A DNA stretch of 41,092 nucleotides, taken from a virus. Taxonomy: Duplodnaviria > Caudoviricetes. The notes beneath the pieces are model-generated. The model was not told where the DNA came from, ran no database searches, and saw only the letters and a list, made by a program, of their open reading frames with translations. Each line of letters begins with the position of its first letter. The stretch's first letter is position 1. Of this stretch, positions 1 through 41,092 are shown in pieces. Position numbers and translations under genes: made by a program. Where the stretch lies: positions 1-41,092 of the IMG/VR virus record IMGVR_UViG_3300032250_000406; one strand, 5' to 3'.

Positions 1-123
1 AAAGTTAAAGTAAACACAATCGAAACATTTAATGAACTGGAGAACCTATTATGAAAATTGAAACTATTACTGTTATGGAACGTAAAAATCTTGGCAATTA
101 TGAGCATATTGAAATCTCAGCTT
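1..123. repeat. Terminal direct repeat copy 1 (identical to 40970-41092); circular assembly overlap
   Basis: AAAGTTAAAGTAAACAC...GAAATCTCAGCTT is present at both ends and splits the 40151..41023 / 51..581 gene junction. Confidence 0.97.
35..44 (+). promoter_or_regulatory. AACTGGAGA extended RBS motif (candidate sRNA target) before ORF 51..581
   Basis: GAACTGGAGAACC; GGAG is 8 nt before ATG 51. Confidence 0.7.
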
Positions 124-581
124 CTGCCAAAGTAGAAGAGGGCGACGATGCTTATAGTTCTTTGCTTACTCTTAAGACGCTAGTACATGCTGCTCTTGAA
201 GGCAAAGCCTCTACTATGTCCTCTGTCCCTACTGCTAAAGTAGAAGAAGTGAAGCATGAAGTAATTGATGAAGTTACTGCTCCTGCAGTAAAAGAAAAGA
301 AACCTAAAGCTAAGAAAGAGAAAGTTGTTGAGCCAATTGTAGAGCCTGTAGAAATACCAGCTCCTGTTAAGACTGTGACTTATGATTCATCTATAGCAGA
401 ACATAAGTCTATCTTTGGCGGATACCTTAATAAGAAATATGAGAACTCATGGAAGACAAGTCACCCAGCAGACGAGATCAAATCGTTTACTGCGTCCCTC
501 AATGGCAAAGACTTTCTTGACAATGATGGCAAGATCGTCGAGTCGTTTCTTAACTTAGTGCACGGATTCTTCGGTGCTTAA
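51..581 (+). CDS. Hypothetical phage protein with K/E/P-rich central linker
   Basis: 176-aa ORF, GGAG RBS, ATG overlaps the stop of the upstream nuclease across the circular junction. Confidence 0.85.
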   Translation: MKIETITVMERKNLGNYEHIEISASAKVEEGDDAYSSLLTLKTLVHAALEGKASTMSSVPTAKVEEVKHEVIDEVTAPAVKEKKPKAKKEKVVEPIVEPVEIPAPVKTVTYDSSIAEHKSIFGGYLNKKYENSWKTSHPADEIKSFTASLNGKDFLDNDGKIVESFLNLVHGFFGA

Positions 582-1806
582 GTCCAAACTCCTTCCTCAT
601 CAGGAGCAGACAGTTAGTCTGCTCCTCTCTAAAAAATGTATAGGCGACTTTAGTACCATGGGTACAGGTAAAAGTCTATCGGCACTTGCAGCTATCATAC
701 AAACTAAAGAGAAGGCAGTAATTGTCTGTCCTCCTTTTCTCGTGGAGAATTGGCTAAATGAAATCCAAAAGCATACGACTCTTAAAGGCAGTCCACACTT
801 CCTTAAATATTCCGCTGACTCTGATATTTTCGTTGTTCCTTATACCCAGCTTGATAAGTCTGAGGATATCTTTAAAAATGTTAAATTTTTTGTCGCAGAT
901 GAGTCCCAATACCTCAAAAACTTGGAGGCAAAGCGTACACAGAGATTTCATTATTTATTCTATAAATACACACCTAAATACTTCATGTCGCTTTCAGGAA
1001 CTCCTCTTAAGAATAGAATCCCAGAAGTCTATGGAATGCTACTTCTCTGGGATAAGTTTGGATTAAAGCCAGCTATTACTGAGAAGTACAAATCGTTTTA
1101 TACTTTCTGTTGTCGCTTTACCAATGTCGTCCAAGGCAAGTATGGAATGTCTTACGGAGGGATGAAAAATGTTGACGAGCTTAGAACGTATATTAAGCCT
1201 AATTCCATTAAGCACGAAGCATCGGTACTGGATCTACCAGAGCTTAATGAATCTAGCGTTGTCGTATCATATAAAGACTCTCCAGAACTTCATAAAGCTT
1301 TCTCGGAATTCTCAGGGTCAAAGTTCTCAGCAGAAATTACAGTCAAAGTTGAATCGGCAGCTTCAAAAGCAGTATTTACTTCTAACTATGTTTCAGAAGC
1401 TATTGACGCAGGAGAAGGCCCGGTTGTCGTCTTTTCAGACCACAGAAAACCAATTGGAATAATGGAGCTGGAATTATCCAAGCTCAGAGTAAGGAGCATC
1501 ACGGGAGAAGTACCTATGACCAAAAGAAACGAGTATGTTGATATGTTTAACAACAATCAGCTAGATGTACTTTTATGTACTTTTGGTGCCGCCTCTACGG
1601 GCATCAATCTTACTGCTAGTAATCTTATGGTACTTAATGACCTTCCCTGGGAAGTTGCTGCCCTTGAGCAGGCAAAGAAAAGATCTCACAGAATAGGTCA
1701 AAAAAGACCATGTCGTATTGTGCACGTAATTGGATCCTCAGTGGATGATCTTATATTAAAAACACTAGAAGCTAAAATGAAAGTAATCTCGGAGGTAATG
1801 CGTTGA
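574..1806 (+). CDS. SNF2/superfamily 2 DNA helicase
   Basis: Q motif PHQ, motif I MGTGKS, motif II ADESQ, motif III LSGTP, motif V GINLT, motif VI QAKKRSHRIGQ; GTG start. Confidence 0.93.
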   Translation: MLKSKLLPHQEQTVSLLLSKKCIGDFSTMGTGKSLSALAAIIQTKEKAVIVCPPFLVENWLNEIQKHTTLKGSPHFLKYSADSDIFVVPYTQLDKSEDIFKNVKFFVADESQYLKNLEAKRTQRFHYLFYKYTPKYFMSLSGTPLKNRIPEVYGMLLLWDKFGLKPAITEKYKSFYTFCCRFTNVVQGKYGMSYGGMKNVDELRTYIKPNSIKHEASVLDLPELNESSVVVSYKDSPELHKAFSEFSGSKFSAEITVKVESAASKAVFTSNYVSEAIDAGEGPVVVFSDHRKPIGIMELELSKLRVRSITGEVPMTKRNEYVDMFNNNQLDVLLCTFGAASTGINLTASNLMVLNDLPWEVAALEQAKKRSHRIGQKRPCRIVHVIGSSVDDLILKTLEAKMKVISEVMR

Positions 1807-2090
1807 AAAAGGGAAGACTTCAATGTAAAGATATTTCAGATGAAGCTATTTTAAGATTTCTATACAGTCATGACAATGGAGATGGATGGTGTAATTGGTT
1901 TGAACCGAAGTTTCCAAATTCTGTTATGAATGCTGTAGACTACGACATCATCAGTCCCCGGTTAATGTTAAACAAGATGAGGCAGATGATAAAGAAAGGA
2001 CTAGTAGAAGGTTGCACTTGTGGATGTAGAGGGGATTTTTATCTTACCTTAAAAGGGAAAGAACATATTAAAAATATTTTGGAGGTATAG
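1803..2090 (+). CDS. Hypothetical protein, possible winged-helix with GCTCGCRGDF Cys motif
   Basis: TTG start overlapping the helicase stop; ...MIKKGLVEGCTCGCRGDFYLTLKG resembles a wHTH wing. Confidence 0.75.
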   Translation: MKKGRLQCKDISDEAILRFLYSHDNGDGWCNWFEPKFPNSVMNAVDYDIISPRLMLNKMRQMIKKGLVEGCTCGCRGDFYLTLKGKEHIKNILEV

Positions 2091-2091
2091 T

Positions 2092-2355
2092 GTGACTGAG
2101 CAAGAAATGGCAGCAGAAATGGAAAAACCAATCTATGTAGCAATGCATGGATTGAATTGGTTCTTGGTATTATCTTTGTTTGAGAGAGTGCTAGACATGG
2201 ATGACGTTTTCTCTACTGAGCAAGATAGAGAAGCTTGTCGTGCAATCTTTAAAACTGTGCATAATCAAGCATTCAATAAAGAAGATAAGACTTTGGCAGA
2301 CATCCTGACTATTAAGCCTAAGAAGTTAATCACTAAACCTGATCTCATTGTCTGA
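2092..2355 (+). CDS. Hypothetical protein; last gene of rightward arm
   Basis: GGAGG RBS, GTG start, 87 aa. Confidence 0.8.
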   Translation: MTEQEMAAEMEKPIYVAMHGLNWFLVLSLFERVLDMDDVFSTEQDREACRAIFKTVHNQAFNKEDKTLADILTIKPKKLITKPDLIV

Positions 2356-2583
2356 TCCGTATGGGTCTAATATTACCTCTGTATCGTAACAATACGTGCA
2401 GAGGTATAAATTATCCCATGAGTAATGCTCTCCATTGTCCATGCCATAATCTTCCTCAGGCTCTTCATGTTTATAGGATATATCTAATGGTTCTTCATAT
2501 TTTCCATAGATTATATCCAATAAAACGTCTGCCTTAGCTGGCAGGAGGTAGATCATCATTATCAATATAAGGATCGACTTCAT
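2326..2583 (-). CDS. Small acidic secreted protein (signal peptide)
   Basis: MKSILILIMMIYLLPAKA has an AxA cleavage-like site; GAGGGG RBS; CxxC near the C-terminus. Confidence 0.65.
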   Translation of the reverse strand: MKSILILIMMIYLLPAKADVLLDIIYGKYEEPLDISYKHEEPEEDYGMDNGEHYSWDNLYLCTYCYDTEVILDPYGSDNEIRFSD

Positions 2584-2791
2584 GCCCCTCCAATTTTATT
2601 CTGTCTCTGTTGGAATGAACCCATCGGTCATAGCAAAGCTTAGTTTGATAGTTATTCACTCCTTGCTCTCTTAGACGATAAAAGAATATGGCCCTAGCGT
2701 AATTTATCTTTTCCTGAAGTTTGTAATTTGCACGTAATTGATCATCTGGGCAATCTAACCAAGAATTAAGGTAGATCACCTTCCCATTCAT
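2534..2791 (-). CDS. Hypothetical protein
   Basis: 85 aa, ATGA overlap with upstream gene. Confidence 0.65.
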   Translation of the reverse strand: MNGKVIYLNSWLDCPDDQLRANYKLQEKINYARAIFFYRLREQGVNNYQTKLCYDRWVHSNRDRIKLEGHEVDPYIDNDDLPPAS

Positions 2792-3090
2792 TTTTTAGTC
2801 TCATCGTACTGATGAAGGAACATTCCCATCATATCTACAAATGGCTCATTAGAATTTAGGTCTGGGAGGTTTAATAAGATGAGCATATAGTGAACTCTTT
2901 CATGAGCAAGACTGTGGCGGATAACATCTTCCGCTAGTTTCGTTCCGTTCATATGGGTGGCAATATGAAACTCAAGGGTCATTGGATTGCAGTTACCAAA
3001 GATCTCGGCACCTGTTTCGTGGCATCGTACTGTTCTGACGTATTTTACCTTAATAGTGTGGCCGCCGAGTTTGAATGATTTTATTCTCAT
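2788..3090 (-). CDS. Small HExxH zinc metallopeptidase-like protein (minigluzincin/ImmA-IrrE-like)
   Basis: RHSLAHERVH followed by a downstream NE; ATGA-coupled to the phosphoesterase. Confidence 0.75.
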   Translation of the reverse strand: MRIKSFKLGGHTIKVKYVRTVRCHETGAEIFGNCNPMTLEFHIATHMNGTKLAEDVIRHSLAHERVHYMLILLNLPDLNSNEPFVDMMGMFLHQYDETKK

Positions 3091-3797
3091 ACAATCTTCC
3101 TTATCCAGCGTCCCTCTTTATTCAGGATCATTGGCAATAATTTTGGTTGTCCGTCTAGGATTATTCCTACACCGATTAAAGGTCGTTTTAACTGAAGCTT
3201 ATTGTAGGCAAATGCCATAGACTTATCGTCTATGAGACATCCCACTACCATCGACCAAAAGATGTCCTTTTGATTCGCAAAATACTTAATCTCAAATACG
3301 CTGTGGTGATGTCCTTGTACGCTGTTACAAGACATGGACTGGGATAGCTTTAAGCCATCCGAACTCTTGCCGTGGGTAAAGTAACAATCTCTTCCATCGG
3401 ACAATGTAATTGTAAGATCCGAGTGCCATCGCCAAGTCTTCGGTGCTTCCAGAACATCCCGATAGTCCTTAAGGATATGTCGAGGTATGCCATGATGTTT
3501 CCCCCTTCTGTATGCCATACTTCCATGATTCGATTCCAAGATGTCTGCCTTAGGGAACAATTCGTACAGGGGTTTTAAGTGTTCGATAGTCTTCTCCAAT
3601 TCTGAAGAAGGACTAAAAGGCAAATCTGGATCGGTATCATGGAAGGATAGGCAATGGTAATCGGCTTCGTCTCCTGTGAGTATCACTCGATCTGGATTAA
3701 AGAACTCTTTAATAGCGGAAAGGAATGGGATGGTGTCCTGATGGTAGTAAGGAGAGTGAAGGTCTGAAATGACGAGGACTCTAGAGTTTTTAGCCAT
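3087..3797 (-). CDS. Calcineurin-like metallophosphoesterase
   Basis: Motifs ISDLH, TGDEAD, SNH, THG and GHHH in canonical order. Confidence 0.92.
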   Translation of the reverse strand: MAKNSRVLVISDLHSPYYHQDTIPFLSAIKEFFNPDRVILTGDEADYHCLSFHDTDPDLPFSPSSELEKTIEHLKPLYELFPKADILESNHGSMAYRRGKHHGIPRHILKDYRDVLEAPKTWRWHSDLTITLSDGRDCYFTHGKSSDGLKLSQSMSCNSVQGHHHSVFEIKYFANQKDIFWSMVVGCLIDDKSMAFAYNKLQLKRPLIGVGIILDGQPKLLPMILNKEGRWIRKIV

Positions 3798-3811
3798 ACC
3801 CTAAAAGCATA

Positions 3812-3961
3812 CTAGATCTTGGGAATTTTACCACCGAGTTTCACGATCAAAGCTTCATAAATTTTAGTTAGTCTAGTATTTCCGTCTGCTTTAGCTTGTA
3901 AATATTGCTGTGTCCAGTGTTCTATTTGTTGTTTTACTGTAAGGCAGACTTTTGGCTTCAA
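3812..3961 (-). CDS. Small hypothetical protein (49 aa, MKPKVCLTVKQQIEHW...GGKIPKI), not in ORF track
   Basis: Read manually; TTG start overlaps the TGA of the upstream lipoprotein gene and fills the gap. Confidence 0.6.
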   Translation of the reverse strand: MKPKVCLTVKQQIEHWTQQYLQAKADGNTRLTKIYEALIVKLGGKIPKI

Positions 3962-4230
3962 GGCTTTACTCTGGCTTTTAATACAAACTCTCCATCCAAA
4001 AGTTGCTTCATTATCACTTTATCAGAAAATGGATAATAGTCACAAACTTGTTTCCACTTAGACCAACAAATTCCTAGAGAGTATTTTTTGCAAACTTGTC
4101 CGCAGTAAACAAATCTATCTAAAGACTCGTCAATCCTTAACGTCCGTTCGCTTAGGGGCTTGGATAAAAGATTGGCATAAGATGCGCAACTGTAGCTCGA
4201 TAAAATCAAGATTAACATCAGACCTTTCAT
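3958..4230 (-). CDS. Lipoprotein, possible o-spanin-like lysis component
   Basis: From Met at 4230: MKGLMLILILSSYSC lipobox-like; Cys-rich; overlaps 4130..4363 in another frame. Confidence 0.6.
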   Translation of the reverse strand: MKGLMLILILSSYSCASYANLLSKPLSERTLRIDESLDRFVYCGQVCKKYSLGICWSKWKQVCDYYPFSDKVIMKQLLDGEFVLKARVKP

Positions 4231-4363
4231 TAAGAGGTTTGTTATATTCCTCATACCATTCCTTCTTTAACTTGATCATTTTGTCGATATATCTGGTAGC
4301 TTCCTTGGAATTCCAAAGTTTGAGACCTTGCTCTAGAATCCCAAGGATAAGCTTTACATCCAT
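4130..4363 (-). CDS. Hypothetical helical protein in putative lysis cluster
   Basis: 77 aa, amphipathic N-terminus and charged helical body; overlapped by the lipoprotein gene. Confidence 0.7.
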   Translation of the reverse strand: MDVKLILGILEQGLKLWNSKEATRYIDKMIKLKKEWYEEYNKPLNERSDVNLDFIELQLRILCQSFIQAPKRTDVKD

Positions 4364-4364
4364 G

Positions 4365-4628
4365 TTACGCTTCTTCTACTTCTTTAAGTTTAGAATGGAT
4401 CTTTTGGATAAGAGATACGATTTCAGCAACGTCGATATCTTTTCCTTCTTCTACGGCTTTTCCAAGATCTTTCATAGATAGGATGATGTCGTCAATCTTA
4501 GGCAAAAAAGCCACAAGATGAGCGATGTCTTGGATATCTACTTTCTTATCAGCAGAGATCTTTTTGATAAGAATAGCCACTTCTTTAAGTGAATCTGCAA
4601 TAGCTTCAATTTTTTCTGTACCGAGCAT
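4365..4628 (-). CDS. Hypothetical amphipathic helical protein
   Basis: 87 aa, strong AAGGAGG RBS. Confidence 0.85.
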   Translation of the reverse strand: MLGTEKIEAIADSLKEVAILIKKISADKKVDIQDIAHLVAFLPKIDDIILSMKDLGKAVEEGKDIDVAEIVSLIQKIHSKLKEVEEA

Positions 4629-4648
4629 ATTCCCTCCTTGGGATTAAA

Positions 4649-4795
4649 TTATTCTACTTCTTTGGCTTCTTCTTTTAAAGTACCAAACTCATAAGCTGAT
4701 GCAGCCATTTGCCATTTTGACTCGTCATTGACATCCATCTTTACGATTGCGACTACTTCGTTTGTTTTTGAGTTATAAATTTGTCTTTCCCACAT
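4649..4795 (-). CDS. Small protein (48 aa, MWERQIYNSK...EAKEVE), possible fibre partner/chaperone; not in ORF track
   Basis: Read manually; ATG immediately after the stop of the Gly-rich fibre gene. Confidence 0.65.
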   Translation of the reverse strand: MWERQIYNSKTNEVVAIVKMDVNDESKWQMAASAYEFGTLKEEAKEVE

Positions 4796-4796
4796 A

Positions 4797-6146
4797 TTAT
4801 GAAATCCCTAGTTGATGAGTTGTTGCTACTGCGCCAGCTCCACCTGTTTGTCCCACGTTAGGAACCTTAGCTACTGGTGCTATTTTGGTTAACATTGTCA
4901 CAATTCCGGTTTCGATATTTACCAGTGTTGCTTGACCGCCGCCACCAGACCCTCCGCCTTCGCCTCCAAGAGTCCCGGGCTGCGAAGTTCCACCATTGCC
5001 ACCATTTCCGCCAGACACGTCAATAAATGTCGAATAGGAACCAATTAAATTTTTATATGCGCAAAAGCAGTATCCACCACCGCCACCTGCTCCACCTCCG
5101 CCGCCGCCGCCACCTGCACCGGCTACGTTTGCGCCGTTACCAGCGGGACCGCCACGCGCTGACAAAATTATTCCAGAAGCAGAACTAACGTCAATTGTTC
5201 GTGCCGAAAGCCAGATAATAGCACCGCCACCGCCGCCACCGCCGCCACCACCACCGATGTTACTACCACCACCGCCACCAGACCCACCCTGGGCACCTAC
5301 ACCACCGTTGATATACGCACTATTTCTAAAGAAAAAATCAGCGTACCGATTATTAATTATACTATTCGCAGCCGATATTGTGGACGAAGCAGCACTTACG
5401 CCCCCCGCTGTTGTTGTACCTGCTCCTCCATTTCCAGATGAGCCGGGGTCGCCGCCCAAGTTTCCGGTGTTTCCCGTGTTGGTTACAGCATTCCCGCCGG
5501 GACTTGCCCCACTTCCACCTGCCCCGCCATTTTGACTTCCCGTGCTTCCGCCAAACCAAGCAGTATTTAACCCACCTGCGCCACCACCACCAGCTCCACT
5601 AGTTGCACTTCCTCCGGCATTTCCGTTTCTGTAAATTTTACCGCTAGTAAATGAACCCGAGGGTGTAAAAACTTCGGCAACAAATATTCGATAACCTGCC
5701 GTTTGAATATTTCCCACACCAGAAATTGTTAAATTGTTGTAATACATATCTCTGACAAGAGTTACGTTTCCCGTAATTGTAACATCACCATCAAATCCAC
5801 CCCCGAAATACTCAGAGTTTTCTGCGTTAAATCTAGTAACTACAGCTTGAGTGGTCGGATATTTAGTGTTGTCAGGAGAGCTTAAGTTAGTGGCTTTGTT
5901 AGCTACGTTTTCTTTTAAAGCAAGAGCATCGAATACTGCATTTTGAGACGGAGCTACAGTAGTGACTCCATCTGTAATAGCATCTGCTACCTTGGCATCA
6001 ATAGCTGTTTGAGTGGCAGTAGATACAGGCAAAGTCCCAATAGTTATCTTTTTATTTGTAGTTCCTACGGAATCTACTATAGGCAAAGTATCCGCATTTA
6101 CTGGGGTTGCTTTTGAGGGTAATGCACTAATTTTGGTATCGGCCAT
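4797..6146 (-). CDS. Glycine-rich tail fibre/adhesin
   Basis: Fibre-type N-terminus (KISALP..., KENVANK...YPTTQAV), then GGGFDG and long poly-Gly tracts typical of polyglycine-II adhesin domains. Confidence 0.8.
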   Translation of the reverse strand: MADTKISALPSKATPVNADTLPIVDSVGTTNKKITIGTLPVSTATQTAIDAKVADAITDGVTTVAPSQNAVFDALALKENVANKATNLSSPDNTKYPTTQAVVTRFNAENSEYFGGGFDGDVTITGNVTLVRDMYYNNLTISGVGNIQTAGYRIFVAEVFTPSGSFTSGKIYRNGNAGGSATSGAGGGGAGGLNTAWFGGSTGSQNGGAGGSGASPGGNAVTNTGNTGNLGGDPGSSGNGGAGTTTAGGVSAASSTISAANSIINNRYADFFFRNSAYINGGVGAQGGSGGGGGSNIGGGGGGGGGGGAIIWLSARTIDVSSASGIILSARGGPAGNGANVAGAGGGGGGGGAGGGGGYCFCAYKNLIGSYSTFIDVSGGNGGNGGTSQPGTLGGEGGGSGGGGQATLVNIETGIVTMLTKIAPVAKVPNVGQTGGAGAVATTHQLGIS

Positions 6147-6159
6147 ATAAGTAATTCCT

Positions 6160-6378
6160 TTATTCTAATATAATTTTATCGCCAGATTCTAGCAATAGGT
6201 AGCTACCATCTTCCATTAACAAAAAATTACCGGCTGGCCCTGATGGCCCATAGTCAATAATATATGTAGCATTGTTTTTTGTCTTCTTTACTATGTTAAT
6301 AGTATTCCCTGCAGTAATCAAAGAGCTGATTACTCCGCATACTTTTTCAGGATCTCCCACAATAGTAAGAATACTCAT
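6160..6378 (-). CDS. Small virion/tail-associated protein
   Basis: C-terminal FLLMEDGSYLLLESGDKIILE fibre-anchor-like motif; N-terminal unit paralogous to 6375..6653. Confidence 0.75.
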   Translation of the reverse strand: MSILTIVGDPEKVCGVISSLITAGNTINIVKKTKNNATYIIDYGPSGPAGNFLLMEDGSYLLLESGDKIILE

Positions 6379-6653
6379 GAGTAAGCCACCACATAATGAG
6401 AGGCAGAGAACGTAGGAATTATTAGATCTATGGTAGCTCCTCCTGATACTAGAGCAGTTAGGTCGGCAGCTAGTTTATCGGGATCTCCTGCAATAACTAC
6501 AAAAGTCTGAGAAGCTACTGTGGTATCTTCAATAACAAGAAATTTCCCTGCCGAGGTTGTCTTTTCTACAATGCTAACTCCAGAAGATAAGGCAGCTAAT
6601 GCTGTAGCTAAAGTATTAGGATCTGCTTGTATTACAGTGCAAGTTTGAGCCAT
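6375..6653 (-). CDS. Small virion protein with internal duplication
   Basis: Two ~45-aa units (VIQADPNTL / VIAGDPDKL). Confidence 0.75.
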   Translation of the reverse strand: MAQTCTVIQADPNTLATALAALSSGVSIVEKTTSAGKFLVIEDTTVASQTFVVIAGDPDKLAADLTALVSGGATIDLIIPTFSASHYVVAYS

Positions 6654-6790
6654 TATTTTTTCCTTTTCTTAGATCTTCCTGCAACGGATAATGCAATGGC
6701 AATTGCTTGCTTTTGCTTTTTTCCTTCACTCATAAGTGTAGATATATTTTGGCTAACTGTCTTGTCAGATTTACCTTTTTTGAGTGGCAT
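6653..6790 (-). CDS. Small basic protein [17 protein letters not shown]...[18 protein letters not shown] (45 aa); not in ORF track
   Basis: Read manually; TAATG-coupled on both sides; resembles the widespread phage MPLKKG...QAIAIA small-protein type. Confidence 0.85.
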
Positions 6791-7401
6791 TATTTCTTCC
6801 CCTTAGCTTGCATTTTTCTAATATACTCTTGATACCTTGGATCTGGAATAGATCTTTCGTCGGATACTCCAAGTTCTTCAACACCACCCGGAATAGCTAA
6901 GTCTGTAGCAGCTCCTGCTAAGTCTGAGTATCCTGCAGCACCCAATCCAATAGCTATAGGAGCCAAGCCCGGAACCACTTTCATAGTCTTTTTTTGTAAA
7001 TAACTAAAAGCATCTGTAGCGTTTTTTGCCCTAGCCCCAGAAATATTAGGAATTTTTTCAAACCCTAATTGCTGAATTATTTTATCTACTGCGTTTATTT
7101 TTCCTTTGTGGTGTCTAGGCAGATCTGGAACATCTAATTTTTTTTGAAGTTCTCTTAATCTAACTACTTCTTCGTATGCTTTTTTTGTTTTTAAATCTTC
7201 AGCTTCCATAGCCTTCATAGCTATATCAATATCAGGATTATCTACTTTATTTATTCTAGCCAACATATCATCTACTACAGCTCTTTTATACTCTTGAGAA
7301 GGAAGAAGTTCTTTTGGAAGAGTCCTTCTTCCTTTAAGATATTCTGAAGAAGGTTGACTAGCTTCTGGATATGGCGATTTTTTCTTTTTAAAATCTTCCA
7401 T
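6790..7401 (-). CDS. Hypothetical, probable internal virion protein
   Basis: 203 aa with a Gly/Ala hydrophobic C-terminal segment; TAATG-coupled in the ejection cluster. Confidence 0.7.
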
Positions 7402-9377
7402 TATAGCCCCTCTGGCACTTCGCCGGATTTGTTAATCTTGTTGATCATTCTAGCTCTTTCGATAGAGTTTAAATCATCTCTTCTAGATACTTCATCAGCG
7501 GCTTTGGCTCTATCGTTAGGATTTATAAATTTCCCGTCGAATACATTATACTTAGATCTTTGGAATAGTGTGGGAAATTCATTAATGATTAAAGGGATTG
7601 CATTTTCCAATGCTTCAGGGTCTTCGTTCAATGCATGAGAAAAGGTATCTACCATTTCATCAGGAACTCCATTCTGAACTAACTTAGCTAAGATGATATC
7701 TTTGTTTTCTAATATAGATTTAGTATCTCTAGGTATTCTATATCCTACAACATCTCTAGGAGAGAACCCAATACTCTGAGGCATTCTTCCTTCAGTTTGC
7801 TGAGGAACTCCTTTGTCTTTTATCAGAGCTTCTACTGGAGTTCTTTTTAATACTCCAGAACCAAACTGACCTGCTTTTGTATCTAGGAATTTAGAAACGT
7901 CAGATCTAGCGATGTCTGCAAACGTAGGGCTTAATAGGCTTTCTTTTAGCCACTGACCCCATCCTCTTATGTCCATCATTCCAGATCCAGTATCTACATA
8001 ACTGCTATCAATCTTTCTATCGATAACTTTTTTGACTCTGATTAAGTCATGCATCATATCGTTGTTCTTTTTATATTCAGAACCACCGACATTTTTATTA
8101 TCTAGGATTTCGTCAAAAGCCCTACGAATTTTCATAGCACCTTGTTTATCAATACCTAAGTCAATAGCTCTCTTATCAAAAGCAGGACTTTTTAAATAAT
8201 TATCTAGTCTTTTCTTTGCCATTTCTACTTCTGCTGCTGGGAGGTTCATACCATCTCCAGATCCGTAGAATTTGACATCTTTAAAAATAACTTTTTTAAG
8301 GTCTTGGGAAAGTTCGTATTTTGCCTCAGCATTATGTCCAGAAGGATCAAAAGTAAAATCTTGGATGGCTCCTTCTACTTTACCTTTTACGTCCATCAAG
8401 TTAACTTTTTTGCTTTTTAGCAGTTCATTATTTCTTGATTTAAGAGAACTTATTGCGTTTGAAGCCGTATTGGCTAAATCGTCCAATGATTGAGGTTTTA
8501 GAAAACCTTCGAGGCTGGTCTTAGTTCTTGCAAATTTCTTAGTAGCAGGATTAAGAAGTTTCTCGCCTTGTTTGAAAAATCCTACTTTATCCAAATTATT
8601 GATCGAACGTATAATAGATGCATCAGTACCTATTTCTTCAGGCTGGTCTTCCGAAAGTTCTTTAAATAGTCTCCACTCATCTGTATCGCCGTACTTCCCA
8701 AATTTCTCTATAGTTTCTGGAGCATTCTTTGGTTTAATGTCAGCAGCCTTTACTCCAATGCTTTTAGACAAGATTTTATTTGGGTCGTCAGCAAACATCT
8801 TTCTTGCTACTGTCCCTAGCCCTTCCATTCCAGCTTGGAAACCTCCAGACAATGCTGCGTATGATGGAGCTTCTTCCATAGTAGGAGCTTCGCCTACTCC
8901 TTGAGCTATTGCCGTGCCTATTTCTTTAGCAGTTCTAGCTCCTTTAGTGGCTCCCATAAAAGGAATTATTGCTGAAGTAACTGTAGAACCAGTGGCTTCT
9001 GCTAATGGTGCCATCAAAGGGTATTCTTTTTCAATATCTGCAAGCTCTTGTCTGTATATATCTCTTTGAGTTACGTATTCTGGAGAGCTTAAAGACCCGG
9101 TCTTTATTCCTGCAACAGCTTCTTCTCCAAAACCTAAAGCAGCTCCTTGACCAAACTTTTTAGCTAACTTGGCAGCTTCTTGTTGAAGTTCTAAATTAGG
9201 AAGAGTTTCTGGTTGGTCGAATGGCTCAGGAGGAGTATACTCATCTCCCATATCAGAAACAAATTCTTCCTCAGAAGATACAGGCATGGCATCGTCTGCG
9301 ACAAATCCCATGTCCTCATCTGCTACGAATCCAAAATCTTCTTCTTCTTGAGCTGGGGTTCTTTTTGCCTTTGCCAT
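7401..9377 (-). CDS. Probable DNA ejection/internal virion protein
   Basis: 658 aa helical; acidic N-terminus, QGAALGFGEE and Gly/Ala membrane-seeking segments; podovirus synteny. Confidence 0.7.
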   Translation of the reverse strand: MAKAKRTPAQEEEDFGFVADEDMGFVADDAMPVSSEEEFVSDMGDEYTPPEPFDQPETLPNLELQQEAAKLAKKFGQGAALGFGEEAVAGIKTGSLSSPEYVTQRDIYRQELADIEKEYPLMAPLAEATGSTVTSAIIPFMGATKGARTAKEIGTAIAQGVGEAPTMEEAPSYAALSGGFQAGMEGLGTVARKMFADDPNKILSKSIGVKAADIKPKNAPETIEKFGKYGDTDEWRLFKELSEDQPEEIGTDASIIRSINNLDKVGFFKQGEKLLNPATKKFARTKTSLEGFLKPQSLDDLANTASNAISSLKSRNNELLKSKKVNLMDVKGKVEGAIQDFTFDPSGHNAEAKYELSQDLKKVIFKDVKFYGSGDGMNLPAAEVEMAKKRLDNYLKSPAFDKRAIDLGIDKQGAMKIRRAFDEILDNKNVGGSEYKKNNDMMHDLIRVKKVIDRKIDSSYVDTGSGMMDIRGWGQWLKESLLSPTFADIARSDVSKFLDTKAGQFGSGVLKRTPVEALIKDKGVPQQTEGRMPQSIGFSPRDVVGYRIPRDTKSILENKDIILAKLVQNGVPDEMVDTFSHALNEDPEALENAIPLIINEFPTLFQRSKYNVFDGKFINPNDRAKAADEVSRRDDLNSIERARMINKINKSGEVPEGL

Positions 9378-10957
9378 TATTCTATTACCTTGAAGTTTTT
9401 ATTTGGGTTCTTTGTTTTCTTATATTCTTCCATTGCCTTCTGTAGTTTATCCTTAGGCATATAGCCTGTCTTCCCATTTGGAGCCTGTACTCTGACCATA
9501 TTTTGCCTATTTGGCATAGCGTCTACAGCTTGAGGGAATACTTCAGACTTTAAAGTACCTGCTGGTACTTTATATTTTTTAGAAAATTGTTTATCAGACT
9601 CTTCCAAAGATCTTGCCATATCTTTTTGAGCTTTTTTATAGTAAAGATTTGCAATCTGATTTAAGGCAGCAATATCTGCAGCAAGCATTGGCTCTCCGTC
9701 AATTAATCTTCCTTTAATTCTTTGAGCCGTAGCAACTACAGATGGATCACCTTGGATCAATGCCAAGTCTTTATCGGAAGTAGCACCTACGTTACCTGCC
9801 ATTTTTAAAATAGTAAGTCTTGCAGAGTTAATTGCTGCCGGATTACCCATTGCCAATAAACCACGAACTTTTTCAGCACCTGCTAAAGTAGATCTAGCTT
9901 CTTGGAATTGCTTAGATGAAGTTATTGTTTTACTTTGTGCTTCTAAAGCTCTTCTTTGAACAGGACTTAAGTCAAATTCTTGCTTAAATACTCTTTGTCC
10001 TCCGGCTCTTTCATAAAGACCAGACTCTGTATTTAATCTAGGAGTGTAATCAATTCCTGCTTTTTTGTACCCAAATGCCATAGCAGCTCTTCTGCTAGCT
10101 TCCTCTGGAGTTACTGCAAATCCTACCTCAACGCCTTTATTTTTTATAGGAGTCCCATCTAAATGGTACATTTCACCAGTTACTGTGTCATAGTTTGCGT
10201 ACACAGATCTCTTAAGCTCAGGATCCCAAATAGGTCTGCTCTGAAATCTTTTATTTAAATTTCCGACTTTATTTACTTCTTTAGCTTTGGCTTTTTCAAT
10301 TTCTAAGAGCTTGTCTTCAAGCCCTCTGTTTCTTTTTTCTCTGTCTGATACGTTACCTAATAAATAGTCCGCAGTTATACCAGAGGCTGCGCCAGTGTTT
10401 CCGCCCATTAATGCCCCAGCTAACAAAGGAGCCAATGCAGGAAGAATATCGCCCCATCCTGCTTTTTCTTTCATGCCATCGATCATTTCTGAATACGATG
10501 GTTTTCTTTCAGGAGATGGTTGTGTGCTTTCTTTTAGGTAAAGATTATCGCTTCCAGAAGAAGTCTCTTGTTGTTCAGGAGCTTTTGCTGGTTGTGCTGA
10601 ACCTTGAGGCATAGATGACTGAGGGGTCGGGGCTAACTTAAATTGTTTTTTAATTTGTTCTAATTTTTCTGGAGCTACTTTTTTTTGAGCAGCCACATCT
10701 TGAGGAAGCATTTCCACGTAATTAGATCTTTCTGGAGCTGAAGGAGCCATAAGTTTCATAGCTTCTTTTCCAAGAATATTAGAGTCCATTACAGGAGCAG
10801 TAGAAGTCTTAGGATTAGTAGGTGCTACTTTCTTTTTCTCGATAGGAGTAGGAACTACTTTGCCTTCTTTCATGTAGGTAATTGCCGAAGGGTTCTGAGT
10901 GACGTAGTTATCCCTAGGGGCTATCCCCAACATCTTCTCTAATTCTTCCTTAAGCAT
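9377..10957 (-). CDS. Probable DNA ejection/internal virion protein
   Basis: 526 aa; hydrophobic GDILPALAPLLAGALMGG segment, helical core, C-terminal VRVQAPNGKTG motif. Confidence 0.7.
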   Translation of the reverse strand: MLKEELEKMLGIAPRDNYVTQNPSAITYMKEGKVVPTPIEKKKVAPTNPKTSTAPVMDSNILGKEAMKLMAPSAPERSNYVEMLPQDVAAQKKVAPEKLEQIKKQFKLAPTPQSSMPQGSAQPAKAPEQQETSSGSDNLYLKESTQPSPERKPSYSEMIDGMKEKAGWGDILPALAPLLAGALMGGNTGAASGITADYLLGNVSDREKRNRGLEDKLLEIEKAKAKEVNKVGNLNKRFQSRPIWDPELKRSVYANYDTVTGEMYHLDGTPIKNKGVEVGFAVTPEEASRRAAMAFGYKKAGIDYTPRLNTESGLYERAGGQRVFKQEFDLSPVQRRALEAQSKTITSSKQFQEARSTLAGAEKVRGLLAMGNPAAINSARLTILKMAGNVGATSDKDLALIQGDPSVVATAQRIKGRLIDGEPMLAADIAALNQIANLYYKKAQKDMARSLEESDKQFSKKYKVPAGTLKSEVFPQAVDAMPNRQNMVRVQAPNGKTGYMPKDKLQKAMEEYKKTKNPNKNFKVIE

Positions 10958-10958
10958 A

Positions 10959-11444
10959 CTATTTTGCCTTTTTAGATTTCTTTAATAATTCTTCATCTTT
11001 TTTAGAAGCTGGCTCGCCTTCTTTTAACATGATAATTTCGCCTTTCTTCTTGCCAGTTTCTTTTTTAGCCGCAGCAGAAATCAAAGCTTCCATTCTCAAT
11101 GCAGCTTCTTTTTTAGGCTTTTTCTTTTCAGGCATTTCTTTTTCTTCATCCTCTATTTCAACTTCCCATTTTACTGGTTTTGTTGAAACAGATCCAGCTC
11201 CAACTAAAGAAGGCTTGTATGTCTCTGAAGGAAGTTTTGCAGAAAGCTGAGGATTTGGCTTATATTTAGTAGTAGTAGCTGATGTGATCCCTGAAAAATC
11301 TATTGGAGCAGTCTTTGCCCCTTCTAAAGTAGATTTATAAAACTCAGAAGGTAATTTCGCAGAAAGGGATGGATTTGCCTCATATTTAGCAGTTTCCATT
11401 TCTTTTTTCTTCTTTTTCAACGCTTTTGAATTAAACTTTTCCAT
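10959..11444 (-). CDS. Lys/Glu-rich protein with duplicated 24-aa motif
   Basis: KYEANPSLSAKLPSEFYKSTLEGA / KYKPNPQLSAKLPSETYKPSLVGA; AAGGAG RBS. Confidence 0.8.
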   Translation of the reverse strand: MEKFNSKALKKKKKEMETAKYEANPSLSAKLPSEFYKSTLEGAKTAPIDFSGITSATTTKYKPNPQLSAKLPSETYKPSLVGAGSVSTKPVKWEVEIEDEEKEMPEKKKPKKEAALRMEALISAAAKKETGKKKGEIIMLKEGEPASKKDEELLKKSKKAK

Positions 11445-11463
11445 ATGATCTCCTTAACCCTTT

Positions 11464-12522
11464 TTAGTATATTACTTTAGCTGTTAAAATTTTAGGAATA
11501 TTTTTAAGATTTGCACCTAGCCATTTCATGCAGTTATTTACAAAGAAGAGTCTAGGAAAGTGCAACATTCCTGACAATCTATAGGTAGCTAACTTTTGAT
11601 TAAAATTGTCTACTCCATAATGAGAGCAAAATGTTCCAGTTCTATGAATGTAAAGATTCTGAGCTTGGACAAATTTTCCTTCTTTTAAAAGGTCAATAAT
11701 GTCGTCTACGAAAAGCTTTTTGATTGTAGACCAATCAAAACCTTCCATCTCAGCAGCTTCTACTGCTTTTTTACCATGCTTAAAATACCATACTAAAAAG
11801 TCAGATCTTTGGATCATAGACTTAAGCATAAATTGAGTCATGATAAATGTCTCTTTGGCATTCATAAGCTTTTTACTGCGTAGCATAGTACAAATGAATG
11901 AAGTACCACCACTGTCTGGAGCTGAAGGAAGTTGTTTTGCGGCTCCCTTTTCTCCGTACATTAATCCAGTAGTTCCGCTTAGAATATTTCCTAATAATGA
12001 TCTGTAATCATTAATTGATTGTCTTTGCTGTCCATATAATGATGCAGCAATTTGTTGATCTTGTTGTTTTCCAACAGAATCAATTGCTCCCATCATAGCA
12101 GTCCCTCTAGCCCCAGTTCCTGCAAGACCTCTTCTTGCTTGAGCTTGAGCTGCTTGTTTCTGCCCCATAATAGCGGCAGATACGGGATCTCCTCCGCCTT
12201 GAGCTACTCTATCTTGTAGAGATTTTTTAACCCCTTGAATGTCTTGTCCAGTTTGACCTAATCCTTGTCCGTACCCAAGCAATGCTGTATTTAGTCCAGC
12301 CATTTGCCCTTGTTGCTCTTTCGTAGAACCAGAAAGGATGCTTCCGCTAGATTTACCTGCTACTAAGTTTTCAGCTTGTCTATTTCTATATGTTTGATTT
12401 CTTTGATCCCACCACTGGGCTTTTTTCTTTTTTCCAATATAGCCATCAAACCCACTTTGCCAATCATTAAAAGCTTTCTGATCTGCTGCTTTTTCTTCAG
12501 GTGTTTGTCCTTGTGAACTCAT
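11464..12522 (-). CDS. Probable ejection (pilot) protein with C-terminal GGTSFICT domain
   Basis: Gln/Gly/Ala-rich N-terminal half, then a globular domain starting GGTSFICT. Confidence 0.7.
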   Translation of the reverse strand: MSSQGQTPEEKAADQKAFNDWQSGFDGYIGKKKKAQWWDQRNQTYRNRQAENLVAGKSSGSILSGSTKEQQGQMAGLNTALLGYGQGLGQTGQDIQGVKKSLQDRVAQGGGDPVSAAIMGQKQAAQAQARRGLAGTGARGTAMMGAIDSVGKQQDQQIAASLYGQQRQSINDYRSLLGNILSGTTGLMYGEKGAAKQLPSAPDSGGTSFICTMLRSKKLMNAKETFIMTQFMLKSMIQRSDFLVWYFKHGKKAVEAAEMEGFDWSTIKKLFVDDIIDLLKEGKFVQAQNLYIHRTGTFCSHYGVDNFNQKLATYRLSGMLHFPRLFFVNNCMKWLGANLKNIPKILTAKVIY

Positions 12523-12896
12523 TATTCCCTCGCTATCAAAACGGAGATAACAACTGTTTCTGCTCCGTTATTCTTTAATGATATTGTTCTTTTGTCCCAT
12601 TCGGATGGCACATCCGTTATCACGCCATTTCCCGTCTGTCTTAATATTATACGCCATTTAGGGATTACACCAAGGAAATGTTGAATTTTTACAGTAGCCC
12701 CAGAGGCTATTGTCACATTACTAGCTATAAATCCGTTAAAGTTTGAGTCAATTGATATGGCAGCACTTTGGAAAACAAAAGCGTCTACTAGATCGTTTAG
12801 TCGAGTTTTCATCTCGTCCAATTCAGGAGGAACCTCCCCAAACACTTTTCTAGGTTGGGGTTTTAAAGTTTGTGTTGGAACTTTTTCATCTATCAT
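12522..12896 (-). CDS. Small tail-associated protein
   Basis: 124 aa after the nozzle gene; IQHFLGVIP beta-rich motif. Confidence 0.75.
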   Translation of the reverse strand: MIDEKVPTQTLKPQPRKVFGEVPPELDEMKTRLNDLVDAFVFQSAAISIDSNFNGFIASNVTIASGATVKIQHFLGVIPKWRIILRQTGNGVITDVPSEWDKRTISLKNNGAETVVISVLIARE

Positions 12897-15800
12897 CGTT
12901 TCATTCCTTGTTGAATCGGCTCGAATTCTACCTCAATTCCTTCTATCCAGAAAGCTTGAGTCCCTGTAGAATTCATAGTTAACTCAATGGCTGCAGCCAT
13001 AGGCTTAGACGAATTCAATCTTTGTTTATGAAACATCACGTAATTTCCTGGGGAAGTATACGTTGTATTAGTAATCGCAGTATTGTAATCCCAGTTAGCG
13101 TAATGCTTGATATCTAGTTTCCCAAACAAATAGCCAAAGATTTTTACTTGGAGTAATAGTTTTTCTAAAGAAGGCTCTCCTTGAGTCATCCAAGTAGATA
13201 CTAGTTTAGAAGGAGATCTTCCTACATAGTCGTAATTGTACGATGTAAAGTCCTCTAGACTAGTTCTCGCTGTGTTGTCTGAACTTCTGGCAGTTCCTAC
13301 ATACATAAGAGATTCTACCATAGTCATAGCGGTCACTGAAGATGTCGCCAAAGTGTCATAGGCATCGTAAGTAGTCCATTCCCCATTATTGGTATGGAAT
13401 ACTAAAGACTGCCCACTTCTAGCTGAATCGCTATTTGTAACAATAACTTTTGATTTAAATGGGTCGAATATTGTCGTTAAATACTTAGCAACATACCCAA
13501 CTAAACTAGCTGGGTAATCATATGCGGTAGTTAAATAATTGTTCATATTTAACCCAATAGCCGCTTGTTCTGCTGCGGAAAACTGAGGGGTAGCATTCAT
13601 TAGGAATGTCTTAAAATTTAATGAAATAGGACTAGAAATTTTTCTAGCATTTGCTGCATTTATCAACCAAGCCCCAGAAGAAGCCATCATAAACACAGTT
13701 CCGTAAATCTCGATCATCGATGTATTTGAATAAGCCCCTACAGGAACTTCTGGTATTTCTTGTACTCGAATGTTTTGAGTAGTGATGTTACCAGCTACCA
13801 TGTATACTTTGCGTTCTCGGCTCACTATTAAGTAATCTTTAGTACCGACTATAGATGTAATTCTTCCGTATTGAGATTCGCCTATTACTATGAATTGGCT
13901 TGGATTCATCTCTAAAGATCCGCCATTGTTAAAATCTGAAAAATAAATGACGTTAGAATCTGCTAATAACAAAAGATCTTGATATAAAGTAAGCGCAATA
14001 TACGGATTTGAAAATACTTCCGAGTCGTTGAAAGAAGTTCTATTGATAGAACTATCGTACCAGTTACCTAAATTAGAAGCTATTGAAAATGGAAGAGTTG
14101 CTACGTTTTGTACTCTATTTGCTAATACTGTATCTCTAATGTCTACAGTATATACAACATCAGAAGAGTACGTTCCTAAATTATAAGTGGCGGCTGTGAT
14201 TAACCCTTTGTAGAAATAATCGTTAGTAGGGCCAGCAGCAGCCCATACAGTATAAAATCTTCTTCCAGCAGCAAATGTACCACTGGCGATTGGTAAAGAA
14301 GCTCCATCAGAATCTTCCCAAGTCCCAGTACCTATGTTAAATATCTTTATAGCACCTTCAAAATAATTTCCAGTAGAGTTATATTTATAGGCAATTGCTC
14401 CGTAGGAGTTTGTTCCTACTCCTGAAGTTATGGTAAAATAAATAGTTCGGATTAGATATACATCCCCTCCAGCGGTCATAATACCCCAGAAGTCAAATCC
14501 CGATCCAATATCTAAGTTGAACCTATTTGGAATTGCGCTATATGTGGCTGTTCCATAGAAATATGGATTCATATCTCCAGCATCAAAATAAGACTGGTTT
14601 CCAGAATCTCGAAGAAAAGAAGTTACGGTAGCTCCTGCAGCACTCATGTTGAGTTTTGTAGTTACTGGAGAGTCTTGTTGAGTCCAAGCAGCAATAGTTG
14701 TTAAAGAAGTATCAGCCGCATACATAAAGCCTTTGGTAGAAGGAGCTGCCGGGTTCATAAATGCCCCAGACACATAATATGCTATAGAGTTTGCTGTAGT
14801 AGTTCCGACTTGAAAAAATGCTACTGAATAATGTGCTTCAGTGTTTGGCCCTGTAACTCCAGTCCAAGTAGTTCCGTTGGTAGAATACATGATTTTATTT
14901 GCAGTAGTTGCCGAAGAACTTACAGCTATGTAATAAGCAGCTCCAGTGACTATATTAGATCCAAAAGTTACACTTCTCCAAATGTTAGCTGCTGGGGAAG
15001 TTCTTGAAGTCCATGTGATTCCGTCTGGAGATGTAATGATGTTAGTAGCAACAGCTCCGTTTCTTGCTACAGCTACAAATAAGTTAGGCCCTGCTCCCCA
15101 AGTAACAGAGTTCCATTGTAATGCTGTGGGCACGGTTCTAATTGTCCAAGTCACTCCATCAGGAGATGTCATAACACAGTTTGTAGTAGCTCCGTTTTCA
15201 TTTATGGCAACGAATAATGGAGAAGTTCCTCCGTATGCAACGCAAGTCCAGTTCAATAAAGCCGGAACAGTAGTGGCATATTGCCAAACAATTCCGTCGG
15301 ACGACCACATAATTTTCTGTGCCGCTGTAGCTCCTCCAGAAAATCTGACCGCTACAAATCTAGATCCACTCCAAGTAACGCTAGACCATCCTCCTCCAAT
15401 AGCTGATAAAGAGGAATCTTCTACTCTTCTCCAGTTAACTCCGTCCGAAGAGATCCATACAGGAAATTGATTTATTGTAGAAGAATTTTGTAAAGCTACA
15501 AAAATTCCATTTCCATAAGTAACTGCCCCAAAAGAATTTCCTGCTGTCGTAGTTACGTGATTATATCTTACGTTTGCGTCCCAATTTATCCCATCGTAAG
15601 TATAGGCTATTCCTGAATCCCCTACTCCAACTAATATTCTTGTTCCTTCTGGAGTAAATCCTGCAGCAAGGTTGTTAAACCCTTGAGAGTTACCTGTAGT
15701 TCTATAGGAAACTGCGCTACTTGTAATTTGGTTGCCTTGCAAATCTAGTGCGTGACCAATTACTTTTACATATCTAGACCCAGTAGTAGTAGACCACGCT

Positions 15801-16330
15801 GGCTCTTGAGTTGGAAATTGACTTCCTACAATAGGAGAGAAATAAGGAATTCCTATCCCTGCAGTAGAAGCTTCATATCCGTCATATTTTATTAATTTAC
15901 AATCTGATCTACTAGGAGAAGAAAGGATGTATTTTACGTTATTTACTTCAACTGATTGATCTGAGAAGTTGTTAACATAGTTTGTATCAACTACTGGCCC
16001 TACAGATCCAAGTCCATTGTTTGACGGGATTAAAGTATTGTTTAGAAATAAATGCTTAAATTTAAGTCCGGCTTGATCTACTATTCCTAGTTTTAAAGGG
16101 TATATCTTTTTGTCTACTACGCTTTTGTAGGATGAGAATAAAGTCCATCTTTCTACAGGATAAATGGAAACTGTGTTTCCAGTAAACCCAGACATAGAAG
16201 CTCTAGGAGTTATGTATCCTTCATCGGTAAATGTTACGTTATTGGCAACTTTGAACCTGTTAGGCGATTGATCGGCTTTTGGAGGAGAGTTTTCCATTCC
16301 CCCAAGTCTAAGTTTTTTATCTATAGCCAC
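12893..16330 (-). CDS. Tail nozzle / tail tubular protein B-like (P22 gp10/T7 gp12-like) with inserted Asp-box beta-propeller
   Basis: 1145 aa; N-terminal LGGM...ANNVTFTDEGYITPR; IYFSD and GRITSIVG; follows the adaptor gene; multiple S/TxDGxxW repeats. Confidence 0.8.
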   Translation of the reverse strand: MAIDKKLRLGGMENSPPKADQSPNRFKVANNVTFTDEGYITPRASMSGFTGNTVSIYPVERWTLFSSYKSVVDKKIYPLKLGIVDQAGLKFKHLFLNNTLIPSNNGLGSVGPVVDTNYVNNFSDQSVEVNNVKYILSSPSRSDCKLIKYDGYEASTAGIGIPYFSPIVGSQFPTQEPAWSTTTGSRYVKVIGHALDLQGNQITSSAVSYRTTGNSQGFNNLAAGFTPEGTRILVGVGDSGIAYTYDGINWDANVRYNHVTTTAGNSFGAVTYGNGIFVALQNSSTINQFPVWISSDGVNWRRVEDSSLSAIGGGWSSVTWSGSRFVAVRFSGGATAAQKIMWSSDGIVWQYATTVPALLNWTCVAYGGTSPLFVAINENGATTNCVMTSPDGVTWTIRTVPTALQWNSVTWGAGPNLFVAVARNGAVATNIITSPDGITWTSRTSPAANIWRSVTFGSNIVTGAAYYIAVSSSATTANKIMYSTNGTTWTGVTGPNTEAHYSVAFFQVGTTTANSIAYYVSGAFMNPAAPSTKGFMYAADTSLTTIAAWTQQDSPVTTKLNMSAAGATVTSFLRDSGNQSYFDAGDMNPYFYGTATYSAIPNRFNLDIGSGFDFWGIMTAGGDVYLIRTIYFTITSGVGTNSYGAIAYKYNSTGNYFEGAIKIFNIGTGTWEDSDGASLPIASGTFAAGRRFYTVWAAAGPTNDYFYKGLITAATYNLGTYSSDVVYTVDIRDTVLANRVQNVATLPFSIASNLGNWYDSSINRTSFNDSEVFSNPYIALTLYQDLLLLADSNVIYFSDFNNGGSLEMNPSQFIVIGESQYGRITSIVGTKDYLIVSRERKVYMVAGNITTQNIRVQEIPEVPVGAYSNTSMIEIYGTVFMMASSGAWLINAANARKISSPISLNFKTFLMNATPQFSAAEQAAIGLNMNNYLTTAYDYPASLVGYVAKYLTTIFDPFKSKVIVTNSDSARSGQSLVFHTNNGEWTTYDAYDTLATSSVTAMTMVESLMYVGTARSSDNTARTSLEDFTSYNYDYVGRSPSKLVSTWMTQGEPSLEKLLLQVKIFGYLFGKLDIKHYANWDYNTAITNTTYTSPGNYVMFHKQRLNSSKPMAAAIELTMNSTGTQAFWIEGIEVEFEPIQQGMKR

Positions 16331-16339
16331 ACTTACCTC

Positions 16340-17206
16340 TTAGAAAAATAAAAATTCTACATCCGTAACAGGAATAGTATCATCGTCCTTTTTATTTTTC
16401 GAGAAAATAGAAACGATTTCATTTTCTTGTTTATCAGTAAAGAATGCTTGCTTGTTGGCATCTTCGTAGTTGTTACGAGTATAGATTCTTTGGCGGACAT
16501 AATCTAAAAGATATGTCTCGCATACATCAGGAAGCAGACTGTCATTACAAGCATTTTTGCCGGATACAAGAAATTGCCCTGCTACGATTCCTGTAGTATC
16601 AGATACTGCTAAAGGAGATGAAGTAGAAGCGGAGTAAATTCCTTTAACTACCTGAACGCCTTGGGCATTTACTGTAGAAAAATTGTCATCCATTGAAAAT
16701 ACTTCGGTGTCTAAACTTGTTACGGCAACACTGGTATTTGGAATTACTGTACTAATTGTGCCCCTACGAATGTCCAGAGTAGGAAGCTGTCTGAAGTATG
16801 TAATACGTACTGTGTTTAATTGAGCTACATCGTTTTGCCCAGAAATAAGAACTTTATTGTCTCTGGTAATATAGCCAAAAATATAGCTAAACTCAGATTC
16901 CATAATTGGCTTAATTCTTGAGTATCCCTTATTGTTCGAAGTATCGGCAAATCTTGCCTCTACCATAGAAAGCGCGTTAGTTGAATAGCAGTCATCAGGA
17001 AGGGTGTACTCTCCTGTAGGATTTGCTGGAATTTCAAGTTGAGTTTTAAAAAGATCAGCATAAGGATTATTTTTAAAAATAATAGAAGTAATATACCTCT
17101 GACCATCATTGAAATAACCAACAATTTCAGAAGTAGAAATACCATTAACATCCTTGTTATCAGTCGAGTTCCTGACTTGAGTGATTAAAAACTCTAGTCT
17201 TCTCAT
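16340..17206 (-). CDS. Head-tail adaptor / tail tubular protein A-like
   Basis: N-terminal helix LITQVR...IVGYFNDGQ, YTLPDD motif, C-terminal helical pair; podovirus synteny. Confidence 0.75.
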   Translation of the reverse strand: MRRLEFLITQVRNSTDNKDVNGISTSEIVGYFNDGQRYITSIIFKNNPYADLFKTQLEIPANPTGEYTLPDDCYSTNALSMVEARFADTSNNKGYSRIKPIMESEFSYIFGYITRDNKVLISGQNDVAQLNTVRITYFRQLPTLDIRRGTISTVIPNTSVAVTSLDTEVFSMDDNFSTVNAQGVQVVKGIYSASTSSPLAVSDTTGIVAGQFLVSGKNACNDSLLPDVCETYLLDYVRQRIYTRNNYEDANKQAFFTDKQENEIVSIFSKNKKDDDTIPVTDVEFLFF

Positions 17207-17207
17207 G

Positions 17208-17657
17208 TTACACCTTCATTCCCTGACCGATTTGAGATAATCTGTTTAAAGATTCTTGTCTGGCTTGGACTTTTTTGACCTCAGCGGCATATTTGTCCAT
17301 TTCTCTTTGTCTTTTAGCTTCTGTAATGCCTTGAGCAGCTTTTAGTCCAAGTCCTACGGCTTTCATGCTTGGATCTCCAAACATAATTAATGCATCAGAT
17401 CCTGCACCTAGGATTTGACCTGCTTCTGTTTTTGCAGGAGCTTGCTCGCCTAGAGTATCTTTTGAAAAATCTACAGATGGAGCAGTTACTCTTTCCATCA
17501 TAGATTCTTCCACAGGACTACTAGATTCTTCCACAGGAGCCGCGTAAGGATTTTCTCCGCTAAACATGCTTGGCTCAGATTGAAATGGCTGATCAAATTG
17601 ATAATTTTGCTTATCTAGCTTTCTAATCTTAGCTGTATATGGTGTTTCCATGCCCAT
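17208..17657 (-). CDS. Hypothetical virion protein
   Basis: 149 aa, GGAG RBS; hydrophobic Gly/Ala segment followed by coiled coil. Confidence 0.75.
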   Translation of the reverse strand: MGMETPYTAKIRKLDKQNYQFDQPFQSEPSMFSGENPYAAPVEESSSPVEESMMERVTAPSVDFSKDTLGEQAPAKTEAGQILGAGSDALIMFGDPSMKAVGLGLKAAQGITEAKRQREMDKYAAEVKKVQARQESLNRLSQIGQGMKV

Positions 17658-17658
17658 G

Positions 17659-17883
17659 TTATTTCTCCTCTTTAATCAACTGCTCTAGTTTATCAAATCT
17701 TTTGTTTAAATGTTCCATATCTAAAGTTCTAATAACTTTAATTTCGTCTCTAACTGCCCCAGCCTCGGCTTTAGCAATACTAGAAACTGCTTGGTACGCT
17801 CCCCAACCCAATCCTATCATAAACCCTGCCACAGTCAAAATGGCTTTAAGTACAGGAGGAACGAATTGAAGAAGTACTTTCAT
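17659..17883 (-). CDS. Single-TM + coiled-coil membrane protein, holin/XhlA-like candidate
   Basis: ILTVAGFMIGLGWGAY TM segment; LNKRFDKLEQLI coiled coil. Confidence 0.6.
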   Translation of the reverse strand: MKVLLQFVPPVLKAILTVAGFMIGLGWGAYQAVSSIAKAEAGAVRDEIKVIRTLDMEHLNKRFDKLEQLIKEEK

Positions 17884-18176
17884 TTTACTACCTTTAATCT
17901 CGCTTCTGCTCTTAGTTGTTTAATTTCTGCAGGACAAACTACTTGTGTCTCTGTTTCCCTAATAATCATCCAATCCGTAGACGCTAGATAAGCTAGAGCT
18001 TCAGCATTAATACGTTCTTGTTCAATCTCTGCGCTTATGTCGATGTACTCGGCTATGTAGCCTTCAGGATACTTATTTACAGCTAAGTTCCCTTGTAACC
18101 ACATATCAAGATCTGCCTCTTTCCCTTGAGTTTGGTCAATAATTTGATCATTAAATTTAATCAATAGTTTTTTCAT
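17880..18176 (-). CDS. Tail fibre assembly chaperone-like protein
   Basis: EALAYLASTDWMIIR...LRAEAR motif; TAATG-coupled to the fibre gene (start 18176 preferred over 18197). Confidence 0.75.
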   Translation of the reverse strand: MKKLLIKFNDQIIDQTQGKEADLDMWLQGNLAVNKYPEGYIAEYIDISAEIEQERINAEALAYLASTDWMIIRETETQVVCPAEIKQLRAEARLKVVK

Positions 18177-20461
18177 TATGGGGATACTCCATGACAAGTT
18201 AAAAATGCGTTTAAGGCTGTCGGCGTTGCGCCCGATGTATTGTAAGTTAAATATGTTATTGAAGACGTTGTGGGGTTTGTAACAATGTACCCATTTCTTG
18301 CGGCTCCAGAAGCTCCCATAACAGTCAATTGGCAGAATGGATCTGAAGCAAATATTCCAGCGTTAAAGTTACAAGTATAGACGTTAGTTGATGCTACAGT
18401 ACAAGAACCACTAATAAAATCTCCAAGCTCTGAAACTATGGTTCCGGCTGCTCCAATAAAGGCACTATACACAACACCTTTAGTAACTCCCGGAGTCCTT
18501 AAGTTCTGGTCACTAGCAACAGCTTTCGCAGTTTTACCAATGTAGTCAACGCCTTGTTTTTGGCAGATGATATTCCATTGAGAACTTTGAACTCCATTTG
18601 ATGTATTTCTCAAAAAAGCGTTTATGCTAGTAGCAGAAAGTATTTGGAGTTGTGCAGTATTAGGAGATCCAACAACTCCCTCCGTTGTTGCTGTGCAATT
18701 AGGGGCAACTGTAAATATACCTGTTTTTACAGTACAGTTATAAGTCCCCGTTGTAGGGTTGGAGCAATTTCCGCTCAGCCAATCAATATTCTCTTCAACT
18801 ACTGTTCCCGTAATAGTTACCTTAGCACTAAAGGTATCAGTACACTCTAGAGTATTAGTACATGATTCTAAACCATTGAATTGTCCTATGATTATGTTAG
18901 ATTGCTGCCACTCATTGACTGGTACCTCAAAACTATAATCATAATAATCCCCTGAAGCAATGACAACAGGATCGGACGCTGTTGAGCAAGTATAATTTAA
19001 ACTTTGAGGGTTAGTTCCTGTATTTGTTACTGGATAAGAAATCCTAACTGAGTTAGTTAAACCAACTAGGGTGTTAGTATCCATTTTCACGTACCTAGCA
19101 GCACTCGAATCTAAAAACACTGCATCTCCAAGAATTTCAGAATCAGATGACGCTAAAGTTAAATTTTCAGGAAGACCAATTTTAGGGCATGTAAATGCTG
19201 ATGAAGCGCCTGTAAAAGTAATTCTACCTTTTACGTGTAATCTATTTCCCTGTCTTCCATAAGTTGCAGTAGATGTAAAATTAGATAATGCTCCAGTGTC
19301 AGAAGTTATCGTTGGAGAGTATGTTCTGCCCCAAAAATCTGCGTTAGTTGATGAGTATACAGAACCAGAGCCAAAGTAAAGAAGTCTAAACCTTAGTTGC
19401 TGTGAAGATGTTGCGTTTGATATGTTTACGGCTCCACCAGCAGAATTTGACGCCACTACTTTAAAGGTTTTATTTTGCGTTGTTGGGTTGTTAAATGAAT
19501 AGAAAAGTCTTGGTGATGGGGTTACTACGTTATCCATTCCAACTTGATAGTGACCTTTTACTGTTGTCCCATCTGAAATGGCATAGGTTAGCACCGATTG
19601 AAGTGTATAGTTACCAACAAGCTCAACCTCTAACAAATAGTTCCCTGCTGGAAGATTGTTAATTGTTTGTTGTGGCAAGTCTGCGTCTGTTGTTTGCCAT
19701 TGACCCATGGAACTCATTTCTATTGTAGGGCCAGGACAGGCGGCGGTTGCAGTAAAATCACCAATTGTGGTTGATGTTCTTGACCAGTTACAACCAGCAG
19801 TTCCGGCAAAATAGGCTTCACCAGCAATTTTTGAAGCATCAACAGTAGCCTGTAAATCAACCGCACCCACGAATGCGTCGTCAATGTAAACAGTTCCTGT
19901 AACAGCACCACTTGAAGCGATACTTATCCCATTTGATGTAGCACCTAGAATAAATGGAACCTTATAAAGACCCCACTTATTGTTTGCTACAACATCAACG
20001 CAGTTTGAAGTCGAAGTCGTACCAGCTTGTCTTGAGCATACTTTTAAAGCAACGTCAGATTTAATGCGAACGCTTACAAGCCCTTGAACTCCATCAGCAA
20101 ACTGAGCAGCGTACAAGCTAGAATCTTGTCTAAAGATTACTGTTTCAGAAGATGCATCGATTCTAACAGCTTTTTTCCCGTGAATTACGTTTGTAGTTTC
20201 TGCAGAGTCAACAGCTATTCCTGCATTTGTCCAACTTGAATCAAATGTTAAATGTTCAAAACTAGGGTTTGATAGGATGTTATTGTTTCCTGTTTCCATC
20301 AACCCATTAATTCCGCCTAGGTTGGTTACAAGATTGTTGGGGGCTTGAAGGACGTTAGAATAAAGAGTCGTACTTTGATGTTGCCCTTTAAATCCGTAAG
20401 GAGCAACTGCTAGAGCGTTAAGAAAATAAAAAAGTGTAAATAAGATAACTAATATTTTCAT
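18176..20461 (-). CDS. Tail fibre/receptor-binding-like protein with N-terminal signal peptide, CBM-like domain and Cys-paired repeats
   Basis: MKILVILFTLFYFLNALA signal peptide; NILSNPSFE CBM4/9-like start; two C-terminal F/YSA...G.C...Y.C...GIF...P.C repeats; followed by a chaperone gene. Confidence 0.75.
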   Translation of the reverse strand: MKILVILFTLFYFLNALAVAPYGFKGQHQSTTLYSNVLQAPNNLVTNLGGINGLMETGNNNILSNPSFEHLTFDSSWTNAGIAVDSAETTNVIHGKKAVRIDASSETVIFRQDSSLYAAQFADGVQGLVSVRIKSDVALKVCSRQAGTTSTSNCVDVVANNKWGLYKVPFILGATSNGISIASSGAVTGTVYIDDAFVGAVDLQATVDASKIAGEAYFAGTAGCNWSRTSTTIGDFTATAACPGPTIEMSSMGQWQTTDADLPQQTINNLPAGNYLLEVELVGNYTLQSVLTYAISDGTTVKGHYQVGMDNVVTPSPRLFYSFNNPTTQNKTFKVVASNSAGGAVNISNATSSQQLRFRLLYFGSGSVYSSTNADFWGRTYSPTITSDTGALSNFTSTATYGRQGNRLHVKGRITFTGASSAFTCPKIGLPENLTLASSDSEILGDAVFLDSSAARYVKMDTNTLVGLTNSVRISYPVTNTGTNPQSLNYTCSTASDPVVIASGDYYDYSFEVPVNEWQQSNIIIGQFNGLESCTNTLECTDTFSAKVTITGTVVEENIDWLSGNCSNPTTGTYNCTVKTGIFTVAPNCTATTEGVVGSPNTAQLQILSATSINAFLRNTSNGVQSSQWNIICQKQGVDYIGKTAKAVASDQNLRTPGVTKGVVYSAFIGAAGTIVSELGDFISGSCTVASTNVYTCNFNAGIFASDPFCQLTVMGASGAARNGYIVTNPTTSSITYLTYNTSGATPTALNAFLTCHGVSP

Positions 20462-21948
20462 TATACTACCTCGATAATTTCTACAACCTGAGCTGCTGTG
20501 TCGCTGATTAGGTAATAATCTGAAGCATCCAATTCAAACTCAAGTCTATCAGGCCCAATAATCTCAAGTCCTGAGGAAATTGTCACTGAAGAAGAGCCTA
20601 AGTAGATTGCTCCTGTGTTGTTCTTAGAAGGCTTAATCATAAGCTTCTTACGAGCCGCTCCCGGAGCTGACCCAGAAACAGTAGCCCTGACAGCGGTCAA
20701 CCCAACAGTTTTTTGAATATTTGTGATTGTTCCGCTAGATGTTCCCGGTGTTACGCCGATTGCAACTTGATCCGAAGCAAGAACAACCGATAGAGAAGCC
20801 GCTGATGTTTTAGTCCCAATTGAAGTAGGAAATAATGCAGTCAATGTTCCAAGGGCTGTCGTTTGTGTTTGCTGTTCTGCGAGTGTAGAGCCACCAGTAG
20901 GAAGAACCGAGTTTGTTACGTGAACAACTTGCCTACCAGTGTTTTCAACAAGTATATGTCTTGCCGTTCCTGCTCCTGTATGCCCCATTGTAACTACACC
21001 GTGAGAAGGCTGTGCGCCTCCTTCTGTAGCAATTGTGTTAGGAATGTTCGTAGTATTAGTGTTAATGCTAGATAAAGAAGAATTTCCAGTATCTTGTTTT
21101 GCTGTTGTGGCAAAATCCTTAGCGTTTAAAGTAGTAAATTTTCCATCAATACTAGAAAGGCTTGTATTTCCAGTATCTTGTTTTGCAGATGTAGCAAAAT
21201 CCTTAGCATTTAATGTGGTAAATTTACCATCAATAGAACTTAAAGTTGAATTAGCTGACGATAAAGTCGCTTGAGTAGCAAAATCTTTAGCATTTAATGT
21301 GGTAAATTTACCATCGATAGAGCTGAGGGATGAGTTACCCGTATCTTGTTTTGCCGAAGTGGCAAAGTCTTTAGCGTTTAATGTTGTGAATTTCCCATCG
21401 ATAGAGCTTAAAGAAGCCTGTGCAATTAGGTTCTCAGTAGGTAAAAGCCTACTGTTTGCTGGAGTGAAAGTATCTTTTGATACGTCATAAGCAAGACCAT
21501 CAATTAAAAATTGAATAGGAGCAGGAGAAATAGAGACCTGAGGATTTCCATTAGAGTCTGCTATAGCCGATACCCAGCCGTATACAATACAAGTATCACT
21601 GCCTTTTTCTGGCTTGGTTTCAGAAATAGGAAGAACTAGTAAATTGTCTGAATCGACTATAGAAATAACTTCAAATTCAAAATTAGGTAACGTGGAGTCA
21701 AACATTAATCGAACTATTCCGCCAACCTGAGCTGAATGTCCTGAAATAAGAAGCTGCCAAAATTCTACTTGTCCGTTAGCACCTAAAACATCGGTTACGC
21801 CGTCTATTACAGTTTCTATATTTGTTACAGCATATAAAGATTTATGTACTACAGGCTCTGCATACGAGTTACTTCCAGTAGAATGAATTGTTTTGAATTG
21901 GGCTTTGCCCTTTTTCTTTTGGTTACTATAACCTTGTTCTGTAGCCAT
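20461..21948 (-). CDS. Virion fibre/whisker-like protein with 28-aa tandem repeats
   Basis: 495 aa; AAGGAGGAGG RBS; C-terminal RKKLMIKP...N.GAIYLG domain. Confidence 0.8.
   Translation of the reverse strand: MATEQGYSNQKKKGKAQFKTIHSTGSNSYAEPVVHKSLYAVTNIETVIDGVTDVLGANGQVEFWQLLISGHSAQVGGIVRLMFDSTLPNFEFEVISIVDSDNLLVLPISETKPEKGSDTCIVYGWVSAIADSNGNPQVSISPAPIQFLIDGLAYDVSKDTFTPANSRLLPTENLIAQASLSSIDGKFTTLNAKDFATSAKQDTGNSSLSSIDGKFTTLNAKDFATQATLSSANSTLSSIDGKFTTLNAKDFATSAKQDTGNTSLSSIDGKFTTLNAKDFATTAKQDTGNSSLSSINTNTTNIPNTIATEGGAQPSHGVVTMGHTGAGTARHILVENTGRQVVHVTNSVLPTGGSTLAEQQTQTTALGTLTALFPTSIGTKTSAASLSVVLASDQVAIGVTPGTSSGTITNIQKTVGLTAVRATVSGSAPGAARKKLMIKPSKNNTGAIYLGSSSVTISSGLEIIGPDRLEFELDASDYYLISDTAAQVVEIIEVV
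21061..21414 (-). repeat. 4 x 84-bp coding tandem repeat plus a partial copy (SLSSIDGKFTTLNAKDFATSAKQDTGNS)
   Basis: Visible in protein and DNA; full units span 21079..21414. Confidence 0.95.
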
Positions 21949-21981
21949 GGTCTCCTCCTCCTTAAGGGGTATCTAAGTATC

Positions 21982-22004
21982 AAAAAGAGGGGCCGAAGCC
22001 CCTC
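21982..22004 (-). terminator. Rho-independent terminator
   Basis: Minus strand GAGGGGC-TTCG-GCCCCTC-TTTTT. Confidence 0.9.
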
Positions 22005-22013
22005 AGAATTTAA

Positions 22014-22373
22014 TTAAAAGAAGTATGAAAGTTGGTCAGCCCACTGAAGTTGGATGTTGAAATCAACATCTTTAGCAACAGGAGAAGCAGCAACAGACTT
22101 AGCTAAAACTGTGATTGAATCAACAGTAGAAGCAGTTACTTGGATTGTAGAATCAGCAGTCAAAAGAACTAGACCTGAGCAAAATGGAGCGATTTTAGCT
22201 GGTTCTTTGAAGTTGATTTTGTAGTTACCAGTGCCTAGATCTTGAACTGAGCTTACGAAAAAAGCATCAGGGCCAGAAGCAACTGGAGTAGTAGCTGTTC
22301 CATTAACAGATAAGTTCAACTGAACTTGACCTACTTGGCGACATTGAAGATTGCGTTTTAGTGAATTGATCAT
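22014..22373 (-). CDS. Probable capsid decoration/minor structural beta-protein
   Basis: 119 aa from MINSLK; VQDLGTGNYKINF motif; codon bias resembles the capsid gene; directly downstream of it. Confidence 0.75.
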   Translation of the reverse strand: MINSLKRNLQCRQVGQVQLNLSVNGTATTPVASGPDAFFVSSVQDLGTGNYKINFKEPAKIAPFCSGLVLLTADSTIQVTASTVDSITVLAKSVAASPVAKDVDFNIQLQWADQLSYFF

Positions 22374-22521
22374 TTTTTTCTCTCTTGTAACCCCACGGAG
22401 GGAAGGCATAATTGCCTTAAAATCATTTTATCTGCATTCAAGGATTTGGCAAGAAGAAACGGTGACTCAAGTACATCCATGTTCCCTTGCCACCGCCGAA
22501 GGAGTAGGGAGGAAGCCCTAC
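22374..22521 (-). ncRNA. Candidate structured leader/small RNA between capsid terminator and decoration gene
   Basis: Hairpin GUAGGG-CUUCCU-CCCUAC, two alternative long stems, AAGGCA/UGCCUU hairpin; putative promoter immediately upstream. Confidence 0.45.
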
Positions 22522-22527
22522 AATTTT

Positions 22528-22556
22528 AGTATTGCGTTGATTTGGATAGATGTAAA
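22528..22556 (-). promoter_or_regulatory. Putative sigma70-type promoter TTTACA-N17-AATACT
   Basis: -35 at 22556-22551, -10 at 22533-22528; predicted +1 near G22521, the first base of a hairpin. Confidence 0.4.
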
Positions 22557-22557
22557 T

Positions 22558-22583
22558 AAAAAAGGGCACCCCGAAAGGTGCCC
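22558..22583 (-). terminator. Rho-independent terminator after major capsid gene
   Basis: Minus strand GGGCACCT-TTCG-GGGTGCCC-TTTTTT. Confidence 0.9.
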
Positions 22584-22608
22584 CGAATTGTACTTTATAA
22601 AGTACAGA

Positions 22609-23880
22609 TTACTTAGCGAGGTTGAAAAGTACGCCGTGAGCAGATGGAGTAATGAAGTTCTCCATGTATGCGCCGTAACGTGCTTCAAGAACGTCTTCGT
22701 CAACTGTACGAAGGAATACAGTTTTGTCGTCTTGGAACCATTCAGCTCCGCCCGGACGGTGGTAACGCTGGATGTATTTGTCGTTAAGGAAGAAGATTTT
22801 ATCTTCTGGGCAAAAACGATCAACGAAGATACCAACTGCTCCAGAAGTACCCATGTACTCAACACCAGAGAAACCAAGGTGGCCTTTTACGTTTTTGTTC
22901 GGAAGGTTATAACGCTTTTGATCTTCTAATTGAGCAAGGATCTTGCGGTATTGGTTGTAGTTACAGATGATCATGTTAGGAGCTTCGCCGAAAGCTTGTT
23001 CAACTTGAAGCATAACATCGTTCATCATGTCTACTACGATACCAGAAGCACTAGCATCAACCTGAGTTGCTTGCCAACGTCTTTGAACAGTTAAGCCGTA
23101 AAGAGTTCCAGATGTAGCCATAAGTACACCAGAAAGACCTTGAGCTTCTGCAAGGTAAGAACGCTGAGGAACTAGACCTGAAGTAGTTTGGAAAGCACCC
23201 GGAGCAGCTACTCGAGCAGCTAGAACTGGAGAAGTACCAACAAGGCTGATAGCACGAGTGGCTTTGTTAACTGCAGAGATAGTAAGAAGGTTAGTAACAG
23301 CGTCTCCTCCTTCAGCAGAACCACCGAGGTTGTTACCAGCGTTAAGACCAGTTACAACTTGAACGATAGACTTTTCTTCGAAGTTAGCAATGTTCCAGTC
23401 AGAAGCGCGTAGAACAACAACGTATGGAGATGCAGTTGTACCAGCACCAGTTACGTTTGTAGCACCATCACCGCGACCAAGAACACCTGTTCCGTCACTG
23501 AAAAGGATACGAGACATGTTACGCATGTAGTCTTCAACTGTCTTCTTAACAGGGAAAGCCAAATAAGTTTGGAATGCACCTTTAGAAGAAGAAGCAGCTT
23601 TAAGACCTTCACGATCTACGAAAACACGAGAGTAGTGCTTCTTAGCAGTGATAACAGCCTGTTCTACAAGAGAAGGGTTACCCTGAGGAAGAAGTTTAGC
23701 ACCGTAGCCACCAGCGAATGAAAGCTGAGTTTCTACGTTCATTTGTTTACCAACGAAATCGTTAGATTTCTTGATACGGCCTTCTAATACGTTAGCAGAG
23801 TTGTACATATTAGCAGAACGGTTTTTGAAAAGTGTAAGGAACAATCCTGTTTGTTCCGCAATGCTGTATTCACCAGACAT
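22609..23880 (-). CDS. Major capsid protein (HK97 fold expected)
   Basis: 423 aa from MSGEYS (AAGGA RBS); follows the scaffold; strong codon bias; DGTG motif, D..CP and C-terminal PSAHGVLFNL. Confidence 0.9.
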   Translation of the reverse strand: MSGEYSIAEQTGLFLTLFKNRSANMYNSANVLEGRIKKSNDFVGKQMNVETQLSFAGGYGAKLLPQGNPSLVEQAVITAKKHYSRVFVDREGLKAASSSKGAFQTYLAFPVKKTVEDYMRNMSRILFSDGTGVLGRGDGATNVTGAGTTASPYVVVLRASDWNIANFEEKSIVQVVTGLNAGNNLGGSAEGGDAVTNLLTISAVNKATRAISLVGTSPVLAARVAAPGAFQTTSGLVPQRSYLAEAQGLSGVLMATSGTLYGLTVQRRWQATQVDASASGIVVDMMNDVMLQVEQAFGEAPNMIICNYNQYRKILAQLEDQKRYNLPNKNVKGHLGFSGVEYMGTSGAVGIFVDRFCPEDKIFFLNDKYIQRYHRPGGAEWFQDDKTVFLRTVDEDVLEARYGAYMENFITPSAHGVLFNLAK

Positions 23881-23903
23881 AAAAATCCTTTTTTTAGTTA
23901 ATG

Positions 23904-25175
23904 TTATTCCCAATCATCAAAAGACTCAAACTTTGAAGTCTCTTGTTTTAAGGCTTTCTTAGCTGGGGAGTTTTGCCCCTTGCTGTAGACCTTAGTGTTT
24001 AGCTCTCTAACGTCTTCTTCAACAGAAAAGTTACGAGCAAGGATCTGTTTAATAGTGTCTGCATTTGCGTCCCCATTCCTGAGATAACGCGATAGCTCCG
24101 CTACGACATCTCCATACTTCTCTTCAGAAATGTTGTCTTCATATGGTTCGATTAGCTCTTTTACTACAGCAATATGTGGCTTCAAGCTTGCATAATCCAC
24201 AATCGCCTCAGTAGTAATGTCGTTGACATCAAGCCCCGAACTACTATAAAGCTCTTCCAATTCATCGGAAGCATCGACAAAAGCATCCTCAGTAACATTG
24301 TGAGATTGGCGAAGTGAGTTTACTTTTTGGAGGGTCTGGTTAAAAACCGCTTCCTTTTGTGTCTTCACTTGACGCTTCTTTGCTACGTTTGTGTGCAATT
24401 CGTCTTTCTTTTTATGGAAATAAAGCTCACGCTCTACTTCCGACATCTCAAGAAGGTTACTTAGTTCATCTAAGTTTGATTCCATAAGGCGTCTATATGC
24501 ATTATATGGGTCATCCCCAGATAATTCAACTAAATAAAGTAAAGAATCTAATGGGTTGCCTTCTGGATTTTTTAAAGGCTCCAAAGCAGTCTTAAGATGC
24601 GTTACAACTTCATCTCTTTGCTGTAAAAACGCTGATCTGTCGTACTCTAGTGATTTCTTTTCTTTGCCAAGTTCAGTAAACTTTTTGTCCCAAGCAGTCT
24701 TGCCTGAGTAGTTATTGATAAGCTCTTGAAGAGGTACGTCTACATTTTCTCCGTCCACTTTGACTTTAAATGATGCGTCTGAGTCTACATTGAATAGTTC
24801 GTCACCCATGCGCATACGGAGTTTTTTAGTATCCTTCTTCTCCTGCTCTGTTTTCTCTTTTACTTCTTCAAGTTCTTCTTCGGATTCTTCTTCGGACTCT
24901 TCTTCTTCGGATTCTTCTTCCTCGCCATCTTCTGAATCATCCTTTACTCCTTTCTCAGACTTTTTATCGTCCTTAATTACCTTACCTTCGCTGTCGGCTT
25001 GGGAATCTTTGATCACTTTAAGATCTTCAGATACTTTTTCCTTTGCCTGTGGCTCTGGTTTTGACCAATCGTCATCTGCCGCTTCTGCCTCATCTGCGAT
25101 ATCTTCGAAATTATCGAAGGTCTCAAAAGATGCGTCATTTGACTCTGGTGCCGATTCTGTTGCTGCGAAACTCAT
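23904..25175 (-). CDS. Capsid scaffolding protein
   Basis: Very acidic N-terminus, FKVKVDGENVDVPLQELINNYS motif, coiled coils; located between portal and capsid. Confidence 0.85.
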   Translation of the reverse strand: MSFAATESAPESNDASFETFDNFEDIADEAEAADDDWSKPEPQAKEKVSEDLKVIKDSQADSEGKVIKDDKKSEKGVKDDSEDGEEEESEEEESEEESEEELEEVKEKTEQEKKDTKKLRMRMGDELFNVDSDASFKVKVDGENVDVPLQELINNYSGKTAWDKKFTELGKEKKSLEYDRSAFLQQRDEVVTHLKTALEPLKNPEGNPLDSLLYLVELSGDDPYNAYRRLMESNLDELSNLLEMSEVERELYFHKKKDELHTNVAKKRQVKTQKEAVFNQTLQKVNSLRQSHNVTEDAFVDASDELEELYSSSGLDVNDITTEAIVDYASLKPHIAVVKELIEPYEDNISEEKYGDVVAELSRYLRNGDANADTIKQILARNFSVEEDVRELNTKVYSKGQNSPAKKALKQETSKFESFDDWE

Positions 25176-27292
25176 TACATTTCTCCCTGTTGTTTTAATT
25201 CGGCATCAACTTGCTTCATTGCATTAGACGGTTCTAATGTCGAAGATTGTGCCTCTGGATTCATAGGTTGTGATAGTGCTGGATTTTGCATAGCGGATAC
25301 TGCTGGAGGAGTAAATACCATAGGGAACTTAGGAAATAGTGACATTTCCTGAGCAAATCTAGGATTCTTTATTGATTTCTCATACGCAAGCATCTCAATC
25401 GCCATTATGTAGTCTAGGATCATTTGTTTTGTTTCTGCACGAAGAATAAATTTGTACTCAGGAGACTCTACAAATCTAGAAAATACTCCGTAGAATTCTA
25501 CAAGTCCGTCAGTGCCTTCAGGAGCTGGAGCCATCTCTCCATTCATAATCATATCAAGGCATTGCTTGGCAGTGTCGATAGAGTATGTGACTTCGTCTTG
25601 GAATGCTTCGACTAGGTTTAGTCCTAGAATGCGGATCATTTCTTTTTTGCCAAAGAGAGGATCTTTTTGGTTAGCGGTGTTAAGATCCACGATATCTGCC
25701 ATACGACCAGCACGACTAGAGGATAGAACTGAATCATTTTCAATACGAATATCATAAATTAGATTGAAGTCAAACTTCTTGAAAGATTGCATTAAATAAC
25801 TGTTATTAGATCCTAAGATACGAGACATACGACCGTCATCAGGCGAATAATACTGAGCCATTCTTAATACTGTCTTTCTGTAAAGATCGAGAACTCGTTG
25901 CTTTCTGTTATCCGATGTTACTGCCATGGCTTGGAACTGTTGATCTTCCAAAAGTCTCATTGCCTGAGCTGCAGTTACACCTTGAGGTACGTTACCACGA
26001 GAGATATCAAACAAACGACCAAGCTTACCAGCACGTTGAGATATGAGATTAGATAAATCAATCTCCCCCCTGTTAACATAGTTATGTTGAAGGACTTGTG
26101 GGGGAACTCCACCACGGTAAGCGATAGAACCAAACTCATTGTTAAGGGACTGTTTATCAACAGTGCCTTCTGGATAAACGTACTTAGGTGCATTCAGTAC
26201 TCCGTGGTTTCTAGCAATTCCAGACCAAATTGAGTTATTCATTCTGTAAAATTGCTCGATGTTGATGATAAACGGACGACCCCAGAACTCATCCATGCAT
26301 TCGATGTCTCTGTCTTCAACAAACGGAAGTTCTTTGTCCTTGTAAGGAAAATCAATCCATTCTAGGATTAGATCCTCACAATAGATAATTCTACATCCTT
26401 CAGGAAAGTGCTTAGTAGGCTTGTGCCAAAAGCATCGTACCATGACCATGTTTTCTGGGATTGAAAGGTCGGATGCAGACATATCCCACATAACGTGCGC
26501 GTTTTCTTTGATCTTGCCTTTAGCTTTCGGATAATCGGCTTCAACTTCTTGTTTAAATTTCCATTGGATCGTTTCAAAATAGTCACAGTCCTTGATTGAT
26601 TTTTTAGTTTCTTCTGGGAAACAAGTATACGGAAGAAGTGGTTTAATTTCTACGTCACCTAGGCGCATTTCTTCGTCAGTAATGTATTTGCCTTCGAGGA
26701 CTATACCAGTCTCTAGGTCTACTTTAGGGACTTTGCCTCCGTATTGTTTTTTCTTAGCTTCATACTTAGGATTCAATGGCCCTATGTCTTCGTTCCAACA
26801 AACTTCAGAAATAGTATGTCCCATGAGGAACATGATACGATCCATCTTGCTAATAAGACGGTCAAACTTCATTTCTTCCATACGAGACTGACAAAGGATC
26901 TTACACGCCTTGGCGTTGTTGATGTCGTCTTGGTCAAAGTATGACTGAGGAATAAATGCTACTTTAGCTGTAGACTTAGAGATCTCCGCAGTCTTCTGAT
27001 CCACAAGATCCCAGACTAAGTTGTCACGAAGCTTAGGCTTTTTAGACGAACCTGGGACATAGCGAGTATTAGTCTTAGTAAGTCCATCCCCATGCTCTTC
27101 GGATACGTTTTTGTACATCTGAATGTATCTTCTGTACATTATAAATCTTTGGAAAGAGCCTTCGTATACTCGACGGAATCTTTCGTTAAGCCATTCCAAA
27201 GTACCTTCTTCAGTTTTTTCTTCTCGAAATTGAAATGGAATTACTTCAGCGGTAGATTTAAGATTATCTAGGTCTTCAAATGTTTCAAACAT
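25175..27292 (-). CDS. Portal protein (P22-like size)
   Basis: 705 aa downstream of TerL; ELPFV...FWGRP and SRGNVPQGVTAAQA motifs; Pro/Gln-rich tail. Confidence 0.88.
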   Translation of the reverse strand: MFETFEDLDNLKSTAEVIPFQFREEKTEEGTLEWLNERFRRVYEGSFQRFIMYRRYIQMYKNVSEEHGDGLTKTNTRYVPGSSKKPKLRDNLVWDLVDQKTAEISKSTAKVAFIPQSYFDQDDINNAKACKILCQSRMEEMKFDRLISKMDRIMFLMGHTISEVCWNEDIGPLNPKYEAKKKQYGGKVPKVDLETGIVLEGKYITDEEMRLGDVEIKPLLPYTCFPEETKKSIKDCDYFETIQWKFKQEVEADYPKAKGKIKENAHVMWDMSASDLSIPENMVMVRCFWHKPTKHFPEGCRIIYCEDLILEWIDFPYKDKELPFVEDRDIECMDEFWGRPFIINIEQFYRMNNSIWSGIARNHGVLNAPKYVYPEGTVDKQSLNNEFGSIAYRGGVPPQVLQHNYVNRGEIDLSNLISQRAGKLGRLFDISRGNVPQGVTAAQAMRLLEDQQFQAMAVTSDNRKQRVLDLYRKTVLRMAQYYSPDDGRMSRILGSNNSYLMQSFKKFDFNLIYDIRIENDSVLSSSRAGRMADIVDLNTANQKDPLFGKKEMIRILGLNLVEAFQDEVTYSIDTAKQCLDMIMNGEMAPAPEGTDGLVEFYGVFSRFVESPEYKFILRAETKQMILDYIMAIEMLAYEKSIKNPRFAQEMSLFPKFPMVFTPPAVSAMQNPALSQPMNPEAQSSTLEPSNAMKQVDAELKQQGEM

Positions 27293-27302
27293 GAGTTATC
27301 CT

Positions 27303-27587
27303 TTAAAAATTATTTGTTTCAAGTATGTCTGCTAAAGGATCTTGATCCTTTTGCTTTTTTCCCTTACGTTGTAAGTTTAAGGCTTCTTCAAGGATTTTGC
27401 TATCCTCATCATCAATAGTTTTTACTTCCTCTTCAGATTCTTTGAACGGATCGTGAATTTGTAGAGGCTTCCACTCAATTTTGTGGGTAGACCATTTCTG
27501 CGCAAGTACAATTACAATCGCTACGAGCGAAACAAGTAGCGATAGAAATGAAAACGCAATAGCAAATAAACTAATCGTAGAACTCAT
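27303..27587 (-). CDS. Small membrane protein
   Basis: N-terminal hydrophobic helix of about 24 aa and a charged tail; GAGGAG RBS. Confidence 0.8.
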   Translation of the reverse strand: MSSTISLFAIAFSFLSLLVSLVAIVIVLAQKWSTHKIEWKPLQIHDPFKESEEEVKTIDDEDSKILEEALNLQRKGKKQKDQDPLADILETNNF

Positions 27588-29031
27588 CGGTTATCTCCTC
27601 ATTAAAATCTATAGGTTCGCCTACAATATCATTGTCTTCCATGTAATCTACGGTTGTCCACTCTCTCCTGTCCTCAGGACGTACGTGCCTTTCTCTTGGC
27701 ACAGTATTAAGATGGGCGGCATTCATTAGATATCTAGCTGCGTCAATAGCATGGTCGTTCTTCTTAGGAATCTTGCCTTCGTCGTCTGTCGCGTACGTAG
27801 ACATCTCCTGAATTAAACCTTTGCATCGATCAGATATGATAAATAAATCTTCCAGCAAAAAGTCTTTCATTACTGAGAGCTTTTCTTCCTTCTTGTTAAC
27901 ATCCTTGTCACAAGGAGTGAGAGCTTCACGATATTCTGCCATAACTTCGTTGTAAAACCAAGTAGCGGCGTTGTCGTATACCTGATACCAATCATATCGA
28001 GGGGCTAGTTCTTTCATTTTTATTTTTGCTCGTGGGTATATCCTACGAGTAGACATCTCGATCTTGCGCTTTTCGTAGATCTCGTCCAAGATTATAAGTT
28101 TTTTAGTAAATACATTAACAGCAGCGAAAAGAGCAGCAAAGCAAGAAGATGACCCGGGATCATAGGCCGCATAGAACTTCCAGTCTTTAGGGTAGTGGTT
28201 AATTTCCGCCACTAAATCTGCATGGCGGTAAACGTGGCGAGAGTTTCCTATGAAATCTCCTTTCTCATCATAACGTGGGATCTCTAGCATTGGGAAGATA
28301 GCATTCGCACCACCGGGGACAATCTCGGCTTCGATCTCTCGCATATACTTAGCCCACTCGCCTTTGTTTAGGGCGGCTTGCTTTTCTAGTTCCAACTCCT
28401 CTTTATCGATATACGGGTTGGTGTGAGTCGGACGTTTAAAATAAGCTCCACGGGGGTCAAGCTTAAACTCGTCCTCAGTGCGAACAAAGAAATGATCAAA
28501 CAATTCTGGTGGCGTACCCACGATAAGCAGAGGAGCCTTTTTCGCCAAAAGGTTATCCGCAAAACCTTGATGGAATCTATAGTCATGATCTTTAAACTCA
28601 TCATAGATGGCTCCGTCTGGGTTGAATCCTCGACCGGCTTCGTAGTTGTCTGAACCCACTAGCTTAATAAACGAACCATTCTTAAATACGATACGCTTAT
28701 CTGTCTCGTGGATTGAGTCGATGTACTTATCTTTGTTAGCTCCAAGGAAGTTCTGTAGTCGCCCGGGCTTCCAGATAATCTCGGAGGCTTGGTTGTAGTA
28801 AGGGGCTATGTAGTAGAACTGACCATTTGGTGTAGTCAGTGCCCATCGATATAAGACATAGATCGACATCTCGGTCTTGCCCCATTTACGACCACATCTT
28901 GTCATTACCCTACGTCTTCCTTCGTAGAATAGTGCGCGACCTACGGCCACTTGACCGGGGTGAGGCTGCCATACTGAATGAAGATCATGCAGTATGGTTG
29001 CAAGATACTGAGCGTCTTGGGTTATTGCCAA
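27571..29031 (-). CDS. terL: Terminase large subunit
   Basis: Walker A CGRKWGKT, Walker B AIYDE, motif III GTP, nuclease YDPG and DHAIDAARY. Confidence 0.95.
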   Translation of the reverse strand: MAITQDAQYLATILHDLHSVWQPHPGQVAVGRALFYEGRRRVMTRCGRKWGKTEMSIYVLYRWALTTPNGQFYYIAPYYNQASEIIWKPGRLQNFLGANKDKYIDSIHETDKRIVFKNGSFIKLVGSDNYEAGRGFNPDGAIYDEFKDHDYRFHQGFADNLLAKKAPLLIVGTPPELFDHFFVRTEDEFKLDPRGAYFKRPTHTNPYIDKEELELEKQAALNKGEWAKYMREIEAEIVPGGANAIFPMLEIPRYDEKGDFIGNSRHVYRHADLVAEINHYPKDWKFYAAYDPGSSSCFAALFAAVNVFTKKLIILDEIYEKRKIEMSTRRIYPRAKIKMKELAPRYDWYQVYDNAATWFYNEVMAEYREALTPCDKDVNKKEEKLSVMKDFLLEDLFIISDRCKGLIQEMSTYATDDEGKIPKKNDHAIDAARYLMNAAHLNTVPRERHVRPEDRREWTTVDYMEDNDIVGEPIDFNEEITDEFYD

Positions 29032-29198
29032 ACTTCGGCTCCAGTAATCGGATGGTATCCTACGAAGATCTTTTCTTTAGTAGGTGGAGCTATCAAATCT
29101 TGTAGTTCTTTGATTGCTTCGAGTTTTTCTTCAGCAGGAGCGTCTAAGTTTTCTACGTCCTTAATAATGTCTTCAATCTTTTTAGCTTTTTTTGCCAT
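29022..29198 (-). CDS. Small hypothetical protein (58 aa)
   Basis: MAKKAKK start with AGGAG RBS; C-terminal GYHPITG. Confidence 0.75.
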   Translation of the reverse strand: MAKKAKKIEDIIKDVENLDAPAEEKLEAIKELQDLIAPPTKEKIFVGYHPITGAEVWQ

Positions 29199-29583
29199 AG
29201 TTAATCTCCTGTAGTGCATATTTGCGATTTAGCTGACAGTGCAGATGAGGCCCTGTGCCATGTGGTTTATAAACTATTAATTGAGGTGCGTTGCCCGAGA
29301 CAGCTCCGTATTTGTTGTACTTCTTTCGGAAGTAAGCACAGAGTTCAGCGATAAGAGATTCAGGTAAATCTCGTACGCGCACATCCCAAGCTCTTCTTGT
29401 CCTGTGAGTATCAGATTGCCTTCCAAGCTCCTTGTCTTCTCGATGATCTGAGCAAGTTGCTGTAATGGTGAGTTCGATTCCATAAGTTTTCTGACTCCAT
29501 TCGTCCATCTCAGTAGCTATCTTCTGCGCAAGTTCATGCATATCTGCAAATCTCGCAGCAATTACGTCATCTTTAAATTTCAT
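29182..29583 (-). CDS. Peptidase M15-like (Hedgehog/DD-peptidase fold) zinc enzyme, probable endolysin
   Basis: SDTHRTRRAWD (H-x6-D) and GPHLHCQ (HxH) zinc-ligand pattern. Confidence 0.75.
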   Translation of the reverse strand: MKFKDDVIAARFADMHELAQKIATEMDEWSQKTYGIELTITATCSDHREDKELGRQSDTHRTRRAWDVRVRDLPESLIAELCAYFRKKYNKYGAVSGNAPQLIVYKPHGTGPHLHCQLNRKYALQEINYGKKS

Positions 29584-30089
29584 AACAGTTCTTCTTCCTC
29601 TTTTATGTCCAACTCCGTATTAACATCGTTTATACGGACTTCAGTATACTCGGCATCTATAGCAAATGGGTCAGATGCTAAAGCCTTAACGGCTTCATCA
29701 GGCTTAAGAAGCTTAAACTGCTTAAGATCTATGCTGATATCTACCTTCTTATTGTTGTTTCCGTACTTATCTGGGTTGTCTGCCTTAGCTAAGAACTGCA
29801 GTTTATCAAACTTTAAGCGTTCAGAACCTACTTCGTCCTTGGCATAATCGAAATCCACAGTCTCAGCGATCTTAGATACCCAAAAGTCAGCTCTAATCTT
29901 ACGAGCTTCCTCTACATCCTTGATAAAATCGCGGTCTTCTACCATTAACTTTATGTAAAGTGGCTTGGGGAAACTAAGAGTATTTAAAGCTACGTTCTCT
30001 GAGTACCCGTTTGTGATTAACTCAATGTATTTATTCTTGAGTTCTTTGAGGTCTACCGAGGACGCAGGTACAATCTGCGAGTTGCTCAT
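29580..30089 (-). CDS. terS: Terminase small subunit
   Basis: N-terminal HTH-like region, EEARKIRAD...RLKFDKLQFLAKADNPDKYG as in Sf6-type TerS; first gene of the late arm. Confidence 0.75.
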   Translation of the reverse strand: MSNSQIVPASSVDLKELKNKYIELITNGYSENVALNTLSFPKPLYIKLMVEDRDFIKDVEEARKIRADFWVSKIAETVDFDYAKDEVGSERLKFDKLQFLAKADNPDKYGNNNKKVDISIDLKQFKLLKPDEAVKALASDPFAIDAEYTEVRINDVNTELDIKEEEELL

Positions 30090-30095
30090 TGGGTA

Positions 30096-30125
30096 ATAAT
30101 AGCATCCTAGGAAATGGTGTGACAA
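30096..30125 (-). promoter_or_regulatory. Leftward sigma70-type promoter TTGTCA-N18-(TGc)TATTAT; predicted leaderless terS mRNA
   Basis: -35 at 30125-30120, extended -10 TG at 30104-30103, -10 at 30101-30096; A of ATG (30089) is the 7th base after the -10. Confidence 0.65.
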
Positions 30126-30250
30126 GAATATAATAGTTGATTAATTATGTAGGGTAATTTTAGAAAAAATTGGAAAAATTTTTATATGGGTCTATATAAA
30201 CACAAACACATTGGGACGCGTTGAGGGGGGTAAAAATTTTTTAGCTTACC

Positions 30251-30335
30251 GCAGCAACTATACGCAGCAACTATATGCAGCAGACCATAGCAGCAGACTT
30301 ATGCATTAGACATACGCAGCAACCGTACGCATTAT
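30251..30335. repeat. 13-bp tandem array (GCAGCAACTATAC-like), 6 copies plus a partial, in the divergent control region
   Basis: Units start at 30251, 30264, 30277, 30290, 30303, 30316 and 30329. Confidence 0.92.
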
Positions 30336-30613
30336 GCCTTTCTGATTAATGTCTCGCGGTTATTCTGATAGTACTTTTGTGATGTGATATCTAGTGGAGA
30401 GTCGGGACAATAAAAGAGAACTAACGTCATGCGGATATTTCACATGAGATAGTGCTAGTACTTTAGGTTTCCCACCCCACGGAAACGCGTGTAAAAAAAT
30501 CGTATGTCAAATAATTGTGAAACAATAACTTTATCTATTCCGCGCAGCTTTTAAAATATTTAATAACTATCTTCCCAATTAATCCCCAATCTAGCACTAT
30601 TTTCTCTTTTGTG

Positions 30614-30642
30614 TTGACCTTTCATACTTTTCACATTAGATT
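30614..30642 (+). promoter_or_regulatory. Rightward early sigma70-type promoter TTGACC-N17-TAGATT
   Basis: -35 at 30614-30619, -10 at 30637-30642, T-rich upstream element; precedes the first rightward gene. Confidence 0.65.
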
Positions 30643-30671
30643 AATACTATCTTTTCAATAACTGAAAAGAA

Positions 30672-30683
30672 AAACTGGAGAAA
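30672..30683 (+). promoter_or_regulatory. AACTGGAGA extended RBS motif before first early gene
   Basis: AAAACTGGAGAAA; GGAG is 8 nt before ATG 30689. Confidence 0.7.
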
Positions 30684-30688
30684 TTTAA

Positions 30689-31042
30689 ATGAATCAAGCA
30701 ACTATCTCAACGGCTATCGTTCAACCCACTAAACCAGACTCTATTAATGACACTCAAGTCTTATTTAAGCTATCAATCCAAGTCATCGGCATTAAAAAAA
30801 GATGTCGCAAGTCCGAACGTCACTTTTTCCAACTAGGTCATATACCTTACAACGAAGGCAACTATGACCACGAAGCTATGAAGCAAAAAGCCCGTGACTT
30901 TCTTGATACTAACATGAAAGAGATCAATTCAATCGTTCGCCTATGCCTTGACCACGTAGTCATTAAGAACGAAGGCAACTTTACAGTGACTCAATGGGAA
31001 CCATTCTCAAAGCTCAATAAGTCTTTTGACTTCTCACTTTAA
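30689..31042 (+). CDS. Hypothetical early protein
   Basis: 117 aa with RBS and upstream promoter. Confidence 0.85.
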   Translation: MNQATISTAIVQPTKPDSINDTQVLFKLSIQVIGIKKRCRKSERHFFQLGHIPYNEGNYDHEAMKQKARDFLDTNMKEINSIVRLCLDHVVIKNEGNFTVTQWEPFSKLNKSFDFSL

Positions 31043-31063
31043 TCAATTAAGGAAAACCACACT

Positions 31064-31783
31064 ATGAAAACTAAATTTAAAATGCTTCTCACTACTCAAA
31101 ACGCTAAAACATCTAAAGGAGAAGATTTAGGATATCTTACGGGCATTCTCTATTTAATCCCGTCCGATAAGTCTAACCTAGTAAACGTCTGCAAGTTTGC
31201 CTCTAAAGGATGCAAGCAATCTTGTCTAGAATCTGCCGGACGTGGAAAGTTTAACAGCGTTAAAAAAGCAAGACTTGCTAAAACAGAACTATTTGCTACT
31301 AACCTTGAATATTTTATGCAATCGTTAGCTTATTCCATCCACAAAGTCATCAGACAAGCCAAGCGTAAAAACCTCACTCCCTGTATCCGTCTCAATGGTA
31401 CTAGTGACATCTCTTATGAAACTATCAGAAATTCCAAGGGTCAAAACATTTTCGAGATGTTTCCAGATATTCAATTTTATGACTACACTCCTGATTTTAC
31501 CCGTACCAATGCTTTTCTTGGCAAGTGGAAAAATTATCACTTAACCTTCTCACGTAAAGAGTCACGTGCTAACCACGTACAGGCTGAAAGATTGCTCTCT
31601 ATGGGCGTAAATGTTGCCGCTGTCTATCTTGACTTAGACAAAGTACTCAAGACCAATGCCAAGGCTGTTAATGGTGACTTTCATGATCTTCGTTTCCTTA
31701 ATCCTAACAATGGTTCAATCATTGCTTTGAAGGCTAAGGGTGACGCTAAAAAAGACCTATCGGGATTCGTTATTAGAAATTAA
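31064..31783 (+). CDS. GP88-family (radical-SAM-like) phage protein
   Basis: NAKTSKG, CKFASKGCKQSC (Cx6Cx3C), IRLNGTSD, QFYDYT, NYHLTFS, GD.HDLRF motifs. Confidence 0.8.
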   Translation: MKTKFKMLLTTQNAKTSKGEDLGYLTGILYLIPSDKSNLVNVCKFASKGCKQSCLESAGRGKFNSVKKARLAKTELFATNLEYFMQSLAYSIHKVIRQAKRKNLTPCIRLNGTSDISYETIRNSKGQNIFEMFPDIQFYDYTPDFTRTNAFLGKWKNYHLTFSRKESRANHVQAERLLSMGVNVAAVYLDLDKVLKTNAKAVNGDFHDLRFLNPNNGSIIALKAKGDAKKDLSGFVIRN

Positions 31784-31795
31784 TAGGAGAAAATT

Positions 31796-32002
31796 ATGCT
31801 GTCATATTATTTAGGTAAATTGCACGTTAGCAAGTCAAACTATCAAGCGATTAAGTTTATTATGTCTAAGATGAAAAAAGATAGTAGAAAAAAATTCTAT
31901 GCCTCTCCCATTGAGACTAGAAAAGCATTCTATCGTGAAGTCATAAGAATTCATGAAAACAATTTAAAAACATACGTTAGCGTTATGACAGGAAACTTTT
32001 AG
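31796..32002 (+). CDS. Small basic hypothetical protein
   Basis: 68 aa, TAGGAGAAAA RBS. Confidence 0.8.
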   Translation: MLSYYLGKLHVSKSNYQAIKFIMSKMKKDSRKKFYASPIETRKAFYREVIRIHENNLKTYVSVMTGNF

Positions 32003-32012
32003 GAGAAAACAT

Positions 32013-32186
32013 ATGATTAAAATTAAATCTTTCATGATCAATGGCACTGGATACACAATAACCATCGAAATCAATGGCGATACTATCAAGGCAAATACTT
32101 ACTTCGATTATGACGGCTATGACAAAATAGACATCGATGGAAAGACTTATGAACTAGTTGGCCTATCTTACTTAAGAGAGGTATAA
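32013..32186 (+). CDS. Small hypothetical protein (57 aa, MIKIKSFMING...YLREV); not in ORF track
   Basis: Read manually; TAGGAGAAAA RBS; fills the gap. Confidence 0.8.
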   Translation: MIKIKSFMINGTGYTITIEINGDTIKANTYFDYDGYDKIDIDGKTYELVGLSYLREV

Positions 32187-32187
32187 A

Positions 32188-32400
32188 ATGGGATTTATCA
32201 ATAGTGACGGTTCTTTGAATGCCCTCAAAGTAGCGAATCAAATTAAAATCACCGCTAAGGGCATAGATGACTCGATTTATTATTGCTTCGATGAGCTTGA
32301 AAACGAGAAACGATTGATAGCCTTGGAAGCCTATAACAATTTATTAACCTTGGCGAATGCCATTGAAAGGGAAGAAGATGAATTCTTTAATGAAGCTTAA
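32188..32400 (+). CDS. Hypothetical protein
   Basis: 70 aa, GAGG RBS. Confidence 0.75.
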   Translation: MGFINSDGSLNALKVANQIKITAKGIDDSIYYCFDELENEKRLIALEAYNNLLTLANAIEREEDEFFNEA

Positions 32401-32650
32401 AAAGATTGAACTAGTAGAATTATATGAGAATGAACAACAAAGAGCCGATGAACAATGCGACAGAGCAGAACGACTGCAGGATGAACTAGACGAAGTCGAA
32501 ACATATGAGGATGAATTCCACGAGCTGCAGGAAATTAAAGATCTTTTAGATCTTATCAAAATTGCCAAGGAAAGGGACTATCTCGGAGTAGCTACCGCGC
32601 GCGAGGACTTCGACAAAGCATTCGATAAACTAATGGACTATGCAAACTAA
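32378..32650 (+). CDS. Acidic coiled-coil hypothetical protein
   Basis: Highly E/D-rich helical ORF; start uncertain (32357/32378/32390). Confidence 0.75.
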   Translation: MNSLMKLKKIELVELYENEQQRADEQCDRAERLQDELDEVETYEDEFHELQEIKDLLDLIKIAKERDYLGVATAREDFDKAFDKLMDYAN

Positions 32651-32664
32651 TAGGAGAAAATTTT

Positions 32665-33261
32665 ATGATCAAAACATTTACCGACAAAATCACCCAAAAA
32701 GTCATTACCTATAAAGACACGAGTCTTTTCACAATTGAAACGCGATCAAAGTATAACTCGCGCGTAGTGAAAAAAGTTTTCCAGTCCTCTGATATTCAGC
32801 AAGCTTTAGACGAATTTTATGATTTAGTAGTCGCCTCAGGACATTACAAATATTTCTATATGAGACCACTAGACAAGTCCGAGAGTGAAACTCTTATCTT
32901 GCGCATGAAAGGCTATTCCTCTCAAGTAGCAGTAGAAAACATGGTATTAAAAGAAAAGAGACCTAAAGGCAAAATGAGTACTGTAAGCATAGCGAACCTG
33001 ACCAATTGTCCGGCAAGCTTGGCAAATAAACTATCGAGTGAAGATTTTGATCAATACCCTGTGAGTATCTCGCGCTGGACTACTTCGAAGATAGTTTACT
33101 CATTGCTCGCGTACGCGATGTCATTACCTCAGGAAGAAAAATTAAAGCTCTTGCGCGAGGCAGATAAACAGCTATTGATTCACAAAGAATTATCTGGATT
33201 TTCTATAGAAGAAGAAAGTCTGATCAAAGTGGATTTAGTCACGAGGGATGATCTTTTATAA
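32665..33261 (+). CDS. Hypothetical protein
   Basis: 198 aa, TAGGAGAAAA RBS, ends DDLL. Confidence 0.85.
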   Translation: MIKTFTDKITQKVITYKDTSLFTIETRSKYNSRVVKKVFQSSDIQQALDEFYDLVVASGHYKYFYMRPLDKSESETLILRMKGYSSQVAVENMVLKEKRPKGKMSTVSIANLTNCPASLANKLSSEDFDQYPVSISRWTTSKIVYSLLAYAMSLPQEEKLKLLREADKQLLIHKELSGFSIEEESLIKVDLVTRDDLL

Positions 33262-33299
33262 AAAATGCCAAGAGACACACACTATTAGTCCCTTGGCAT
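33260..33299 (-). terminator. Rho-independent terminator on minus strand
   Basis: AUGCCAAGGGAC/GUCUCUUGGCAU 12-bp stem with a G-U pair (A-C mismatch on the plus strand), followed by a U-run. Confidence 0.75.
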
Positions 33300-33338
33300 A
33301 ATTATCCGACAGGGAAACTGGAGATAACCTTGAAGGAT
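33260..33338 (-). ncRNA. Candidate trans-acting small RNA with anti-RBS seed UCUCCAGUUU
   Basis: Bounded by a minus-strand promoter and terminator; seed (33324-33315) is complementary to five AACTGGAGA RBS sites. Confidence 0.65.
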
Positions 33339-33344
33339 CTTTAC

Positions 33345-33373
33345 AATTTAAATCAAAGCTTTTAACCTGTAAA
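33345..33373 (-). promoter_or_regulatory. Leftward sigma70-type promoter TTTACA-N17-TAAATT
   Basis: -35 at 33373-33368, -10 at 33350-33345. Confidence 0.6.
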
Positions 33374-33378
33374 TCTTT

Positions 33379-33388
33379 AACTGGAGAA
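33379..33388 (+). promoter_or_regulatory. AACTGGAGA extended RBS motif before the NTPase gene
   Basis: TAACTGGAGAAAA; GGAG is 6 nt before ATG 33393. Confidence 0.7.
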
Positions 33389-33392
33389 AATA

Positions 33393-34919
33393 ATGGAATA
33401 TGACGAATTAAAACGAAAGCTTTTCCCCGATTTGTTTCAGATACTCTTTGATGAGTTTCACGTGCAGATATCTCCTGCAGGTGCGATCAAGATAAACTCT
33501 GAAAAGATTGATCATAAAAACTTTACAAATTGGTATTTAGCACTTTGCAAGGAAGATAAACTTCGTAAGTTTGCCGAGCTGTTGACTGTGTCGCCCACGG
33601 CAAATGTCTTTTTTGAAGACTTTAGACGCGGATTGAAGTTTCATCAGTCAGAAAAGAAAAAATCTAACATGCGCGGACTTGATGTCGTGAAGGACTTTAT
33701 TTACTCTGATCTCATCCCTTTTATTTCTATCGAAAACGCGAAGCTTATGATGTTCTATAATAAGAATACTGGCGAGATCCTGCCTCTGGATTATCAGACT
33801 TATGAACGCACTGAAGACAAAGATCACAGGACTCCGCTAGTACGCGCGATCATCAAGTTTAATCCTTACAGGCCTGAGACAATTTATGTATCGGAGAGTG
33901 ATTATGGAAAAGAATGTACTCATATCAACACATTTAAGAGACCTGAATGGCAATTACCGCGAGAATTATTATTGGAAGAAAGAAAAGAGTACTGTAAACT
34001 TCCCACTGTTATTGACTCTTTTATGCGTCATTTATTTCCTGACGACAATTGCCGCGACTATGTTTATGATTGGCTTCATTACGCACTAGCAAAGAGATGT
34101 GAAACTTATCTCGTGCTGAATGGCGCGAAGGGTATTGGTAAAGGTATCTTCACTGACCATTTATGCCGCTCCCTTCTTGGCAAAGAAAACTTTGTTATTG
34201 CTCCCCCAGGTGCGCTTGAATCAAACTTCAATGCTATTTTAAAAGATAAGCGCATGATCGCATTCGATGAGTTTCGTATCGATGACGAGGACAAAATCAA
34301 TAAGCTAAAACGATACATAAACAGAGACCAAACGATCGAACATAAGGGCGTGGACATTGGTAAGACAATTGAGACATTTAACAGTTTTATTATATCTTCT
34401 AATTCTCTCTCTGATATGCGCATTGCTTGGGACGATAGACGTTTCTCGGTTGTAGACATCTGCCAAACAAAGCTAAACGAAGTATGGTCAAAAGAGCAGA
34501 TTGAAAACTTAATCGAAGAGCTTGAACCTACGTCTAAGACTATGCAGGAATTTGGCTATTGGCTTCTCTATCGTTCAGCTCGTGAGAATGAGTTCGCAGT
34601 ATTTAAGGGCAAGCATTTCTATAAACTTTGCTATAGCTCACTCCCAGAGTGGTCTCGTGTTGTTATTGACGAGATCCTTGGGGCGAAGTCTGACAGCGTA
34701 GACGATGCTCAATTGAAACTAGCATACAAAGAGTCTAATCCTATGGGTAAGTTTCCTAATCCACATAAGGTTGAAGACTTTTTGAAGAACTACAAGCACG
34801 AAGGAAAGTATTATCTCGGAGAATTTAAGCGTGACAATCGGTCATGGTATATCCAAGTAGACAGGCACTTTTATAAATCCGCAGATAATACAGGTATCGA
34901 GTGGGAGGATTTATTTTAA
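33393..34919 (+). CDS. Replicative helicase-like P-loop NTPase (SF3/DUF5906, primase-associated type)
   Basis: Walker A GAKGIGKG, Walker B IAFDE, IISSN, arginine finger DDRRF; FNPY and HINTF motifs upstream. Confidence 0.85.
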   Translation: MEYDELKRKLFPDLFQILFDEFHVQISPAGAIKINSEKIDHKNFTNWYLALCKEDKLRKFAELLTVSPTANVFFEDFRRGLKFHQSEKKKSNMRGLDVVKDFIYSDLIPFISIENAKLMMFYNKNTGEILPLDYQTYERTEDKDHRTPLVRAIIKFNPYRPETIYVSESDYGKECTHINTFKRPEWQLPRELLLEERKEYCKLPTVIDSFMRHLFPDDNCRDYVYDWLHYALAKRCETYLVLNGAKGIGKGIFTDHLCRSLLGKENFVIAPPGALESNFNAILKDKRMIAFDEFRIDDEDKINKLKRYINRDQTIEHKGVDIGKTIETFNSFIISSNSLSDMRIAWDDRRFSVVDICQTKLNEVWSKEQIENLIEELEPTSKTMQEFGYWLLYRSARENEFAVFKGKHFYKLCYSSLPEWSRVVIDEILGAKSDSVDDAQLKLAYKESNPMGKFPNPHKVEDFLKNYKHEGKYYLGEFKRDNRSWYIQVDRHFYKSADNTGIEWEDLF

Positions 34920-35278
34920 TGAAAATTCATCACATGTTTCCACTTATGGAAGTGCCTTTTGATGCCTATTGTTTGCTTCTGGATTCATACTCTAAGCAAC
35001 TAGAGCAGTTTGTCCCTAGCACGCTAGAGGAGGATCTTAAATCTGGCAAATTAAACGCTATGGTTTACTGGTATCCTCGACTAGTCTTGAAGCTTTATAA
35101 TTTTGCTTACGAAGGATTAGACTTTAGAGGATATTTAGACGTACTAAATCCGCAAAATGTCTACCTATTCGAAGAAATATTTAAAGAAACTGTAAAAAAA
35201 CTTGATAACCTAAGAGAAAAAAGATTCAATAATAATCACCTCGATGAAATTCAGGTAAAAAACGGAAAACTAATTTAA
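34919..35278 (+). CDS. Hypothetical protein
   Basis: TAATG-coupled start with GGAGG RBS. Confidence 0.75.
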   Translation: MKIHHMFPLMEVPFDAYCLLLDSYSKQLEQFVPSTLEEDLKSGKLNAMVYWYPRLVLKLYNFAYEGLDFRGYLDVLNPQNVYLFEEIFKETVKKLDNLREKRFNNNHLDEIQVKNGKLI

Positions 35279-35287
35279 AACTGGAGA
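35278..35287 (+). promoter_or_regulatory. AACTGGAGA extended RBS motif before the lipoprotein gene
   Basis: AAAACTGGAGAG; GGAG is 6 nt before ATG 35293. Confidence 0.7.
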
Positions 35288-35292
35288 GAAAA

Positions 35293-35478
35293 ATGAAATC
35301 AGCAATCTTACTCGTAGTAATGGTAATCGTATTTTCGTCATGCGGAAGAAACTCTGATACTTGCAGAAATCGTGAGACAATGAGATTAGAATGCAGAGCT
35401 GTGAACCAGCCTACGTATGGCTATTCTTATTCTCAGCGTATGTGCGACGAATCTTATTCAGCAGATCGTTGTTATTAA
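35293..35478 (+). CDS. Small lipoprotein (possible superinfection exclusion)
   Basis: MKSAILLVVMVIVFSSC lipobox; four further Cys. Confidence 0.8.
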   Translation: MKSAILLVVMVIVFSSCGRNSDTCRNRETMRLECRAVNQPTYGYSYSQRMCDESYSADRCY

Positions 35479-35621
35479 TGAAAGCTCTGATATTAAATGC
35501 TATCGTAATGGCTTTTTGTGCTAGATTTTTCTACGTCCAAGGTCTCAAGGACGCAGATTTTGACAGACAAAGAGCCAATACTAAACTTCAGGAATGCATT
35601 GAAATAGTGAGGGATAAATGA
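35478..35621 (+). CDS. Small membrane-anchored protein (47 aa)
   Basis: TAATG-coupled start MKALILNAIVMAFC. Confidence 0.65.
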   Translation: MKALILNAIVMAFCARFFYVQGLKDADFDRQRANTKLQECIEIVRDK

Positions 35622-36148
35622 ACTGCAATACAGACCCACTACAAGTCAAAGTCCTAGGATCTTATTTGGGCGTGGATAAAGACTATGAGAATGGCACGCT
35701 TGTATCTGTTCGTGCGCTGATGAATCAAGCTTTACAGTTTTCTGTATTGCTTGAATCTGGTGCTTTGTATACAGGCATTCCAATCAATATGATCTGCTCT
35801 CCTGAAGATGATTGTCTGCTAGATCTGGCAGAAGCTCAAATGTATGACAACATAGGCGATAAGATCCAAGTAATTACTTTCGATTTACTGAGGTACATGA
35901 AGTGTACTGTGAAAACTGATTATGATAATGTAATCGAAGGCAAATACTTATTTACTATCGACTTTGTTGGAGGTGGGTTGTCCCGTCATCCTGTGCAGTG
36001 GAAACAATTTCATTGTGTTTCTACGTCCAAGGGTTGGATGGTCTACCCTCAATACAGACTAAAGTTTACAGACGAAGCACTTTGTCCTGATTTTAAAGAA
36101 ATTACTAAATATAAATTTAACGAAAAAATTCACTTGTCTGAATACTAG
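35618..36148 (+). CDS. Hypothetical phage protein
   Basis: 176 aa beta-rich; ATGA overlap with upstream gene. Confidence 0.85.
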   Translation: MNCNTDPLQVKVLGSYLGVDKDYENGTLVSVRALMNQALQFSVLLESGALYTGIPINMICSPEDDCLLDLAEAQMYDNIGDKIQVITFDLLRYMKCTVKTDYDNVIEGKYLFTIDFVGGGLSRHPVQWKQFHCVSTSKGWMVYPQYRLKFTDEALCPDFKEITKYKFNEKIHLSEY

Positions 36149-36156
36149 AGGATACA

Positions 36157-36579
36157 ATGAGATTTAAAAATAACATAATAGACTCCAAAGTTAACGAAGC
36201 GGTAAAGATTGCCAATAATCTTTTGAATACTGGATCTGCTTTAATCGAGCACATTAGTAAAAAAGATGACTTTCAGTATAATTCCGGGAACGGCATTCAG
36301 ATAGCCATAAATCTAATTAAGGTTAGAGAGCCGATAAATGTCTACATTTATAAACCATTCTACCCATTTTCTAAAGCCATTGGCTATTATGATGGAGAAG
36401 CTATCTGGATCAATGCTAGAAAAATGCAAGTTCTTGATATTTCTAATTTAGTTGGATTGTTGCTGCATGAATATGCCCACTATTGCGGCTATAAACATGG
36501 GAACAATTATAAAAGTAAAGAAAAATGTCTCTACAGTGTACCCTACTATTTGTCGGAAAATATAAAACTTTGGAATTAA
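36157..36579 (+). CDS. Zinc metalloprotease-like protein (HExxHxxGxxH)
   Basis: LLHEYAHYCGYKH; GAGGA RBS. Confidence 0.8.
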   Translation: MRFKNNIIDSKVNEAVKIANNLLNTGSALIEHISKKDDFQYNSGNGIQIAINLIKVREPINVYIYKPFYPFSKAIGYYDGEAIWINARKMQVLDISNLVGLLLHEYAHYCGYKHGNNYKSKEKCLYSVPYYLSENIKLWN

Positions 36580-36593
36580 GGCGGGTGAATACC

Positions 36594-36638
36594 ATGGCTA
36601 AAAAGAAAAAAGGTGGCAAAGGTAAAGGCTGTAAGTAA
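36594..36638 (+). CDS. 14-aa basic micropeptide MAKKKKGGKGKGCK
   Basis: Read manually; GGGTGA SD-like element upstream; strongly biased Lys/Gly composition. Confidence 0.5.
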   Translation: MAKKKKGGKGKGCK

Positions 36639-36646
36639 TTTTAAAC

Positions 36647-36724
36647 GCCAGATACGTGCAATGCTGGCAACATTAACCCGTGGTTTTTGTGTGTAATTCT
36701 CATTGCGTATCGTGGGAATTTTTT
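36647..36724 (+). ncRNA. Candidate three-hairpin RNA element with complementary loops, ending in terminator-like hairpin
   Basis: GCCAG/CTGGC, AACC/GGTT and AATTCTCA/TGGGAATT+TTTT; loop 1 (ATACG.., GCAA) is complementary to loop 3 (TTGCGTAT). Confidence 0.45.
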
Positions 36725-36733
36725 AAGGGAATT

Positions 36734-36949
36734 ATGAATCAATACATGATGAAACACTTAATACAAAATAGAACTTCTGATAGATTCAGAGGGTTTTCAT
36801 ATAGAAAAACTCTGGTAAATTCTAATAGGACTAGAGGATACTCTAAAGTCATTGCATGGGACATCTATTATCAAGATGTTAAATTGACGACACTTGATAC
36901 ACTCAAAGAAGTAAAATATTACATTGAATCTAAAACGAGAACATTATGA
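36734..36949 (+). CDS. Hypothetical protein (71 aa)
   Basis: ATG 36734 after AAGGGA; the longer GTG start in the track runs through the RNA structure. Confidence 0.65.
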   Translation: MNQYMMKHLIQNRTSDRFRGFSYRKTLVNSNRTRGYSKVIAWDIYYQDVKLTTLDTLKEVKYYIESKTRTL

Positions 36950-37281
36950 ACGATAAAGACAAAGAAGCGTTTGAAAAGTGGTTTCTAAGTTTAGATAACT
37001 CTTACCTTAATAGAGTAATAAAGCTTAATCGTGGTGCTAGTTATGAAGTATGGCAAGTCGCTTGTGAGTACATTAGAAACAAGTCTAACCCATTAGACGC
37101 TTTAAGTTTGTACGAAAAACTTGAAAGAGAAAGAGATGAAAACAAAAAGCTACGTGAGGCCTTAGAAAAAGCTTATGAGGACTTTACAAAGCAGGGATTT
37201 CATAAGCAAGCATCAAGAGTTTTATTAGCTTTAAACATTACCACAGGTATAGAAGCACTAAAAGAAGTGGAGGATAAATGA
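36946..37281 (+). CDS. Hypothetical coiled-coil protein
   Basis: EAFEKWF...WQ.ACEY and ENKKLREALE motifs; ATGA-coupled. Confidence 0.8.
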   Translation: MNDKDKEAFEKWFLSLDNSYLNRVIKLNRGASYEVWQVACEYIRNKSNPLDALSLYEKLERERDENKKLREALEKAYEDFTKQGFHKQASRVLLALNITTGIEALKEVEDK

Positions 37282-37787
37282 TTTTGATAATTAAGTTCGA
37301 AGATCTTCCACCCATGCCGAGAAATAGATCTCATATGCTCACAGTATCTAAAGGCAGACCGATGAATATCAAGACTCCATTGTGTCGTGAGTTCGAAAAG
37401 GATGTGAGTTCTAGGATGAATGAGTTCAAAGCTCAAGCTCTTAAGCTTAAGGAATCTTTTGACCCTAAGAAGAATTATATTTCTGCCGAGTATTATGTCT
37501 TTACACCAAAGGATCAATTGTTTACTTTGGAGTCAAAGATATCTTCCAAGGCAGTCGATCTTGATGCACACAAAACACTACAAGATACTATCTTTAAGTA
37601 TATTGGTTTGGACGATAAGTTAGTTAGAGAAGTTCGATATTTCAGTCCCGTCTCACACAACGGGAAATGGAATTTCGTGATTATTTATAAACTGGAGAAC
37701 ATATGCAATCTAATAAATACGTCTACCTCGATTCAGAGTTTAACGCCACTAATGAACGACGACTCAATGTCATCTGTTTTGCTTTAG
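37278..37787 (+). CDS. rusA: RusA-like Holliday junction resolvase
   Basis: P..P.N N-terminus, DLDAHK..QD.I...GLDDKLV catalytic pattern. Confidence 0.75.
   Translation: MILIIKFEDLPPMPRNRSHMLTVSKGRPMNIKTPLCREFEKDVSSRMNEFKAQALKLKESFDPKKNYISAEYYVFTPKDQLFTLESKISSKAVDLDAHKTLQDTIFKYIGLDDKLVREVRYFSPVSHNGKWNFVIIYKLENICNLINTSTSIQSLTPLMNDDSMSSVLL
37689..37699 (+). promoter_or_regulatory. AACTGGAGA extended RBS motif before DNA polymerase
   Basis: TAAACTGGAGAAC inside the rusA coding sequence; GGAG is 5 nt before ATG 37703. Confidence 0.7.
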
Positions 37788-39700
37788 TAACAAATGTAGA
37801 AAAACAGGTATTTTGGCTTAAAGATGAATCTGATTTAGAATTGTTTAAAAGCGTAATTACCGATTATTTGATACATAACTACACTTTTGTATCATTTAAT
37901 GTGGAATCAGAAGCTTCGGCTCTGTTGTCTCTTGGCATTGACCCTCTCAAAGCTAAGTGGATCGATCTTTATCTTGAGTACGTTATGCTCTCGAACCATA
38001 ACAATGATGTGTCTAAGGGCAATCAGTATGTACGTGGATCGGTAAAGCGTATTAATAGCTTCTCTGGCGATAAAGGGCCCAAGAATTTATCCGCAGCTCT
38101 CTACAAGCTTTGCAACATCAAGATCGACTCTGACCATAAGAACAAGATGAGAGATCTCATCATCTCAAATCCTCCGAGCTTCTCTGACGAAGAAAAGACA
38201 GCTATCATGGACTACTGCTTAAGCGATACAGTACACCTTCCTAGTTTACTTTCGGCAGTTAAGCAGAAATACAAGCAAACTCTCCCAAGCAATCATCTGA
38301 AAACATTAGGTAGTGAGGTGCATTGGAGAGCTGAGTACGCTATTCGTACCGCTATGATGGTTCGTCACGGATACCCTATAAATACGCAGTGGACTAAGAA
38401 TTTAACGGACAACATCCCTGTAGTTATGAGGGAATTAATCGAGGATATCAATGCACAATTCCCTGAGATCAATCCATTCAAGTTCAACAAATCAACAGCC
38501 AAGTATTCACTCGATACTAAAGCGGTCAGGTCATGGATCGAGACATCTGGAAACAAGGGATGGGAAAAGACTGAAACAGGACTCCTCTCCCTTGCCCTCG
38601 ATTCATTCAAAAAGTTCTATAACTATAGTCATGACTATCCTACTGGTAATTTTGGCGCACAAATGGTTCGATACTTCAACATGGCACAACAGCTCAAAGG
38701 GTTTACGGATCCTTCTGGTTCTAAGTCTAATACTTTTTGGGATTATGTTGGATCTGATGGAATGGTACGTCCTTACATGAATATCTATGGGGCACAAAGC
38801 TCCAGGTCTCAGCCAAGCTCAACGTCCTTCTTGTTTCTTAAGACTGGATGGATGCGGTCGTTATGTATAGCACCCAAGGGATACGCAGTGGGTGCAATCG
38901 ATTACAGCTCTCAGGAGTTCTTGCTTGGTGGACTAGAGGCAGATGACCAGAAGATGATCGATGCCTATGCTTCAGGGGATGTGTATCTTGCCTATGGTAA
39001 AGAGATTGGCGTTATACCTAAGGAAGGTACAAAAGCTTCTCATGGCAAGCAAAGAGATGCGCAGAAGCCAGTTATCCTTGGTTGGCAATATTGGTCTACA
39101 GGATTTGGTCTATCGATCACATTGAATGAGCAGCTAGGTAGACTAGAGTATACTCCAGACTCGGCTCAATTGTTATTGGATAAGCTCGACTCTGTTTATA
39201 GTAAGTTTGCTGAGTTCAGAAATCGTACAATCGAAGAATACAAAGTGAGGAAGTATGTTAGACTACGTGATGGTTTCTATATGCATGGGAACAATCCTAA
39301 TCCTCGATCTGTTGGTAATATGCCCGTCCAAGGTATGGGTGCGGCAATAATGCGAAAAGCAGTCCAACTTGCTCAAGACGCAGGATTGAATGTTATCTTT
39401 ACTCTGCATGATGCTCTATACATTATGTTTGATTCTAATGACTTAGGTACTATGGATACTCTGAGAAGATGCATGAAGGAAGCCTTTGTGTTTTACTATG
39501 AAGGAGAGCTTAAGGAAAAAGCTGCCATGATTAGAATGGATGGAAAAGCATGGAGTTTAGACTTCGAAGATGGCGAAATTTCTACGAAAGACAATTTTAA
39601 AATAGAAGTGCAGAAAATTTTCGTTGATAAACGATCTAAGAAACAATACGATAGTTTCAGCAAGTATTTCACAACCGAATTAAATCTAAATTTGCTATGA
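37703..39700 (+). CDS. polA: DNA polymerase family A with 3'-5' exonuclease domain
   Basis: ExoI LDSEF, ExoIII YCLSD; motif A IDYSSQE, motif B RDAQKPVILGWQY, NMPVQG, motif C LHDA. Confidence 0.95.
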   Translation: MQSNKYVYLDSEFNATNERRLNVICFALVTNVEKQVFWLKDESDLELFKSVITDYLIHNYTFVSFNVESEASALLSLGIDPLKAKWIDLYLEYVMLSNHNNDVSKGNQYVRGSVKRINSFSGDKGPKNLSAALYKLCNIKIDSDHKNKMRDLIISNPPSFSDEEKTAIMDYCLSDTVHLPSLLSAVKQKYKQTLPSNHLKTLGSEVHWRAEYAIRTAMMVRHGYPINTQWTKNLTDNIPVVMRELIEDINAQFPEINPFKFNKSTAKYSLDTKAVRSWIETSGNKGWEKTETGLLSLALDSFKKFYNYSHDYPTGNFGAQMVRYFNMAQQLKGFTDPSGSKSNTFWDYVGSDGMVRPYMNIYGAQSSRSQPSSTSFLFLKTGWMRSLCIAPKGYAVGAIDYSSQEFLLGGLEADDQKMIDAYASGDVYLAYGKEIGVIPKEGTKASHGKQRDAQKPVILGWQYWSTGFGLSITLNEQLGRLEYTPDSAQLLLDKLDSVYSKFAEFRNRTIEEYKVRKYVRLRDGFYMHGNNPNPRSVGNMPVQGMGAAIMRKAVQLAQDAGLNVIFTLHDALYIMFDSNDLGTMDTLRRCMKEAFVFYYEGELKEKAAMIRMDGKAWSLDFEDGEISTKDNFKIEVQKIFVDKRSKKQYDSFSKYFTTELNLNLL

Positions 39701-39756
39701 TGTAGGCCAGAACAAAGTAGCACCAATATTAATACTGGCAAAGAAAGGAAAAGTTT

Positions 39757-40149
39757 ATGTCTTACAATTTCAAAACAGTTATGGGTTCAACGTCTTATCG
39801 TCCTTGGAAAAATTGGGAAGAGTCTGATTACCTTGTTGGCAAGTATGTATCTCAAACTGAGGACAACTATGGTAAACCAAACTACAAAGTAGAAGTTATC
39901 GAAGCTGGTTTCTCTACTGGCGAAGCTCCTAAAGCTGGAACTATGTTTACTTTTAATTCTTCTGGATCTTTGAACAAAGCTATGGACGAAGTACAAGAAG
40001 GTGACATCATCAAAGTTATCTATAAAGGCGAAGATACAATCTCTAAAGGCAAGTATAAAGGCAAAGCGTTTCACTCTATGGAAGTTCTTGTAGCTCCAAA
40101 AGATAATACTAAAGCTGCTGTAACAACTACTGAAGAAGATCTTTTTTAA
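39757..40149 (+). CDS. Probable single-stranded DNA-binding (OB-fold) protein
   Basis: 130 aa beta-rich with aromatic/Lys residues and acidic tail EEDLF; located between polymerase and nuclease. Confidence 0.6.
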   Translation: MSYNFKTVMGSTSYRPWKNWEESDYLVGKYVSQTEDNYGKPNYKVEVIEAGFSTGEAPKAGTMFTFNSSGSLNKAMDEVQEGDIIKVIYKGEDTISKGKYKGKAFHSMEVLVAPKDNTKAAVTTTEEDLF

Positions 40150-40150
40150 T

Positions 40151-41023
40151 ATGACTACACCAAATTCTAATAATTCTAGTCAAGGTACGGGAGTAAAACT
40201 CTCGTACTCTTCCATGAAAACTCTACAATCATGTGAGCAAAAGTATTCTCACTATAAGATTTCTAATACGCCAAAAGATCCAGACTATGAAGAGTCGGAT
40301 GCACTTGGTCTAGGTAAAGCATTCCACTCTGTTCTTGAGCGTACTTTACATCAGGACTACAATGACATCTTGATTATGGAAGCTATGACTGAGCATAATG
40401 TAGATCCTTCTGAGAAAGAACTACTTACAGTTATGCTTAAGAAGTACGTGGAGTACAGAAAGAAGTCGGGCATCAAAATAGTGAAGTGCGAGCTTCCTAT
40501 TGCGACAGCTCACTACACTGGGTTCATTGACTACATCGCTATCCAAGGTAACAAGTGGTACATTGGCGATTTAAAAACAGCAGGAAGACATGATGAAAAT
40601 ATTTTATCTCAATTGCCTCTTGACCCTCAACTTAATCTGTATGCACATTTTGCTGAGGATCTATACATTGCCGTACCTTCCCTTGCAGATAAACAATTTG
40701 CTGGGTGTCTTTATACACAGACTATCAAATCAAAGGCTCAAACTAGCAATGGTCTGGATAAAGGTGTCAAAGTAATCGAGATGGTCGTTCCTGTTGAATC
40801 AATGAATCCGGCTCTTATCTGGTCATTGTTCAATGAGGTACATGATCGTGCATTGGAACTACATAAAGGCGAAGCACCTAAGAAGAATTTATCTTCTTGC
40901 TTCAGCTTCTTTAGTCCATGCCCTTATTTTTCTCAGTGCCATGGGAAAACCTTTACAGAAAACAGCAACAAAGTTAAAGTAAACACAATCGAAACATTTA
41001 ATGAACTGGAGAACCTATTATGA
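40151..41023 (+). CDS. PD-(D/E)XK exonuclease (Cas4/AddB-like, probable 4Fe-4S)
   Basis: LSYSS...C, G.AFH..LE, E, GFIDY, GDLKT, QL.LY, C-terminal C-x6-C-x5-C. Confidence 0.9.
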   Translation: MTTPNSNNSSQGTGVKLSYSSMKTLQSCEQKYSHYKISNTPKDPDYEESDALGLGKAFHSVLERTLHQDYNDILIMEAMTEHNVDPSEKELLTVMLKKYVEYRKKSGIKIVKCELPIATAHYTGFIDYIAIQGNKWYIGDLKTAGRHDENILSQLPLDPQLNLYAHFAEDLYIAVPSLADKQFAGCLYTQTIKSKAQTSNGLDKGVKVIEMVVPVESMNPALIWSLFNEVHDRALELHKGEAPKKNLSSCFSFFSPCPYFSQCHGKTFTENSNKVKVNTIETFNELENLL

Positions 41024-41092
41024 AAATTGAAACTATTACTGTTATGGAACGTAAAAATCTTGGCAATTATGAGCATATTGAAATCTCAGCTT
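40970..41092. repeat. Terminal direct repeat copy 2 (identical to 1-123)
   Basis: Exact match to the window start. Confidence 0.97.

Follow-up and report, generated by a model that had tools for sequence, protein, structure and literature searches.

A predicted minus-strand small RNA whose hairpin loop matches the ribosome-binding sites of several early genes in a circular phage genome

The gap before the primase-helicase gene of this phage appears to encode a trans-acting small RNA (sRNA) on the minus strand, which would use a seed held in a hairpin loop to repress the translation of several early genes. We give this reading a probability of about 0.7; the gap element itself is real and conserved, and is very likely a small RNA. 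The reading draws on features observed directly, namely the anatomy of the element, its conservation, the covariation of its stems, and the complementarity and joint variation of its loop and the ribosome-binding sites (RBSs). The original prediction was of a minus-strand sRNA that pairs with several early RBSs, and conservation, covariation, and target ranking support it to that extent.

The window (the whole stretch of DNA analyzed, 41,092 nucleotides) is a circular phage genome of ~41 kb with 39% GC and a 123-bp terminal overlap. The late arm is on the minus strand and comprises terminase, portal, SU10-type capsid, and tail genes. Early and replication genes occupy the plus strand, starting at 30689 and running across the end of the numbering to ~2355; they include those for a DUF5906 primase-helicase-like NTPase, a family A polymerase, a PD-(D/E)XK exonuclease, and an SF2 helicase. 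No integrase, repressor family, or antirepressor was annotated among the 55 proteins of the phage, and no relative of the NTPase was found in the genome_contigs set. Among named records a Silvanigrella aquatica phage comes closest, with 29.6% polymerase identity and a weak portal match, a relationship too remote for host assignment.

The gap measures 131 bp (33262-33392), as originally described, and its terminator has the expected form: a 12-bp stem (33265-33276 paired with 33288-33299), in which one pair is G-U on the minus strand only, and a U-run (33265-33260). The promoter that had been proposed, with its hexamers at 33373-33368 and 33350-33345, is indeed present on the minus strand, but the match alone is at chance level (40 sites versus 36.0 +/- 5.6 in shuffles), and it gains weight only because it is conserved in relatives. 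Two features were absent from the earlier account: the seed sits in the loop of a 5' hairpin, and a plus-strand promoter overlaps the minus-strand one. The window RNA folds with a z score of -4.16, and none of 200 shuffles folded equally well; the sole wobble pair of its 5' hairpin falls on the plus strand. The predicted RNA overlaps neither the primase-helicase RBS nor the predicted promoter-driven leader of that gene, and would overlap its mRNA only in a read-through transcript. Within 8 nt after the terminator stem, T occupies 86 of 112 positions on the minus strand and 63 of 112 on the plus strand (14 loci). With a T-rich tail on both strands the terminator is therefore probably bidirectional, and would also serve as a weaker plus-strand terminator for the upstream operon.

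Table 1. Features of the gap region and predicted target sites, in window positions
Feature	Position	Strand	Basis or remark
Conserved 198-aa gene upstream of the RNA	32665..33261	+	C-terminal domain predicted homodimer
Predicted ~79-nt small RNA: 5' seed hairpin and intrinsic terminator	33260..33338	-	Start placed 7 nt after the -10
5' hairpin, arms 33338-33328 with 33314-33304	33304..33338	-	Centroid fold; arm pairing; X2/X4 changes
13-nt loop with seed UCUCCAGUU, complement of AACTGGAGA	33315..33327	-	
Intrinsic terminator, 12-bp stem and U-run	33260..33299	-	
Sigma70-like promoter for the RNA, TTTACA-17-TAAATT	33345..33373	-	
Overlapping back-to-back sigma70-like promoter toward primase-helicase, TTTACA-17-TAACCT	33340..33368	+	
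Primase-helicase: primase-associated helicase-like NTPase	33393..34919	+	DUF5906; PHROG primase; weak TIGR01613
RBS of ORF 51-581 (unknown function; overlaps SF2 helicase start), predicted target	35..43	+	Rank 1/55
RBS of first early gene (30689-31042), predicted target	30673..30681	+	Rank 2/55
RBS of family A DNA polymerase (37703-39700), predicted target	37690..37698	+	Rank 3/55
RBS of primase-helicase, predicted target	33379..33387	+	Rank 4/55; co-varies with loop
RBS of 61-aa lipoprotein-like gene (35293-35478), predicted target	35279..35287	+	Rank 5/55

Relatives were gathered through the primase-helicase NTPase, and 22 distinct ones have upstream DNA. As anticipated, the RNA unit is conserved among them: 13 of the 22 share a layout of stop codon, A-run, terminator hairpin, seed hairpin, promoter pair, RBS, and start. 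Left out of the set were L026 and L029 (duplicates of L008 and L011), L027 (same contig as L009), L001 (a remote match), and six records that lack the 5' end of the NTPase (L007, L016, L017, L024, L025, and L032); L019, with a broken NTPase frame, was left out of the tree. L003 stands outside the promoter, folding, arm-swap/duplex, and strand-asymmetry tests, and L030 outside the counts of early and late genes.

Two hairpins form in all 13 folded RNAs (the window and 12 relatives; z -4.2 to -8.6). When arms were swapped between RNAs, the own 5' arm with the own 3' arm was the best pairing in 12 of 13 cases for both hairpins. RNAalifold gave no consensus structure on a 12-sequence MAFFT alignment because the variable stems misalign. 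Double-sided changes occur at 11 of 19 pairs in six alignable sequences with a hand-set structure; the covariation score of these six is 0.547 versus 0.297 when shuffled, and 0 of 500 shuffles scored as high, a control that is inflated by relatedness. A model built from these six relatives, with the window excluded, recovers the window RNA at E 6e-5 and also found a new copy in L003. In the near-identical strains X2 and X4 the changes cluster in the arms of the seed hairpin and spare the loop core, and positions 33315-33324 are unchanged in X2, X4, and X6; a one-sided terminator change in X4 leaves pairing intact on the minus strand only. The minus-strand promoter occurs in 13 of 13 loci, and a plus-strand partner lies 31-35 bp from its -35 in 12 of 13; where the two were compared, the minus-strand promoter was the better consensus (12/12). 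Strand asymmetry of the folds is weak, with 19 G-U pairs on the minus strand versus 10 on the plus strand (p 0.07) and better minus-strand folding in 9 of 13.

Searches by DNA pattern added no copies. Exact or degenerate patterns run against the viral contigs matched either no locus or 117 chance-looking ones, on 100 of which the RNA model gave no match below E 0.09. Further sequence look-ups returned nothing similar. A two-hairpin candidate, L158, was rejected because it overlaps a gene end, and a model match in CP017838.1 (E 0.93) because it lies in apparent coding sequence. The RNA-lacking relative L008 has a different strong hairpin directly before the primase-helicase RBS (9542-9659), and in L019 the primase-helicase frame (9986-11536) is broken after ~136 aa, which may be an assembly error.

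The seed complement, AACTGGAGA, occurs eight times in the circular genome, versus 0.47-0.75 copies expected under Markov models. Five copies are at early-strand RBSs, one is in the gap (33316), and two are intragenic (23224 on the plus strand, 15428 on the minus strand); a match at 41004 is the terminal-repeat copy of site 35. All five RBS copies named at the outset are in place, 4-7 nt before a start codon, and, as had been expected, they take the first five ranks among 55 start regions when accessibility is included. In an unrestricted duplex scan of both strands, four of the five rank 10th, 12th, 13th, and 16th, the primase-helicase site is absent from the best 16 rows, and the higher-ranked sites are intragenic or antisense. 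Pairing was also said to extend to ACC at ORF 51; this would require a 2-nt bulge and bases of the stem, and the duplex model did not use it. Exact sites precede 5 of 24 early-strand genes versus 0 of 29 late-strand genes (p 0.015). The earlier suggestion that the RNA may silence the replication programme is too wide for 5 of 24 genes; those for the SF2 helicase and the exonuclease lack the site. The product of ORF 51-581 gave an unusable single-sequence structure model (pLDDT 40).

Loop and RBS change together across relatives, as the seed-pairing idea had implied. Loop swaps are matched at the primase-helicase RBS in L002, L018, and L030: where the loop changes from ACT to CTT (L002) or ATT (L018), the RBS changes alongside. 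The plus-sense loop image and the NTPase RBS both read ACTGGAG in the window group and ACTTGGAG in L002; in L018 the loop image is AATTGGAG and the RBS is AATTGGGG; in L030 both are GGACTAGA, a complete change to GGACTAG. A loop pairs with its own primase-helicase RBS at -12.5 kcal/mol on average, versus -10.3 for non-cognate combinations (permutation p 1e-4). In only 8 of 13 phages, however, is the cognate loop the best-ranked one (it is second in the window, 9th in L015, 11th in L004), and the L004 loop pairs weakly with its own site (-8.8). Distant early genes follow the loop as well, with CTT sites at the lipoprotein and a 166-aa gene in L002, and ATT sites in L018. In L003 an inserted gene (9399-10004, plus strand), which encodes 201 aa of unknown function, separates the RNA (9276-9341, minus strand) and promoter pair from the primase-helicase, whose start overlaps it; the RBS that matches the loop belongs to this inserted gene. 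The distant, long-branch relative L030 has the identical architecture (1211-1355) with a wholly different seed and a seed match at only one of six visible early genes; its RNA may have a separate origin.

In the 13 records of RNA-bearing phages, seed-type RBSs precede 53 of 199 early genes, as against 4 of 152 late ones. In nine relatives that lack the RNA the figure is 10 of 162 early genes; the motif, too, is mostly absent there, contrary to the pattern named at the outset as speaking against the idea. One definition was used throughout these counts, which rest on automatic gene calls and are not corrected for the tree. Most RNA-lacking relatives are distant, and the relatives as a set are not independent; three that are nested inside the RNA-bearing group have the site at 2 of 32 early genes. 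Target bases opposite an RNA G (n=63) are C in 34, T in 16, and other in 13, and those opposite an RNA A (n=17) are T in 10, C in 1, and other in 6 (wobble test p 0.0005; the A class comes from two phages only). Such variation fits G-U wobble with a predicted minus-strand RNA.

The RNA could be real and yet control the adjacent primase-helicase only, the other early genes sharing a favored strong RBS. Consistent with this are the lone match in L030 (1/6), which is at the neighboring gene, the L003 match, held by the neighboring inserted gene, and the unselective genome-wide duplex ranking. However, distant genes switch motif with the loop, by CTT in L002 and ATT in L018, and the motif is unused by highly expressed late genes (4/152) and rare where the RNA is lacking (10/162); we judge control of the neighbor alone unlikely. 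It is quite improbable that ACUGGAG is instead a protein-recognition site, for a RegA-like repressor or a RegB-like nuclease, with the hairpin a plus-strand decoy or read-through leader. In the text available from PMC3014915, T4 RegB and RegA do act on early RBSs, and here the hairpin folds on either strand and the terminator has a T-rich plus-strand tail (63/112); but the order promoter, hairpin, terminator holds on the minus strand only, the plus strand placing the terminator before the hairpin and the promoter after it. Target variation, moreover, obeys the G-U wobble of a minus-strand partner, and base pairing accounts more readily than a protein for the full change of motif in L030.

That the RNA acts mainly on host mRNAs, or that it activates or protects phage mRNAs, seems very improbable. 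Pairing of an sRNA over a Shine-Dalgarno normally represses, and the pairing predicted here covers the Shine-Dalgarno itself. A CUCC loop is able to pair with any GGAG site, and the phage sRNAs PreS and VpdS target host mRNAs according to the available part of PMC12197685, but the present loop co-varies with the phage's own sites. Hardly tenable, finally, is the view that the motif copy at 33316 is no more than an RBS next to an ordinary terminator, serving either the TTG micro-ORF (33330-33365), raised at the outset as a refuting alternative, or a gene since lost. The TTG stands 5 nt past the motif, a spacing as in real genes, and 7 of 14 loci have a start codon of some kind after the copy. 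These starts vary in position and spacing and open products of 5-14 aa that look unrelated by eye, the window TTG is not conserved (it is lost in X2 and X4), and a micro-ORF leaves the covarying stem around the motif unexplained; as the reason for the motif it is largely refuted.

Under the favored reading, a trans-acting repressor of several early genes, host RNA polymerase would transcribe the gap leftward to produce the ~79-nt RNA, and its open loop would pair over 9-10 bp with the Shine-Dalgarno of tagged genes, blocking initiation. Five early genes are the predicted partners, including the primase-helicase and the DNA polymerase. Translational coupling would damp any gene that has its start overlapping a target gene, as the SF2 helicase gene does behind ORF 51. 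Controlled genes would be marked by 3-4 extra bases 5' of GGAG (ACT, ATT, or CTT), with which the standard 16S tail does not pair. An RNA duplex of 9-10 bp usually needs a chaperone or high RNA levels. The predicted RNA promoter is host-type, lies back to back with the primase-helicase promoter and overlaps it, and comes closer to consensus, so that the RNA would accumulate as genome copies rise; polymerase bound there may also compete with transcription of the primase-helicase. The outcome would be a dosage-sensing negative feedback on replication genes.

The most likely role, and one that we favor somewhat, is a brake on replication at the end of the early phase; next comes plasmid-like maintenance or immunity, which we regard as doubtful. 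More tentatively, the phage may possess an RNA-only regulon, in which a private address in chosen early RBSs is read by one hairpin-loop RNA that would be fired from the promoter overlapping that of the primase-helicase. On this view each lineage would change its loop and addresses in step, and the RNA could be both a master replication switch and a lineage-specific immunity key against related phages. If true, one small RNA that co-evolves with the RBSs of several replication genes would give phages a new means of timing or limiting their replication. With its natural variants (ACT, CTT, ATT, and GGACTAG) as ready-made orthogonal loop-RBS pairs, the idea is testable in Escherichia coli reporters without the phage or its host.

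Two known systems offer partial parallels. The c4 antisense RNA of P1/P7 is described, in the available text of PMC12197685 and PMC8198154, as a structured RNA whose loop-exposed segments pair with the ribosome-binding region of a phage mRNA and block translation. The window RNA likewise has a loop-exposed segment with predicted complementarity to such a region. However, c4 targets one operon, icd-ant (antirepressor), and is encoded within it, whereas the window RNA is on the opposite strand, is predicted to have a promoter and a terminator to itself, and finds its matches at five early and replication genes dispersed over the genome. The Rfam C4 model had no match at E <= 1 in window positions 30000-34000, the window RNA had no Rfam match, and six related loci had no relevant one. 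In pMV158, RNAII is a small opposite-strand RNA located before repB that has an intrinsic terminator and inhibits rep translation, and the gene upstream of it encodes the repressor CopG (PMC4485353, in the portion available). The window RNA gene is also opposite-strand, in the gap before a replication gene, and has an intrinsic terminator, with an upstream gene that is a candidate repressor only. In the same portion, RNAII is fully complementary to the region that it overlaps and acts by its 5' tail, with the loop secondary; the window RNA, in contrast, leaves ~40 nt between its end and the target RBS, and its loop holds a separate RBS complement that also fits distant genes, unlike the cis-encoded RNAII. 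The window RNA thus resembles c4 in action and RNAII in placement, and is a member of neither class.

Traits of trans-encoded seed-pairing sRNAs are present at the level of sequence: a promoter, a terminator, a short conserved unpaired seed, and several targets. In the available text of PMC12197685, the phage-encoded RNAs VpdS, PreS, 24B_1, and DicF act in trans by short imperfect pairing, on host mRNAs, by Hfq competition, or on a single phage gene, and none is described there as matching an RBS tag common to several replication genes of its own phage. Nor did the listings of a literature search covering few subscription papers show a phage sRNA of that kind; a further 38 phage sRNAs, uncharacterized, are tabulated in Supplementary Table S1 of PMC12197685. 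The phage antisense RNAs described in the sources available have a single phage transcript or host genes as their target, and the agents known to shut off early genes as a group are proteins: the T4 RegB endonuclease and RegA repressor inactivate many early mRNAs at GGAG RBSs at the end of the early phase (PMC3014915). The agent predicted here is an RNA rather than a protein, and its specificity would come from bases 5' of GGAG.

Protein control may also be present. The 198-aa gene is conserved in RNA-bearing relatives, and in the model of its product (pLDDT 75) an alpha/beta N-domain is followed by a helical C-domain. A homodimer is predicted for residues 98-180, with a score of 0.87 versus 0.00 for the best control; 20 of 30 solved pairs attain this mark, as does 1 of 23 single chains, and the runs agree in at least 95% of contacts with pLDDT of at least 87. 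We take this domain to be ribbon-helix-helix (RHH)-like, by eye and from the pattern of that family. No family or fold was matched, Atlas, PDB-sequence, and Foldseek searches returned no usable match, the best VIA match (Z 7.0) covers the N-terminal domain only, and comparison of the profile with three small RHH-like proteins was negative. The 198-aa protein is a candidate repressor of the promoter pair. The statement that the genome has no visible protein repressor is unsafe because this gene may encode an RHH dimer. In three RNA-lacking relatives a small RHH-like ORF abuts the primase-helicase (L021:3990-4199, L023:218-472, and L028:2251-2493), one with a sub-threshold RHH Pfam match (E 0.0026). 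This hints that RNA and protein controls are interchangeable and that a protein may replace the RNA in these phages.

The 61-aa lipoprotein-like gene is conserved beside the primase-helicase, usually with a seed-type RBS; a cognate variant site precedes it in L002, L018, L019, L013, L014, and L016 and not in L012. A part in superinfection exclusion is conceivable. L006 has four neighboring early genes (6331-7698) with TGGAGA or CGGAGA-type RBSs, and no matching RNA was found in it (best model match E 0.45). In the window, the non-coding stretch between the terminase and early arms (30240-30335) contains several imperfect GCAGCAAC/GCAGCAGAC repeats and is possibly an origin or packaging region. 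Two GC-rich hairpins with A-runs in late-arm gaps (21975-22005 and 22555-22590) are likely to terminate minus-strand transcription on either side of the gene that comes after the one for the major capsid protein.
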